Positions 1-64,000 of a stretch of 64,000 nt of DNA are shown one piece after another. A program made the translations under genes and the position numbers. The notes beneath the pieces were generated by a model. It did no database searches. It had not been told where the DNA came from and was given only the letters and a program-made list of their open reading frames with translations. This DNA comes from Yuukianura sp. NJ FZ-2021. Lineage: Eukaryota. The stretch is from the NCBI GenBank assembly GCA_046563655.1, contig CM102285.1, positions 6,944,001 through 7,008,000 of the forward strand, written 5' to 3'. Numbering within the stretch: position 1 is the first letter of the stretch; each line of letters begins with the position of its first letter.

Positions 1-10
1 TTCAGCAGGT

Positions 11-350
11 ATTAATAGCGAAAGCTACTTTAGCGCAGCAACCTTGTGCATCTGTTCTTTCGGCTGTCAGCGGCAATTATCTCGGAAGCGGCTCGACATT
101 TTCAGGATCTGCTTACACGTTGAGCACCTAGCAACCAAGGAATGACCACTATTGATTATAATTCCTGTAGGTTAACAAGCTCCAGCTCAAAGGTCAAGGT
201 CGTTATCTCTGTAGCATAGAAAATGACCTCAACAAAAGTTGTTTACCTGATCGAAACTAACAACTTTTATGCATTTATATTACATGACCCCACGTGACCG
301 CCTTCCTTGTCAAAGGCCAACCTTTTTCTTTTTACCCTTCGTTGCCATTC
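11..350 (+). mobile_element. Degenerate Helentron/DINE-1-like non-autonomous element, family A
   Basis: Starts TATTAATAGCGAAAGCTACTTT...GCGGCAATTATCTCGGAA and contains TCAAAGGTCAAGGTC...ATGACCTC, matching the copies at 7214 and 15996. The 3' end is approximate. Confidence 0.55.
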
Positions 351-832
351 TGTAGTGTGTTATACACTATACAGTTTACTCCAAAATACACTACCAGACT
401 GTCGCAGTACACTCCAAAAAAGGCATTTTAGTCACTTAAATAGGCCTCAAAAATCGGTCCAGATAATTCCAAAAATGTTCTAGAAAAAGTGTGTTGCAAA
501 GCATGCAACAATATTTCTCGGAGGCTTTGATTTGAAACTTGCGACACTATACAAAAGCATCTCAGATGACTTTCTTTTTAGACGTTTGGGTACGAATTAG
601 CCGCCGAACTTAAACAAATTCAATCAATTTTATGAAAAATTTTGCCATTTTTGATTAAAAAAAATGACATATTTAAGCATATTTAAGCATATTTGACATA
701 TTTAAGTCCTAGAACAGTTTTTATAATCAAAAAAGTTTTAAATCCTTTTTTTAGTTTCTAAAAGTCCGAAAATTCCTAAAAGTGCTAAAAAAGTATTTAC
801 GTACTTATCTGACCTGTGATTGATTATGACAG

Positions 833-2434
833 ATGGGGAAAGCGGACGAAGCCCATGCTCTTGATTTATTTGGAGGAACAGCGCCGCCTGCTGAAGAAAC
901 GGCGACATTTACTCGAACCGGGAAGCCAGGTCATCTTTGGCAACGCCTATTCACCGTTGTCTTGGCCCCATTTGTTCTGCTTGCAATTCCAAGCCATCTT
1001 TTATTCCTTAAAAGCGGATATCGAGGCTCCAAATCAACTTTCGCCTGGATTAAATCTATTTTTGTTCCACTTCACATAGGACCTACCATTCTAACGGTCT
1101 TCACGCTCATCACGACAGCCATTGCTACAATCTCTGTGGCGTACTGGATATTCATCATTTTCTACTCACTCATCATCCTCGGAGAAGTGAACTTTGACAT
1201 ACTGGATGCATTTTACAACTTAATTCAATCCGCACCGATCTATCTGCCAACTATGGCCATCTGGCTATTTGGATACTCACTCAAAAATCAGTTGCTAGGC
1301 TACGACACATATCAGTTCGAGTTGGAGAAACTGGTAGAAAGTTGCAGCAGTGAAAAAACTGCGCCCAAATACTATTCGTCCAAATCACTACTCATCCGAG
1401 CCTTTTGCCTCTACTTTCTAATTGGAGCAATCGTAATTGTGACAATGGTGTTGGACTTTTCACGCATGCGTTTTCCACGGTCAACACCTTACTGGTTGGA
1501 CATTGACTACTGGCATGGGCTCTGGATTCTACTCAGCTACAACTGCGTCCTTGCCACTTACTGCATGATATGCTGGGGTCTCCAATGCCAACTGCAGTTG
1601 TTCTCCGCCTATCTTACATACTTGGTTGTGGACGCTCGTGAACCGAGTTTCAAAATTTTGGCAGATGTGAAATTTTACTTTAAGAAATGCGCCGATCAGA
1701 TTTTGCTGGTTAACAGAGCGGCCTCTTTATTGGTATCTGCGGTGGTTCTCATACTTTTATGTTTCGTCGCTATGGATACAGCCTTTGTCATATTCTATGC
1801 CATACCTAGTTCCGTCACTATTGCAATTGGATTGGTTGAAAAGTATCTGAAACATTTTGGGATTGACCTTGACATAGTAAGTCCATGGGAAAGGTACAGT
1901 CATCGATTTGACTCTGATGATTCCGTGACGACGACCCCAGGGCCTGATCTTCTAGAGAGATATGGGCCGATGTTTGTTCGCAAAACTGTTGCTTACATTT
2001 TCTTGGTTGGTGCGCAACTCGGACTCATTTTTTTCGTGGGACTTCAAGCAACAAAGGTCAATACTAACATGCGTTACTTCAGCGTCCAGGTTAATTTATG
2101 ATTTAAATATTAAATTCATTCGAAATCTAAAAACATTCCTAAGGAAATTGCATGCTATTCTTTTGCTGCTTGCAGTTCAATGATTACATGTCAAGCCATG
2201 CCGGAGCTGTTACACTAGACTTGTATAACGAGGTAAGAATTCACGAAGGTGTTTTGTCAATGTTTAAGGAACATATTTACATGCATAGACTTTTTTTTTA
2301 TACAGTTTCGGACGGTGCGAATCTATATTTTATCTGCATTAAACTTCCCTGGGAAGTGGATTATCTTGAGGATTCCAATCATGAATCACGTTCCAATCAT
2401 TAAGAACAAGATACACAGGACAGGAGCCACTTAG
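833..2434 (+). CDS. Gustatory-receptor-like multi-pass membrane protein; exons 833-2089, 2176-2232, 2306-2434 (about 480 aa)
   Basis: Long first exon with about 6 hydrophobic segments, then two short phase-0 GT-AG introns near the C-terminus (CAG|gttaat...tgcag, GAG|gtaaga...tacag), the usual layout of the arthropod GR superfamily. The canonical TM7 TY..Q motif is not seen in frame. Confidence 0.55.
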
Positions 2435-4330
2435 TGATGTCACTCAATTCAAAAATGGATCGAACGCTCGCGTTTGTTCTCAGTTCTAGTAAAGGTTATT
2501 GTGTTTTGCCAATTATTCTGAAAAATATTAAAAACCAACAATTCCAGCAAGGTTTAGTTTCCATAGTGCGCCTTTTCCCTTCGTATAGTTTCGTATAGTC
2601 TCGGGGTGGTTAATCCGCTTTGGGTTGGACCTAAACTTAACAACTTTCGAGACAATGGTCGAGGTTAAAGTTATTAATCGAAAAACTGACCGTTTGGCCG
2701 TAACACCAGTGGCTTGATTCCCATTGCAGGATTCTGAATAGCCAACGATGTGTTTTTTTTGGAAATCTTGAATTTTTTTTTCATAAGTCGAAAACAGAGG
2801 TATTTAAAAAACGTAAAGAACTTTCCTCACAATTTTCTGAGTTTTAGAAAATGTGATAAAAAATAATTCCAAAAGATATTTTACAATTTCAAAAAATGTT
2901 TCAAAATTTTGACAGGGTTCACAAATATTTTGAAAGCTAGCACATATGTGACTAATACCTCTCTTGGCTAAACTCCAACCAAAAAAGTGTCAATGGAGAA
3001 TTGAAATAATGGTCACGTAAGCCCCATTTCCCTCGTTTTGTCTTGTTTGTAAAGTCCTTTAAGCGAAATAAAAGTGGATCCAAATCATGGAATCTTGATG
3101 TAATATATGTCTTCCAGTAAGATATATACAAAACATATTCATTCGACCTTAATTTAACATATGCATATGCAATTCATATACTGAGGCTTGTCCAGCTTAC
3201 ATTAGTAGTTATTTGTAGGTTTTTGCGAATTTCTGATCTCATTTGTGTAAATCCTCATCGTGTCCCGAACTTTCCGCGTCAGTATCGCTGTCGGAGTCAA
3301 TTCCATAATACGTTCTGACTTTTTTTCGCTGATCGAAGGAATAATTTTGGGTATTCAACATGTTCTGGAAGAACCATTCACTCTCGTCCGGAGAGCCCTG
3401 GATTTCGACCGGAGATTCGATTTTCATCAAAGCGTAAAAGCCGCAATCGGCTCACATCATTTTGGCCTTGACTGTTAAACAATTTTTTTGAAGATAAAAT
3501 ATTTGTGGGAAGCCATGATTATAGTCAAATTGCAGGATTAATATATGACTGTACTTTGCATAACAAATGGTATTTCCACATTTGTTTTCGGTTACAACAA
3601 TGGTAGAGTCGATGATATCGTCATTGCTTGTTTTATTTGGCACTGATCCAGACGATTGCACAATATCAGTCCCATCACAAGGTTTCTTTTCGTCCGACTG
3701 CTCCTGTACTACTACTGTTAACATGTCTTCAACTACGACGATTTTCCTCGCAGTGCCTCCCTCTTCTCGTTGTTCCATGTTTACCTAACATATTAAGGTG
3801 GTTGGTTATAGATGATTCTGGTTGATCAAGTTTTACATCCCGGAAATCAAGTATTTTGTCTTTGGTTTACTTTAGAAGTCAGCACCCGCTCATACTATAA
3901 ATTCCCACCCAGACCACTCCCGCTGTGATTTTCCCCCGACCGCGCCCTCGCACGTCGGCCAACTGAAATAAAACTCCCGAACGGTGATCGCGTGCCGCAA
4001 TAAATAATATATTCTATTCTTGTGTACATAAACGTCGAATATATATATAATAAATATATATTGGAAGTTTATATACACAACAATCGGATATATTTATTCC
4101 GGCGTTGTCAGTGCGAGTCAGCTAAAACAGTACACCACGAATTGTTTAATTTCGCAACTGTGGAGGGAAAACCGATGAAATTACGGGAGTTGCAAATACT
4201 GCATCAACCTAATTAAGAGTTAACTAAAGTTTCACATTTTGAGTTCTTTCTCCCCAAGTTTAAACAATTTTCAACTCGCTTACGGAAAAAAATATGGGTG
4301 TACTCTTTTAACTGAAGCTCACTGTATATA

Positions 4331-5305
4331 CCGTGTTGTTCAGCGAAAAGTAGACACCAACAAACTCAAAAGTTTGTTTATTTTCAAAATTCTGGGGGGC
4401 TATATGAGTACCAAATTAAAAAAAAATACCTGCGCAATATAAATTTGTTTAAACGTATTTCGTTTGTTGGTCTCAATCCACTATGGTCGGATTCTGAAAA
4501 AAAAGTTCAGTCCTTTTTTGAAACAAACATTAATCACCCCGTTTCCATTGACAACTGAGACGGTTGAAGGAAGGAAACCGAGTAGAGATTGACTAACCGT
4601 TGACTCTGACTCGAAAAACGACTTGGCCGTGATCGACAACCAACTAGACCGACATTAAAGACAATGAATAGTTTGGTTACAGATTTTTTTTGAAAGTTAC
4701 GCTAAACCTCAAGGTACAACATCAAATTGTCAGTGCGAAATCACAAATTCGCAAATAATGATTATTGCAACCAAGAAAATACACAAAAATTTAGAGATAC
4801 TTTGGATAAGCTTTGAGCAATAACTAAGCATTATGGTTAGGTTAGGCCTAACCTTTGCACCTCAAAATATCAAAGAATAAGTCTTCTAGAACGCTAATCA
4901 CCCTTTGGTTTGTCATTAGAGGGTGAGGCTTTTTGAGGCCAAAAATCAATCGGTACGTCAATTTTTTGGTCAAAATGCGCTGATAAATTAGTTTGTTTAC
5001 AAAATTTATTTGATTCCCTGGGAACCAAAAAATAAAATAAACGACCATATAGTGCCATCTCCTCCCAGAAGTCGCAAATTTTACAAAAAATGCCATGGAA
5101 ACAATTGAATGGCTTCACGGAAAAAGGGTTAACTAGAATTTAGCTTCGCTGTTTCCAAGGGATTCCAAGATCTAGAATTCTATTTCTAGGCTAGAGTGCA
5201 TGGACTTTTTTGTTTATAAATAAGTTTTTAAAAATGAAATTTTCAAACAATTTCTAGTTAACCCTTTTTCCGCGATACCATTCAATTTTTCGCTGAGCAA
5301 CACTG
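4331..5305. mobile_element. Tc1/mariner-type MITE
   Basis: ta|CCGTGTTGTTCAGCGAAAA ... TTTTCGCTGAGCAACACTG|ta: imperfect TIRs with TA flanks. There is an additional internal inverted repeat at about 5103-5140 / 5249-5287. Confidence 0.6.
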
Positions 5306-6768
5306 TACAGCGTGTTACATTAAAACTCAAACAATTTTAAGTTTTCTTACACTAAATGAGAAATAAACCTGATTGTGTTAAAACCAAAAATTATCGTGTA
5401 ACTAAGGGAAAAGAATGGCGCTTAAGCCAGTTTCACACGAAACAAAAAAAAAATTAAAGGATTGATTAAATTCAAATTGGCGGTTGGTTTGTGAACTCGA
5501 CTTTCCACAGCGAAAAAAACCGCTTTCGTCCCCTGGGTCCCTTGAAAAATGGTTTAAAGGTTTGGAATGGTAATGATGACCTAAAAGAAAGCTGATTTGT
5601 TTGTAAAATCTTAAATATTATTTGGTTTGAACGTTTTACTATTCAACTAATAATATTTAAGATTTTACATTTCATTGGAATTTCATTTCAAATTTTCTAA
5701 CCCCTGTTTGTGCAATTGTCATTTGTTTTGTACTTTGTCCATTTCATAAGTTAGAAAGTCCTCAGTAGTAACAAGGCGGGGGACTTCTTTGAAGCACACC
5801 AATAGGAGCGTTTTGCTAATTCAAGGTGTACTGTATATAATATGACTATGATAACTTTGTTCATAATTTGAAAATTAGTAATTAGTAATCATTGTAGAAT
5901 TCCTATAAGCATCAGTATTATTTTGTAATGATTAACTACTAAAACAGCTCATATTAAAAACTTACCTTACTAGGACACAAGTGACAGACTGCAGGACAAC
6001 CGTAAGGGAGAAATAATGCCTGAGTTACTATTCCTTCCAAAGAACTCAATATTGTGATGTGAATGTGATATTAAAACGTAGTCATTCAGTCCATTGTTTT
6101 TGTTATATCGTGTAATAACAATACGGAACAAAAGAAGAACAGATTATAAAAAGAATAGAGAGAAGTTCACTGTCTTATCTACACTTTCAACCCAAATGTG
6201 CTACTCCAACAAGTTTACAATTTATGTCATTAGTCATCTCTTTCTCATGAATTTCTAGTCCACGCCAGCAACATCGATTTGAGAGTTGATTCTTATAGAC
6301 CCTTGCTTGGCTCATTAATTTCCGAATAAAACGAACATTACTTGAAGCGAAACTATAAATCCATTCGAGGAGTAGGCGATTTGAGCATCTTATTTCTGTT
6401 GTGAGTGGTTAGCGTACACGGAATGGTTAGGCAAATGGGTGCACAACTTCATTTTTTTTTCAAAGTATGGTTGCTATATGTAAAACTAGGCAATCCGTGG
6501 CGCCGCCTACCGGCGGCGCTCGAACTAACCGGATAACGAAAACAAATCTTGGGGAGTGGATGCATGGGAGTGAGTGCAAGGAAAAGTGCCGAACTTTAGG
6601 TGTGGACACACAGAAAGCAGTCCCCTTATGTAGATAGATGTTACGCCGTGACCAGACATGGGGATTTGGCCCTACTGAACCGGGTAACCAGATACCCACC
6701 CACACCCAATTGGGTGTTGTGTGGGTGGACAGCGTTTTGAGCTGGGTAGGGCCTGGGGTCGTATACTT

Positions 6769-7213
6769 TTTTAATCTTCTGGAGACGCATGTCTAGGACA
6801 TGCTAAAGAAGACTATTGATATGTCCGTTTGTCCGGATTAATTATCCGGCTTTTTTTTTTATCTTATCGGGTTAATTATACGGTTAATTCCATCCGGATT
6901 AATACTACTACTTGTCCTATATCATTCCGGTTTTCATCTCTCAACATTATTATGACCCGGGCATATAATTACTATTGAATACGACCCGGTGGGTCAACTC
7001 CTTCCGTGTCAAATGTCAACCTTAACCTGAATGTGAATTTGGCGCAAAAAATTAACTTTGTACCGTTCCAGGATATATGAAAACCGAAACTGTTTTTCCT
7101 AACGTCTGGTATCACGGATTGAAACTTGAATTACAAATCACCATCACCGTCACCTTGAGAAAACCGAAACTACCTATTATACACTTGACGGTTTCAGTTA
7201 AGACGAACTGTCT
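6769..7213 (+). mobile_element. Helentron/DINE-like element, family B
   Basis: The 5' sequence TTTTAATCTTCTGGAGACGCATGTCTAGGACATGCTAAAGAAGACTATTGAT closely matches the reverse-strand copy at 41725-41804. A terminal hairpin GACGGTTTC...GAACTGTC lies near 7187-7213. Confidence 0.45.
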
Positions 7214-7305
7214 TATTAAGTAGCGAAAGCTTCGCTACTTTATGCATCGACCTTGTCTGTCTGTCTGTTTGGCCGGCCGGTAGCGGCAATTATCTCGGAA
7301 ACGGC
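7214..7305 (+). mobile_element. 5' fragment of Helentron/DINE-like family A
   Basis: TTATTAAGTAGCGAAAGCTTCGCTACTTT hairpin followed by a (CTGT)n microsatellite and GCGGCAATTATCTCGGAAAC. Confidence 0.6.
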
Positions 7306-8094
7306 AAAGACAACAGCCACAACTATGGCAGAAAAGGGCATCACTTTCATCAGAAGACCGGTGAGCTTCTGCTACCAAATGCACCACATGTACTTGACCT
7401 GTCAATGACCTCACCACCGCCTCCTGCAGGACACTGCTCCAACTGCTGGTGCTCCGCCTTAGGTCAAGTGCATAGCTCTTACCGGGGTCTGGCCGTGGCG
7501 AAAGGCCACTGGACCCTGCATTTTGTCAGGAACCCTTGGACAAATCGCTGTGGAATCAACTCCGGGAAGAATCCACCAATCAAGGTGAAAGTTGTGAGAA
7601 TCAGAAGCTAGGTACTAAGGGAAGCGCGACTCAGCTCCATACATTTCTAAGATGGCAACGGAAAAGAAGGGTGGCGGGGAGAGATTAGCTGTGAGAATGT
7701 CGACCACGTTTAGAAAAGAGTTTACATTACGTAAAATTAAGCGTTGAAGTGAGTAGAATAAAATTTTGAAGCTATTAAGAATTTAAACTTAATATTCAAT
7801 GTGGTTTCGTGTTCAGAGTCCAGACACCAGGAACGTATTGGGAACTTTTCAAAAAAGATGAAAAAGTTCCGAAGAGTACTTTCCTAACAACGCTGACTGT
7901 GTTTTTCTTTTCACATCGATTTGCCATGGTTTGTAGCCTGAATTTTGCTTATTGTTAGACTTAAAGTGAGTCAAATTTGAACAGTACATATGTAGACATG
8001 AGCAACATTCGACATTTGCATGCTTCGTCCATTATGTAATGATATAACTTTACTTCCGCTCATTAAATGTTAACATTATGAGGACTATTTTCTG

Positions 8095-8215
8095 CCGAGA
8101 CCTTTTAATCCCGGTCTTTTCACTTTCCAACCATTTTACCTCTGACGTTTTCACTTTTCGACCATTTTACTTCCTATATTTTCACTTACCCGTCATTTTA
8201 CTTCAAACTTTTTCA
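8095..8215. repeat. Degenerate tandem repeats of about 15/30 bp (TTTTCACTT / CCATTTTAC)
   Basis: Alternating short units are visible directly in the sequence. Confidence 0.5.
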
Positions 8216-8673
8216 ACTTCGATTGTTGTTGTGATGAGATGAAACGTTACTCGTATAGCTTCTGCGAAATGTTTTCAACTTTTCTGTTTTCATTTAGTAA
8301 TGCGTTTGTACTCCCCTAACATTGAAGTGGAAATGCAGTAGGGAGAAAGGTGACCGGAATTGCATTCGTTGTAGCGTAGTCACACATACACAGTGTAACA
8401 ATTGTATTTCAGTATCGAGGCACCAAAGTTAATTGGCAACTTTTTTTTACAAAGCTAAGCGATAGTTACAAGTCTTGATTACTCAAGCTATGCAAAGAAT
8501 CCCGTCATACATTCGCCGTTTGGTTACAAATATTAGCGAGGTTGTAGCGAAGTTTGCACTTTACTTTCCCGTTTACTTTCCGCTTTTGATTTTGAGAAGG
8601 GAAACTAAAAGTGAAACTTCAGTTGTATGGAGTTTAGAAGTTTCACTTTCCGTTTTGCCAAATTAAAGAATTC

Positions 8674-9505
8674 CGGTTGAGGTAAGGTTTATCGAGTACC
8701 ATTGTAGCCGCACGGTATAACCGCCAGCGGCCATCTTGGGTGGCTACACAGTGATTGGCTGCGCTTGTGCGGTAAGATTTGTCGCCAGTGGCAACACACT
8801 GTTTTTAGAATAAGGTCACTAGATGCAATCTAAATCCAAACAATCTACCCTGATGAAAAACCTAACCAAACATCCAATTACTATTGTCCACAGTGTTGGT
8901 TGACGCTTTAACGTCCACTGGCTTAATTACCACTTCCACTTGATATCCACTGGAAGAAACGCACCCGAAATGAATGAAACTTTTAGTGGATGGAAGAAAT
9001 GAGGAATTTAGCGCAAAATTAAAAAAAATCGAATTTAAGATTCCAAAATAATATGAAAAACACTTTCTCTCATCGTTAAAATTAATTATCTATTTAATAC
9101 TCATACAAAAACTATATTTCCTTCGTTTTTGTACGGTATTTCAAATTGTTTATGCTTATTGTATTTAATTAATTCAAACCCGACGGGCAAAGCTCCTCCC
9201 CTTTGGATTCATCCATTTCGTCCACTTCTTCCACTGGATATACAGCCGTGGAATGGAATGTCGAAACAGTGGATATCCACCAACACTGATTGTCCACTTA
9301 AAACTTAGTACCCTAATTCTAAATCAGTGTTGCCAGCAGTAGTTAGCATGTGCAGGTACAATGTGGTGGATACAAGGAAAACTTTCCCAAACACGGCAAC
9401 AAATGCTGCCACACGACCGTAGCCACTCGTTGTAGTTACTGAAGATGCCCGCCAGCGGTTACACTGTGCGGTTACAATAGCGCTCATGAAACCTTACCTC
9501 AACCG
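8674..9505. mobile_element. TIR element nested in 8536-9899
   Basis: Imperfect TIR of about 60 bp, CGGTTGAGGTAAGGTTT...CCATCTT, versus AAGATG...AAACCTTACCTCAACCG. No clear TSD. Confidence 0.6.
8891..9288. mobile_element. hAT-type MITE
   Basis: CAGTGTTGGT...ACCAACACTG termini with a perfect 8-bp TSD ATTGTCCA (8883-8890 and 9289-9296). Related copies lie at 51388-51568 and about 59103-59299. Confidence 0.85.
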
Positions 9506-10339
9506 CTTTCCTTGATTTTAGCGATTATTAATTATTATAATAATTAATCATTAAATACGATTAATAGTATTGATTATTAACAACGATTATGAAGGAGAAT
9601 GTGGTAACAAAAGCTATAGGAGCGCTACTGCTGACTGATTAAAAATAGAAATTGGTTTCGGCACTATTTACATACAAACGCAAAGTCAATGAGATGTGGT
9701 GCCGAAGTAGGAGGTCGTTCTGAAACCACCGAAAAGGCAAGGAAACTTTTTACTTTCCTCTAAATCGGCTATTTGAGCGAAAAGTGGAAAGTAAACTTTT
9801 AGTTTCCTTTTGCATATGACGTCATCTATGACGTCATGACCTAATTTGCAAACGGAAAGTAAACGGGAAAGTAAAGTGGAAACTTCTATACAACCTCGCT
9901 ATTATTGCCACGAGTTACCTGGCGCGGTTGCAATTCGTATAATTTGGACTCACTTTAACCAAGGGAAATCTGCAACTGCATACAAAAAACCACCACACCA
10001 CAACTCATGAAAGGAACACATGTTTTGTTGTTTTGTTTGTACTCGGTTTGTGAAACTAACTGCGGAGAAGACAACGACGTCAATACTACGTTGTGGTGGA
10101 CGAGGTCAAACAGATTAATATTGTGGTTGGTTACAAGATTAAGGCATAAGAAAGGCATTTGCCTTTCTCCCTTTCTTACGTTTTACATGAGTCAGTTGTA
10201 TTGCGACTATGTTAAGTGAAGTCGAACTAAGCAAACCTTTTTCGAATTTTAACTCTCACATTGACTCATATTGACAATTTATGTGCTTACAGGAATTCAA
10301 GAAGAACAATTAATAAATCAACGAAACTGAGTTGAAAAA

Positions 10340-13300
10340 ATGTCGAGTCACGAGGGAGGATTCCATCAGGTAATGTAGAGAGAATTCGGGTGTTGCGCTT
10401 TACGTATATACTAATAAAGATAAATTCCTTAGATTTACTTAGTTTTACACTAATTTACTACTTGAGAAAGAATGTTTTGTTAATTTTTTTTCTGATTCAC
10501 TTCGAAACAATTTTTTCGAGTGGCCTGATATCGAATAACCCAAAACATGACCCAAAAAAAAACTCAAAAAATGACAAAAGTTGTACAGGTCAATGGGTGA
10601 ATCTTTTTTTTGTATTATTTATTATACTTCTACTAACCAATCAATTCAAGTTCAACTCATTGAGCTCAATTTATAAAGGTAATTTTTAGAGTTGTCACGC
10701 GTCGCTCGAAAAAATTTTCATAAAGGTAATAATCACACTCCAAAACCTAGTCTGCAACCGGTTGGTTTCCGCTTTAATTAATTGTAACCTACATCTTATT
10801 TTATTTAGGGTCATGCAAAGGGAGATGGTACTGGAGTAGGTATGCCACATTTAAATTCACTTTTTTTCTGTCTATTTGCTATTTGAATTTGCTTGCGAAA
10901 GCTACTATTGCAGTCATTCTTGAAAGTGATCATAATGTTAGTATAATGTTAGTTATAATGTTAGTACAAAGTACTTTTGTTAAAAATTAAAAAATAACTG
11001 TAATAATATTTTTTTTGTCCTTTTCATGATCTATCAGGTTTCACACGTTTTAAAAGGTAAACAAGAATAATTTTTTGCCCAATTTTCTAAATTAGTATCA
11101 TACCGGCTACTCTTCTGCAGCACTCTATTACGTTGCGTTTAGGTATAACTATCTAAAACGTGCAAAAACTATTTCATCTACCCCATTTGGCGTTTCTTAT
11201 TTTTGTTTGAGTTTCCTCATCTATTCTGTCAATACCTTAAATACGATTGTTCGTTGTAAACTAACAGTTGGAGGCGGTCGCGGCCCTACTACAGCGACCC
11301 CCGCACCGTATAAGTTGCCCATACGCGTTACAAAAAAAGTTTTGGAAGAAGCTCCTCTCCAATGGCAACAGATCGACGTTCTAGACTCTAAAAATCAACC
11401 TGTTCCACCGCCGAGCAAGGGCCCAGGAGTGCAGAGTCAACGGCTTATTCGAATCACACTGAACAGTCTATTTACCATGCCAGTTGGTACTAACAGATCG
11501 TATCATCCAATACGAAATCCACATTGACTTGTCACCGGAAGATAAGGCGGACAAGGTAAATCGCCAAAAGAAACAGGCACCAGGGTCAAAGGGACGTGGC
11601 AGTGGCAGTTCCTCGCGTGGGGCTCCGCGAGGAACTGGCGACAGAAATCCATTGCCTCCGAATCTGTGGAAAAGGATTGTCAGAGTTCTAATTCCAATTC
11701 TGGAGCAAAGCAATGGAGGAATACCTTTACCAACGGATTACATGAAGAGTATTTTTACTGCGTTCCAACTGGCGTTACAAGATGAGTACAGAATTCCGTT
11801 GTCAGCTGTTGAAGATGAAGGGAATAGCACTGCTGTATACGTTTGCAAAATCAATGAAGTCGGGTCGGTCAACACCGGAGTACTCCAACAATGCATCCCA
11901 GACATGTACGCATACATTACTCGGGACAGGAGGCCTGTTCCAGAACAGCTTACCCTTGTGGAACAAGCCCTCAACATTGCACTGAAGACAAGACTTCAAA
12001 TGCAATACACTCCTGTGGGACGTTTTTCGTTTTACAACACAAACCAACATGCTTTACGAAAATCAGAGTAACCTTGGTGCTGGACTGGCCATCTGGAAGG
12101 GGTTTTCTACCGTGTTAACGATGGGGTGGAAAGTGTTCGTAAACGTCGACATTGCAAACACAGCCTTTGTGAAAGGACAAGGCGTCTACGATGCTTTGAC
12201 ACAAGTTGCGAACTACTCCAAGTCCAAAGTTGAAGCAAATCCAACGGACGCCTCCAGCTATTCGAAAGGCACAAATAAAGCAGATGCATTAAAACTCCTG
12301 AAGGGTGTCATGGTTGAATATCAGACGTCGAAAAATACAAAGTTGACTGGTAGAGTGACTGACATTCTGCCAACGCCGCCGCGAGAAAATAGATTTTCTT
12401 GTAGCAATGGAAAGGAAACGAATGTTGAGCAGTACTTTAAAACTGCCTACAAGATCAAGTTACGACACCGCAACGGCTTATGCTTACAGATACGTGGACG
12501 CAGCGTCGTTCCAGCAGAGGTAAGTCCTCCTACTTTTTACCTTGGCCAAATTTTTCTTACAACACAATAATGAATGTTTTTCTGAAAATCTGTTTCCAGT
12601 TGTGCATCATTCGGAAGGGACAAGCCTTTAATGGAAAATTGAGCGATGCTCAAACTACCAAAATTACTAAGCACACCGCAGTTGCTCCCGCCGTGAGACT
12701 CGAGACGATCCAGCGCAACGTAGAAGAAATTAAGTTCGATGAGGATCGTATTTTGAAATCTATGGGATTGACTGTTGGAAACGAACTGCATAAAATGGAA
12801 GCTCGGGTTCTGCCTCCTCCGACCCTTGTTTATCTTTCCAAGGTACAAGTCCCATTTTAAAGATAATTACAACTTGTTTGGAGTTATTAGGCTTATTTTT
12901 GATTGGTTTTCTTCCAGAACGTGCAACAATGGGTCACTCCGTCAAATGATGGGGTCTGGAATATGTTCGAACGTAGAGGCGGTGTGCCTAAACTACAGTT
13001 TATTGTTCCAGCTACAACCAAGCCTCCAGCAGCGCAAGGGTTGAAATGGGGTGTAATCAATGCTGCTTGGGAAACGGGAGTTAGCGGAGATGCTTTATTG
13101 TAAAATACAATCCTTCCTCTATTATCCAAACCTACGAGTAAAAAATATACGTAGTTACTTCCCAACCCCCTGCGTTCAGTCCCGTTAGCAACCAATGCAG
13201 TTTTTGTTTGTGACGTCACTAGTTGAAAAAATACCGGCATTCGGGGAATAATGATGGTATCCCATAGAAACCCAAACCCCGTTTGTTGTTTAGATAAGCG

Positions 13301-15682
13301 CCTCGGATTTTTATCTGACGATTACGGTATTTTTCAACGAGTGACGTCGTAAAAAAATGTCGTGGTAACCTAACAAAGTTTCTGTTCGCACTACCTAGTT
13401 ATTCTTATATTTACCTTGGTTACTTCCATTCTTAATTTTTAGTGCCTTTGTGAACCGATTGTGCAACATGGCTTTACATGCTGGGCTTCAATTGGGGAGC
13501 GCGGAGGATGTCATGGATAATTATTTGACCGTAAGAACATGTCATAGTAAAATAGCAATTTAAAGTAATACTAACAGTAAATTCAATTAATAATTCCCTT
13601 ATTCTAGATCAACGAACCAGCCGACGTTGGAAATGCGTTATAAGAGTTCGCAAAGAGTGGGCTGCACATGACCTTAGTAATCGTGCCTGAAAAAAAACAA
13701 GGTCATGTACGGAACTATCAAGACAGAAGCGGAAATTAAACTGCCTGGAAACGTGGGAAACCATTAAGGCATGTAATGGAAGCCGGATAGTGGAAACTGT
13801 GAATTCAATGTTGTTGTTTGTATTCGGCTTTTCTCCAGGGTATCCTCACCCAGGTTGTACTTGGCGAAACTGTGGAGAAAGTGGTTGACTGCAGAGATGA
13901 TGCAACAGTTCGTAACATACTGTACAAGATCAACTCGAAGTTGGGTGGCACCAACTACTACATGCACTCCAATTACAACAATGGCCAAGGACAACAGTCG
14001 ATTTGGACGAGAATTGACCTTCTCAGGGCCCCTGGTAGGATATTACTCCAATTGGTGTATCAGGAGCAGTTATTCTAATTCATTTATGTGTTATAATTTC
14101 AGTTTTGATAATTGGAGCGGACGTAACACATCCTGGATTTGACTCGAAGGTAGTGTTTAATTTTTATTCGCCTATGAGCGAGTGTAACCTCTATTCGCAC
14201 TTTTTGTTTTCTCAGCCGGAAACCGTTTTTTAAATATATAATTCCGACGAATGCTGACATCTGAATAGGGTTTTGATTCAACTTTGCGTGCTAAGTAACA
14301 TGTGATGTTAATATTTACTGGTTGTGCTAATTATGAAAATGAACACGTGCTTGAATTATTTGTTTTAGTTTCCGAGTTTTCCTGCTGTGACGGCCAGTGT
14401 TGATCGAACTGGAATGCCATTTCAAATGCATATTCAAGCTCAAGCGAAGGCAGGGAAAGGTGCGGCTGAAGTTATTACGGGATTGGCCCAAATTGTGAAA
14501 AACTTCATTATGAATTTCGTTTCGGCAACGAAACATAAGCCTCGCAAGATTATATACTATGTAAGATATCTAAAATATAAAAGTTACATAATGTTGCTTT
14601 ATTAGTTAGTATACAGAATTTGTTCGAAAGCGCAATCAGTAAACTGTTTTTGAATCTTTTTTTATAGCGTGATGGGGTTGGCGATGGCCAGTTTGGCGAG
14701 GTATGTAAAATATTATGCTCATATACAACTCTTAAAATGCGATATTCCAGCCGAATCGCTCCAAATTACAATTTACACAGAATCCGGAATACAGAAATCT
14801 AGATTCCTGGATTTTGAAAAGTATAAACACGAATTATGGTTGAATAGGTTCTGCAAGTCGAAATGATGGCTATCAGAGAAGGATGTCGGCTCGTTGAACA
14901 ATTTCAATCATTTTTTCAGCGATGTGAGCACGACTGCAGAGCTGGCGAAGTGAATTTGGGCGGACGAGCATATGAGCCTAAAATTACGTTCATCGTCGTG
15001 CAGAAGCGGCACAAAGTTCGTTTTTTCCCGGATGATCCAAACGAGGGCGTTGAAATGGTAACTCTAAATTGTACTGCGTGTTTACGCTTTTTACTTTTCC
15101 ATATCGTCATAATAATTTTGTTCTTTCAGATGCAAAATGCTCCACCTGGAACAATTGTCGACAAGGACATTGTCAAAGCTACGATCAGTGACTTTTATTT
15201 GCTTTCGCACACTGGGATTCGGGTGAGTTACACAATTTCACAATCGTTCTCTAAAAATGCATTTCCAGCTACAAAAAATTGTGAGTTACACCTATCAAAA
15301 AATTTGTCCATTTTTTTAGGGAACCAGCCGACCTACGCGCTACCAAGTTTTGTGGGATGATTCGGATTTTTCGCCAGATCAATTGCATTTGTTGACTTAC
15401 TACTTGTGTTACATGTACTGTCGCTGTACGAGATCCGTTTCTTACCCCGCAGCAACATATTACGCACATTTGGGAGCATTACGAGCCAAAAGTTATGCTG
15501 AGACGTTGGAGTACGTTCACTTCGGTCAAATCTTTATTTTGTTGAGATATCGATGCATAATTCAGAATAATTTTTATATTAGTTCCAGCGGTGAAGTCGA
15601 TATATCAGACGTCGCGGAGGTGACCCAACGTATCCAACGTAACCCGCGTTTCCAACGATTCTTCAAAATGCACTTCGTGTGA
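10340..15682 (+). pseudogene. Argonaute (AGO clade, Ago2-like), multi-exon, apparently disabled
   Basis: Domain motifs in order: L1 (GRFSFY...LGAGLAIWKGF), PAZ (VEQYFKTAYKIKLRH...VPAELC), MID (YGTIK, GILTQVV, NILYKINSKLGGTN) and PIWI ([44 protein letters not shown]-terminal MHFV*). Canonical GT-AG introns. Disablements: +1 frameshifts near 11465 and 12030-12065, in-frame TAA at 13641-13643, and an extra A in the run at 13690-13697. Confidence 0.85.
13170..13390. mobile_element. Small inverted-repeat (MITE-like) insertion in an Argonaute intron
   Basis: TGACGTCACTAGTTGAAAAAATACCG (13211-13236) versus CGGTATTTTTCAACGAGTGACGTC (13325-13348). Outer boundaries are approximate. Confidence 0.45.
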
Positions 15683-15995
15683 AACGACAGTCCAGGGGCA
15701 AATCAAAATGTGTCATAATTTTTTTTCTTTAGAGTTATAAGATGCCTAATCATACATTAACTTGTAGTATTTAGTGTAGCACAAACCATTATCAACAATT
15801 TGATCTAATTTGCTTCAATTATCGATTGCTTAGTTTCAATCGTTTTACCACAATTGTTTCCTTTTTACTGAGTAAACATTGTATTCTTTGCTGTCCTGAA
15901 TACGCAGTTGAGCAGTATCACTATCTTTCACTATCCCAAATTCCCAGAGATTTTTCCAGCCAAATCAAAGCAAAGCACAAAGTAGAGCCTAGTTT

Positions 15996-16540
15996 TATTA
16001 AGTAGCGAAAGCTACTTTATGCATCGACCTTGTCTGTGTGGCCGGCCGCCGGCGGCAGTTATCTCGGAAACAGCTCAACATTTCCGGGACCTGTTTTCAC
16101 TAGCGAAAACCGCAGGTCGACTCCTTTCAGGTCAAAGGTCAAGGTCAACAGCTTTCATCCCCGGTAACATGGAAGATGACCTCTACAAAAGTTGTTCTTT
16201 TCGAGCCCAACAACTTTTGTCTACGTCAGATCCTCCCATCTGACTTCCTTCCGGGAATTTACCTCTACACCCCCGGAAAACACACCCTCTCTCCCGGGGA
16301 ACACCCCCCCCCCCCACTCATCCGAGGATACCACTATCACTTCCCCGGGGAGCCCACCACCGCTCACACGGGCAACCCACCCCCAATTCCTCGGGAACCC
16401 ACCCCTACTCCCCCGGTTAACCCACCATTACTCCCTCGGGGAACCCACCACCTCTCTCCCGGAGAACCCATCACCACTCCCGCCGTGTAGAGGGGCACCA
16501 CCTTTCGTTACTTACGTACACCGGCTTACAACCGTTTATT
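15996..16540 (+). mobile_element. Complete Helentron/DINE-like element, family A, with C-rich internal tandem repeats
   Basis: 5' subTIR AAGTAGCGAAAG, 3' inverted copy CTTTCGTTACTT (16502-16513), then a short hairpin CGGCTTACAACCG and a T-rich flank. No TSD. Confidence 0.7.
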
Positions 16541-17127
16541 AATTTTATTTACGTTCAGCCGAACAAGTTTTGCCTGTTTTTACAGCTTGAGCATGCCAGT
16601 TGAATACGACTATTGACCATAGTATAAAAAATAATAGAAGACATATGACATTGATGTCGCAATGACGACTGTCCTAGCTGTGACGTCGCAAAAATTCTAT
16701 ATATGCGTAGTCTCGTGCAACTCAAAGCACGGTTCCAGTGTATCTAGTTACCAGGGTCCAATTCCCGTCTACGTAAGCGAATCTTTTTATCCTGCCATTA
16801 ACACTGATCTTTAAATTCAAAAATCCAGTATAGTGGTCAATTTCTACTGGTGTAAATGAAATGGAGATCAACTGCAAAGATAAATGTAAGAGTATCACAA
16901 ATTTTGTGCATCTACATGTTTCCGCTTTAGCAAAAGCAACTCAACTCAAAATAATCGTTCATTTGTTTCGCCGTTCACTTTGATAATTGCTGTAAGCTTT
17001 TTTTATGTTTATGAAGAGCATATAGTAGTATAAAGATTCTAGGTTTAACAGCAGAAAGAATTGAAAGATTTCCAAAGACGACTGCAAGAATGCGACGCGG
17101 CAGCGATAATGCATTGGCCACAAACTT

Positions 17128-17649
17128 TTACGCGAAGGTCCTAGTTTCCTTATAGCCATTGATTCCAGCTAAAACGTCACAGAATTCATATTAAAAATTG
17201 CGTTTTGAAATCAAGTTATTGTGATCCGATAGTATTATGTACTTGAAGTGTTGTAATTCTTACAAGTGTACTCCACAATCACCTTCTTGTTGTCTGTGTC
17301 AATGTATGTAAATGATCCTTTGACCCCTATGGCTTTATCAGGAAATCCATCAAATGCTTTTTCGAAACGCCCCTCTTGTTGCTGGGACTGCTGTTGATCT
17401 GTTTCATAACTCCACTTGTAATTGCCACTTCCCGGGTTGTCATTTTCACTACGGACAATCTGCGCAGTATTCGAACTTGAACGAGGAGACTGCTGCGGCA
17501 GTCCCGCAACAGTCATAACCAGTAGGGCACTCAAAAATAACTGCAAAGAATTCAGAAAGTTACAAAAGTTAAAAAAATACAACAAAGGGTAAAACAACGT
17601 GCTCTCCATTGATTGTTTGAACAAAGAAACGACGAACCTTTGCAAGCAT
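17128..17649 (-). CDS. Cuticular protein with RR-1 chitin-binding (Rebers-Riddiford) domain; exons 17649-17638, 17540-17264, 17168-17128
   Basis: Four-codon first exon MLAK, signal peptide LFLSALLVMTVAG, and motif YKWSYET...QQEG...VKGSFTYIDTDNKKVIVEYTSGINGY. Splice sites are canonical. Confidence 0.88.
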
Positions 17650-17695
17650 TTTGAAATCTCTTGATTCTTCGGAGTCACTTGAGCGAGGTTAATTT

Positions 17696-17721
17696 GAATT
17701 GAGTATGGCTTGCGTTTTATA
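17696..17721 (-). promoter_or_regulatory. TATA box and initiator-like element of the cuticle gene
   Basis: TATAAAA at 17721-17715 on the minus strand, about 70 bp upstream of the ATG, followed by TCAATT. Confidence 0.5.
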
Positions 17722-18210
17722 AGAATTGGACGCACCACCCACCCCCCACCCCCTGCTGAAATCTATTTGGTGAGGAGACGTAGAATGGTAATAATTATGA
17801 ATTAAGGAGCACTTCCTTTTTTGTGTCCTGCAAGGTTAGGAGATCAAATATTGCAAAAAAAACTTGAAAGGAAGATGCGATCGTTTGGTCTTGATTGGAA
17901 GGTAACCGAGGGAGTGTGAGTGGATGACCTTGCGCAGTTGCTTCCATTCGACACATGGTCAACATTACTCTTGGCAATACCACACCAATTTATGTGATCA
18001 TCACATTGTTATGCTTAACTGGTGATTGTCAACTACAACGAGAATGAGTATTCAAGGGTGTGGTGAGAGTAGTCCAAGTACTGGAAGTATGCCAAACCAA
18101 ATTCACTTTAAAACATAACTATTGTTGAAGTATTGCTCGCGCTCTTAAGACTGAAAGTAGTAATCTGAAACAACGTTAGTTTTTTCTCTTTTTATCACGC
18201 AAATGCTTCT

Positions 18211-18780
18211 ACAGTTAACTTTCACTTTCACCAATAGTTAACTATGATAATTCCTTATGGCATTAGAAGTTAGGCTATAAAAAACCTGAAATTTTTCAAT
18301 TTTTTATAAATTATAAAAAACTGAAAAATTTTAGGTTTAACAAACATTACAAACATTTTAACACCGTTCAAGGGGCCATTTCTGAGGGATTCCATGCTTC
18401 CATAGTTAACTTTCACTTTCACCAATAGTTAACTATGATAATTCCTTATGGCATTAGAAGTTAGGCTATAAAAAACCTGAAATTTTTCAATTTTTTATAA
18501 ATTATAAAAAACTGAAAAATTTTAGGTTTAACAAACATTACAAACATTTTAACACCGTTCAAGGGGCCATTTCTGAGGGATTCCATGCTTCCATAGTTAA
18601 CTTCCACTTTCACCAATAGTTAACTATGATAATTCCTTATGGCATTAGAAGTTAGGCTATAAAAAACCTGAAATTTTTCAATTTTTTATACTTTATAAAA
18701 AATTGAAAAATTTCAGGTTTAACAAACATTACAAACATTTTAACAACGTTCAAGAGGCCATTTCTGAGAGATTCCATGCT
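18211..18780. repeat. Tandem repeat, 3 x 191 bp
   Basis: Near-identical units start at 18211, 18402 and 18593. Each carries an AT-rich palindrome AAACCTGAAATTTTTCA...TGAAAAATTTYAGGTTT. Confidence 0.9.
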
Positions 18781-18899
18781 ATTAGGTCAAAAAAAATTAG
18801 GTAGGCAGAATTGACATCAGCAGAAAAAACCCGTAACATTGAAATGTTTTAAAGTGAACAATTATCTCATTTCTTATTGCTACTTACGGGTCAGTCAAC

Positions 18900-19032
18900 T
18901 ATCCGAAGTGTCCAAATGTTAGTATTATCTTTTATCTCCCTGCGTAACTTCTCCATCTCACACCATTGAGTTTTTGGAACTCATGAGTTTGGTCTAGAGA
19001 TGGATGATACTAACATTTGGAACACCCGATAT
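18900..19032. mobile_element. Short degenerate MITE
   Basis: GTGTCCAAATGTTAGTATTATC versus GATGATACTAACATTTGGAACAC inverted ends. Confidence 0.45.
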
Positions 19033-22000
19033 ATGGGTAGAGGTGAATTGAAATCTACGTATCCAGCGTTAAGCCATGTAACATGTTTCAGTCATGCATT
19101 ACATTTACTCGCAAGGACGGGCTGACTTTTCGTGTGTCGAAACGCTTTATGATTTTTTCTTCGGAATATCCCCGTCCCGTATTCTTAAATTCACTGACAG
19201 ATGCAGGAAATTGACTACAGAAAACTTGGAAATGGATGTTTCCAAGTTTTCTGTAGTCAATTTCCACTCGTTTTATGCAAACTAGCCTGTTTAGTTTCTC
19301 AAAATATCTGAAGTATTATAAATATTTTGAAATTTCAGTAAATATTTACATCAATATTTTGGGGTTTTGATAGTAAATGTTAAATAAATATTTCCGGTGT
19401 TGATAGTAAATATTTTTTCAATGTATACTAATCAATAAGTAGAAACTAGAATTTAACTGCAAATGGTGTAGTAATGACGGATGTCTCTAGAGTCCTGAAC
19501 TTACGCAGCTGGTTTGAGGTTGGTATCTGGTGTAGGCTTTGTGTATAACTAGTTGCCCCTTCTCCGAGAAGAGAGGGAGGCACTGTTTTGTTAAAGCCGC
19601 AGTGTCAAAAACACTTTTTCCATTAGGAAGGATTATATACAAAATTTAAAAAAAAAACTGATAACTTCTATGTTAACGGCGCATGAAATGGTATAGGACA
19701 AACTCCATAAGAAAGTACTATACTCGCTGCGATTTGGCTGAAACTACCAGTTGTTGTAGCTAGTATGGGGGTAGGTTTTAAGGTTAGGGAAGCTAAACTT
19801 TCAGGTTTCTCCAATTTCTAGGTCACAAGAAATATGTGGTCAAAGGTCATCACGTGAACCTATGAATACCACCTTTATGTAGGATATTGTTGGAAAGGTA
19901 TTTAGATCCTGATTTCGGAAAATACATATAGCGTGTTGCTAATTCTAACCTTTCGTTTGATAATAGTATTTCTTCATTTAGTGTTTGATAAAATTTGGTA
20001 GAATTGAGTTACGTTTGTTTCCTTTGGAAAGTCAAGTTATACTTATTGTCCAGTTTTCTTTTAAGCCACAGTGGCTTGGCTGCCTAAGTGCCAAATAGCC
20101 TCAGGGGAAATATCGAAGAACTAGCAGGAAATGACCTCTGAGATAAGAATATTTCGCTGCTCAAAATTCAAGACAACGACACTACAGACAATATTTTTCT
20201 CTGTCCAGCAACTTGACAGGTTTGTCCCGCTGGTGATATTCTTTAAAAAATACTACTTGAGCTTGTCTTGAAAACCCTAAACGACCGTGACATTTCATAT
20301 GAAAGCTAAGGTCATGACGCAATTTGAATCGTCCTTCCGTAACCATTTTTAAATAGATTTCAAAAACAAAATAACGCAGCGTTCCTGTACTTCCTGATCT
20401 GAATTTGAACTAGAGTTGCATGAGTAACTGAATAGTTCATTACGTTTAATATGTATGATTTCTAAACGCGGAAATATACTGTTGGATAATTAGTTATACT
20501 TTCTTTAAGGTCTAGGATTAAACAGTTCCTACCTAAACAAACCGACAATAAATTATAATGTATAAAATAATTATTTTATTAATACTAATAATACCGCTAA
20601 CAGCAAAAGTGGCGGCAAATTCTACAATAACGTAATATTTGATTTAAAAAAGAAACGATCGCCAAGGAACCTTTTGGACACCCTTGAATTTCCCTATTTC
20701 AATACACTGGAGGTATAATTCCAATACACAAAATTTGAACAAAAGGAGCGAACAAATTTATATTATACGAAGTAAGAGTTTACAGGTAGCTGGCTCCCAA
20801 TTTCCAACTTTTTTTTTGATAATTTGAAACAGATTTGAAAGTGGTGGAAACTGTGAAGTGGTATTGGTAAACAGGATTTTACGGAAGTGAAAGGAAACTC
20901 TCGGCAGAACTGGAAGCACTGGGATGGAAGCTGCTCAAAAGTGTTTTCGCAAGAACGTGGAAGAAGAGCAAAGAAATGAATTAGAAACATCTTGAATTTG
21001 ATTAAAAATTTAATTTAAGAACTAAAATGTCGCAAAACGAATTGAGAGACTGTGGGACTACTTCCCATGAGCTATTCTGCTCAGTTGTCACGGTGAAAGC
21101 GGAAGCAAAAGTTCCGCCAAAAGGATGTGATGATGCTCTCCGCACAGACTAATGAAATTAGTTGAACAACTAAAACTAAAACACACTACTAACCACAGCC
21201 ACAAAAATTTAAAAATCAAACAAGAAAAAAAAATAACATTGTTTCGTGAAAACCGTAAATTATGGTTGGATAATTTAATTTCCCCTGTGTGGTAGCATTA
21301 TACAGTCGATGAAAATACGTACAGAAACTAATCGGTAGCAAAGTTAAAAGAAATTCCTTCAAAGCGTTGTCATTAATTTTAGCTTTTCAAGCAGCTTCAA
21401 AACACCAAGTTCAGTTTTTCATCGGTCAGATTTGAAAAAAATATATCATCTTAATTCACACTTCCAAACATGAAGGGTGGGGTTTTTCATATTGCGCGCA
21501 AAATTTCAAATTGGTTGGAATGAGGCATTGGGCAGAAAATTCTGCGGACTTGGCAACTTTCGCCTCATTACTTCCCAGGGCAAGTGCTTTCTCAAGTAAC
21601 AAGTTTCGTCTGCGCTCCAGCAGAGCACTCCTGCAGAAGCTGGAGAAAGTGCAGCAGATACGCGGCGCGTTTGAAAGTTGGCGGGGAAAGCAAAGGCTGT
21701 TAAGCGAACAAGGGGGATCTCTAACGGATCCACCTACGCTTTCTAAATCAAGTGGAACTAAAATCTAACTAAAGAACTAAAATCTTGCGGCGACGCACAC
21801 GTTAGAGAATCGCAAGGAGAAAGGGATTTTGAAGTGAAAGTTGATCACATCCAAAGTCAGTGTCAAATCAGCTTTTCAGAAGACTGGAGCCACCGACTGT
21901 TCCAAAAACCACCTAATGTCATTGTTTCAACGATTCAAAAAATAAGCTTGAAAAGTAAAATTTGGCACTGCACTGAAATATTGTAGACCTGTGTTGGTGG

Positions 22001-22474
22001 TGCTAGACGGAAAGTTGGAATCAATAAGAGCTACAAGGTTTCAGGCTTGTCACAAAACCAAGTGTGGTGTGGTAGTAACCGTTATGCAGACAGTGAAATT
22101 TTAACTTTTTGACGTTTGCGAAACCGCTATTAGTTCTGTGGTTGCAGACTATGGACAGCGAAAAACCTTTGTACTCGGCTCGAATGCGATGATTCGATTT
22201 CGACTAAATTAGCTAAATTGAATTTCAATTCCATTTTGGATTTCATATTCAATTTTAAAAACTTGGCTTCAAATTAACCAAAGGTAACATAGTCACTCCC
22301 GAAATTTATTTGCAAGGACGCTGGACAGTGATTAGAAGAACCCTTGAACAAAAATATGTATTATGTCACTCACGCAGCTGGACTGGTGTCTTCACTTAGT
22401 TTAATATCAATATTTCAACAGAAAACCAAGGCAAACGCTGGAAGTTTTTCTTTTTCAAGAAATAGGATTTGCAG

Positions 22475-25386
22475 ATGAATATGAATATCCATTTGAGCAA
22501 ATCCTGGGTCCTTTCTATTTACTTTTTATTTAACGGTAAGTTTCCCCTCTAATGGTAAGTGAATCTAAGACAATTCAATTTAACTGCGTAATAGATGTTT
22601 GTTGGTAAAACTGAAACCTTAATTTGAACTTTGAACTTTGGAATTTATTGCTTGTAAAGGTCATACCTACGTTGCAATTAGAAGAAGATAACGCTTAAAT
22701 TTGTGGGTACAAGCTGAAATGGCCGTTTGGAGTTACTCCCAGAACAGACACTTTCTTTACTTTCACCATGCACCACTCCCATTAATCTTCATAACTTTGA
22801 CGACTTTCTTATCCCACAACTTCATACTAGGATTAGTCATAGGCAGAGTACTCTAGTACATGAAACTTCAGTTTTGGATCACATATACATAGGATCATTA
22901 AACTATTAACTAGTAGGAATTTGCGGCTTGAAATTGAATGGGCACAAAAAGGCGGGCTTTTGAGTCTGATTTTGAATTAGAGTATAAGAGAAAGTAAACA
23001 AAGCGAATTTGTGAATATGCGATCAATGCAATGTGAAACTTTGAGTACTTAGATGCATTCAGCCAATTCAGCGTCAATAATGTATCGTAAATCATGAAAA
23101 GTTAAAAAAAACAACAGAAGCGATGATCCGACCTTTCGATCAAGAGAATTTCAATTTTCCGTTCTTCATTAATTATAAATCATTAATACAAAGTTAAAAT
23201 TATTGTGAGTTTCTTCTTCAAGACTTTGAATTGTAAATTACAGAGGTGTTTGTACTTGGTTTTCGGCTGGAGGAAGTAGTTGTTCCCCTGACTGGAGTAT
23301 TCGGGGAGTCGGTGACACTGCGATGTGACTTTGATATTGAAGTTGACCAACTGCTGTCCGTTAAGTGGTATAAAGATGACTACGAATTCTTCAGCTACTC
23401 TCCCAACAGAGCACTCCCCAGCCAGCGTTTCCAAGTCCCAGGAGTATTCGTCCAGGTAGAACTAATTTAACATAACTGCACAGTCATTCGTCTGTGACAT
23501 TTACCTGACCTTACGTTATCTTCTAGAGTAACGCCACAATGAATAGAATAACTCTTACTAATCTGACACTGCAGTCCAGTGGGAACTACAAATGCGAAGT
23601 CTCAGCAGAACGCCCTTCCTATCGCACTTTGTCCAGAGATGGCAATCTAACAATCGTTGGTTAGCTTCATTTTAACAATTTTTGGCCCATTTTTAAATTT
23701 TATTTTGTTGCTGTTAATTAACAAAATTTCAGTTCCACCGTATCCGGAGACCCCACGCCTCAACTATATTCCATCCACCGTTCGAATGGGTGAAACAATC
23801 AGTGGGAATTGCACGTCTTTCAGAAGTAGTCCTCCCGCTACACTTACTTTCTATATCAACAGCCACAAGGTAGCACGTCCGCCGCATCATTTCAGTAAAC
23901 CACTTTACACTTTCTAAGAACTTTCACCTTAGCACCCCTGCCTTTCCGGCGAAGCACCGCGATCCCAAAAGATTTAAAAGTAACAATCACGTTTTGGCGG
24001 TTTCAATTTTATTTTTGTGTTTCTTTTCTGTACCATACGGTTGCACTTGTTTCACAATTTAGTTATACTTTTGAACTTGGTTTTTTATATGAACCACACG
24101 CTTTGTGTATTGTCTAATATCTAGTAGTACGTGACTACGATACTGGGTTGGCTGAAGTTAACCAGGAACGCAAACGCTTCTTTCCTTCCGTTTGTCTAAT
24201 GGCCAGTTCTACCATTGCAGGTTAAAGTTAAACGGAGTTTAGTGCAAACTAGTTCCACCTTTAAACTCAATTAACTTCATTATGCGTCAATTAATTTTGA
24301 CATCCAAGGTATCAAAATTCTTGTATTCCTCCGCCGGTTAAAGTCCGGTTAAAAACCGGCCGATTTTCTCCAGTTAAATTTTTAATCTCCGGTTAAATAT
24401 TTAAACTCCGCTAAAACTTAACCTGCAATGGACAAACTGGGCATAAGTGGCAATGATCAGTTAAAAAAAGCCTGCTTAAACCAACAAAGAATATTAAACA
24501 AAATTGTAGCCTAACCAAAAATTTCCAAACTTTTTTGAGCTAATTCATGAGTTTAAGAATCTGTTTTATTTTTGTAGGTTGATAGTCCAGAAGTGATAAC
24601 TTATGTTCCAGAGGGTGACAACTGGGTACGCAAAGATGAGTTAATGGAACTTTACACTTCAACGCTGGGTTTGAAGTTTACGGTGGGGAACGAACACTTC
24701 CGTCAAGGGGTCATCAAGGTCAAATGTTCAGCCAAGGTGGGTAACCTGACCAAAGTGTACTCAACGGAGGTTACAATCAAGCACCAGAACTATCCAGACA
24801 CTTTTACTGGGATCGGATATACTCAAAAACCGAATTCAAGTAGTAAGCTTGTCAATTCTTATAATACTATCAAGTAGCAAAACTCAAATAGTATAAAATT
24901 ACGATTAAAATTTAACTTTAAAATTTAAAACTTAACGATTAAAATATGACTGTTCAGTCGTTGAAACGTTAGAAAAGTAATAAGGAAATTAACGTCACCG
25001 TTAAAATTCACGCATATCTGGAGTATAACTCTCCAAAGTGGCATAGCTTATTGTAAATTGAACAATATCTCAATTTCTTAAGGCTTGTGAAAAATGTGCA
25101 TAATAAATTTGAAATATGTAAAGCTTCAAAAACAATAGGAAGTTGATGCTCAAACAAAATTTGGTAAAAAAGCTGCTCTTGCTTAAAATCTGTTTTTGTT
25201 TTTGAACAAAATACATTTTCTTTCCAAAGTCGGAACATTTTAGGTCAGGATTATGTTAGATTTTAAGTAAGACTTTTTGAATGTCGTCTAATTAAGTTTT
25301 TTGTGTTTCTAGGTATGGAAGCTGAAGTGAGCGGCTACATCGTTCTACTCTCCCTCTTCGCTTGGATTACTTCCAGAAAGGTTTAA
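22475..25386 (+). CDS. Beat (beaten path)-like two-Ig-domain cell-surface protein; exons about 22475-22535, 23244-23455, 23527-23659, 23733-23869, 24578-24842, 25313-25386
   Basis: Signal-peptide exon; V-type Ig motifs VTLRCDFDIE..LLSVKWYKDDYEFFSY and SGNYKCEVSAERPSY; second Ig NCTSFRSSPPATLTFYIN...LGLKF...IKVKCSAKV; hydrophobic C-terminal tail. All introns are GT-AG with compatible phases. Confidence 0.85.
24200..24443. mobile_element. PIF/Harbinger (Tourist-like) MITE in a Beat intron
   Basis: taa|TGGCCAGTTCTACCATTGCAGGTTAA ... TTAACCTGCAATGGACAAACTGGGCA|taa, with a 3-bp TAA TSD. Confidence 0.75.
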
Positions 25387-27080
25387 TTAGGAATTTTACT
25401 TGTGTATCTTTTGGAAGTAACACAGGAGAACCCAGCGGCGTGCCAAAATCTGTTAGGTTGCGACGTTGTGGTTGACCCTCAGTCGGCGTGGGGTAGAGGT
25501 CAAAGGTCAATCTACTTAAAAGTACCATCCCAAACCACGTTCTAACTGCAATAGATTCAATTTTTTGTTCCTGTGTTTATTGAATAAACCGTTGACGGAA
25601 AGCTTAAAAGGACTACACTTTGCCATAAGATAAATTAATATGCCACGAACTCTGTAGCTTCCAGAACCCAAATTTTATTAAAATAAAAAGAAAATTTTTA
25701 TTTCGATGCTATTGTTTCAATTTCCTATTGCTTTTCCCAACCAAGTAAAAACAACTGATGTTTTTTGCTGCACTTCTTTTACTTTTGTAACTTTTCTACT
25801 TCACACGAACTGTGTTTGTGTTAACAACTCTAAAACCCATCAACTTGAAATTAGCAAAATTGACGGCGTTGTTGGGGAGTGTCACAAGAAACTTGAAAGG
25901 GGTTTAGGAACCTACTTGCTAATTGATTCTAGACACGCAACTTACTATAATGCTACGTGGAAATATTTGGGTGTGGTGTGTTTGTTGGGAAACGAAAAGC
26001 AAAATTGTGTAAAACAGGCGGGAAACAACAAATAGGAAACTTGCCGTTCTTTGTTCATTGTTCAAACAAGATTTCCATGTTTTTGATAAAATGAAACATG
26101 GGGAAACGTGTAAAGAAACATCTCTACTTTCGAATTTTTGGACATGGGCGTTAGTTAATTTAACACTCCACCCCTCCTAATACCTGACAAAGTTTAACTC
26201 TATTTTTATAAAAGAACTTGCTCGACGTAGGAAGCTCTTTAAAAGTCATGTCTAAAAATTGAGATTATTTAAAAAACAAGTAAAATTTTTAATTCATGTT
26301 AGTTCCTAGCTTAACTCGGTCCGTCAGTGGTCGATAGGCAAAAAATGCCAGGAAATGACATAACGTCAACATGAATTTTCGGTCATTTCGCGTTAGTGAT
26401 GCTGAGTGGCGAAGAACCATGTAGGTGCCAAAAAATGGTTCAGAGTTTTTCATGAAACCCTCTGCGTGCCTTGGAATCATAAAGCTGAACATGGATGAAT
26501 CTTGGCCTGTCTCATGGATGAATCTCAACTGTGTAATTCTCAACTAGAGTAGTGCTCTCAACTATATAACCCTAACCTAACCCTAGCCTAACCCTAACCA
26601 ATATAACCTACCACACAACCTGGAAGGGCATCCAGAACTTCGTGCAATGATTACATCCCAAATGAGGATTGAAAGTGGAAGTTTTGGTGAGAGTAGCAGA
26701 AAATGGAGGGGATAGCGGACTCTGTGTGTTATGAGACATGACTTGATTTACGGTCTGTGCTTTCACTTTTCACTTCCGCTTTAGTAGCACAAAGCACACC
26801 GTTCAAAATACATCTCCTTCTGCATTTACATTGCTCCGTTCCATGGCAAATTCGCAAACACCAGGAGCATAAGAGAGTAAAAGGAATTACTCTCTTATGT
26901 TCCTGGTGCAATAGGAAAATCCATGAACATCTGTTTGCTGAACTGCTGAAAACCGTATGTGTTCATTTGACGAGTATTGCTAATCAAGTATAAACGAGTG
27001 AAAATGTGGGGCTCCGGAGGGAAGATCTACTCTACGAGTAGGTGTAATGTCTGCAGAATACGTAAACTTTCAATCAAAAT

Positions 27081-29037
27081 AAACCGGTTGTAAACCGCAC
27101 ATAAAACAGTAGCTTTAGCAATTGGCAATTGGGTGGTTTTTAAAAAGCAACTCAATGTTTACCGCCCCCTCCGGGACTGGATACCCCCAGCCCCCCCCCC
27201 TCCCGGGGGAGTGGGGGTAAGTTCAAACAAAGAGATGGAGAGGTGGCTCCGGGTGAAGAAACAACTACGGAAGCGTAAAAGGGCCAGCTCGCTTCCCAGT
27301 TCTCACTTCCCAATACTCGGTACTCGATTCCCAGTACGCGGTTCCCACTACTCGGTGCTCGGTGCGCGGTTCCCACTACCCAGTGCTCGGTGCACGGTAC
27401 TCGATGCCCAGTGCGCGGTTCCCACTACTGGGAATAGAAGAAGCTTCCATTCCCATTTTCGGAAAAGCAGCTTCTTACATTCCGGGAGAAGAAGAATGTT
27501 CACTTCCCGTTTTGGGAAAAGAAGAAACTTCTATTCCGGGAAAAGAAGAATGTGCAACTCCCATTTTGGGAAAAGAAGAAACTTCATTTCCCATTTTGGG
27601 AATAGAAGAAATTTCCTTTCCCATTTTCTTTCATTGTGGATGATCTTCAAGGTATCAACAGTAATACTAATTGTTAAAATTGTCGTAAACAGTTTAGTCG
27701 TAACTACGAAAACGTGGTAAATGCAAATGAGCGTCAAAATTTAGAAACCCAGTAGCAAATACAACATGCCGGCATGTTGTATCCAACTGTTGACCATTTA
27801 AGCCCGTCATGTTTTTGAATAATGATTGGAACTTATTCTTTCAATCCATCTGGGCTTTTACCTTTAGCAAAATTAAACTTAAATAAAACTGTAAAGTAAA
27901 TGTAAAAATAAATAAATAATTAAAAGTAAAAAGTAAAAATAAAAATAAATTAAAGTAAATTAAAGTAAAAACTGAATTAGTTTTAATTTAATGATTAGAT
28001 GGAGTAGTAATTACAAAGGCGTAAAAGGTACGTCGAGAAATTGATTTTGAGATGAAAAAAACTGGAATGGAAGATTCTCCTTTTCCCACAGCCGGAATCG
28101 AAACTCTTCCAATTCCAAAAACGAAAAATGGGAAGCGAAGATTCTTCTTTTCCCGGAATAGAAGTTTCTTCTTTTCCCAAAATGGGAAATGAAGTTTCTT
28201 CTTTTCCCAAAATGGGAGTTGCACATTCTTCTTTTCCCGGAATAGAAGTTTCTTCTTTTCCCAAAACGGGAAGTGAACATTTTTCTTCTCCCGGAATGGA
28301 AGAAGCTGCTTTTCCGAAAATGGGAATGGAAGCTTCTTCTATTCCCAGTAGTGGGAACCGCGCACTGGGCATCGAGTACCGCGCACCGAGCACTGGGTAG
28401 TGGGAACCGAGCACCGATCACCGGGTAGCGGGGACCGCGCAGTGAAACTCCAATGTATTCCTTATGGAGGAGCCGATCGAGAAGTGATTTGGCCCTTTTA
28501 CGCTTCCGTAAACAACAGATGAATTGGAGGGACACTGGACACAGTGCATGAGTGTGTGTTTGTCAACTGCGTAGTTGATTTTTTGCTAAGCAGAGAACCA
28601 ACTCCCATGCCATTTACCTTTCCAGTCCCACAAGCAGAGTTTTTTCTACACACACTTCCTCCATCTACAATTCACTTGACCTTTGAAATTGATTTTGACC
28701 CGGAAGGAGGTCACTAACTGGAACGATTTTGCAAACTTGATCTCACCCGGGTCATGAGCTGTTCATTGGTGAAAACCCGAACGAAATTGGACCAGTAGTT
28801 TGCTAGATAATTGTTCTAATGTTTTCACCATTTTACAATGGTGAGCCCTAGGCCAAGACGGAAAACGCGATGACGGACAGGCTTTTCTTATGGGGCAAGA
28901 CGGAAAACGCGATGACAGTGCTTCCGCCTATGCCAAGACGGAGAACGCGATGACGGACCGGCTTTCCTTATGGGGACAAGACGGAAAACGCGATGACGGA
29001 CAAAAACACTTTTATAAAGTAGCTAAAGCTACTTAAT
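27081..29037 (-). mobile_element. Helentron/DINE-like element related to family A, inserted in the left TIR of the host element
   Basis: Minus-strand 5' end ATTAAGTAGCTTTAGCTACTTT, then GTCCGTCATCGCGTTTTCCGTCTTG repeats, a 3' subTIR GCTAAAGCTACT and hairpin CGGTTTACAACCG. Removing it restores CAATCAAAATAATGATTG, as seen in the right TIR. Confidence 0.75.
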
Positions 29038-29341
29038 AATGATTGACAGGTAGGGGTTTTGCATTTGACTAGAGTTAGGTTAGGGTAATTAAAAAAAACA
29101 GTTAATAAATTAATTAGTTGATTCGATTAATTGCCCCCTCCCCATAATTAATTCCCCCCCCCCCATTAACCCCTCCCCCAATTCTCCCCCCCCCCCCCGC
29201 CTGACTAATTAACCACCCCCTTAACCTTCCCCACCCAGACGAATTCACAAATCCCCCCACCATTAATAAACTACCCATCCCCCAACTTCGTGAAGTGGGT
29301 TATCAGTTAAGTGCGGGGTAGAAAAGTTAACTGTGGGGGTG

Positions 29342-29774
29342 CACAGTGGGGCCGATTGCTTCAAACAACGACAAGCGTTTCGGGGGAAACAAATTGATTG
29401 TTAGAAAATACACAATTATGGAGACAAAACAGTCGCTAAATTATCGACATAGCAACCGATAGTACAGCGCGATTTCAGTTTTTATGATTGACGAACTGGT
29501 TTTCCCCTCATAGACGCAATTTTTCACCAACTTCAAAAATCAGTTAAAAATACTAAATTAGCAAAGTGGCAAGAAGTGGCACTCGGACTTGGTACGTGAT
29601 GCTGTCTAGTTTTTATTACGATATTCAGGTTATCTGTAGGTAATGGACATTTTTGGACGATTTGATTTTTGTAAATCCTGATTTTGGCATTCATTTTTAA
29701 TGTAATTTCTAAAAATCAACTTAACGTTTCCATTGACAACCGTGGCGCCTGTTTGAAGCAACGGCCCCACTGTG
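29342..29774. mobile_element. Transib-like MITE
   Basis: TIR CACAGTGGGGCCG(A)TTGCTTCAAACA at both ends, with a perfect 5-bp TSD GGGTG (29337-29341 and 29775-29779). Confidence 0.8.
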
Positions 29775-29801
29775 GGGTGGTTTAAATTAGGTCGGCGTGT
29801 A

Positions 29802-30209
29802 CAGAGGCTTTTTTAAGTACTGCCTATTGTCTCAAGAATGTTGAGCGTGACGCTTCTGGGTTTTATGAAACTTTACTCCTCCCCCGCGAGTTTTGCGCAA
29901 AAACAAGGCATAACAAAAGGGAGAAAGGATTTAAATTTCAGATGAAAAATATTTTTAACTTAAAAAATAGCTCAGATGTAATTAATAGTAATTAAGATTA
30001 ATATATAATTAATAATATAATTAAGATAGTTTCAACTGATAGTTTTAAAGCTTTGTTTTTCTGCTTAATTTGGGATCTGCCACAGTTAGTCAGCAAAGAA
30101 CCGCGCAATTTCTGGAGGGAAAAGAGAAGTTGAGTTTTCTCCCAAAAGGTGGCTACTTTACCTTAGCGCTATAGGCATGACCTTGGGACAGTACTTAAAA
30201 AAGCCTCTG
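29802..30209. mobile_element. Tc1/mariner-type MITE
   Basis: ta|CAGAGGCTTTTTTAAGTACTG ... CAGTACTTAAAAAAGCCTCTG|ta: perfect 21-bp TIR with TA flanks. Confidence 0.8.
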
Positions 30210-31755
30210 TATGTTAATTCGAGGGGGTTGTGGGTTGTGTGTAAACTGGCTTCCCGAGTGTCGGGGAGGGTTGGTGTCGAATTGACATTGGGCTCTGGAG
30301 AAAGGTGAGCGTGGAAGGAATTGTGGGGTGCTTGGCTGTGTCTCTTTTCTACAATTCGGACTACTGGTGGGCCCCTAGTTGCTCTCCCCTTCAATTTTGG
30401 TTCTTAAAAGTAGCTTGGTGGGATGATTTGTGAATTCGTTTGGGTGGGGGGGGGGGTTAAGGAGGTGGTTAATCAGTCGGGCGGGTGGGGGGTGGGAATT
30501 GGGGGAGGGATTAATTTGCAAGGGGGTTAATGGGAGGAGGGTTAATTATGGGGGGGGGGCAATTAATCGAATCAACTAATTAATTTATTAACTGTTTTTT
30601 TTAATTACCCTAACCTAACCCTAGTCCAATGCAAAACCCCAACCTGTCAATCATTATTTTGATTGACAGTTTACGTATTCTGCAGACATTGTACCTACTT
30701 CTACGTTCTCCGCTTTTTTCTACACATGAAAGTCTTACACATGGGCTGCCCCACTTCAAAAAATTTGTCTCAACGCAAACGAAGAGTCAAAAAATTTGCA
30801 ATGAATAATTGAGCAAGGCTCTGTTTAGAATTGAGATTAATCACAAATAACTCTCAGATCAGAGGTGAAATTGGTGAACTGGTCTCAACGCACGACTTAT
30901 AATTTCGAGGTGGAAGAATGAGGTGTAAGTTAGTTATGACTACATATTTCGAAATACTTTTTTTTAGGTTAGTACGGTAGGAAGACTTTCCACCTTGTTA
31001 AAGGGTTAAAAATTTTAAACTGAAACTTTTAGAGAGTTCAGATGAAAAGCCAGCATGCAGAGGAATGAAAGTTTTCATTTTTAGGAAAATGAGAACCAGG
31101 AAGCGGTTTTTCTTTTTTAGATTTCTTTTTTCGAAAAGTGGGAAACTCGACAAGCCCATTTCTCAACAGCTTCACTAAATAAAAAAGACAGTGGGACAGG
31201 CACAGTTGGAGAAAAGTTTACTTTCCCTCGATCTTGACTCCTCTGTTCTCACAGAAAAATAAGGTAAATTCATTCCTGCTTCCTGTTGCTCGACAATACG
31301 GAAACATTATTTCCAACAACGCAAGCTACACACGACGAAAGTTGTAACATTAGAATTCAAAAGAAAAAAAGTTCAAAGTTAAAAACGGTTTTTTACTGCG
31401 GATTCTGGAACTCGTCCTGTTTTGTCATGATGAGTGCACAGGGATTTCATTATCTTGAGGAAATCTGCTGTCGAACGTTTTCATTTTCCAAAAGAAGCAG
31501 ACAAGAAGCGCTCCTAATTTTTTTTTCATTTTTTATGCCATATATTCAATATGGTAAATATATGCCTCCATTGCGATTCTCAACTTTACAGACAAAATGT
31601 CATCGGGATTGATTTCCGCAGGGTAAAGAGGGGAAGCACTAAAATTCCCGTAATATATTCCCAGCGTAGTATTAGTAATTCTAAGCTGGAAATTAGGAAT
31701 AAATTAGATGCTTTCTCCCGTTTTAAGAAAAAGTCCGTTTTTATAAAAAGAATGT

Positions 31756-32200
31756 GGTCCAAGGCCCGTAGGCCGGGAGGACTAGAGCTTTGGCTCTAAC
31801 ACCTTGGACGGGCGCGGGTTCGAGTCCCGCCGTCGCCGACACGAAAGTCGTTTTCCAGAAATGGGTTTCCCACTTTCCTAGCCCAGATGGGGTGTTCGGA
31901 TGATAGGTCAGTTTGGGGGGTTGTGGGTGCGTGTGAAGAGGTCAGTAGTTGCAGTTATGGAGGGGGGTCGTGGGCCGGTATGCGTACGATGCTATTCCTG
32001 TCACTTGCCTGGAGCTGTGATAGGTAGTAGGGCCCTAGCCCGTTCAGCTCTAGCAGAAAGCCTTTCGTCCTTCCCTCAGAACCTCTTTCCAACTATCTGA
32101 CTAACCACCGCCCCACCCCATAGGACCTCAACCCAACCCAGAAATTCCCTAACCCTTGTTGATAGAGCATATGCTAAAGTCAATAAACCTTACAAAAAAA
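31756..32200 (+). mobile_element. tRNA-derived SINE
   Basis: A-box-like TAGGCCGGGAGG and B box GGTTCGAGTCC within a T-arm (GCGGGTTCGAGTCCCGC); 3' AATAAA plus an A tract; 13-bp TSD ATAAA(A/T)AGAATGT at 31743-31755 and 32201-32213. Confidence 0.75.
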
Positions 32201-33827
32201 ATAAATAGAATGTAAAGCAGGGGACGCTTATTATCTATATTCTAATAACGTACTCTGTTTTTTGCCGTAGAGTCTTAGGATTCAAATTTACTGTACACAA
32301 CCATAAGCATTCTGCCGTGACGGACTTTGAAAAAAAGGCATGATGCCAGCGCTAAAGGGAATATTGCTTTCTCTTTTATTTCATTCTCCAAACATTTTGA
32401 ACGTAAGGGACACTCACTACTACTTTCTAGCAAAAAACTAAGTTGCATCCTAAACACTTTTTTATCCTAGAAAATGACAACCTTAAAAAGAAGAAAAGAA
32501 ATGAAAGAAACTTTCCTGCATTTTTGATTTCTCTGGGGAAAGCATGTTTTGTCCCTTCACTCTTTTCTACTCCTTCGTCTTCGTCATTTCTAATCCCATC
32601 TTAAAGTTTGCATGTTTATTTTTCTGGAGTGGGAATAATTTTGGAAGTATCAGGTCAAATTCAACTGGAAAGTTCAATTTCCTACCCGCAAAGAGTTCCT
32701 TTTCAAAAGTCCCGAACAAACGCAAAGGACAAATACTTCCCCAAAGCACTGCAGACTCGTCTCGTTAAAATTTGCAAACGTTAATTACCAAATTAAACCA
32801 ATTAGCCTTACTTAGCTCAAAACAAAGTTTACCAAATCCAAATTGTACAATCGGACTTCAAGTCCCGTCAACTTCCTAAAACACACTCTTATGTATTAGC
32901 GTCTTTCCAAAATACAGAAAAGCAAAAAGAAGGGAGGACGCACGAAATGACCTGAGCAAGACGCTAACCTTGGCTCCCTATCTGACCCCACTCAAGGCTA
33001 TACACAAGTACAACATAGGCAAACTCAATCTTCAAAACAGCCACACAAATTGCCTACGAGGGATATCTAAGGAAACTGCCTTAAACGCTTACACAAAATC
33101 CCTGGAATATGAGAACGTTATAGACATTTCGGGATATTCTAGTTTTCCGATAAACCCAAAATTCAAAAATAGAGACACATCTTAAATCTTAAAATAATAA
33201 AATCCTTAACTATTCAACAATTAATGTCAATTTGGAAAAAGGTGAATAAAACGGTCAGTGTATGAGGAGGAAGCACTCTAGATGTGAAGGTGTTTAGCAA
33301 TACTAATACTACAAATAAGCGATTAAACCAACATAAGCAATATGGCGCAAAAATTTGGTGGGGTGAAATGGGAGTGTTTGGGTTTGGGATGAAATTTCTG
33401 CAAATTGGAAGTCATACCGTTGGTAATTTGTCGATACATTTTTTGAAGTAGCGACGTTACCAGCAAGAACTAGAAGAAAAGGGAGACGTAAATGGGAGTT
33501 TCATGTTTAGGAGGGGCAGTTCTTTTGGGTTAGAAAGGATGATGAGGGTTATAAATTTTGTGGAAATGGTTTCTAGGTGGACTGGTCAAATGTACTTTGC
33601 CCTTGTTCAGTTAGTGTAATACTAAATGCTTTCACTGCTTTCTCCTTCTCTTTCCGCTCATAAAGTGAAAACAGTTTTTCTAGAAAGAACTTATAAATGC
33701 CGTTCGTTTTCATTACCTAAAATTTCGATAGAAAAAATCACCGTAGAATTAAAGCGCTCCTCAAAAGCACCCATAAATTCATCTGCAAATAGCTTGAAAA
33801 TCAGTTTATTATTGAAATTTCTTACTT

Positions 33828-36800
33828 GTTTAGTTTAGTTTAGTTTATTCTGAAGGCACTCTGTGTAAACAGGCAATTACACCTCAGTCAATTACATCAG
33901 GCGAGTTTTAAATAAAAATTAAAGTTAAAATTAAAATTAAAAGGATTTACTAGCAGCAATGTAAGTGCCATTCCTTGTGGACATAGTGTTGCTCAGTCAC
34001 GCAAGTACTTCTGAGATAAGCGGTTGAAAATACGGAATGTTGTATCCAAAAATTTTAGAGAAAGTTAGAAGGTGTTCTAATTTGTTGAGTTGGGACGGAA
34101 TTAGCCACTTTAGATCCTCAGTAATCTTCACGCTTACGGGTTCCCTTTTATTTATTTGAAAAATAAAGCGTGCGCATCTTCTGTGAAGGGCGTCGATGCA
34201 TCTAAATTGTGATGACTTACAATTTGACCAAATGATGAGCATGTAGTGAAGAACTGGAGTTACGTAAGAACTGATCATCCCTTTCCTATGTTTTTGATTC
34301 AAAAGATGCTGAATTGGGTATAATGACCACAGTACACTATTGCACTTTGTTACCAGAGTGACGATATGTTCACACCAGGATAACGTGTTGTCTATTGTTA
34401 GGCCAAGGGACTCTAAAGAGGTTACACTTTCGATGATTGAGTCACGGATTCTGAGATGTATGGATCCAATTTTCTTAATTATTGTTTCTTTACCAGCCAG
34501 CATTATTTTAGTTTTTTCCATGTTGATGGCCACGTGGTTGCAATGCATCCAATCGTCGATTTGATAAATTAGACTTTCAGCTCGTTGTATTAAGAAGCTA
34601 ATTTTGTCAGGATGATCACCCATCACAATGTTGTTATCGTCGGCGTATTGGATTGCTGAGCCGTCAACCAGAGAGTCCATTAAGTTGTTCTTCATAATTG
34701 CGAAAAGGAGTGGGCCAAGCACTGAACCTTGGGGAACAGACAGAATCGCTTGTGATGTAGATGAATATTGATCATTAATTTTTACACTTTGCGCCCGGTT
34801 GCATAGGTAGGATTCAAACCATTATGTGTTAATGTTGTACCATTTCAAATTGTCAGTTAAAATTCCTTTGTCCACTGTATTGAACGCTTTTTTTAGGTCC
34901 AGGGAGATCACCAAACACACCTCACCCCGATGCACATGTGAGTAGATTAATTGTGTGAGCGGAAGCTGAGCCATTGTGGTAGAGTAATGTTCCCGGAATC
35001 CGAATTGTGCGCGGTGTAGGATAGAGTTAGTAAGACAACTTATTTAGGAATTCAGTTAGTTGTACGTGAGCAAATTTTTCCATCAGTTTTGCTAATGTAG
35101 GTTGAAGGGAAATTGGACGAGTTTCTGACGGATGGGCTGAGACTTTTGGTTGTGGTATAACAATTGAGTGTTTTGGGTTACACGGGAATACACCAGAAGA
35201 GAAGCTGTCGTTGATTATCTTCATTACTTGATTCCTAATGGAAGGAGCACCGACACTGTGGGCTAGGATCCAATTGGAAATTCCAAATTGGTCTTTACTT
35301 TTTGAATATATGTTTTTGACCCATTTCCAGATTTTTGAAAATGTGAACGCATCGATTGGTTTTAAGTTGAACTGCTCAGACGGCGTAATGGTGGATGTTG
35401 GCTGTCGTTGATACCGAGTAGAAACAGTTTGAGGTGTCGTAATCGACGTGTAGTAGTCGTTGATTTGATCCAAATTAAGAGCGAGTTGTCCAATCATGGA
35501 TTTTTCTTTCGGCTTAATTTTCTGAATTGCTTTAAATGGACCTAGTTTCCCGATATCAAGATTTAAAGCGTTTCTTTTCGGGTTACTGCAGTTTTGATTT
35601 TCTTTTTAAGAAAATGCAATTGGTTCTTCTGTACATCGGATTTGGGATTGCTTTTTAGAAGTTGATCACGGGTTGTAATTAACTTTTTCGTTTCATCTAC
35701 TTATATAAAATCGAGACCCTGTTTATCTGTGTGTGTGTGTGTGTGTGTGTGTCTGTCCGGCTACTCCTCCGAAACTACTGAACCGATTTATACAAATGAG
35801 GTGTCATTCTCTTCGGGAGATCATCCCGAAGACCGTAGGCTATGTCACATCTTGACCTGTGACCTTTGACCTTTGACCCAGCGCAAGGACCTCATAAAAT
35901 CATACCAAACACAGGCAAGTGACATATCATTCGAAAGCAGAGGTCAAATGCAGTCGAATGATGTATAACAGATTGACCTGTGACCTTTGACCCTTGACCT
36001 AGCGCGGTGACCTTACAAAAAATCAAACCAAAAATAGGCATGTGATATATCATTCGAAAGGGGAAGTCCAATGGAGTCGATTTACGCATGACACGATGAC
36101 CTGTGACCTTTGACCCTTGACCAATCGCTGTGACCTCACATCTACTTATATAAAATCGAGACGCTGTTTATCTGTGCGTGTGTGGCTACTCCTCCGAAAC
36201 TACTAAACCGATTTGGACAAATGAGGTGTCATTTTTTTCGTAAGATCACCCCGAAGATCATAGGCTATGTGACATCCTGACCTGTGACCTTTAACGCTTG
36301 ACCTAGCGCATACTAATCATTACAAAATCATACTAATCACAACCTTCCCAGTGACATGCCATTCAAAAGCAGACGTCAAATGGAGTCGATTGAAGTATAA
36401 CACATTGACCTGTGACCTTTGACCCTTGACCCAGAGCGGTGACCTCATATAGAATTAAGCTGAATATAGGCATGTGATACGTTGTTCGAAAGGGGAGGTT
36501 CAAAGTCAGATGCAGTCGATTCATATATCACATTGACCTGTGACCTTTGATTTATGGCGGGGATCCTATAAGAAGTACACACAAACGTAGGCCTATGATA
36601 TATCATTCGAAAGAGGCGGTCAAACGGACTCGGTTTACATATGTCGCGTTAATTCTGTGACCTTTGGCACCAAAAAAAATTAAGTTCCACACTACATGTC
36701 TCTCTTCTACATGTTAAACATAAATTGGATTGACGGGTAGTTTTAAGGGATTTCCGCATGGGCAAAAGGTAGGGTATGATATTTTCATAAAAATAGTCCA

Positions 36801-38120
36801 AGCGGGTCAGAATGTATCTCAAATGGGTAGCGGGTTTCCAAAAGTGATACGTTTATCTATGTATGTTCGTATACACTACCACAAAAGCTAGCCCCGCTTT
36901 CACAAGCGGGTATCATACCTTGTCAGATATAGTGAGTACTGCGCTGCGAGGGAAGACGGAAAGCGTACTCACTTATACTGTTTCATCAAAGTTTCCAATC
37001 AGTTTTTTCATAAGTGTGAATACTTGTGAGTCTAGATTGCCATGTTCATCACTGAGTGAGGTAAAAATGTTTTTGAGACAAAATTCCTCATAATCGAAAT
37101 TTTTGTAATCGATGTATTTTACTTTCACTTTCGCCAGCTTCGGCTTTAATAGGTTCACTGATATTTGTACTGAGGCATGATCAGAAACTCCAGGACCAGA
37201 AATGGATAAGTTAGTGACAGCATCAGGAATACTTGTGAAAATTAGATCAAGTATGGAGTTGCCACGAATAGGTTCAGTCACTAGTTGATTGTAAATTTTT
37301 AAGATTAGGTTGAACTGTTTGCGGCAGTTGGATGGGATGTATGAAGAGTTTAAGTTAAAGTCACCAAGAACAAACCATTGTTTTTTTGGAGAGAGTTAAT
37401 ACCCCGAGCAACTCGGAAATAGAGTTCAAATCGTTGGTTATTAAGTCCGCACTGTAGTTGGGGATCCTGCAGGCACTACACACAATCACTGACTTGTTGT
37501 GGTCCATTTGTATAAACTGCAATTATCAATTCCAAGTTGCGGTTTGGTGTAGTGTTTAGTTCGTTTTGCTTGAATCGTAAAATCGATCTAATTATCATAC
37601 CTACGCCACCTTTGGCTTGCCAGTCACGCTCACGATCTAGATGGATGAATTTGTAGCCTTCTATGCTTCTGGGTGGATGATTAATGTTTAAGTGGGTTTC
37701 TGAAATGCAGAGGACGTCAGTATTGTACAAGTCCAAAAAACTTTTATTATGTCACACTTAGAGTTAAAACTGCAAACATTTAAAGCTGCAATTTTTAGTT
37801 GCTTGCGAGAAGATTTTGAATTGTAATTATTAGTGGCGCTAATTAGTCAATTTTGATTCTGATTCGGGTTACGGGTCATCGTAGCATAGGTTGGGTTGGG
37901 TGGTGAGCGACTGGTTAAATTGCTTCGGTTGAACACACTTTGCGTCATGGAGGGTGCATTGCTCTCACATGGTGATTGTGCAAGTAGAATTTTTTGGGCA
38001 AAAGAAATTAGGTGCCTGTTTTTCCGTACCGCGTTAGTTGAATTCAAAATTTTATTCTCTAAGCAAATTTTTTTTACTTTCTCCGGCACATCCGTCGATT
38101 TCGAGTCTAAAAATGCCAAT
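33828..38120 (-). mobile_element. Decayed APE-RT non-LTR retrotransposon (CR1/L2-like LINE)
   Basis: APE motifs LKIAALNV, LCISETHL, VLGDFN, LDLIF, SDH; RT motifs RPISL, VPQGSVLGPLLF, YADD (34636-34647), LGLTIDNTLSW; 3' tail AATAAAC(TAAAC)3. Multiple stops and frameshifts; the 5' boundary is uncertain. Confidence 0.85.
35696..36922 (+). mobile_element. Non-autonomous Helitron inserted in the LINE
   Basis: A|TCTACTTATATAAAA 5' end, (GT)n, internal repeats of about 120 bp (TGACCTGTGACCTTTGACC), 3' hairpin CCCGCTTTCACAAGCGGG, then CTTG|T. Removal restores the LINE reading LTISDETKKLITTRDQLL. Confidence 0.85.
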
Positions 38121-39339
38121 CTAGCTCAAGGCAAATCAAGTCAGGAAACTAAACTTTCTTTAGGATTCGTGAAGGGGCAAGAAGATTTGAATTTTGAAGG
38201 AACATGGCTCCGCGCCAAGAGGAGTGGTCATACATTATCTTCCATGCCGAATTACGGAGGATCTTGGCTTCAAGGAGACTTCCTATCAGATCAGATCTAA
38301 CATCCAAAAAAAAATTTTTGTTCTTTCAGGGCTTGGCAAAATGCTTCACTTTTAGTAAAAACCAAGAAACGAACTTTGTTCTTCCAAGAAGAAAGTACAG
38401 AAATGCAACGGACGAAAAGGGATGTAGATTAAAGATTGGAAAGGAAATGGGAGAAAGTTGGGAGTGGAAACACAGTAGCCATAAATGGAAACGCAGTCTT
38501 TTGGATGGACCGGAAAAGTAATAGAAAATGTTCACTTTGTATAGCTATAATATCATCATTTGAATAAAAATGTGTAAAAATAACAATTGCATTTTAATCT
38601 TAAACTGTGGAATAGTCGAACTTAGTTCTATTTTAACTAACGTTCATTTGACCACAGAGAAGTTTTTCGCTCTTTAGAAGTTTCAAAATTTCAGGAAATA
38701 AAATCTTGAAATAATGGAAGGAAGCCATTCTAGCTAGTGTCATATAATTTTTATGGATTCTATTTTGTAGTTGGATGAGGCATTTTGTAGGGCCTAGGAG
38801 AACAATTTTTAGTTATTGCCCGAGCTAGTTTCAATTATTTTATGATGGCGCTGCGATGAAGCTGAGCTCCAAAAATTGTTGCTACGCTACAAGCTCCTGA
38901 ATTTTTGCGGTTTTAAATAATCTCGTAAAAATAAAATTTGAGAAAGCACTTAAGGCTACGGCACTTAAACCACATAGGAAACGAGTAGCGCCGCAAGCAA
39001 AAACCCCAAAAATTAATCAAGGTGCCTGCCGAAATTACCCTTGTGGCTTTCATCATCTCTTGTTATTCATTTCCATAAATTAATCTAACCTGACCTATCT
39101 CGCTAATTTACAAAAAAATTCAAGCAAAACCTTAGAAATGAAACTCGCCCAAGCTGAAATCCAGAATTTAACACACTAAATCGTAGGTGGCGTCTCACTC
39201 AAGCGTGTACTACAAAAAGGAGAGAGAAAATCAAGCTTACCTCGAAATTCAAGCAAAAGATGAAGGGTGAAATTTTCACCTAACGTGAAACCTAAGGTTA
39301 ACTGAACTACAGAGAAACTAATGCCGTATCTGGGCTAAT

Positions 39340-39530
39340 CGGTTCCCGGACTCTTATGGACAGCCACTTATGGACCTATACACTTATGGACGGACACTTA
39401 TGGACATTACACTTATGGATGGCCAGACTATAACCAAACCTAACCTGAAAATATCCATAATTGACTGTCTATAAGTGTAATCTCCATAAGTGTCCGTCCA
39501 TAAGTGGCCGTCCATAAGGATCCGGTCACG
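39340..39530. mobile_element. Foldback MITE built from inverted 15-bp subrepeats (CACTTATGGAC)
   Basis: Five direct CTTATGGA units face five TCCATAAG-like units across a TAACC-rich spacer. Confidence 0.7.
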
Positions 39531-41724
39531 TCGTTAATCCTGGGTTCAGGATCTACGCCCTCGGGCGTGTAGTACCAAGACGAAAGTTTTGAGCCAAGGT
39601 GAGTAATGTGGTAACATGATTAAAAAAGTCTCATTTCTAATTAACTACAACGGCAATACCTCCGTGTATACTTTGGTCTTTTTGGGCGAATGAAATTGAG
39701 GCGAATTCTTCAACTTTTCTCTTCTAACTTATTTGTTAACATTGGTTCTTCGTCAGGTTAGGGTAAGGTTTTACGCTAATTCTTGTAAAACTTGCTGAAA
39801 TGTGTTCCGAAAGTTGGCCTTTTGGCATCTTAATTTGGCGGGAGGCATTTTCAAATCGGGGTAGGAGAAAACGTGTGAAGTAGTTGCTTAATTGCTTGTA
39901 AAGAAAGTTCAACCACTTTCCGCACGCTCAAGTCTGGACTTTATGGCACATGCAAAACCAGGCAATTTTCTTGCCTCCCTTTTTTAACATAGTTTAGTGT
40001 TGGAAAAGCAAAAGTTTTTGTTGAACTTTTTTCACATTGAAAATTTCTATGGAAATTCAACAGTCGCAACAAAGTTATTGCTCTTCAACTCGCTTGTTTA
40101 CTATGTTGTAATATGTCTATGCTTATGAATATCTTTTTTAAACAATGCTTCAGTTCAAGGAATCTTGTTTAGGCTTAAAAGTGTGCTGAAAGAAATGCAA
40201 ACTATTGAGGTTGACTAAAATGTTGTTTGATCATTGAAAACCTTCTGGTGATCACTGAAGAATCATCACTGATGATGCTTCAATGATCACCAAATTTTTT
40301 GGTGGTCACGAAAAGTCATCAGTGTTCACCGAAAAGTTTCTGATGGTAACTAAAAAATCATCACTGTTCACTGAAAGGTTGATGGTGATCGCTGCGAAAT
40401 CATCAGTATTATATCCACTAAAAATGTTTAGTCTAAACCGTGAACATCATTGATTAAAAAAATTTTCGTGGTCACTGAAAAATCTACAATGATAATTGAA
40501 AAAACGTCATTGAACGCTAAAAAAGCATTATTGATGATGATGACTAATCACCTTCAATTTTGATTAATCAGTAATTAGTGGTAATTTTAAGTTTAAACAA
40601 GGTAGGGCGATGCTCAAGGGTTGAGCATAGGTCTTCTGGAGGGAGTTGACAATTGATACGACATTTAGACCGGCCTACCGCAAAACTGGACGAACTGAGA
40701 CACCGTATTCATGTAATTGAAGCTTTAAAACGTCACTGAAAATTTTTAGTGCAAATGTGAGACACTACTTTGTGCATGAGTTGCACCAAATTTGTCTTGG
40801 CAATCTTACCGTTTACTTGAACCAAAATCATGTTAAAGTTTTGAGGCCGAAAACTCACTGCACTGAATTGATGTAGTTAATTTGTTGTGCACCAAATGCA
40901 CAAAATTGAACGCTTAGGAGAATGGGTCGGGTATCGTTCTTGATTGATGTTCTTAATTTTTTGATGAAGATGCACATAATGTATTGTCGATGTTGTCATG
41001 GCAATGCTCAATGTAGTTCTCAAACCTGCACAAACCTTCAATTGTGTGCATCATGCACCAAATTGTACGTTGTGGGGTAGGAGTCGAATATCGTTTCTTT
41101 AAAATCCAAATCATAAAAATTGACTTGTGAATGCAAATTTGACCCCTTTCACTCACTATTCACATATTAAACATTTAAGCCGGATTTTCTACCCTCTAAC
41201 TAGGCTTAAATTAACAATTTGAATAGGCATACTGTCAGCAAATGACAGGGTCAAAACTTCGTTGTTTAAATATATTTTGAGTGTAATCGAAACCAAAACG
41301 TTTTCAGGAAAACTGCGTGTGCGTAAATTGGCCGACCCGATCTACGCTGTTAATTTTAAAATTTTAGTGCAATGCAGACTGTAGCTTACATTTCAGTCGA
41401 AAAGCTACCAAAAATGTTACAGACAGACAGACGGTCAAAGTCGCAGCAGATTTAAGCGGGAGCTTCAACACTCCGGTTAGTACTGAAGTAACTTAGCAAC
41501 GAGAGAAGAGGATACGTGTTAGGTTATGCGTTCAATAATTCGTTGTTATAATTTTATTTTTAAGGGATATCCAAACCGAAAATTCGCGTTAAGAACGGTA
41601 ACTGTTCGCACAGTGCAAAAGTGGCCGCTCGATTCTGCGTTGTTAATGTATAACGTTGAGTGGAATGTAGACCTACTGAAAACTCTTGAGCCATACTTAA
41701 CCCCCAGTGGAAAGAATGCTAAAA

Positions 41725-41804
41725 AACGTTACAGACAGACAGACAAAGTCGTATCAATAGTCTTCTTCAGCACGTCGTAGACGTGCGTCTCCAGAAGACT
41801 AAAA
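41725..41804 (-). mobile_element. 5' end of Helentron/DINE-like family B
   Basis: Reverse complement TTTTAGTCTTCTGGAGACGCACGTCTACGACGTGCTGAAGAAGACTATTGAT plus (CTGT)n matches the copy at 6769. Confidence 0.55.
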
Positions 41805-43802
41805 GATGGAGAGTTAAACATATTCATGTGCACTGTTTATATTTTGCTTTTAACACTTTAGGAAAACTCCGCGTAACTTTATGTTCATGTTTATGGTTAT
41901 CTTTCTTAAACATAAGTTTGCAACAATGGTTTTCAGTTTCTTCGAAATCGCAAATGTACGAATGGTGTACAAAATTCCAACTCTCACTTTTGATGACTCG
42001 GCAGTTTGAAAAAGATTTGGATTGATTTCAATCCATACTTGACTCATATGTCATCTGACTCTTTCATATTTCATATTTCAACGTCACTTTAGAACACATA
42101 GAAGAAATTCGGAATTCCGAAATATCAATTATCCAAATTAACTATTTCCGAATGAGTGTGAAATCTTTGAGCTCTTATAGAAATTTAACCTTGCGTGGAC
42201 ATAATTACACCAATCCAATCCAGTCAGTTCCAGATATTTCTTTTGGAGCGCTTCGAAAGATCAACTTACCCTTGAACGGTGGCGCTACGTTGGAGTTCAT
42301 TGGAACCGTTGCGTCCAACCAAATGCATAGCTTGGAGCTCTTGCTTCTTCAATCAATCGTCTTGTAGACGGAGTTTGCTTTAGGAAGATTTCTTTGACAG
42401 AGTCAATAGCTCAAGCTGATGTTGACTACTTGGTGGAAACCGCTTATTCCAAAGCGCTTTCAGTCTCGCTGATTTCAGTGACCTTGGGCCGCCGGTGAAC
42501 CATGGCGATGATCATATAAAACGTAGAAGTCACGCGATCGCAGAGCGCAGTGGATTTCTCTTCCGGAACCTTAGTGTTACACACAGAAGATCATAGGATT
42601 TTGATGCAACGTCACCCGAAGATACTGAAATTAGTTACGATTTTGCCGGGACAATTCCTCCAAAAAGACGAATTCATGTGTTGAAATGTGCAATAGCTGC
42701 AGCTTTAGCAAAATTTGCTAAAGCCTAGAGTCTAAATCTATTTTGCGTTTTAAAATTTACAAAACAATGAGTTAGCAATTCTCTGTTCCGCAATATAAGC
42801 TAAAACTTAGAAATTAAAAATGGTAGCTGCAAATAAAATTATTGAAGATTTTATACTAATTCTGGTGTTTAACTTAACTAACACACCCTAGCGGTAGGCA
42901 GACCAAACCTTACGCTCAGTATCTTTCTCCTCTAACCTAATCAACAGTTATGATTTAAGTTGGTTGTGTGGTTCCTTGTTCGCCTCCTGTCTTGTTTCAT
43001 TGTTTGTTTTGCGTTCTTCCTTTAGAAAGGCTGGTGCCTTTTTTTTATATACTTTACGTTTTTCCTCGCTGTCAGTTTACTGCCCTGAGATCCAAGAATT
43101 CATTTGGAGAAAAGCGGGTTTTCGGTGTCAAACATTTTGGACAAAGTGCTTTTCCACTTAAGGACGACGCTTCAGTCAAATGAAAAACTGTATCATCCCT
43201 TTTCTTATTAAATTTTTGATGATGAGCCACCGCGGTGGCAAATAGGTCTCGCACCAAACTGCTGCAATTCCACCGTGGTCGCAGAAATGAAATGATAACT
43301 CCACAAGAGTGCTCGTTTTGGCACAAGTTTCTGGAAACGTGGCGAAAAGTGGCCCCAGAGCCGCCACCCGCCAAATGCAAGCGACATTCAGCTTAATAGG
43401 GATATGTTGGCAGCATAATATGCGGGTGGAATAACGAGTAATAACTAACTTCGACAGATAAATTCCGAAAAATTAGAAAAAGGAACCGTTAAATTTTTTG
43501 ATTTGATTGAATTAAATACGTGCGATTGTTTCCCTTTTTACTTACTTTTGGGTTGAAAGCCGGGTATCACGTGACAGGATGGAAATGCACAAAAATCGTA
43601 TTATGCAACGCTGGAATTGGTGTTCGATTTATGTGGGAAAAAGTTTGAGATGCAGGTCAGACGTCAATTACAACTGAATAACCTTCCGTTAGAAATCTTG
43701 GGAACTTGGCAGTTCCTGTGTCGTTAATCTCAAGGGAACCAATTACTGCTTTCTCCTCTTCACTCCCATTAATCTTTATAACAACGGTTTCTACGTGTCT
43801 AA

Positions 43803-44637
43803 GGGTCGTATGCTTAATGCCAAAGTTAGCGTAACCTTACCTTGACTCACAGGTCAAAGTAAGGTTTTCATATGTTTAATGCAGTTTTCAAGTTACTTTG
43901 ACCAATGGTTCAACCCGTGGTCAACTCAACTTTTACCCTCGAGTAAAAGTTAGGATTTCGTATGTTTAATCGAAAATGTGACACCTGGTAAGGTGACTGA
44001 GCTCTAACCCGAGGTTAAAAATCCAACCCTGGTCAGGGGTAGGGTTAGCGATTACTTTTTGGAAATCTTAGCTATTTTATTTATAAAACTTAACTAATGG
44101 CTAATGAAAGTTCATTTTATCGCTTGAGGCGGCTTTCCAGACGACTCCAGCGTCGTCAACTAATCAGAAAAGTATCGTTGAGCAAATTGAAAGATAACCA
44201 AAATAACAATATAATGAAATGGTAATTACCTACCCATCAGTCACTATGTTAATTGGCTCGATTAATTACGGTAAAACTAACAAAAAGCTAAGACCTTGAA
44301 CTGATGTGAACATGTGATTTGTTTTGTTGTCAGTAAAGAACAAGTGACTCGCGGTTAGCTTACCTTCCGGTCAGAGTAAAGTAAAAGTTAACCGAGGGTT
44401 ATAATTCTACTTGTCATATTTCGTGTCCACTTCTGCTATGTGAAAAGGTTGAGAAAAATGTGACAAGTGAAATCGTAACTCTCGGTCAACTTTACTTTGA
44501 TCTCCCGGTTAGCTAGCCTCGGTTCACTTTTTCATTAAAAATATGAAACTTACTGTGACCTGGCGGTTAAGGTAAAGCCCTGGTTAGGTGAACCGTGGTC
44601 AAACCTTACTTTGACTTTGGCATTAAGCATACGACCC
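43803..44637. mobile_element. PIF/Harbinger MITE
   Basis: taa|GGGTCGTATGCTTAATGCCAAAGT ... ACTTTGGCATTAAGCATACGACCC|taa: perfect 24-bp TIR with TAA TSD. Confidence 0.85.
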
Positions 44638-45309
44638 TAAGAAACAAGGCACAGTGATCTAAGAAACTGAGAATTTGCCTCTTTAAAACTTTCATTTAAG
44701 ATAACCATTTTTTAGAAACCGATTCCCTCAGGCTATGTAACTAACGTAACATTCAAAATTAAATAACGTTCCACATCGCTACGAAATTCAAAATTTAAAC
44801 TCTGGTGTAATTCCTGACAGCCACAACGACGCGTCAGCAGCAGTTTCAAACGTTGTGGTTGCCCACAACGTTGCAGACATTTCAGAATCGACCCTTTCGT
44901 GGGAAACTTGAAATCCCACCTCGTCAAATTTCAAAGCAGGCCAAAATCCCAGTTTTGGTGAGTGTAGCACACTTTCTGCCACCAAGTGCCAAAGCAGGCA
45001 ATCTTAGCCGCAAAGAATGCCACAAAGCATTCCCAAATTAAATTCCACCATGTCAGCTGGTTTTGGCTTCTTTGTTGAAAACGAATTTAAAAAAGAGGGT
45101 AGGTTTTGCTCAAATTTGAAGAACGGTTCCAATCAACTGGCGCATCTCTTCGAATGGGTTTGAATTCTGAAATTAAATATTTTCAGCTTTTCACAAAGGT
45201 TGAAAGCGTTGACAGCGGCAGAAAGTAAAAGTGAAAGTGCACCGCTGTGCGATGGCATCGGTCCATGGCTCGGATCCAAATGACCAAAAAATTGTTCTAA
45301 CCAGTCGAG

Positions 45310-45866
45310 TGAGACCTGGGGACCAGGTCTTAATGTGGAGGGGCATGTGGGGAAGGAAGACGTCGTGTGACTAGGCCAGTCACACGGAGGAAGCAAAGTC
45401 TGGTTGTTAGCCTCTTGTGGGCTAGGAGGTAACCATGGTGCAGTGGTCAACACTGCCAACCTTACTTTTGCTTCCTCACATGTGGGGGCTCAGACGTGTT
45501 TCGATTCCCCCGTGGCCCAAGAAATTTTTCTTGTCATACCCTACCTGAGCCAGAGAGAGCTTTGTCTGCTGGACAGCAGAATAGTTAAGAGATCCTAAGC
45601 TCCTATGATCCGATCCCCTTCCCGGCCTTATCAGATGGTCCCGTGTAGTGATAAGGTGTCCTGTCTGTCCAGTACGATAGTGCGATCTTGAAGGTTGAGA
45701 CCTGGGGACCAGGTCTTAATGTGGAGGGGCATGTGGGGAAGGAAGACGTTGTGTGACTAGGCCAGTCACACGGAGGAAGCAAAGTCTGGTTGTTAGCCTC
45801 TTGTGGGCTAGGAGGTAACCATGGTGCAGTGGTCAACACTGCCAACCTTACTTTTGCTTCCTCACA
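45310..45866 (+). mobile_element. TRIM-like element: two 171-bp direct repeats around a 215-bp core
   Basis: Repeats 45310-45480 and 45696-45866 differ at one position I could see, and begin TG and end CA. TGGGGGCTC lies 2 nt after the first repeat. No TSD found. Confidence 0.55.
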
Positions 45867-48829
45867 CTACTTTCCCTTTCACTTCGTTTATGGTTGACCA
45901 ATTTTTATGACGGAAACCTACTGCCTCCTTAAGTCGTATTTTGTTCTTAAAGTCCTAAAACTCAACAGTTTCAGAGATTGTATCTTTCGGCTGAGCTGTT
46001 TCTTTTCAGACTGACTTCTAGCCAACTTTCACTAGGAATCAGCCCTTGCGGAAGTGTAAAAATGTCCTATCTGTCCCCATGTTTAAATAGGAGCCGAACA
46101 TTTAGAAAACCGTTTATGAGTTATACATGGTGGCTTTATCCAGAGAGGAGTTTGGAAAAACTCAAAAAGAAAATTTCAACAACAAATTGAACAAATGGTA
46201 AAGTTCAGTTTTATTTCCAACCCCAATAAAACTTTGGCCTATATTAAAAAACTTTAGATTTTTAGTTTATTTGGTTCCAGTTTTTTTAGGTTATTTGAGC
46301 ACATGTAAACTAAATTCACATATTAAGTACATTTGTCAACTCAGACAATTTCTTTTGAAAATGAAACAAGGCTCTCTGCTTTTTTGTCAACTTTTGTCGG
46401 AGTAAACTTCAAGTGTTCATGTATTTTGAAACAAAAATTGTTGTCAAAAAACTACGAGACCTTTTAAGCATTACCGAAAGTCAGTTCCTCAGTTTGGGTA
46501 ATGGAAAGACCGATGATCGGGAATTGTTAAATGTCTTGATACAAGAGCTCATAAAAAGAGCGGAAAATTTTTAAAATGAAAGTGGGGACCATTTTATTCA
46601 AATAGATACAACTGAAATAACATAAATTTTGCTCAACTGTAAAAGTAAAAGTTTTACAAACCATGGCTCATTTCCTTTAACTGTTTCTACTCTTCTTGAT
46701 GCACTGCCCTTCCTGCAAAAATTATACAATCGAACTTCAAATGATTTTACGTATGCCAATGAAAAAATTTCACATTTCATTTTGAACCAAAACTTTTGAG
46801 ACGTTGACCCACTTTTCAACAACTGAAGGGAAATGGCAAAACACGATAGGCTTAGAGTGCAAAACAACAGCAAAGGTTGGGCCTTTATTCCCCCAATTCG
46901 TTTAGAATCTTAGAATCGGCACTAGGATTGGGGTATGTCAAAGGTCAAAGGTCAGTTTTTCCCTATTGTTTTCTTGATCACTTTCTCACCTTGCTTAAAC
47001 TATACCGTTGTAGATAATGAAGAAAAGGGAAATCCTCTGGAGAAATTCAAGGAACTAGTAGAAAGGCACGTTCAACTGGGAAACATTAATCCTCAGTCCA
47101 CAACGGAATAAACTTTGTACTGTAGCGTGAAGCTGATCTTGACCGATGATATTGATGCTGACAGGTCAAACATCTACAGTTAGATGAAAAAGGTGGCACG
47201 TGAACAAAGTCAATTCAAAATTGTGGGTTCTTCATTATTATCTCACTGTTTCTTCAGAATTTGTGGTGTGTTGTGCTACGGATGAATTTTCGCTCAAAAT
47301 TACAAATGTGCAGCCCAATCGTGATGCAGTTATGTTCTAATTATAATTCTAAAATTTCTAATTACAGAAAGACCGTTGGTTAATTTGTTGTCGAAATTTT
47401 TCCCCAACTTTTTTTTAACATTTCAACAAACCTTTGAAGTCATGGTGAGTTCAAAAGCGAAAGCCTGTGGTTCAATTGCATTTCCGGTAAAACTTCCAGG
47501 ACTTTCCCATTGTCCAATCTCTGCTTGTTTTCTAATCTCTGCTGGGGGTCTTGCGTTGAAAGTGCGAGAAATGGCCAGACAACACTAGGGGACTGAAATA
47601 AAAGCCTGATTAAGCGCAGAATTATTTCCGAGTTTACTTCCCAGAACACGTAGAAGGAAGAAAAAATAATCTCAGGCTAACACCAAACTCAACCCGAGAA
47701 CTGGTCCATTCAAATCTAAAATTAAAAGTAAATTAGTATTTAAGCCGCAGTTAAGTTCTTCCACTAAAGTTACCACTTGGTTTCAATTGAATCAAAAAAA
47801 GAAAGAGTATTAAAAGAAAGCGATGCAGAGGTTTTGACCCAAAATTTGCGGTCTTAAAATTCTCATTTGAGCCTGAATCAGACTTTGAATTTAATTCAAG
47901 TCATGCTCGAAACTAAGTGCCTTTTTGTATATTTATTGCCACGCGTAATGGTTCCCTTAAGGTTTTCCTTTGTCACCGTTAAACGTTGCCGCGCAGGAGC
48001 CTTACAAATCAAGTTAAAGTCTCAGGACCAGTATAATCCGCGGACTTCTCAGACTCCAAAAAAAATTTATGAGCGATAGCATCTTCTTTGTTCATGAACC
48101 TGACAGTTGCGATTAGGAGTCTCAGGTTTTATCGCGGAAGAAAAAAAGCGGTGACTTATAGTATCTCACAGCAGAGCTTTTGATGGGCTGTGCTCTGCGC
48201 CCGCGCAAAATTTCACTGGCTTTTCAAATATTGACGCACGTACATCCAGGTGAAAGCGTGGAATCGAAGTCATGTCATCTTACTCCAAGCTTCCACAACC
48301 ATGACGGGTCCACGTCACGCTTTTTCACTGTTTGTTTACTTTCTCCCAAGGAAACAAAATCCGGTGCTCTTAGGCTTTTGGCACGGTTCAATTTCCGCTG
48401 TTCCCGTCACAGGTTCACAGCTCAAAAAAAAACATACATTCAAAGTGTAAGTGAATTTTAAATTGCCAGATTTTTCCGGCACTAAGAAAAACAAGTTCTA
48501 ACGGCACAAAAACGGATTCGTTTCCTTATTTCGGAATCACTCTACCATCCAAAGGTAACATGTTATTCTGGTTTCAAAAACAGGTTGAATGTTAACAGAA
48601 AATAAAAATAAATCGTACCGTTTTATAACCACAAAATTTAACCATTCGTTCACAAAACGAGCGATTTGGCGTTCTGTTTCTCTATTTCTATTCAAGGTTG
48701 CTGAAGAAAGATTGTTGGTTGTTGAAGATTTTTGGAAAACAAGAGGTATTGCCTAACCTTAATATAAAGCAAAACAATTCCGTTGCTGTAGCAACCTTAA
48801 TCTCTATTTATTGAAACATACTTTTCCTG

Positions 48830-49262
48830 GGAAAATGCCATTACATCGAAAAAAAAATACATTGGAGAAAAAGACATCGAAAAGAAACACATCGAGAATG
48901 CAAACACAGCGAAACAAAAGACATCGAAAACTAACCCCAGTCAGCCAAACCTACGCACTCAATCACTATTGCACAAGTCACCTAAAAATGTAAACTTTAG
49001 GTTTGGCGTTAGGTTTGGTAAACCACACTTTTGTAAAGCACGTTTGCTAAAGCACGTTAGGTTTGGTGAAGCACGCAATAGTTATTGCAGGCGTAGGTTT
49101 GGCTGACTGAGATGCGCATGATGTTTTTTGTTTCGATGTGTTTGCATTGTCGATGTCTTTTGCTTCGATGTGTTTACATTTTCGATGTGTTTGCATTTTC
49201 GATGTGTTTCTTTTCAATGTCTTTTTCTCCGATGTCTGGTTTTCGATGTAATGGCGTGCTTC
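48830..49262. mobile_element. Foldback MITE with inverted 15-bp subrepeats (ACATCGAAA)
   Basis: GCCATTACATCGAAAA... versus ...TTTTCGATGTAATGGC. Same architecture as 39340-39530. Confidence 0.7.
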
Positions 49263-50238
49263 GCTTTTCGATTTAGAAAAGAAACCATATATGCATTCAA
49301 TTTTAATACTGGAACTTTTTTCTGGAACATAATGGAGCAGTTAAGGAGACATATTCGAAAAAGATTTGGTTTTGTCGTATTGGAATAAATAACAAGGGGA
49401 ACTGTTTAACGACTTAAGTTTAGAACGTGAAAGTGAAAGTAGGAGTGAAAGCTACTAAGGCAGGGAGTGAATTAAGGTTCACTGGAAAGAAGCAGTTTAC
49501 TCCTTAAGCTTATTTTTATATTCATGGAGATGAAGAGGCGGGAAGGACTGAAAAGGGAAAGTAGAAAAAGCGATTCTAAAGATGAGGGCTTCTTGGTTTT
49601 CGTGCAATGTGGGTTGCAAGGGACTCTCCAAAGGTTGGATGATCATCATCCAAGGAGCCCCGTGGGCCCTTAAGGGCGTCTGAACCGATTTCGGAGCCTG
49701 CCTAGTCAGAGAGAAAGTAGGAAACACAATCAGTCCCAAGAGATCGCTACTTTCTATAGCTTTCTTCAGCGGGGAAATGAGCTTTATCTTCAGTCTGATA
49801 TTATCAAGGAAGGTTTAGAAAGTTACTACTGCCTTCGTTCTTATCGCCTATAGGGTGGAGCTGGTTGATTAGGCTAAGTCCCGAGTATGTATAGTTAAGT
49901 GAATTAAGCTTGTCAAGGTAAGGTCAAGTTGATCGGAGACCTCGCGCTTGCTTTGTGTTGCCGACCAGGGTTTTATCATGTTCATTCTTTGCGAAGAATA
50001 TGTTAAGCTTTGTTTTTTCCCAAAAGTATTCAAACATATATGCTAGGCGGTATTTGTGTAGAGAGCCATAAGGGAGAGATTAGTTTTTTTTGCGTTTCGA
50101 ATTAGCGAACAAACTACGTAGGTGATTCATCAGTGTCCAAAATTTTTAAATTGCTTTTGAATCGCTGGGGAATATGGAAATTTTGCAGAGTTTTTGCAGT
50201 TGAGTCCAGCAAGCCTGCTTCCTGTGTGGAAAGACTTA

Positions 50239-51115
50239 AGCCTCATTCACACTGGATACGCCGCAACAACTGTCTACGGCAGTTGTGACGGCGTAACAAA
50301 CTGCCGTAGACAGTTGTTCAAGGGTTTCACACTGCACCACCGGTTCGTTTTACGCCGTAAATTTTTCTACTATTTTAATTTTAATTGTAATTTTTCGTAA
50401 ATCTACGGAAAGTTTTACGCTGGTCTCGGTGTGATACAGCTTCATTTGTCCACAATTCTTGAAAGACGTCTTCCAGTTTCATATGGGAGAACATATGAAG
50501 TAAATCAAATGGAAACAACCAAGTTATTACAATTATTGATATGCAATTGTTCCATTACCATGCTTTGCGAGGTGTAGCCGACGTATTTCCCTATAGGGTG
50601 ATGTATTAAGACACAACTAATAGCTAATTAGCTAATTAACTATTAATTAACACTTAAACAATGTTATCCATTTGTTTTTCTACTTTGGTACTGCTGATTA
50701 TGTAGGAAGAAGAAAGGAAGGATGATCAGCTGCAAAGAGATTAGGAACTGTCCGTCCGGAGCCGGTCCAAAAGTTGAAACTTTTCAACTTTTGGAGCTCC
50801 CATCTCCCCCTGTAGGTAGGGCTGTTACGGTTACGGTTCCAAGATCCAAAACCGGGTACGGATCCGGGTTCGGCTTGGATCCGGATCTGATAACCGGACC
50901 GAACCGGATCCATAACAGAAATACCTGTAGGAAGAGTTGACCGTAAAATGTGACAGCGGCACCCGTGAGGCAATGCGAACACCTCACCCGTCTTCCGCCG
51001 TCAACTTTCTCTTCCGACGTCCAACTCACCGGCGGTGAGTTGGTTTGGTGTAAATGGATACGCCGTCACAACTGCCGTAGACAGTTGTTGCGGCGTATCC
51101 AGTGTGAAAGAGGCT
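50239..51115. mobile_element. PIF/Harbinger MITE
   Basis: tta|AGCCTCATTCACACTGGATACGCCGCAACAACTGTCTACGGCAGTTGTGACGGCGTA has a near-perfect reverse complement ending GAGGCT|tta. TTA TSD. Confidence 0.85.
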
Positions 51116-51387
51116 TTAGAATTGGTGCTTTTAGAACTTTTAGCCCGTTTCTTTAAGTCAAAATAACGGGTTACACAACACTTATTTGATGGTTTAGTAT
51201 GCCCTTGAAGTGTGGTATTGGTTACGTTATGACAGTTTGAGACTTAAAATTTCCTAGAATATACTGCCGATGCTGCTTGACATAAATGTGACTGTGAATC
51301 AGCCTTTGAATGGAATCGAAAACCCACAACCGTTGAAATGGAGGTGTTAAAGTTAAAGCCTTTTTTCCCAAAATACGTTTTTACTAT

Positions 51388-51568
51388 CAGTGTTGGTGGA
51401 TGGATAAAACGTTTTTTCCTTCTCAGTACAAATTGGTGGAAGTATCCGGACTTAATTGGATATACCCAATTTATCCAGCCATTCCATCCTATTTGATCCG
51501 GATGAAACTGGATGAAACCTTATATCCTCTGGATGAAATACCGAAAAAGTGGATGTCCACCAACACTG
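51388..51568. mobile_element. hAT-type MITE related to 8891-9288
   Basis: CAGTGTTGGTGGA...TCCACCAACACTG termini; TSD not preserved. Confidence 0.6.
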
Positions 51569-52349
51569 AGTAGTACTATACTGCTGTAATAATGTACAAG
51601 GTGAAGGTAAAGTTTTCCAAAAAAGATACTTTATTCATGTAAAAAAAAGACACTCGTAGCACTAAACATGAATGCCAATTAGATTTGAATTGAACTGGCC
51701 CCTTTTGAATGGCGGGTAACAAAAAGAGGGGAGTTAGGTGCGGCGCGACGATTTGAATAGAACACGAGGAACTTGCTTTCCCTTTTAAAAATAACTTCTA
51801 TGCAAACCTTTTCGACCAATTTCCTACTACCACAATTGTGTTCACACAAACTGAAAAGAAACGCGGAGTGCTTTCCCTTTTTGAGAAAGACAAAATTGGA
51901 CTCAATGGAGGCACACATCAGTCTCAATGAATGTCAACTTGTAATTCAATTACGCTCTAATGGTCTTCCTCCAAAACTTATTCATGTAACGAGACTTTGT
52001 AAATAAAGTTTCACTTCAATAAGCCTTTCACGTCTTAAATTGCACCATCATTTTAATAAATCAAAATAGTGGCCGATTTAGGCAATGTTAAATGGAGAGG
52101 TCAAAGGTTATCATTATCTTGGCTAAAGTGTAACGTGCCGTGCCAGACTTTCACTCAACGAAGTTTCAGTTTTAGAAAACCGAGTTTCCTTTTGTTCAAA
52201 AGCTTCCCTTTCTCGAGGCCCTCCATTGGCTCCAATTTCTGTACTTCAATTGTGAAAACCTCTGACGTGCGGCTTAAATTTGTTTAAAGTTCCGGATTTT
52301 GCAGGATCTATGCTGCTATTTACTTCTGTTTTTGTGTTTGTATTCGAAG

Positions 52350-53773
52350 TTAAAATTTAAAAATTTTCCACAATAGTAAGGTCAAGACGAACATGGCGTA
52401 ATCTGAAACACAAAATACACGCTGTGATTGCAGTTACATTGTTAGCACAGGAGTTCCAGAAATTCCTGTTTTTTCTGAAGAAAATGGATGTTCACAAAGC
52501 TGTGAATTCCGTTTTATAAACATTTCAAAGAACCTCTCACCTGGGATGGCATGTAACTGGATAGTTGAAGATGATCGAAACTGCGCTCGACCCGATGAAA
52601 GTTGAGCCAAAATCCGACTTTCTTGTAGTTCAAACACTGACATTCCGTAGTGGTTGCCGAGTGATGCGGTACATTTCAGCTGGATTCGATTTGCATAGGT
52701 ACTGTGAAAGCGTCCCGGTTCCACGATAAAGTTGAATCCAAGTATGGACGTCTCGAGCCCCTCTGTCTCATTAACAGGCATGTACTCAGTAATGTCTGCG
52801 TAGTCCGCCTGAAGATACAGAACAAAAGAAATGCAATGTTTAATCAGGCTGCCTTCACTTCACTCATTTCCCCCTTCATTCGAGTTGCAAAGTGCTTGGA
52901 GCTCCTTTCAAACTTTCATAATTCGGAAAATGGAGTCGAGGTTTAAGTTTTAAATTTTAGATTCGAAGGTTTTCAGTTTGGATGTGTTCATGGCGGGTAA
53001 CCTTTTGACTGTTGATGTAAAACATGAGAGACGCGGCAGGTTTACTTCTTCTGGAGGTACAGTTTCCAATAATTCTGTCACCGAGGCTGACTCGCGAGTA
53101 ATTTCCACTGTGACCTTTGACCTGGATTTCTGGATTGGAAACTGGCGGAGCAACGACTATCATTTGACCTTGGCGGGTCAACCGCTGAAAAGACCTGTCT
53201 GCTAACACTTCGCATCGGTACAGTCCACTGGTACTGAGACTTATGTTTTTGAGCGTCACCAGTTTCTGGGAAGTATGCTGTACCTAACAAATAAATTAAA
53301 TAACGATTCTTTGTGTATGTTACTGTAGTAGAGGGCAAAATTGGTCATTTTAGGTTTTTACATCAATATGAATTCCCTCAACAGGAGAAAGTTGGAAGGA
53401 GTTGCCCGCGTAGCTAAAGAACTCGGCTTCATCTTTGTACCATTTGAGGTTGAGGAGTTTGTCGGATTCGAGGTCAAAGTCACAGGTCAACTCAACCGTG
53501 CCGTTAGTGACTCCGTAATGTGGAATGGACACATTCCGCATACTTATGCCTGTAGCAAGGTCTAAAAAAATGTGAGAAGAAATATTACAAACCATAACCC
53601 TCATCCGATATGAAAAATGATGGGTATGTAACATTATGTTAAAAGTTGTAAAAATTGATACATTAGATTAAGGTTGTATGAGAAATGATGGTTACTCGTG
53701 TTTGTGACTTACGCAAATAAAGAACAATGAAAATTGCGATTCCGGAAAACAACACTTTTATTTCACTGCTCAT
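52350..53773 (-). CDS. Second Beat-like two-Ig-domain protein; exons about 53773-53713, 53561-53362, 53283-53002, 52808-52541, 52402-52350
   Basis: Signal peptide MSSEIKVLFSGIAIFIVLYL; VELTCDFDLESDKLLNLKWYKDEAEFFSY; SGLYRCEVLAD; GNCTSRRSKPAASLMFYIN; IQLKCTASL; hydrophobic tail YAMFVLTLLLWKIFKF*. Canonical splice sites. Confidence 0.85.
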
Positions 53774-56700
53774 TTTGAAAACGAAGTTCAGCGCATTAGC
53801 GCTTTTTCTTCGCAGGGGTTTGCCAACAAGTTACCCAAGTGTGCACTACTGGAAGCTCAGAAAAGTTACTCTAAAACTTTCACCCTTTAGTTTAAGCAAG
53901 ACATACAAATTAGTTACATATTAGGTACATAATGTATAATTTTGTTAATTCTAACAAAGTTTTACAAATTGTAAAGAAAAATTAAAGCGGGAGATTTTCA
54001 CGAAGACTGAAGTGGTGTTATGAGTACTTTCTGCTGGTTGGAAGTGAACTGGAAGCTGAAGCGTCCTGGAAGGATGTCTGATGTGACCTATACTGTGTAC
54101 ATTGTGGTAGCAGGCGCACAAGGGACAACATTTCTTCAGTTCCATGCAAACTCCGAACGTCTCCACATCTTACGAAATATTTTTGCAAAGTCTACAAAGT
54201 AACTCTTACTGTGTTGAGGACGTGAGGGCGGTGAAAAGGAAAGTCAGCTTTCACTTTCAACGAAACTCAGCTTCTGCATCACCTACTTCAGTTTGCATGT
54301 ACTCATTTGCCTTTCCAAGAAAGCGGAATTACCAAATCAAAATTCTAAATTCTTTCTCAAACTTTCAAAAAAGTTTTTTCAACACTTCTATTACTCGCAT
54401 AAAAAATGGTTTGTTTTGCGGGTGGCCTTTGGTTTTTCTTGGCAAATTCAAATTCAAAAATCAAACACTTTTTTCTGAGAGTGATTTTTTTTTTATTTCA
54501 GAATCAAAAAACAAATTTGCGGACCGAAATGGCCTCGAGTCTTTCGGTAAAATAATGGATGAGAATGACCACGATGAACCTTATTCATCTTCGTTCATTC
54601 CTTGGCAATCTGCCATTTTTCTAGGGATTCAAATCTTCCTCCGATTTTTTTAAATAAGCCTAAAACGCCTGGTGATCTTTTGACAGACTGACTGCTCCCA
54701 GGGAAAAAGCCGCACAGACATGACATTTAATTCTTTCTTTTAGTGCCCTTTGTTTACAGTTTCTTCATGTCTGATAATTCAAAACCGCGTATTTCTTGCT
54801 TTACCAAATACAACAAAAAATATTTCAAAATTATTTTTGTATTAAGTTAATAAAATACTTCTGTTACAATTCTCCAATAGAAGATTCATGATTTTATTTA
54901 ATATGTTTGTTTATAAGTCTTTTTCTTATTATGCGAAATGATATCTCTTATTTGAACCGCCCAGCTACTTTCGTAATGACGGGGATTTCTAGTGTACGGA
55001 ACCCTTAAGCCGCCGGTTTTCTCGTCTGCCTCTGTCTGTGGTCAAGTCGAGAGTTAAAGATGCACATCGTGCATTAGGGATTACACACGGAGTTCAAGTC
55101 TATTTCCCAAACTGGCAGATCACGGTTCTTTCTCTGCGGTGTGTGGTACTTTCTCCACTTTCTTCCGACTTTTATGACTTTTGGCTGCTTAGTGGACGAC
55201 AGAAACCTTTTAAAGTAGCTAATAGTTCCAGTATCCGTTCACCATTAATTTGCCTCCTCTGCGTCCTTAAGCTTGTCTTCGCATTCAATATAAGGTTTTA
55301 CAAACCATGCTTTAACCTAACCACTCTGAACTAACTCTACTTGTCTCACCATACCTAAATAATTTAGGTTATATAGTCGATGACTTCTTAAGATCAAAAT
55401 AATCTACTAAAGTAACAATGATGTTGGAGATCGGCAGAATTATAGTACGCTCAACCGTGAAAAAAAAAATAGAAACGGAGTAGATGGTTTTCTCTAAGTT
55501 GAGTTTCTTATAATGTTGCGTACTTTTGGCGGGTGTTCTGTTTAACAAGTGAAAGCAATATGTCTCTTCTGCCAATGTTCTCTGTTTGCACATGCGAAGT
55601 TGGGAGGAAGGCTGGAAGTAATTTTTTTGGTTCAAAAATCCTATTAACATAAGCTTAACATATCTTTTTTCTTTTCTAAATTTTCTGAAGTACTCCTGCA
55701 ACCAGCACAAGGAAAGTATCATCCAATCTTCTCTAGTAAATTCAAATTTTAGTTCGTTTTTGCTAAGTAAGATAAAAGATAATTAAGATAAAAACCAGCA
55801 GTCATTTTTTAAAATTAGTTATTTCAATAATAAGGTTTGCAAAACCTTCTTCAGTTATTGCAGAAACAATTATTGTTTGACACGCCAACTCTTAAGGGTT
55901 TGTTTTCTAAAAACAAAAAAAAAAACAAAATCCCCGACTTCAAGAATATTTTTGGATGTGAAGTAGGTGGGACAAAAAAAAATTGGAACATTTTTTTTAC
56001 TACTTTTTAGCAGATATTTCGAAGAAAAAGTACTCACATGTTGCATATTCAAAAACTTTTTGTTGTGCAAACTTTCTCCGTTTTTTCCTTCTCCGTCTGC
56101 TGAAAAGTTGGTTAGTCCGATTCAATTGTCTGGATTTCCTGCTCATTTTAAACTTCAAATGCAAATTGCTACTAAAACTTTTTTCTTTGAACCTACGTTG
56201 AAAGGAGAGAAGAATTGAGTTATCACAAAAGCAAGAACTTAAAACAAATTCAAAAGCTATTTCTAATACAGACTTCGTTACACTTTTCTTCTCTTCAAAA
56301 TACAAACACTCAAATTTAAACTTTCTTTTGGAAATTACATACACAATTGAATTGAATTTGTTACTTCACTTCCCTAAATTGGCATTGTTGTTGAAGTCCA
56401 TTTAAAAAAAAATTCATGTGATATCAAGTCAAGCTTAGACAAGTTTGTGTAGTAAATTTAGCCATCTGCTTGTATGCCAAAGATTATTTCATTTTTCAAA
56501 TTCATCTTTTCTTTCAATCTTTTGAGCACGATTCTCAAAGGTAATATTTTTCGGATCTAATTATCTGATTGACCAATTAAGCAAAGTAACTGACAGCGAT
56601 GTTGTTACTCGATACGTTGAGATTGTAAATGGCTAAGTTCCTCGATAAACGCAGAGGAAAAAACACTTATTACTTGCAAGGTTACCTGTTTGAATAAATG

Positions 56701-59339
56701 CAAACGTTAACAATCCTTTCAGGAACAATCCTTCCAAACTTGAAAAAGTGTTAGACTTTGAACAAATTTTAAAACTGGAGGAACAAAGAATAAAAATTGC
56801 AAAAGAAGTCAGGCATAATAAGCCTAAAAGAAACGATTCTTAAGGCTGGCGAATACCTTGGAAACTGGGGGGTCCATATGCGGTTGTAACTCATGAAATG
56901 AAAAACGGTCTGGGTCAGCGTAGGAATGTCGTACAGTGACCCACAATATATCCAACTTTAGGAAAAGACTTGATCTAGTACCCCGCTGAGAAAAAATTAC
57001 AAAATTTTAGTTCTAACTGTGAAAAAAATTGACCCATACATTCCTCCTCCATATTTACATATGGAGACCTACGCTGACCCAGATCATTTTTCAATTTCAA
57101 TGTCGCAGCCTCAGAAAAATTGTTGACAAACCCAGACGACGGCAACCGAACTTGCGTCAGTATTTTCTTTGTTTGAAAGTGCATACTTTTTTTGATCATA
57201 TTTGCACTGATCCTTTTTCACCACTCACAAGGGTGTCTCTTTTTGTCGATGTCTGCATCTTTTACTAACTGCACAAGCACGGTTATCGTGGTTACTAAAT
57301 TTAACAATTATTGTTTATTAGACGCATACCACACGTCCTTAAACACAAAGTAAGACCGGTTTTCTCTTCCACATTCAAATTGGATTTGTTTGTTGAATCG
57401 GATTGTTTGTCACCAGGTCAGCAGCTAGTAACACAAACCGGTTGCAGGTTCGCATACTGGCTCTCGATTTATAAGCATTACACGTACGAACCGACTGGCA
57501 AAATCCTTATATGTACTGACGACACTTCACAAACCGTTGTTTGATTATATTTTTGACAGGAATTTAGTTAACTTTTTCTGTTTCTGTTGTGGTAAGAGCT
57601 TTCTAATTGTTTTTTATCTTTAGCAATATTTGGGAATGTTTTGTTTTGTTTCCGCTGTCCTTTCTTTTTCATAAAAAGAAAAACCGTGTAAAGAAAAGAA
57701 TTAGGAGCCAGTAGAAGAAGTGCCTCTAAGATCTTGTTGATTACAGATTTCAGTTGTTGATAGCAACAATTAATTTTTTGCGCATACATTGATTACGCTT
57801 CGCACGTGTTATGAAGCGTTATACCGTAAACATTGAAAATTTTAAAGCACCAGCATTAGGACCTTAGGACGTTTTTTTGTTCAATGGCGAAAAAAGAAAG
57901 AAATGAAACGAGATTTACATTAATTTAAATTTCAATTCCATGCGTCCGCCCAAAACTACGTTCCCCAAGTTTTATACATCTAACTAAATCGAAGAAAATC
58001 TGATTGAAGTAGGAACAGGCTAAAAATCGCACCTTGAATTTATTTCCTATTCAAAGTTGCACGTTTAAATATATTTCAACATTGTTCGCGTTACAAGTCG
58101 TACGTAGAATTTATTTTACGATAAAAATCGCACGTTTTACGTATTTTGCGTTAAAACTCGTGTGTTTAACACATTTTGCATTAAATCCAGATCGTGGAAA
58201 AATCGCATGCTGAATTAGGACCGGGTAAAAAATTGCACGCTGAAATTCGATGGCATGGCAAATGTCACGATGAAGTGAAAATTAAATACAGAAGACGATG
58301 GCTGTTGAAAAAGTCTAGGCATTGCTAGGATTTGCATGTAGCGTATGCTGGTCTCTCATTTCAGATGCTTGATGCTTTAGACTTTTCGGATCGAAATTGT
58401 GAAAAGTGACCGAGACAGGTAATATTTCCATTTGCGATGTCCCGATGAATTGCTGTCGATCCCGCCTTTTCCTTATCGTAAGATGCATCTGAATCGCTGT
58501 TTTGGGACAAAAGATTCGCGATGCGGGCTACTCTTGGGCGATGCATTAAACTTGAAATATTTGCAGATAATTCCACCGTTTTCAGTTTCATTTGTAACGG
58601 AAATACGCAGATCATAAATTTTGGTTAAGAAACATAAGCACAACTCCGTTTTTAGGCAACGGTGGTCCTCGTAAATAATACAGGCAGTTGAAAGTAGTTT
58701 TTCGCGGTAAATGGAGGTAAAAGCAGCTGAAAGATACGCTTAGAAAGCAAATGCATATTATTAGTTATATTTGGTAAAGGCAATGAATCGCGATGTATTG
58801 CGCAGGCGATTCAAGGAGGTGCCAGAATCGCCGAATCGCAGGGCTTCTCTAATTCCCATTACGGAAAACTTACCAATTTGCAAAATTCCAAACCGTTGCG
58901 AATGTATGGCACATTCCGGAGCATGTAAAACTGCAAAGCCACCTAGCAAGCAAAGGGTTCGCTCTCATTTCAGCATTTTGACGTGAAACGTTTTAAATAT
59001 ATCTATCAGGTTTACAAATACGGCGCATGTGGAATGCTTGCATACGGCGTTCAAATTTTAACAGTATTTCTCACGTAATCTTTATCACGGGCTACGAGTT
59101 TTAAGTGTCGGTGGATGAATAAAATGTTTCTGCCACTCTACTCGAAAGTGGTGGATATACCGGGTTTTATTGGTTTCTTCCAGATGAAACAACCTAATTT
59201 CGTCCACAGGAAACTGGATTTTATCCGGATTTATTGATACTATATCACATGGATATGTCCCGGATGGACTGCTGAAACAGTGGATATGCAGCAACACTGT
59301 TCTTAACTTCTTACTTGAACTTGACTTGAAATATGTTAA

Positions 59340-59850
59340 ACGTGGGATTTTTCACGTGACCCTAATTCGACGTGCGATTTTTCACGCGATTTTAATTCAC
59401 CACACGATTTTTCACGCGACTTTAATTCAACGTGCGATTCTTCACGCGATGTTGTTACAACATGCGATTCTTCACACCAACTTAATTCAATATGCGATTT
59501 TCACGCGATTTTAATTCACCACACGATTTTTCACGCGATTTTAATTCAACGTGCGATTTTTCACGCGATGTTGTTACAACATGCGATTCTACACACCAAC
59601 TTAATTCAATATGCGATTTTCACGCGATTTTAATTCACCACACGATTTTTCACGCGATTTTAATTCAACGTGCGATTTTTCACGCGATGTTGTTACAACA
59701 TGCGATTCTTCACACCAACTTAATTCAATATGCGATTTTCACGCGATTTTAATTCACCACACGATTTTTCATGCGATTTTAATTCAACGCGCGATTTTTC
59801 CTGAAGTCATAATCCTATGTGCGATTTTTTGCGCGATTTTGTGCGATTTC
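59340..59850. repeat. Minisatellite of about 20-bp monomers with a 119-bp higher-order unit
   Basis: CACGCGATTTT-type monomers; the landmark CCAACTTAATTCAATATGCG recurs at 59477, 59596 and 59715. Confidence 0.85.
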
Positions 59851-61683
59851 GCTAGAAGAAATTTACTGGGAGAGCGTAGTTTCGGGCGGACGCTTTTAAT
59901 TAAAATTAAAATTTGATAAAAATTGGCTTGGTAACGCGATTTTCTAAAAATCAAAATTTTCTAGAGGCACTTCTTTGACTGGCCCCTTCAATTCAGACGT
60001 GTGGAGAATTGTAAATTTAAAACTCGTGTGTCAATGTTCACGGAAGTGGAAAGCGTAGAAATGTAGAAACAAGATTTCTCCCGTTTTACCTGGGATTTTA
60101 CAATTTCAACCAAAAAGAATCACAGGTTGATCTCTGCGTAATCTTATTGTGAGAAGATGAGAAATGACTAGTACTACTGCAAAACTTTCTTTGAAGGAAA
60201 TGGAAACTACGTGTCTCTTATGCTAAATTTCCAACAGGAGTTCCAAAATCCAAAAGAACTTCCCATGCTGTTCTAAAAGTAAAAGTACCAATTTTGTTTA
60301 AAAATGAAGAAAGCCTTCTCCTGGGATTTACGTTCGGTTAGATTTAACTTTGTATTCTACGCGTCGTCTTGTTTACTCCTTTCTCCGCGCGCAAGAAGTG
60401 AAAGCGATAAGTGCAAAGTTTTAGTATATTGAAAATCAACTAAAATGGAAAAATACATCAGGACCACGGAAAGCCAACTTTACATTTCATTATCCTAAAA
60501 AGTATAAAAAAGTATAAATGAAATTTGATTCTTTTTAATTTTGAACTGTACTATCAGTTAAATATAACTATACATATTTGACATCACATTGACTTTCAGA
60601 ATTGGGCAGTTGTATTCTTCGACGCTATGGTTGGGAAGTTGTTTGTCTGGAAAATAAAATTGCAAAAACTGAAAAAAAAAAACCGTCGTGTTTCGTCTTT
60701 CGTGTCGTGGCATGCGTATTACGTCATGTTCTAGGTCACGTAAATTGATCTGCGCAATGCGTACTGCAATGAAACACGACTGCCCAGGAAGATGGGCCCA
60801 ATTCCGTGACTCAGAGAATAATTTATAAGTCATAATCTTGCTCCACTTTTACTTTGACTTGGAACGACCAAAAGGAAAGTGTGAATTTAATGTCAGTTAT
60901 CAATACTACCACAAATGCCTTTCTCCACGTTACAATCCTCATAAAATGTGGAAAGAAAAAGAAAGAAAAATGGACCATAAAATTCTTACTGCCGCCTGCT
61001 AAGGCGAAAGTGAATGTTTACTATACAAAAAAAAATCCAAATCCAACTATTCCTAAAGATAGTTTGAGATCTAAAGCTCGTTTCAAAATGCATGCGTTGA
61101 TTTTTGCACGAATGACTGTCTATTGTGTACTCAATATATACTTTTAGTTCAAGAATTAGAGTTCAGCGTTTGAATCCAAACACAATGGCAGGACGAGATT
61201 GCCGCAGCTATGTTAGGTTTAAAAAATTTTGGGTTTTAAATTCTGAAGATGTGATTTGAAAATAGTCATTAGGTTAGACTTTTAGATGGTGAAACAATAA
61301 AAGTTTAGGAAAAATGAAGTTTGAGGAAAAAAAAAAAGTTCAACACGCAAAAATCGCTCCGACTTTTCCGACTTTTTATCGAGGAATTGTTCACTTTTTT
61401 GGATTTTTGCTGACATCAAGTTGTTCATTGTGTTGTTGCGAATCTGTGGAAGTGACTTTCGGTCTTGTCAACCTCCCAGTGCCCGCCAAGTGGCCCAATT
61501 TCGTCATCAAAAACTACCACAAGAAGGTGTTTTCAACTCGTCACGGGAGGCGCCACATGAAAACAAACATTGCCACCTTCAAGTTTTGTTTCCAAGCCAA
61601 CCAATCGGAATATTTCTTTTTCTCACCTCAATCCAGTTGGAATTAAAAATCTTCAAATTCTCCTCCTTGACGACCACTTCAAA

Positions 61684-64000
61684 ATGAAAAACTTCGACAC
61701 TTCAGAACCAAACAACAGCGGAAGTCTTCAATTAAATTCAAAAAACAAGTGGAATTTCGACGCTTCTTCGTGCCAATCTGGACTTCTTCCCGACCATGAA
61801 GTTCTCAGAATCGGATCGTCAACCAACGATTGCGGATTGAGAACTAGCGGTGATGCAACTGAACCTTCAGAATTATCTACGTCATCTCAAGAAGCTTCGA
61901 CGTCTACCACATCGTCCTCCAACGTCACAGAGAAGCCGACAAACAACATCAAGCTCACTGAAGCATGGATTCTATCTAACATTACCTCATCTTCTGGGTC
62001 CACTATTACGAAATTCGACGTCAAATCAAGATACCACGAATACTGTGTTTCAGTCAAAGTTCGTCCCGTCGTCGATGCTACATTGGGCAACAAGTTACTC
62101 AAGCTTTTTCCTGACATGACCATCACTCGAGCCGGCGGGCGTAGACACGCTGACCGTTCCTACTGTGGAATCACCTGGTTAAACTCTCCACCAAATTCAT
62201 CAAAAACTTCAAACCATTCTCACAAGGACGACCTTGGACTGTTGCTGGCCAAACTGAAGACATCAATTCCCACCCTCAAACATGTTCCAAAGGGAGCCAG
62301 ACGTTCAACGGCGGAATGCCTTTCCAATTTGATCAATGATGTCACCTCATCTAACTCCAAGGAATCCTGGTCAAACCTTTTATTATTTCCTTTCTTCATC
62401 CTATCTTCACCTAAGAAGTCTGACAACGTTTCCAATCTAACAACATGGGTGAAGTCCAAGATTTCTAACTTATCATCATCATTACCTTTAAACCTGCACT
62501 CATCTTCAATCTCCAACTCCGTTTTCCACTCCAGTCAGAGAAAACCTTCAGACTTTAAATTGTCTTCTCGGATTCTCTCCAAGCTTGCTGATGGCGACAT
62601 CCACGGAGCGGTTCGTCTACTCTGCTGCGACGACACTTTGGCTACCGAAGATAGTGCCACACTTGACGCCCTACAGCTTCTACATCCAAAACACCCCGAA
62701 CCGTGTCAACTTCCTGTTCAAACACTGCCAAACGAAATCCATTTTGAAGATCAACAAATAACAAAGTCAATCCTTTCATTCCGGAATGGTTCTTCGGGAG
62801 GCCTAGATTCTTTGCGACCACAAATTCTCAAGGAGCTAATCTCAAAATCAACGGGAGATGCAGGCATCAACCTCATATCTTCAATTACGAAGTTAGCCAA
62901 TCTCGTTGTCAATGGTTCTCTTCCTAATCAAATTCGTCCACTCTTTTTCGGAGCCTCGCTCGTTGCCATTGAGAAGAAAACTGGAGGCATCCGTCCGATT
63001 GCCATTGGTTTGGTTTGGCGACGCCTAGTCTCGAAACTCGTCCTGTCCGAAATGATGAAGAATCTTACCAACTACCTGAGTCCTACACAAGTTGGCGTTG
63101 GCGTGAAGAACGGAGCAGAAGCAGTCGCCCATGCTGCTAGAATCTACGTAAATACTCCTCATCCATCCCCTAAGGTGCTGCTCAAGATGGACTTCCGCAA
63201 CGCATTTAATCTTATTCGAAGAGACAAAATGCTGCAATCAGTAAAGGATAGCTTCCCTGAGTTCTACAACTTCGTATCTCAATCCTACTCAACGGATTCC
63301 GACTTGTTCTATGGATCCTGCCGATTAAAGTCCAGCCTAGGTGTGCAACAGGGGGATCCCCTTGGCCCAGCCCTCTTTGCCCTGACAGTCCATCCCATGG
63401 CTTCTTCTATCAAGTCCGAATTCAATGTCTGGTATCTCGACGATGCTACTATTGGAGACTCTCCTGATGCCGTCTTATCTGAACTGAAGCGAATTGATGA
63501 AGATGCTGCTAATTTTGGCCTACAGCTGAACTTCAAGAAGTGTGAAATTATTGTCGTCAGCGCAAGTCCATCTGAAAGTTGCTCCATTGTGAATTCTTTT
63601 CGTGCGTTTGCTGCCGACATTGGTGTCGTTAACGAAGAAACCGCCGAACTCCTTGGTGCACCTCTAACCACTGCTTCCTGTCGTCGTATAATCAAAAAGA
63701 AAACAGAAGATTTCAGTCGCCTCTCTGCAAGGCTCTCTTTACTACCTGCCCACGCCGCTCTATTCCTCCTAAGAGCTTCTATTTCTACCCCGAGGCTGAT
63801 TTACTTCCTACGTTGCTTCCCATCGTTCCTGGAAATCGATCTTCTGACAACCTACGACAATTGTCTTCGTCAAGTCCTAGTGAACATCATGAACATCAAC
63901 TTATCAGAATCCTCTTGGCAACAATCTTCTCTTGCTGTCTCCGAAGGAGGTCTGGGAATCCGTCATGCAGTTGATTGTGCTACTGTTTCGTTTTTGGCCT
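61684..64000 (+). mobile_element. CRE-like non-LTR retrotransposon ORF (RFX-like winged helix + reverse transcriptase), running off the window end
   Basis: Stop-free frame from ATG 61684 (preceding stop at 61558-61560) for 772 codons. Motifs: TLKHVPKGAR, KLADGDIHGAVRLL, LQLLHP, GSSGGLDSLRPQIL, FFGASLVAIEKKTGGIRPIAIG, QVGVG, DFRNAFN, GVQQGDPLGPALF, WYLDD (63430-63444), GLQLNFKKCE, LLGAP, GGLGIR. Confidence 0.9.

What the first reader, a model, noticed from the sequence alone, without database searches (positions are those of the whole stretch)
61684..64000. Intact CRE-like retrotransposon ORF with an N-terminal RFX-type winged-helix DNA-binding domain
Seen: one uninterrupted frame (absent from the ORF track because it has no stop in the window) encodes a Ser-rich leader, then at about 61960-62178 AWILSNITSSSGSTITKFDVKSRYHEYCVSVKVRPVVDATLGNKLLKLFPDMTITRAGGRRHADRSYCGITW, then a CRE-type RT with YLDD. 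Established: the RFX DNA-binding domain has the pattern W-L--N----G--(L/I)----LY--Y---C----L-PV--A-FGK-I---F-----RRLG-RG---Y-Y-G(L/I), and this segment follows it in residues and spacing; early-branching RLE-type elements (R2, NeSL, CRE) normally use N-terminal zinc fingers and/or Myb for target recognition. Inference: this lineage captured an RFX or D5-primase-type winged helix, possibly to steer insertion to X-box-like sites. I do not know of a described example. The intact frame suggests recent activity.
Basis: partly seen in the sequence, partly recalled or inferred. Interest (0 to 1): 0.88.

Follow-up and report, generated by a model that had tools for sequence, protein, structure and literature searches.

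The report
Jumping gene carrying an RFX DNA-binding domain
The open frame at the end of the window belongs to a LINE-type retrotransposon that carries an RFX-type winged-helix DNA-binding domain where its relatives carry zinc fingers, a swap shared by a whole sub-lineage and apparently not yet described in print.

Summary
Bases 61684-63999 (+) are one open frame of 772 codons that runs off the window.

- **RFX domain.** Residues 92-164 match Pfam RFX_DNA_binding above the curated cut-off (37.1 bits; 41.6 for the segment alone). The AlphaFold model superposes on RFX5 and RFX1 (TM 0.92 and 0.88).
- **Reverse transcriptase.** An RVT_1 domain with YLDD follows.
- **Not a one-off.** RFX sits at the same place in 11 of 105 scanned relatives, including Folsomia candida proteins. 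It is also in 16 of 76 metagenome loci.
- **One group on the RT tree.** All RFX rows fall in one 19-row group with support 99. Four rows inside it carry C2H2 zinc fingers at that place, so the module was swapped at least 2-3 times.
- **Element type.** Full-length relatives end in CCHC plus a restriction-like endonuclease, colinear with R2.

Not supported:
- The "CRE" label has no reference to test it against.
- X-box targeting has no junction set, and the motif scan is at chance.
- Run contigs show the core at high depth, but the leader and RFX part only at low depth (weak).

Verdict: a new variant of a known kind, of moderate to high interest.

The parts
61684..63999 (+). Single ORF of the retrotransposon, 772 codons, cut off by the window end. 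In relatives about 300 more codons follow, with the CCHC motif and the endonuclease.
   Evidence: open frame; domains; full-length relatives of 988-1183 aa.
61561..61683 (+). In-frame stretch without a stop, upstream of the first ATG. It is taken as 5' UTR. No PHD finger is encoded here or further upstream.
   Evidence: stop-to-stop frame starts at 61561; tblastn with the PHD-bearing N-termini of 5 relatives finds nothing better than E 0.6 in 58000-64000.
61684..61956 (+). Leader of residues 1-91, rich in Ser and Thr. It has no recognisable domain and stands where 6 of the 11 RFX-bearing relatives have a PHD finger.
   Evidence: 32% S+T; no Pfam hit; PHD in P0004, P0005, P0012, P0057, P0060, P0089.
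61957..62175 (+). RFX-type winged-helix DNA-binding domain (residues 92-164).
   Evidence: PF02257, 37.1 bits against cut-off 27; RFX5 at 6.3e-6; order H-E-H-H-E-E, pLDDT 84-95 over model residues 1-60; RFX5 TM 0.92, rmsd 1.5 A; RFX1 TM 0.88, rmsd 1.6 A.
62272..62301 (+). TLKHVPKGAR, the first conserved motif of the family-wide core. In relatives the variable N-terminal modules (RFX, zinc fingers, OTU and so on) end about 20-35 residues before the matching motif.
   Evidence: alignment and N-termini; coordinates; the low-depth contigs end at 62319 and 62334, and summed depth rises in the bin 62174-62340.
62968..63570 (+). Reverse transcriptase domain (RVT_1), with the catalytic YLDD at 63433-63444.
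   Evidence: E 3.7e-19; coordinates.
63571..63999 (+). Region after the RT, up to and beyond the GGLGIR motif (63946-63963). The family profile aligns this region with the stretch between RT and endonuclease of R2 proteins. It is cut off by the window end.
   Evidence: profile A4 against R2, one stretch over profile positions 375-976; coordinates.

Best explanation
This is the 5' two thirds of the single ORF of a non-LTR retrotransposon of the restriction-like-endonuclease type, the R2/NeSL/HERO/CRE assemblage. Such elements copy themselves by target-primed reverse transcription: the protein binds the target DNA, its C-terminal endonuclease nicks it, and the RT copies the element's RNA from the nick.

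In this sub-lineage the N-terminal DNA-binding module is an RFX-type winged helix. Close relatives have C2H2 zinc fingers at that position, and R2 has zinc fingers plus Myb. In many members a PHD finger precedes the RFX domain; this copy and its nearest relative lack it.

Shown:
- The domain identities and their order.
- That the RFX module is inherited within one group of the RT tree.
- That RFX and zinc-finger modules replace each other at one fixed junction, just before the conserved core.

Inferred:
- That the RFX domain is the part that holds the protein on target DNA. It has no RFX dimerisation domain, so it would most likely bind as a monomer to a short half-site-like sequence. That would give a preference rather than strict site specificity.
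- That PHD-bearing members add a chromatin reading step.
For: - **Open frame and domains:**
- **RFX by profile, sequence and fold:**. In the fold search the next hits after RFX5 and RFX1 have E of 9.4e-3 or worse and TM of 0.27 or less.
- **Family trait:**
  - PF02257 was precomputed in 7 of 81 relatives.
  - My Pfam scan found RFX in 11 of 105 relatives that have an N-terminal extension of 60 aa or more; 9 of these are above the cut-off.
  - My own RFX profile hit 13 of 222 stored relatives, a weak 14th, P0088, and 16 of 76 metagenome loci.
- **Tree:**
  - All 10 RFX rows lie in one 19-row group with support 99 in a FastTree of 135 rows.
  - The same group has SH-aLRT 99 in a quick IQ-TREE of 38 rows.
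  - P0014, P0085, P0009 and P0013 inside that group carry C2H2 fingers at the same place, as does the OTU-bearing sister group.
  - The tree needs at least 3 changes of RFX/ZnF state; the well-supported branches force 2.
- **Endonuclease type:**
  - Relatives end in a CCHC motif, RH..N, KRPDG..WDF and K..KY.
  - A profile of 20 relatives matches R2 proteins at E 5.7e-18 in one stretch from the RT to the endonuclease.
  - R2 is also the best solved RT for P0005 alone.
- **Transposon rather than host gene:** contigs of four public runs cover 62341-64000 at summed depths of 857-1704 in X1. The only contig on 61673-62173 there has depth 21.
Against: - The C-terminal third (CCHC and endonuclease), the 3' UTR and the 3' junction of this copy lie outside the window. 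Intactness and target cannot be read.
- No target-site evidence was found:
  - there is no RNA gene in the window;
  - the X-box pattern with up to 2 mismatches gives 72 matches against 57.2 +/- 8.0 expected, and 5 of 100 shuffles reach 72;
  - the nearest match (61588-61601) has 2 mismatches.
- The wing differs from RFX5 at 9 of 15 aligned positions. The S-K-Y of RFX5 and RFX1 reads A-D-R here (alignment printed). Its DNA preference need not be that of RFX factors.
- At 85% likeness, the leader and RFX part (61673-62173) is met only in low-depth contigs of the same organism's runs, while the core is at high depth. Most copies may therefore lack this N-terminus or carry another. This rests on contig depth, which the tool warns is no copy number.
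- Three of the 15 RFX segments read through in related loci have in-frame stops.
Confidence: 0.8

Rival explanations
1. The RFX module does not choose the insertion site. It could tether the protein to chromatin together with the PHD finger. It could bind the element's own DNA or RNA, for instance to regulate its promoter or to bind in cis. Or it could recruit host factors, with site choice left to the endonuclease, linker and RNA.
For: - PHD fingers accompany RFX in 6 of the 11 RFX-bearing relatives and occur in 18 of 105 relatives overall. SAP, OTU, UCH and ankyrin modules also occur. The N-terminus is therefore a general docking place for accessory modules.
- The wing is diverged from RFX factors.
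- An X-box-like palindrome with 2 mismatches lies in the presumed 5' UTR at 61588-61601, though at chance frequency.
Against: - In the same tree group the module alternates with C2H2 fingers.
- C2H2 fingers are the known target-binding parts of R2-type proteins, as stated in the review passages read.
- The fold is that of a DNA-binding winged helix.
Confidence: 0.3
2. One reading: the element belongs to the CRE clade. The alternative is that it belongs to HERO or a NeSL-related lineage.
For:
- For HERO-like:
  - The family is very large: 16,932 representative clusters at E of 0.001 or better, and 1,488 at 1e-30 or better.
  - No RNA-gene target is present.
  - A leech protein is among the hits (P0081).
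  - In one relative, L012, an (ACAT)n microsatellite begins about 65 bases after the stop codon.
  - The Utopia paper describes HERO as mostly non-specific, with some microsatellite-specific families from a leech (passage).
Against: No reference sequence of CRE, HERO, NeSL or R4 could be brought into a tree with these tools. R2 is the only solved relative, and it matches at E 5.7e-18. The window holds no spliced-leader RNA gene, which is the classic CRE target.
Confidence: 0.2
3. One-off chimera: a retrotransposon core joined by chance to an exon of a host RFX gene at this locus.
For: In contigs of public runs, the stretch 61673-62173 is found only at low depth, whereas the core downstream is at high depth. 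The change lies close to the junction between the N-terminal module and the core.
Against: - The same RFX-to-core order, with homologous sequence on both sides, recurs in other sources. RFX segments are 19-47% identical to the window's; whole proteins are 38-54% identical. The sources are Folsomia candida proteins and contigs of several metagenome records.
- The window's nearest relative (P0003/L001; support 100 and 97) has the domain too.
Confidence: 0.03
4. A domesticated host gene derived from a retrotransposon, for example a transcription factor with an RT-like tail, rather than a mobile element.
For: The frame is open for 772 codons. The N-terminal part looks single-copy in the run contigs.
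Against: - The core is repeated, with copies a few percent diverged, in the same organism's runs.
- Relatives keep the catalytic YLDD and the full endonuclease.
- Several related loci are decayed by stops or frameshifts, as transposon copies are.
- The neighbourhood is repeat-rich.
Confidence: 0.05

Closest known systems
R2 retrotransposon proteins (R2Bm, R2Tg and other solved R2 proteins)
   Same: - A single ORF with an N-terminal DNA-binding module, then RT, a linker with a CCHC motif, and a PD-(D/E)xK restriction-like endonuclease.
- The family profile aligns with R2 from the RT to the endonuclease (E 5.7e-18).
- The mechanism is presumably the same, target-primed reverse transcription.
   Different: - There is no zinc finger or Myb in this copy; an RFX winged helix stands in their place.
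- There is no 28S rDNA context.
- Similarity to R2 is distant: for a single relative, P0005, E is 1.7e-6 over the RT only.
HERO, NeSL/Utopia and CRE clades of endonuclease-bearing non-LTR retrotransposons
   Same: The overall architecture is the same. Variable N-terminal additions are known in these clades: one to three zinc fingers, a Ulp1 protease in NeSL and one Utopia, and RNase H in oomycete Utopia (passages of PMC4640811).
   Different: That paper does not hold the words RFX or PHD at all (0 occurrences of each). Which of these clades the present family belongs to could not be tested.
Cellular RFX transcription factors (RFX1-8; fungal RFX proteins)
   Same: The DNA-binding fold is the same, and the Pfam family match is above the cut-off. 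RFX5 is the nearest solved sequence.
   Different: - No RFX dimerisation or other RFX-factor domains are present.
- The wing is diverged at 9 of 15 positions against RFX5.
- The domain is fused to a reverse transcriptase.
- RFX factors are reported to keep their DNA-contacting residues almost unchanged (passages of bioRxiv 10.1101/2022.11.11.515474).
Folsomia candida predicted proteins (P0005 and others), auto-named as R2DM or R1 Pol polyprotein
   Same: P0005 is 45% identical to the window protein and has the order PHD, RFX, RT, CCHC, endonuclease.
   Different: These are database predictions with automatic names. The RFX domain appears only as a precomputed Pfam tag. The window copy has no PHD finger.

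Membership tests
RFX DNA-binding domain (Pfam PF02257) | The profile match reaches Pfam's gathering score. | tested here: met
   37.1 bits for the whole protein and 41.6 bits for the segment, against a cut-off of 27. Profile positions 4-76 of 79 are covered.
RFX DNA-binding domain (Pfam PF02257) | Winged-helix fold of the RFX type. | tested here: met
   - AlphaFold2 with a 14-row alignment gives helix 2-15, strand 16-25, helices 26-40 and 47-57, and strands 62-65 and 74-81. pLDDT is 84-95 over residues 1-60.
- the top two Foldseek hits in the PDB are RFX5 (8zjr_M, TM 0.92, rmsd 1.5 A) and RFX1 (1dp7_P, TM 0.88, rmsd 1.6 A).
RFX DNA-binding domain (Pfam PF02257) | Conserved DNA-contacting residues, and binding to GTTRCY or the X-box. 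| tested here: inconclusive
   - within the wing, R-x-G-G-R and Y-x-G are kept, but S-K-Y reads A-D-R, so 6 of 15 positions are identical to RFX5.
- Some relatives are closer to the canonical wing (L007).
- Binding itself cannot be tested here.
- The list of contact residues was not available from any call.
Non-LTR retrotransposon with restriction-like endonuclease (R2 supergroup) | Reverse transcriptase domain with the catalytic YxDD motif. | tested here: met
   RVT_1, E 3.7e-19; YLDD at residues 584-587.
Non-LTR retrotransposon with restriction-like endonuclease (R2 supergroup) | C-terminal CCHC motif and PD-(D/E)xK endonuclease. | not testable with these tools
   For this copy the region lies beyond base 64000. 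It is met in relatives: the motifs are in P0003, P0004, P0005 and P0012, and profile A4 aligns through R2's CCHC and endonuclease.
Non-LTR retrotransposon with restriction-like endonuclease (R2 supergroup) | Repeated in the genome, with decayed copies. | tested here: met
   - many contigs 85-99% alike cover 62341-64000 at high summed depth in 4 runs.
- related loci carry frameshifts and stops.
- Caveat: contig depth is not a copy number.
CRE clade | RT groups with CRE1, CRE2, SLACS and CZAR in a phylogeny. | not testable with these tools
   No CRE reference sequence could be obtained from any tool.
CRE clade | Insertion into spliced-leader RNA genes (the classic members). | tested here: not met
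   no Rfam family reaches its gathering score anywhere in the 64 kb window. Only the 5' side of the insertion is in view.
R2 clade | N-terminal zinc finger(s) plus Myb, and insertion in 28S rDNA. | tested here: not met
   no zinc finger or Myb in the 772 aa; no rRNA in the window.
HERO clade | RT groups with HERO references. | not testable with these tools
   No reference was available. There are only circumstantial hints: the family's size, a leech hit, and a relative with a microsatellite close behind its stop codon (L012).

The most novel reading that the evidence does not exclude
Within one young group of endonuclease-type LINEs, the target-binding head has been exchanged repeatedly at a fixed junction. 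The exchanges are between C2H2 zinc fingers and an RFX winged helix, with or without PHD or SAP. The RFX head redirects insertion to RFX-half-site-like DNA. This would be a natural experiment in retargeting an R2-like machine by swapping its DNA-binding domain, and the first use of an RFX domain by a mobile element.
Probability: 0.3. Interest if true: 0.8.

Novelty: new variant of a known kind. Interest (0 to 1): 0.6.

Why it matters
R2-type retrotransposons are being developed as tools for inserting genes. Their reach is set largely by the N-terminal DNA-binding module, according to the review passages read.

The lineage described here has put a different class of DNA-binding domain in that position, and has close sisters that still carry zinc fingers. 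That shows the junction tolerates module exchange. It also offers matched natural pairs for testing how the head sets target choice.

There is a practical point for annotation. RFX domains found in genome annotations of small arthropods and in soil metagenomes may belong to transposons, not to transcription factors.

Tried and rejected
- **Whole genome of the window.** None is held, so genomic copies and insertion flanks could not be collected.
- **First metagenome scan.** The scan with the single protein found no relative. The second scan, with alignment A1, gave 76 loci.
- **PHD finger upstream in the window.** None found.
- **Target RNA genes.** No Rfam family and no tRNA in the window.
- **X-box scan.**
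  - The fixed-gap pattern gave chance-level counts.
- **3' ends of related loci.**
  - No shared tail or flank was seen among RFX-bearing loci.
  - Three contigs of one record end 76-83 bases after the stop. This may mark the element's end, but it gives no flank.
- **Origin of the RFX domain.** A profile search among longer proteins returned only 4 transposon-type fragments and 9 fungus-type RFX proteins, 4 of them named fungal (13 hits). The search is limited by shared words, so no donor can be named.
- **Host organism.**
  - An Argonaute exon found only one unnamed metagenome protein.
  - The ESM Atlas gave no usable hit.
- **Expression.** No RNA holder was listed among the sequencing runs. 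This is no evidence either way.
- **Careful IQ-TREE search.** It did not finish in the time limit, so the quick tree was used.
- **Rows left out of the trees.**
  - 88 of 223 proteins that matched the core profile lack coverage from the core start to the end of the RT region.
  - Among them are the RFX-bearing but truncated P0015, P0057, P0059 and P0060.
- **Literature.**
  - Fell et al. 2025 (Nature 642:1080) is not held. Its inventory of site-specific retrotransposons and its supplements could already contain such elements.
  - Repbase and Dfam could not be consulted.
  - Two searches meant to find clade descriptions gave nothing useful.
  - A third only led to the review read.
Full report
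**1. The observation**

The + strand is free of stops from 61561 to the last base of the window. The first ATG is at 61684, and 772 codons follow.

Pfam gives the following:
- RFX_DNA_binding on residues 92-164, at E 5e-9 and 37.1 bits against a curated cut-off of 27. Profile positions 4-76 of 79 are covered.
- RVT_1 on residues 429-629, at E 3.7e-19.
- For the 73-residue segment alone, E 2e-10 and 41.6 bits.
- Nothing else up to E 10 except a chance-level RdRP_1 hit, so no D5-primase family.

YLDD is at 63433-63444. The 91-residue leader is 32% Ser+Thr, against 20% for the whole frame.

**2. Is the winged helix real?**

- By sequence, the segment finds human RFX5 (8zjr_M, E 6.3e-6) and RFX1 (1dp7_P, E 0.024) among solved structures.
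- An AlphaFold2 model of residues 85-340, built with a 14-row alignment of relatives (A2), has mean pLDDT 78. Over the first 60 residues of the model the pLDDT is 84-95.
- The order of elements there is helix, strand, helix, helix, strand, strand.
- Foldseek against the PDB ranks RFX5 first (E 1.2e-4, TM 0.92 on the target, rmsd 1.5 A over 83 columns). RFX1 bound to its X-box is second (E 5.1e-4, TM 0.88, rmsd 1.6 A). All further hits have E of 9.4e-3 or worse and TM of 0.27 or less.
- The wing is diverged. Against RFX5, 6 of 15 positions are identical, and the S-K-Y of RFX5 and RFX1 reads A-D-R (alignment).

**3. What the ORF belongs to**

A word-indexed search gave 81 relatives. The best is an unnamed metagenome protein at 52% identity (P0003). 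The best named one is a Folsomia candida prediction at 45% (P0005).

An exhaustive HMMER search over cluster representatives found 16,932 clusters at E of 0.001 or better, and 1,488 at 1e-30 or better. The family is therefore very large.

Full-length relatives (988-1183 aa) continue after the RT with a CCHC motif, RH..N, KRPDG..WDF and K..KY. A profile of 20 relatives (A4) matches R2 retrotransposon proteins at E 5.7e-18. The match is one stretch running from the RT through the CCHC region to the endonuclease. R2 is also the best solved RT for P0005 alone (E 1.7e-6).

The element is thus a non-LTR retrotransposon of the restriction-like-endonuclease type. For the window copy itself the endonuclease lies beyond base 64000.

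**4. One-off or family trait?**

- RFX was precomputed in 7 of 81 first hits.
- I scanned the 105 relatives that keep at least 60 residues ahead of the conserved core (selected). Of these, 11 have RFX at E of 0.001 or better, and 9 are above the cut-off.
- A profile I built from seven of the RFX segments hits 13 of 222 stored relatives, plus a weak 14th, P0088, whose wing is shortened.
- Of the 76 metagenome loci fetched with alignment A1, 16 encode the domain directly ahead of the core.
- Three of the 15 RFX segments read through have in-frame stops.
- L002 has a PHD finger in another frame upstream, which indicates a frameshift.

These are the marks of transposon copies in several states of decay.

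**5. Where RFX sits in the family**

I built a FastTree of the 135 proteins that cover the core up to the end of the RT region. All 10 RFX rows, the window included, fall in one group of 19 rows with support 99. Label shuffles never cluster as tightly (0 of 500).

A quick IQ-TREE of that neighbourhood (38 rows, LG+C20 PMSF) recovers the same 19-row group at SH-aLRT 99. The careful search did not finish.

Inside the group, the rows divide as follows:
- Eleven rows have RFX, counting P0088.
- Four rows (P0014, P0085, P0009, P0013) have C2H2 zinc fingers at exactly the same place.
- The remaining four are cut too short to score.

The sister group, which carries an N-terminal OTU protease, also has C2H2 fingers there. 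The tree needs at least 3 changes between RFX and zinc finger, of which well-supported branches force 2.

In the wider set of 105 relatives, the N-terminus carries PHD fingers (18), weak C2H2-type hits (7), OTU (3) and SAP (1). The far end or the region after the RT carries UCH proteases (4) and ankyrin repeats (2).

The head of this protein is therefore a modular slot with a fixed junction, about 20-35 residues before the motif that reads TLKHVPKGAR in the window (62272-62301).

**6. The copy in the window**

It lacks the PHD finger that 6 of the 11 RFX-bearing relatives have. Its nearest relative also lacks one: L001/P0003 has a long run of peptide repeats instead.

I laid contigs of four public runs on 59001-64000 at 85% likeness. 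Three runs are from one sample of one coded organism. The fourth is from another study.
- Low-depth contigs cover 61265-62319 (X1, depth 21, 2 differences) and 61265-62334 (X2, depth 44-48, no differences).
- No other contig of X1 lies on 61673-62173.
- From the bin 62174-62340 onward, summed depth jumps to 642 and then to 857-1704 in X1. There are many short contigs, those listed at about 5-8% divergence.

Read cautiously, since the tool warns that contig depth is no copy number, this suggests two things. The core is repeated in this organism. The leader and RFX part of this copy is not shared by the other copies at 85% or more. The change coincides with the module junction found in the phylogeny.

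This fits module exchange, or a low-copy RFX sub-lineage beside an abundant sister. It tempers the reading that the RFX form was recently active.

**7. Target choice**

Nothing can be shown.
- The window has no Rfam family and no tRNA.
- The X-box pattern with up to two mismatches occurs 72 times against 57.2 +/- 8.0 expected, and 5 of 100 shuffles reach 72. The nearest site (61588-61601, presumed 5' UTR) has two mismatches.
- Related loci give no shared 3' flank.

The domain has no RFX dimerisation region. I therefore infer monomer binding to a short site, which would give a preference rather than a unique address. This is inference only.

**8. Comparison with what is known**

The architecture is that of R2-like elements, with a different head.

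The label "CRE-like" could not be tested, because no reference of CRE, HERO, NeSL or R4 was obtainable. Circumstantial hints point at least as much to HERO. The hints are:
- the family is very large and shows no RNA-gene target;
- a leech protein is among the hits;
- in relative L012 an (ACAT)n microsatellite begins about 65 bases after the stop codon;
- PMC4640811 describes HERO as mostly non-specific, with some microsatellite-specific families from a leech (passages).

In print, I found the following:
- A search for RFX + retrotransposon + reverse transcriptase + DNA-binding domain gave 2 papers, both unrelated by listing.
- A search for RFX, non-LTR and winged helix listed 20 papers, none of which holds "non-LTR".
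- A search for the Pfam names gave 28 papers, none on retroelements by listing.
- The Utopia paper and two 2026 R2 reviews hold the word RFX zero times (passages).
- Fell et al. 2025 is not held.
- Repbase and Dfam could not be consulted, so the claim of novelty is limited to these searches.
- Database predictions from Folsomia candida already carry the Pfam tag.

**9. Verdict**

That inference is also strengthened, because the domain is a lineage trait that alternates with zinc fingers at a fixed junction.

The clade name, the X-box steering and the recent activity of this form remain untested or weakly contradicted.

I rate it a new variant of a known kind, with interest 0.6.

Noticed in passing
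Relatives P0016, P0017, P0019 (N-terminal OTU); P0106, P0114, P0142, P0146 (C-terminal UCH); P0048, P0050 (ankyrin after the RT): Members of the same retrotransposon family carry deubiquitinase domains (OTU at the head, UCH at the tail) or ankyrin repeats. The OTU group is the sister of the RFX group.
   Followed up: partly
Relatives P0071, P0078, P0079, P0080, P0082, P0083: Annotated proteins of Asteraceae plants (Smallanthus, Helianthus, Mikania, Artemisia, Tanacetum) are among the hits. P0069, P0071 and P0080 form a tight group on a long branch. Endonuclease-type LINEs of this sort in daisy-family genomes could mean horizontal transfer or contamination.
   Followed up: no
L012:3299-3616: In a relative without RFX, a long (ACAT)n microsatellite begins about 65 bases after the stop codon. 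This suggests microsatellite-targeted insertion in that branch.
   Followed up: no
L001:80-1225 and L002:1070-1384: The window's nearest relatives differ ahead of the RFX domain. L001 has about 20 tandem copies of a 14-residue peptide repeat. L002 has a PHD finger in another reading frame, which indicates a frameshift, and a shortened RFX wing.
   Followed up: partly
window 11463-15360 (+): Exons of an Argonaute/Piwi-family gene: ArgoL1 and PAZ in 11986-12570, Piwi in 14848-15360. The only relative found was an unnamed metagenome protein at 60% identity.
   Followed up: partly
window 33997-37395 (-): A second, unrelated retrotransposon fragment. RVT_1 lies in 33997-34821 (E 9.7e-11), with further open stretches upstream. 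It is only 24% identical to the RFX element over 156 aligned columns.
   Followed up: partly
window 59339-59800: A tandem array with period 30 nested in period 119 (3.6 copies, 97% matches). It lies in a stretch covered at high depth in the run contigs, with many joints and loose ends.
   Followed up: no
window 61588-61601: GTTTCCAAGCCAAC, an X-box-like near-palindrome with 2 mismatches, lies 83 bases before the ATG in the presumed 5' UTR. Such matches occur at chance frequency in the window.
   Followed up: partly
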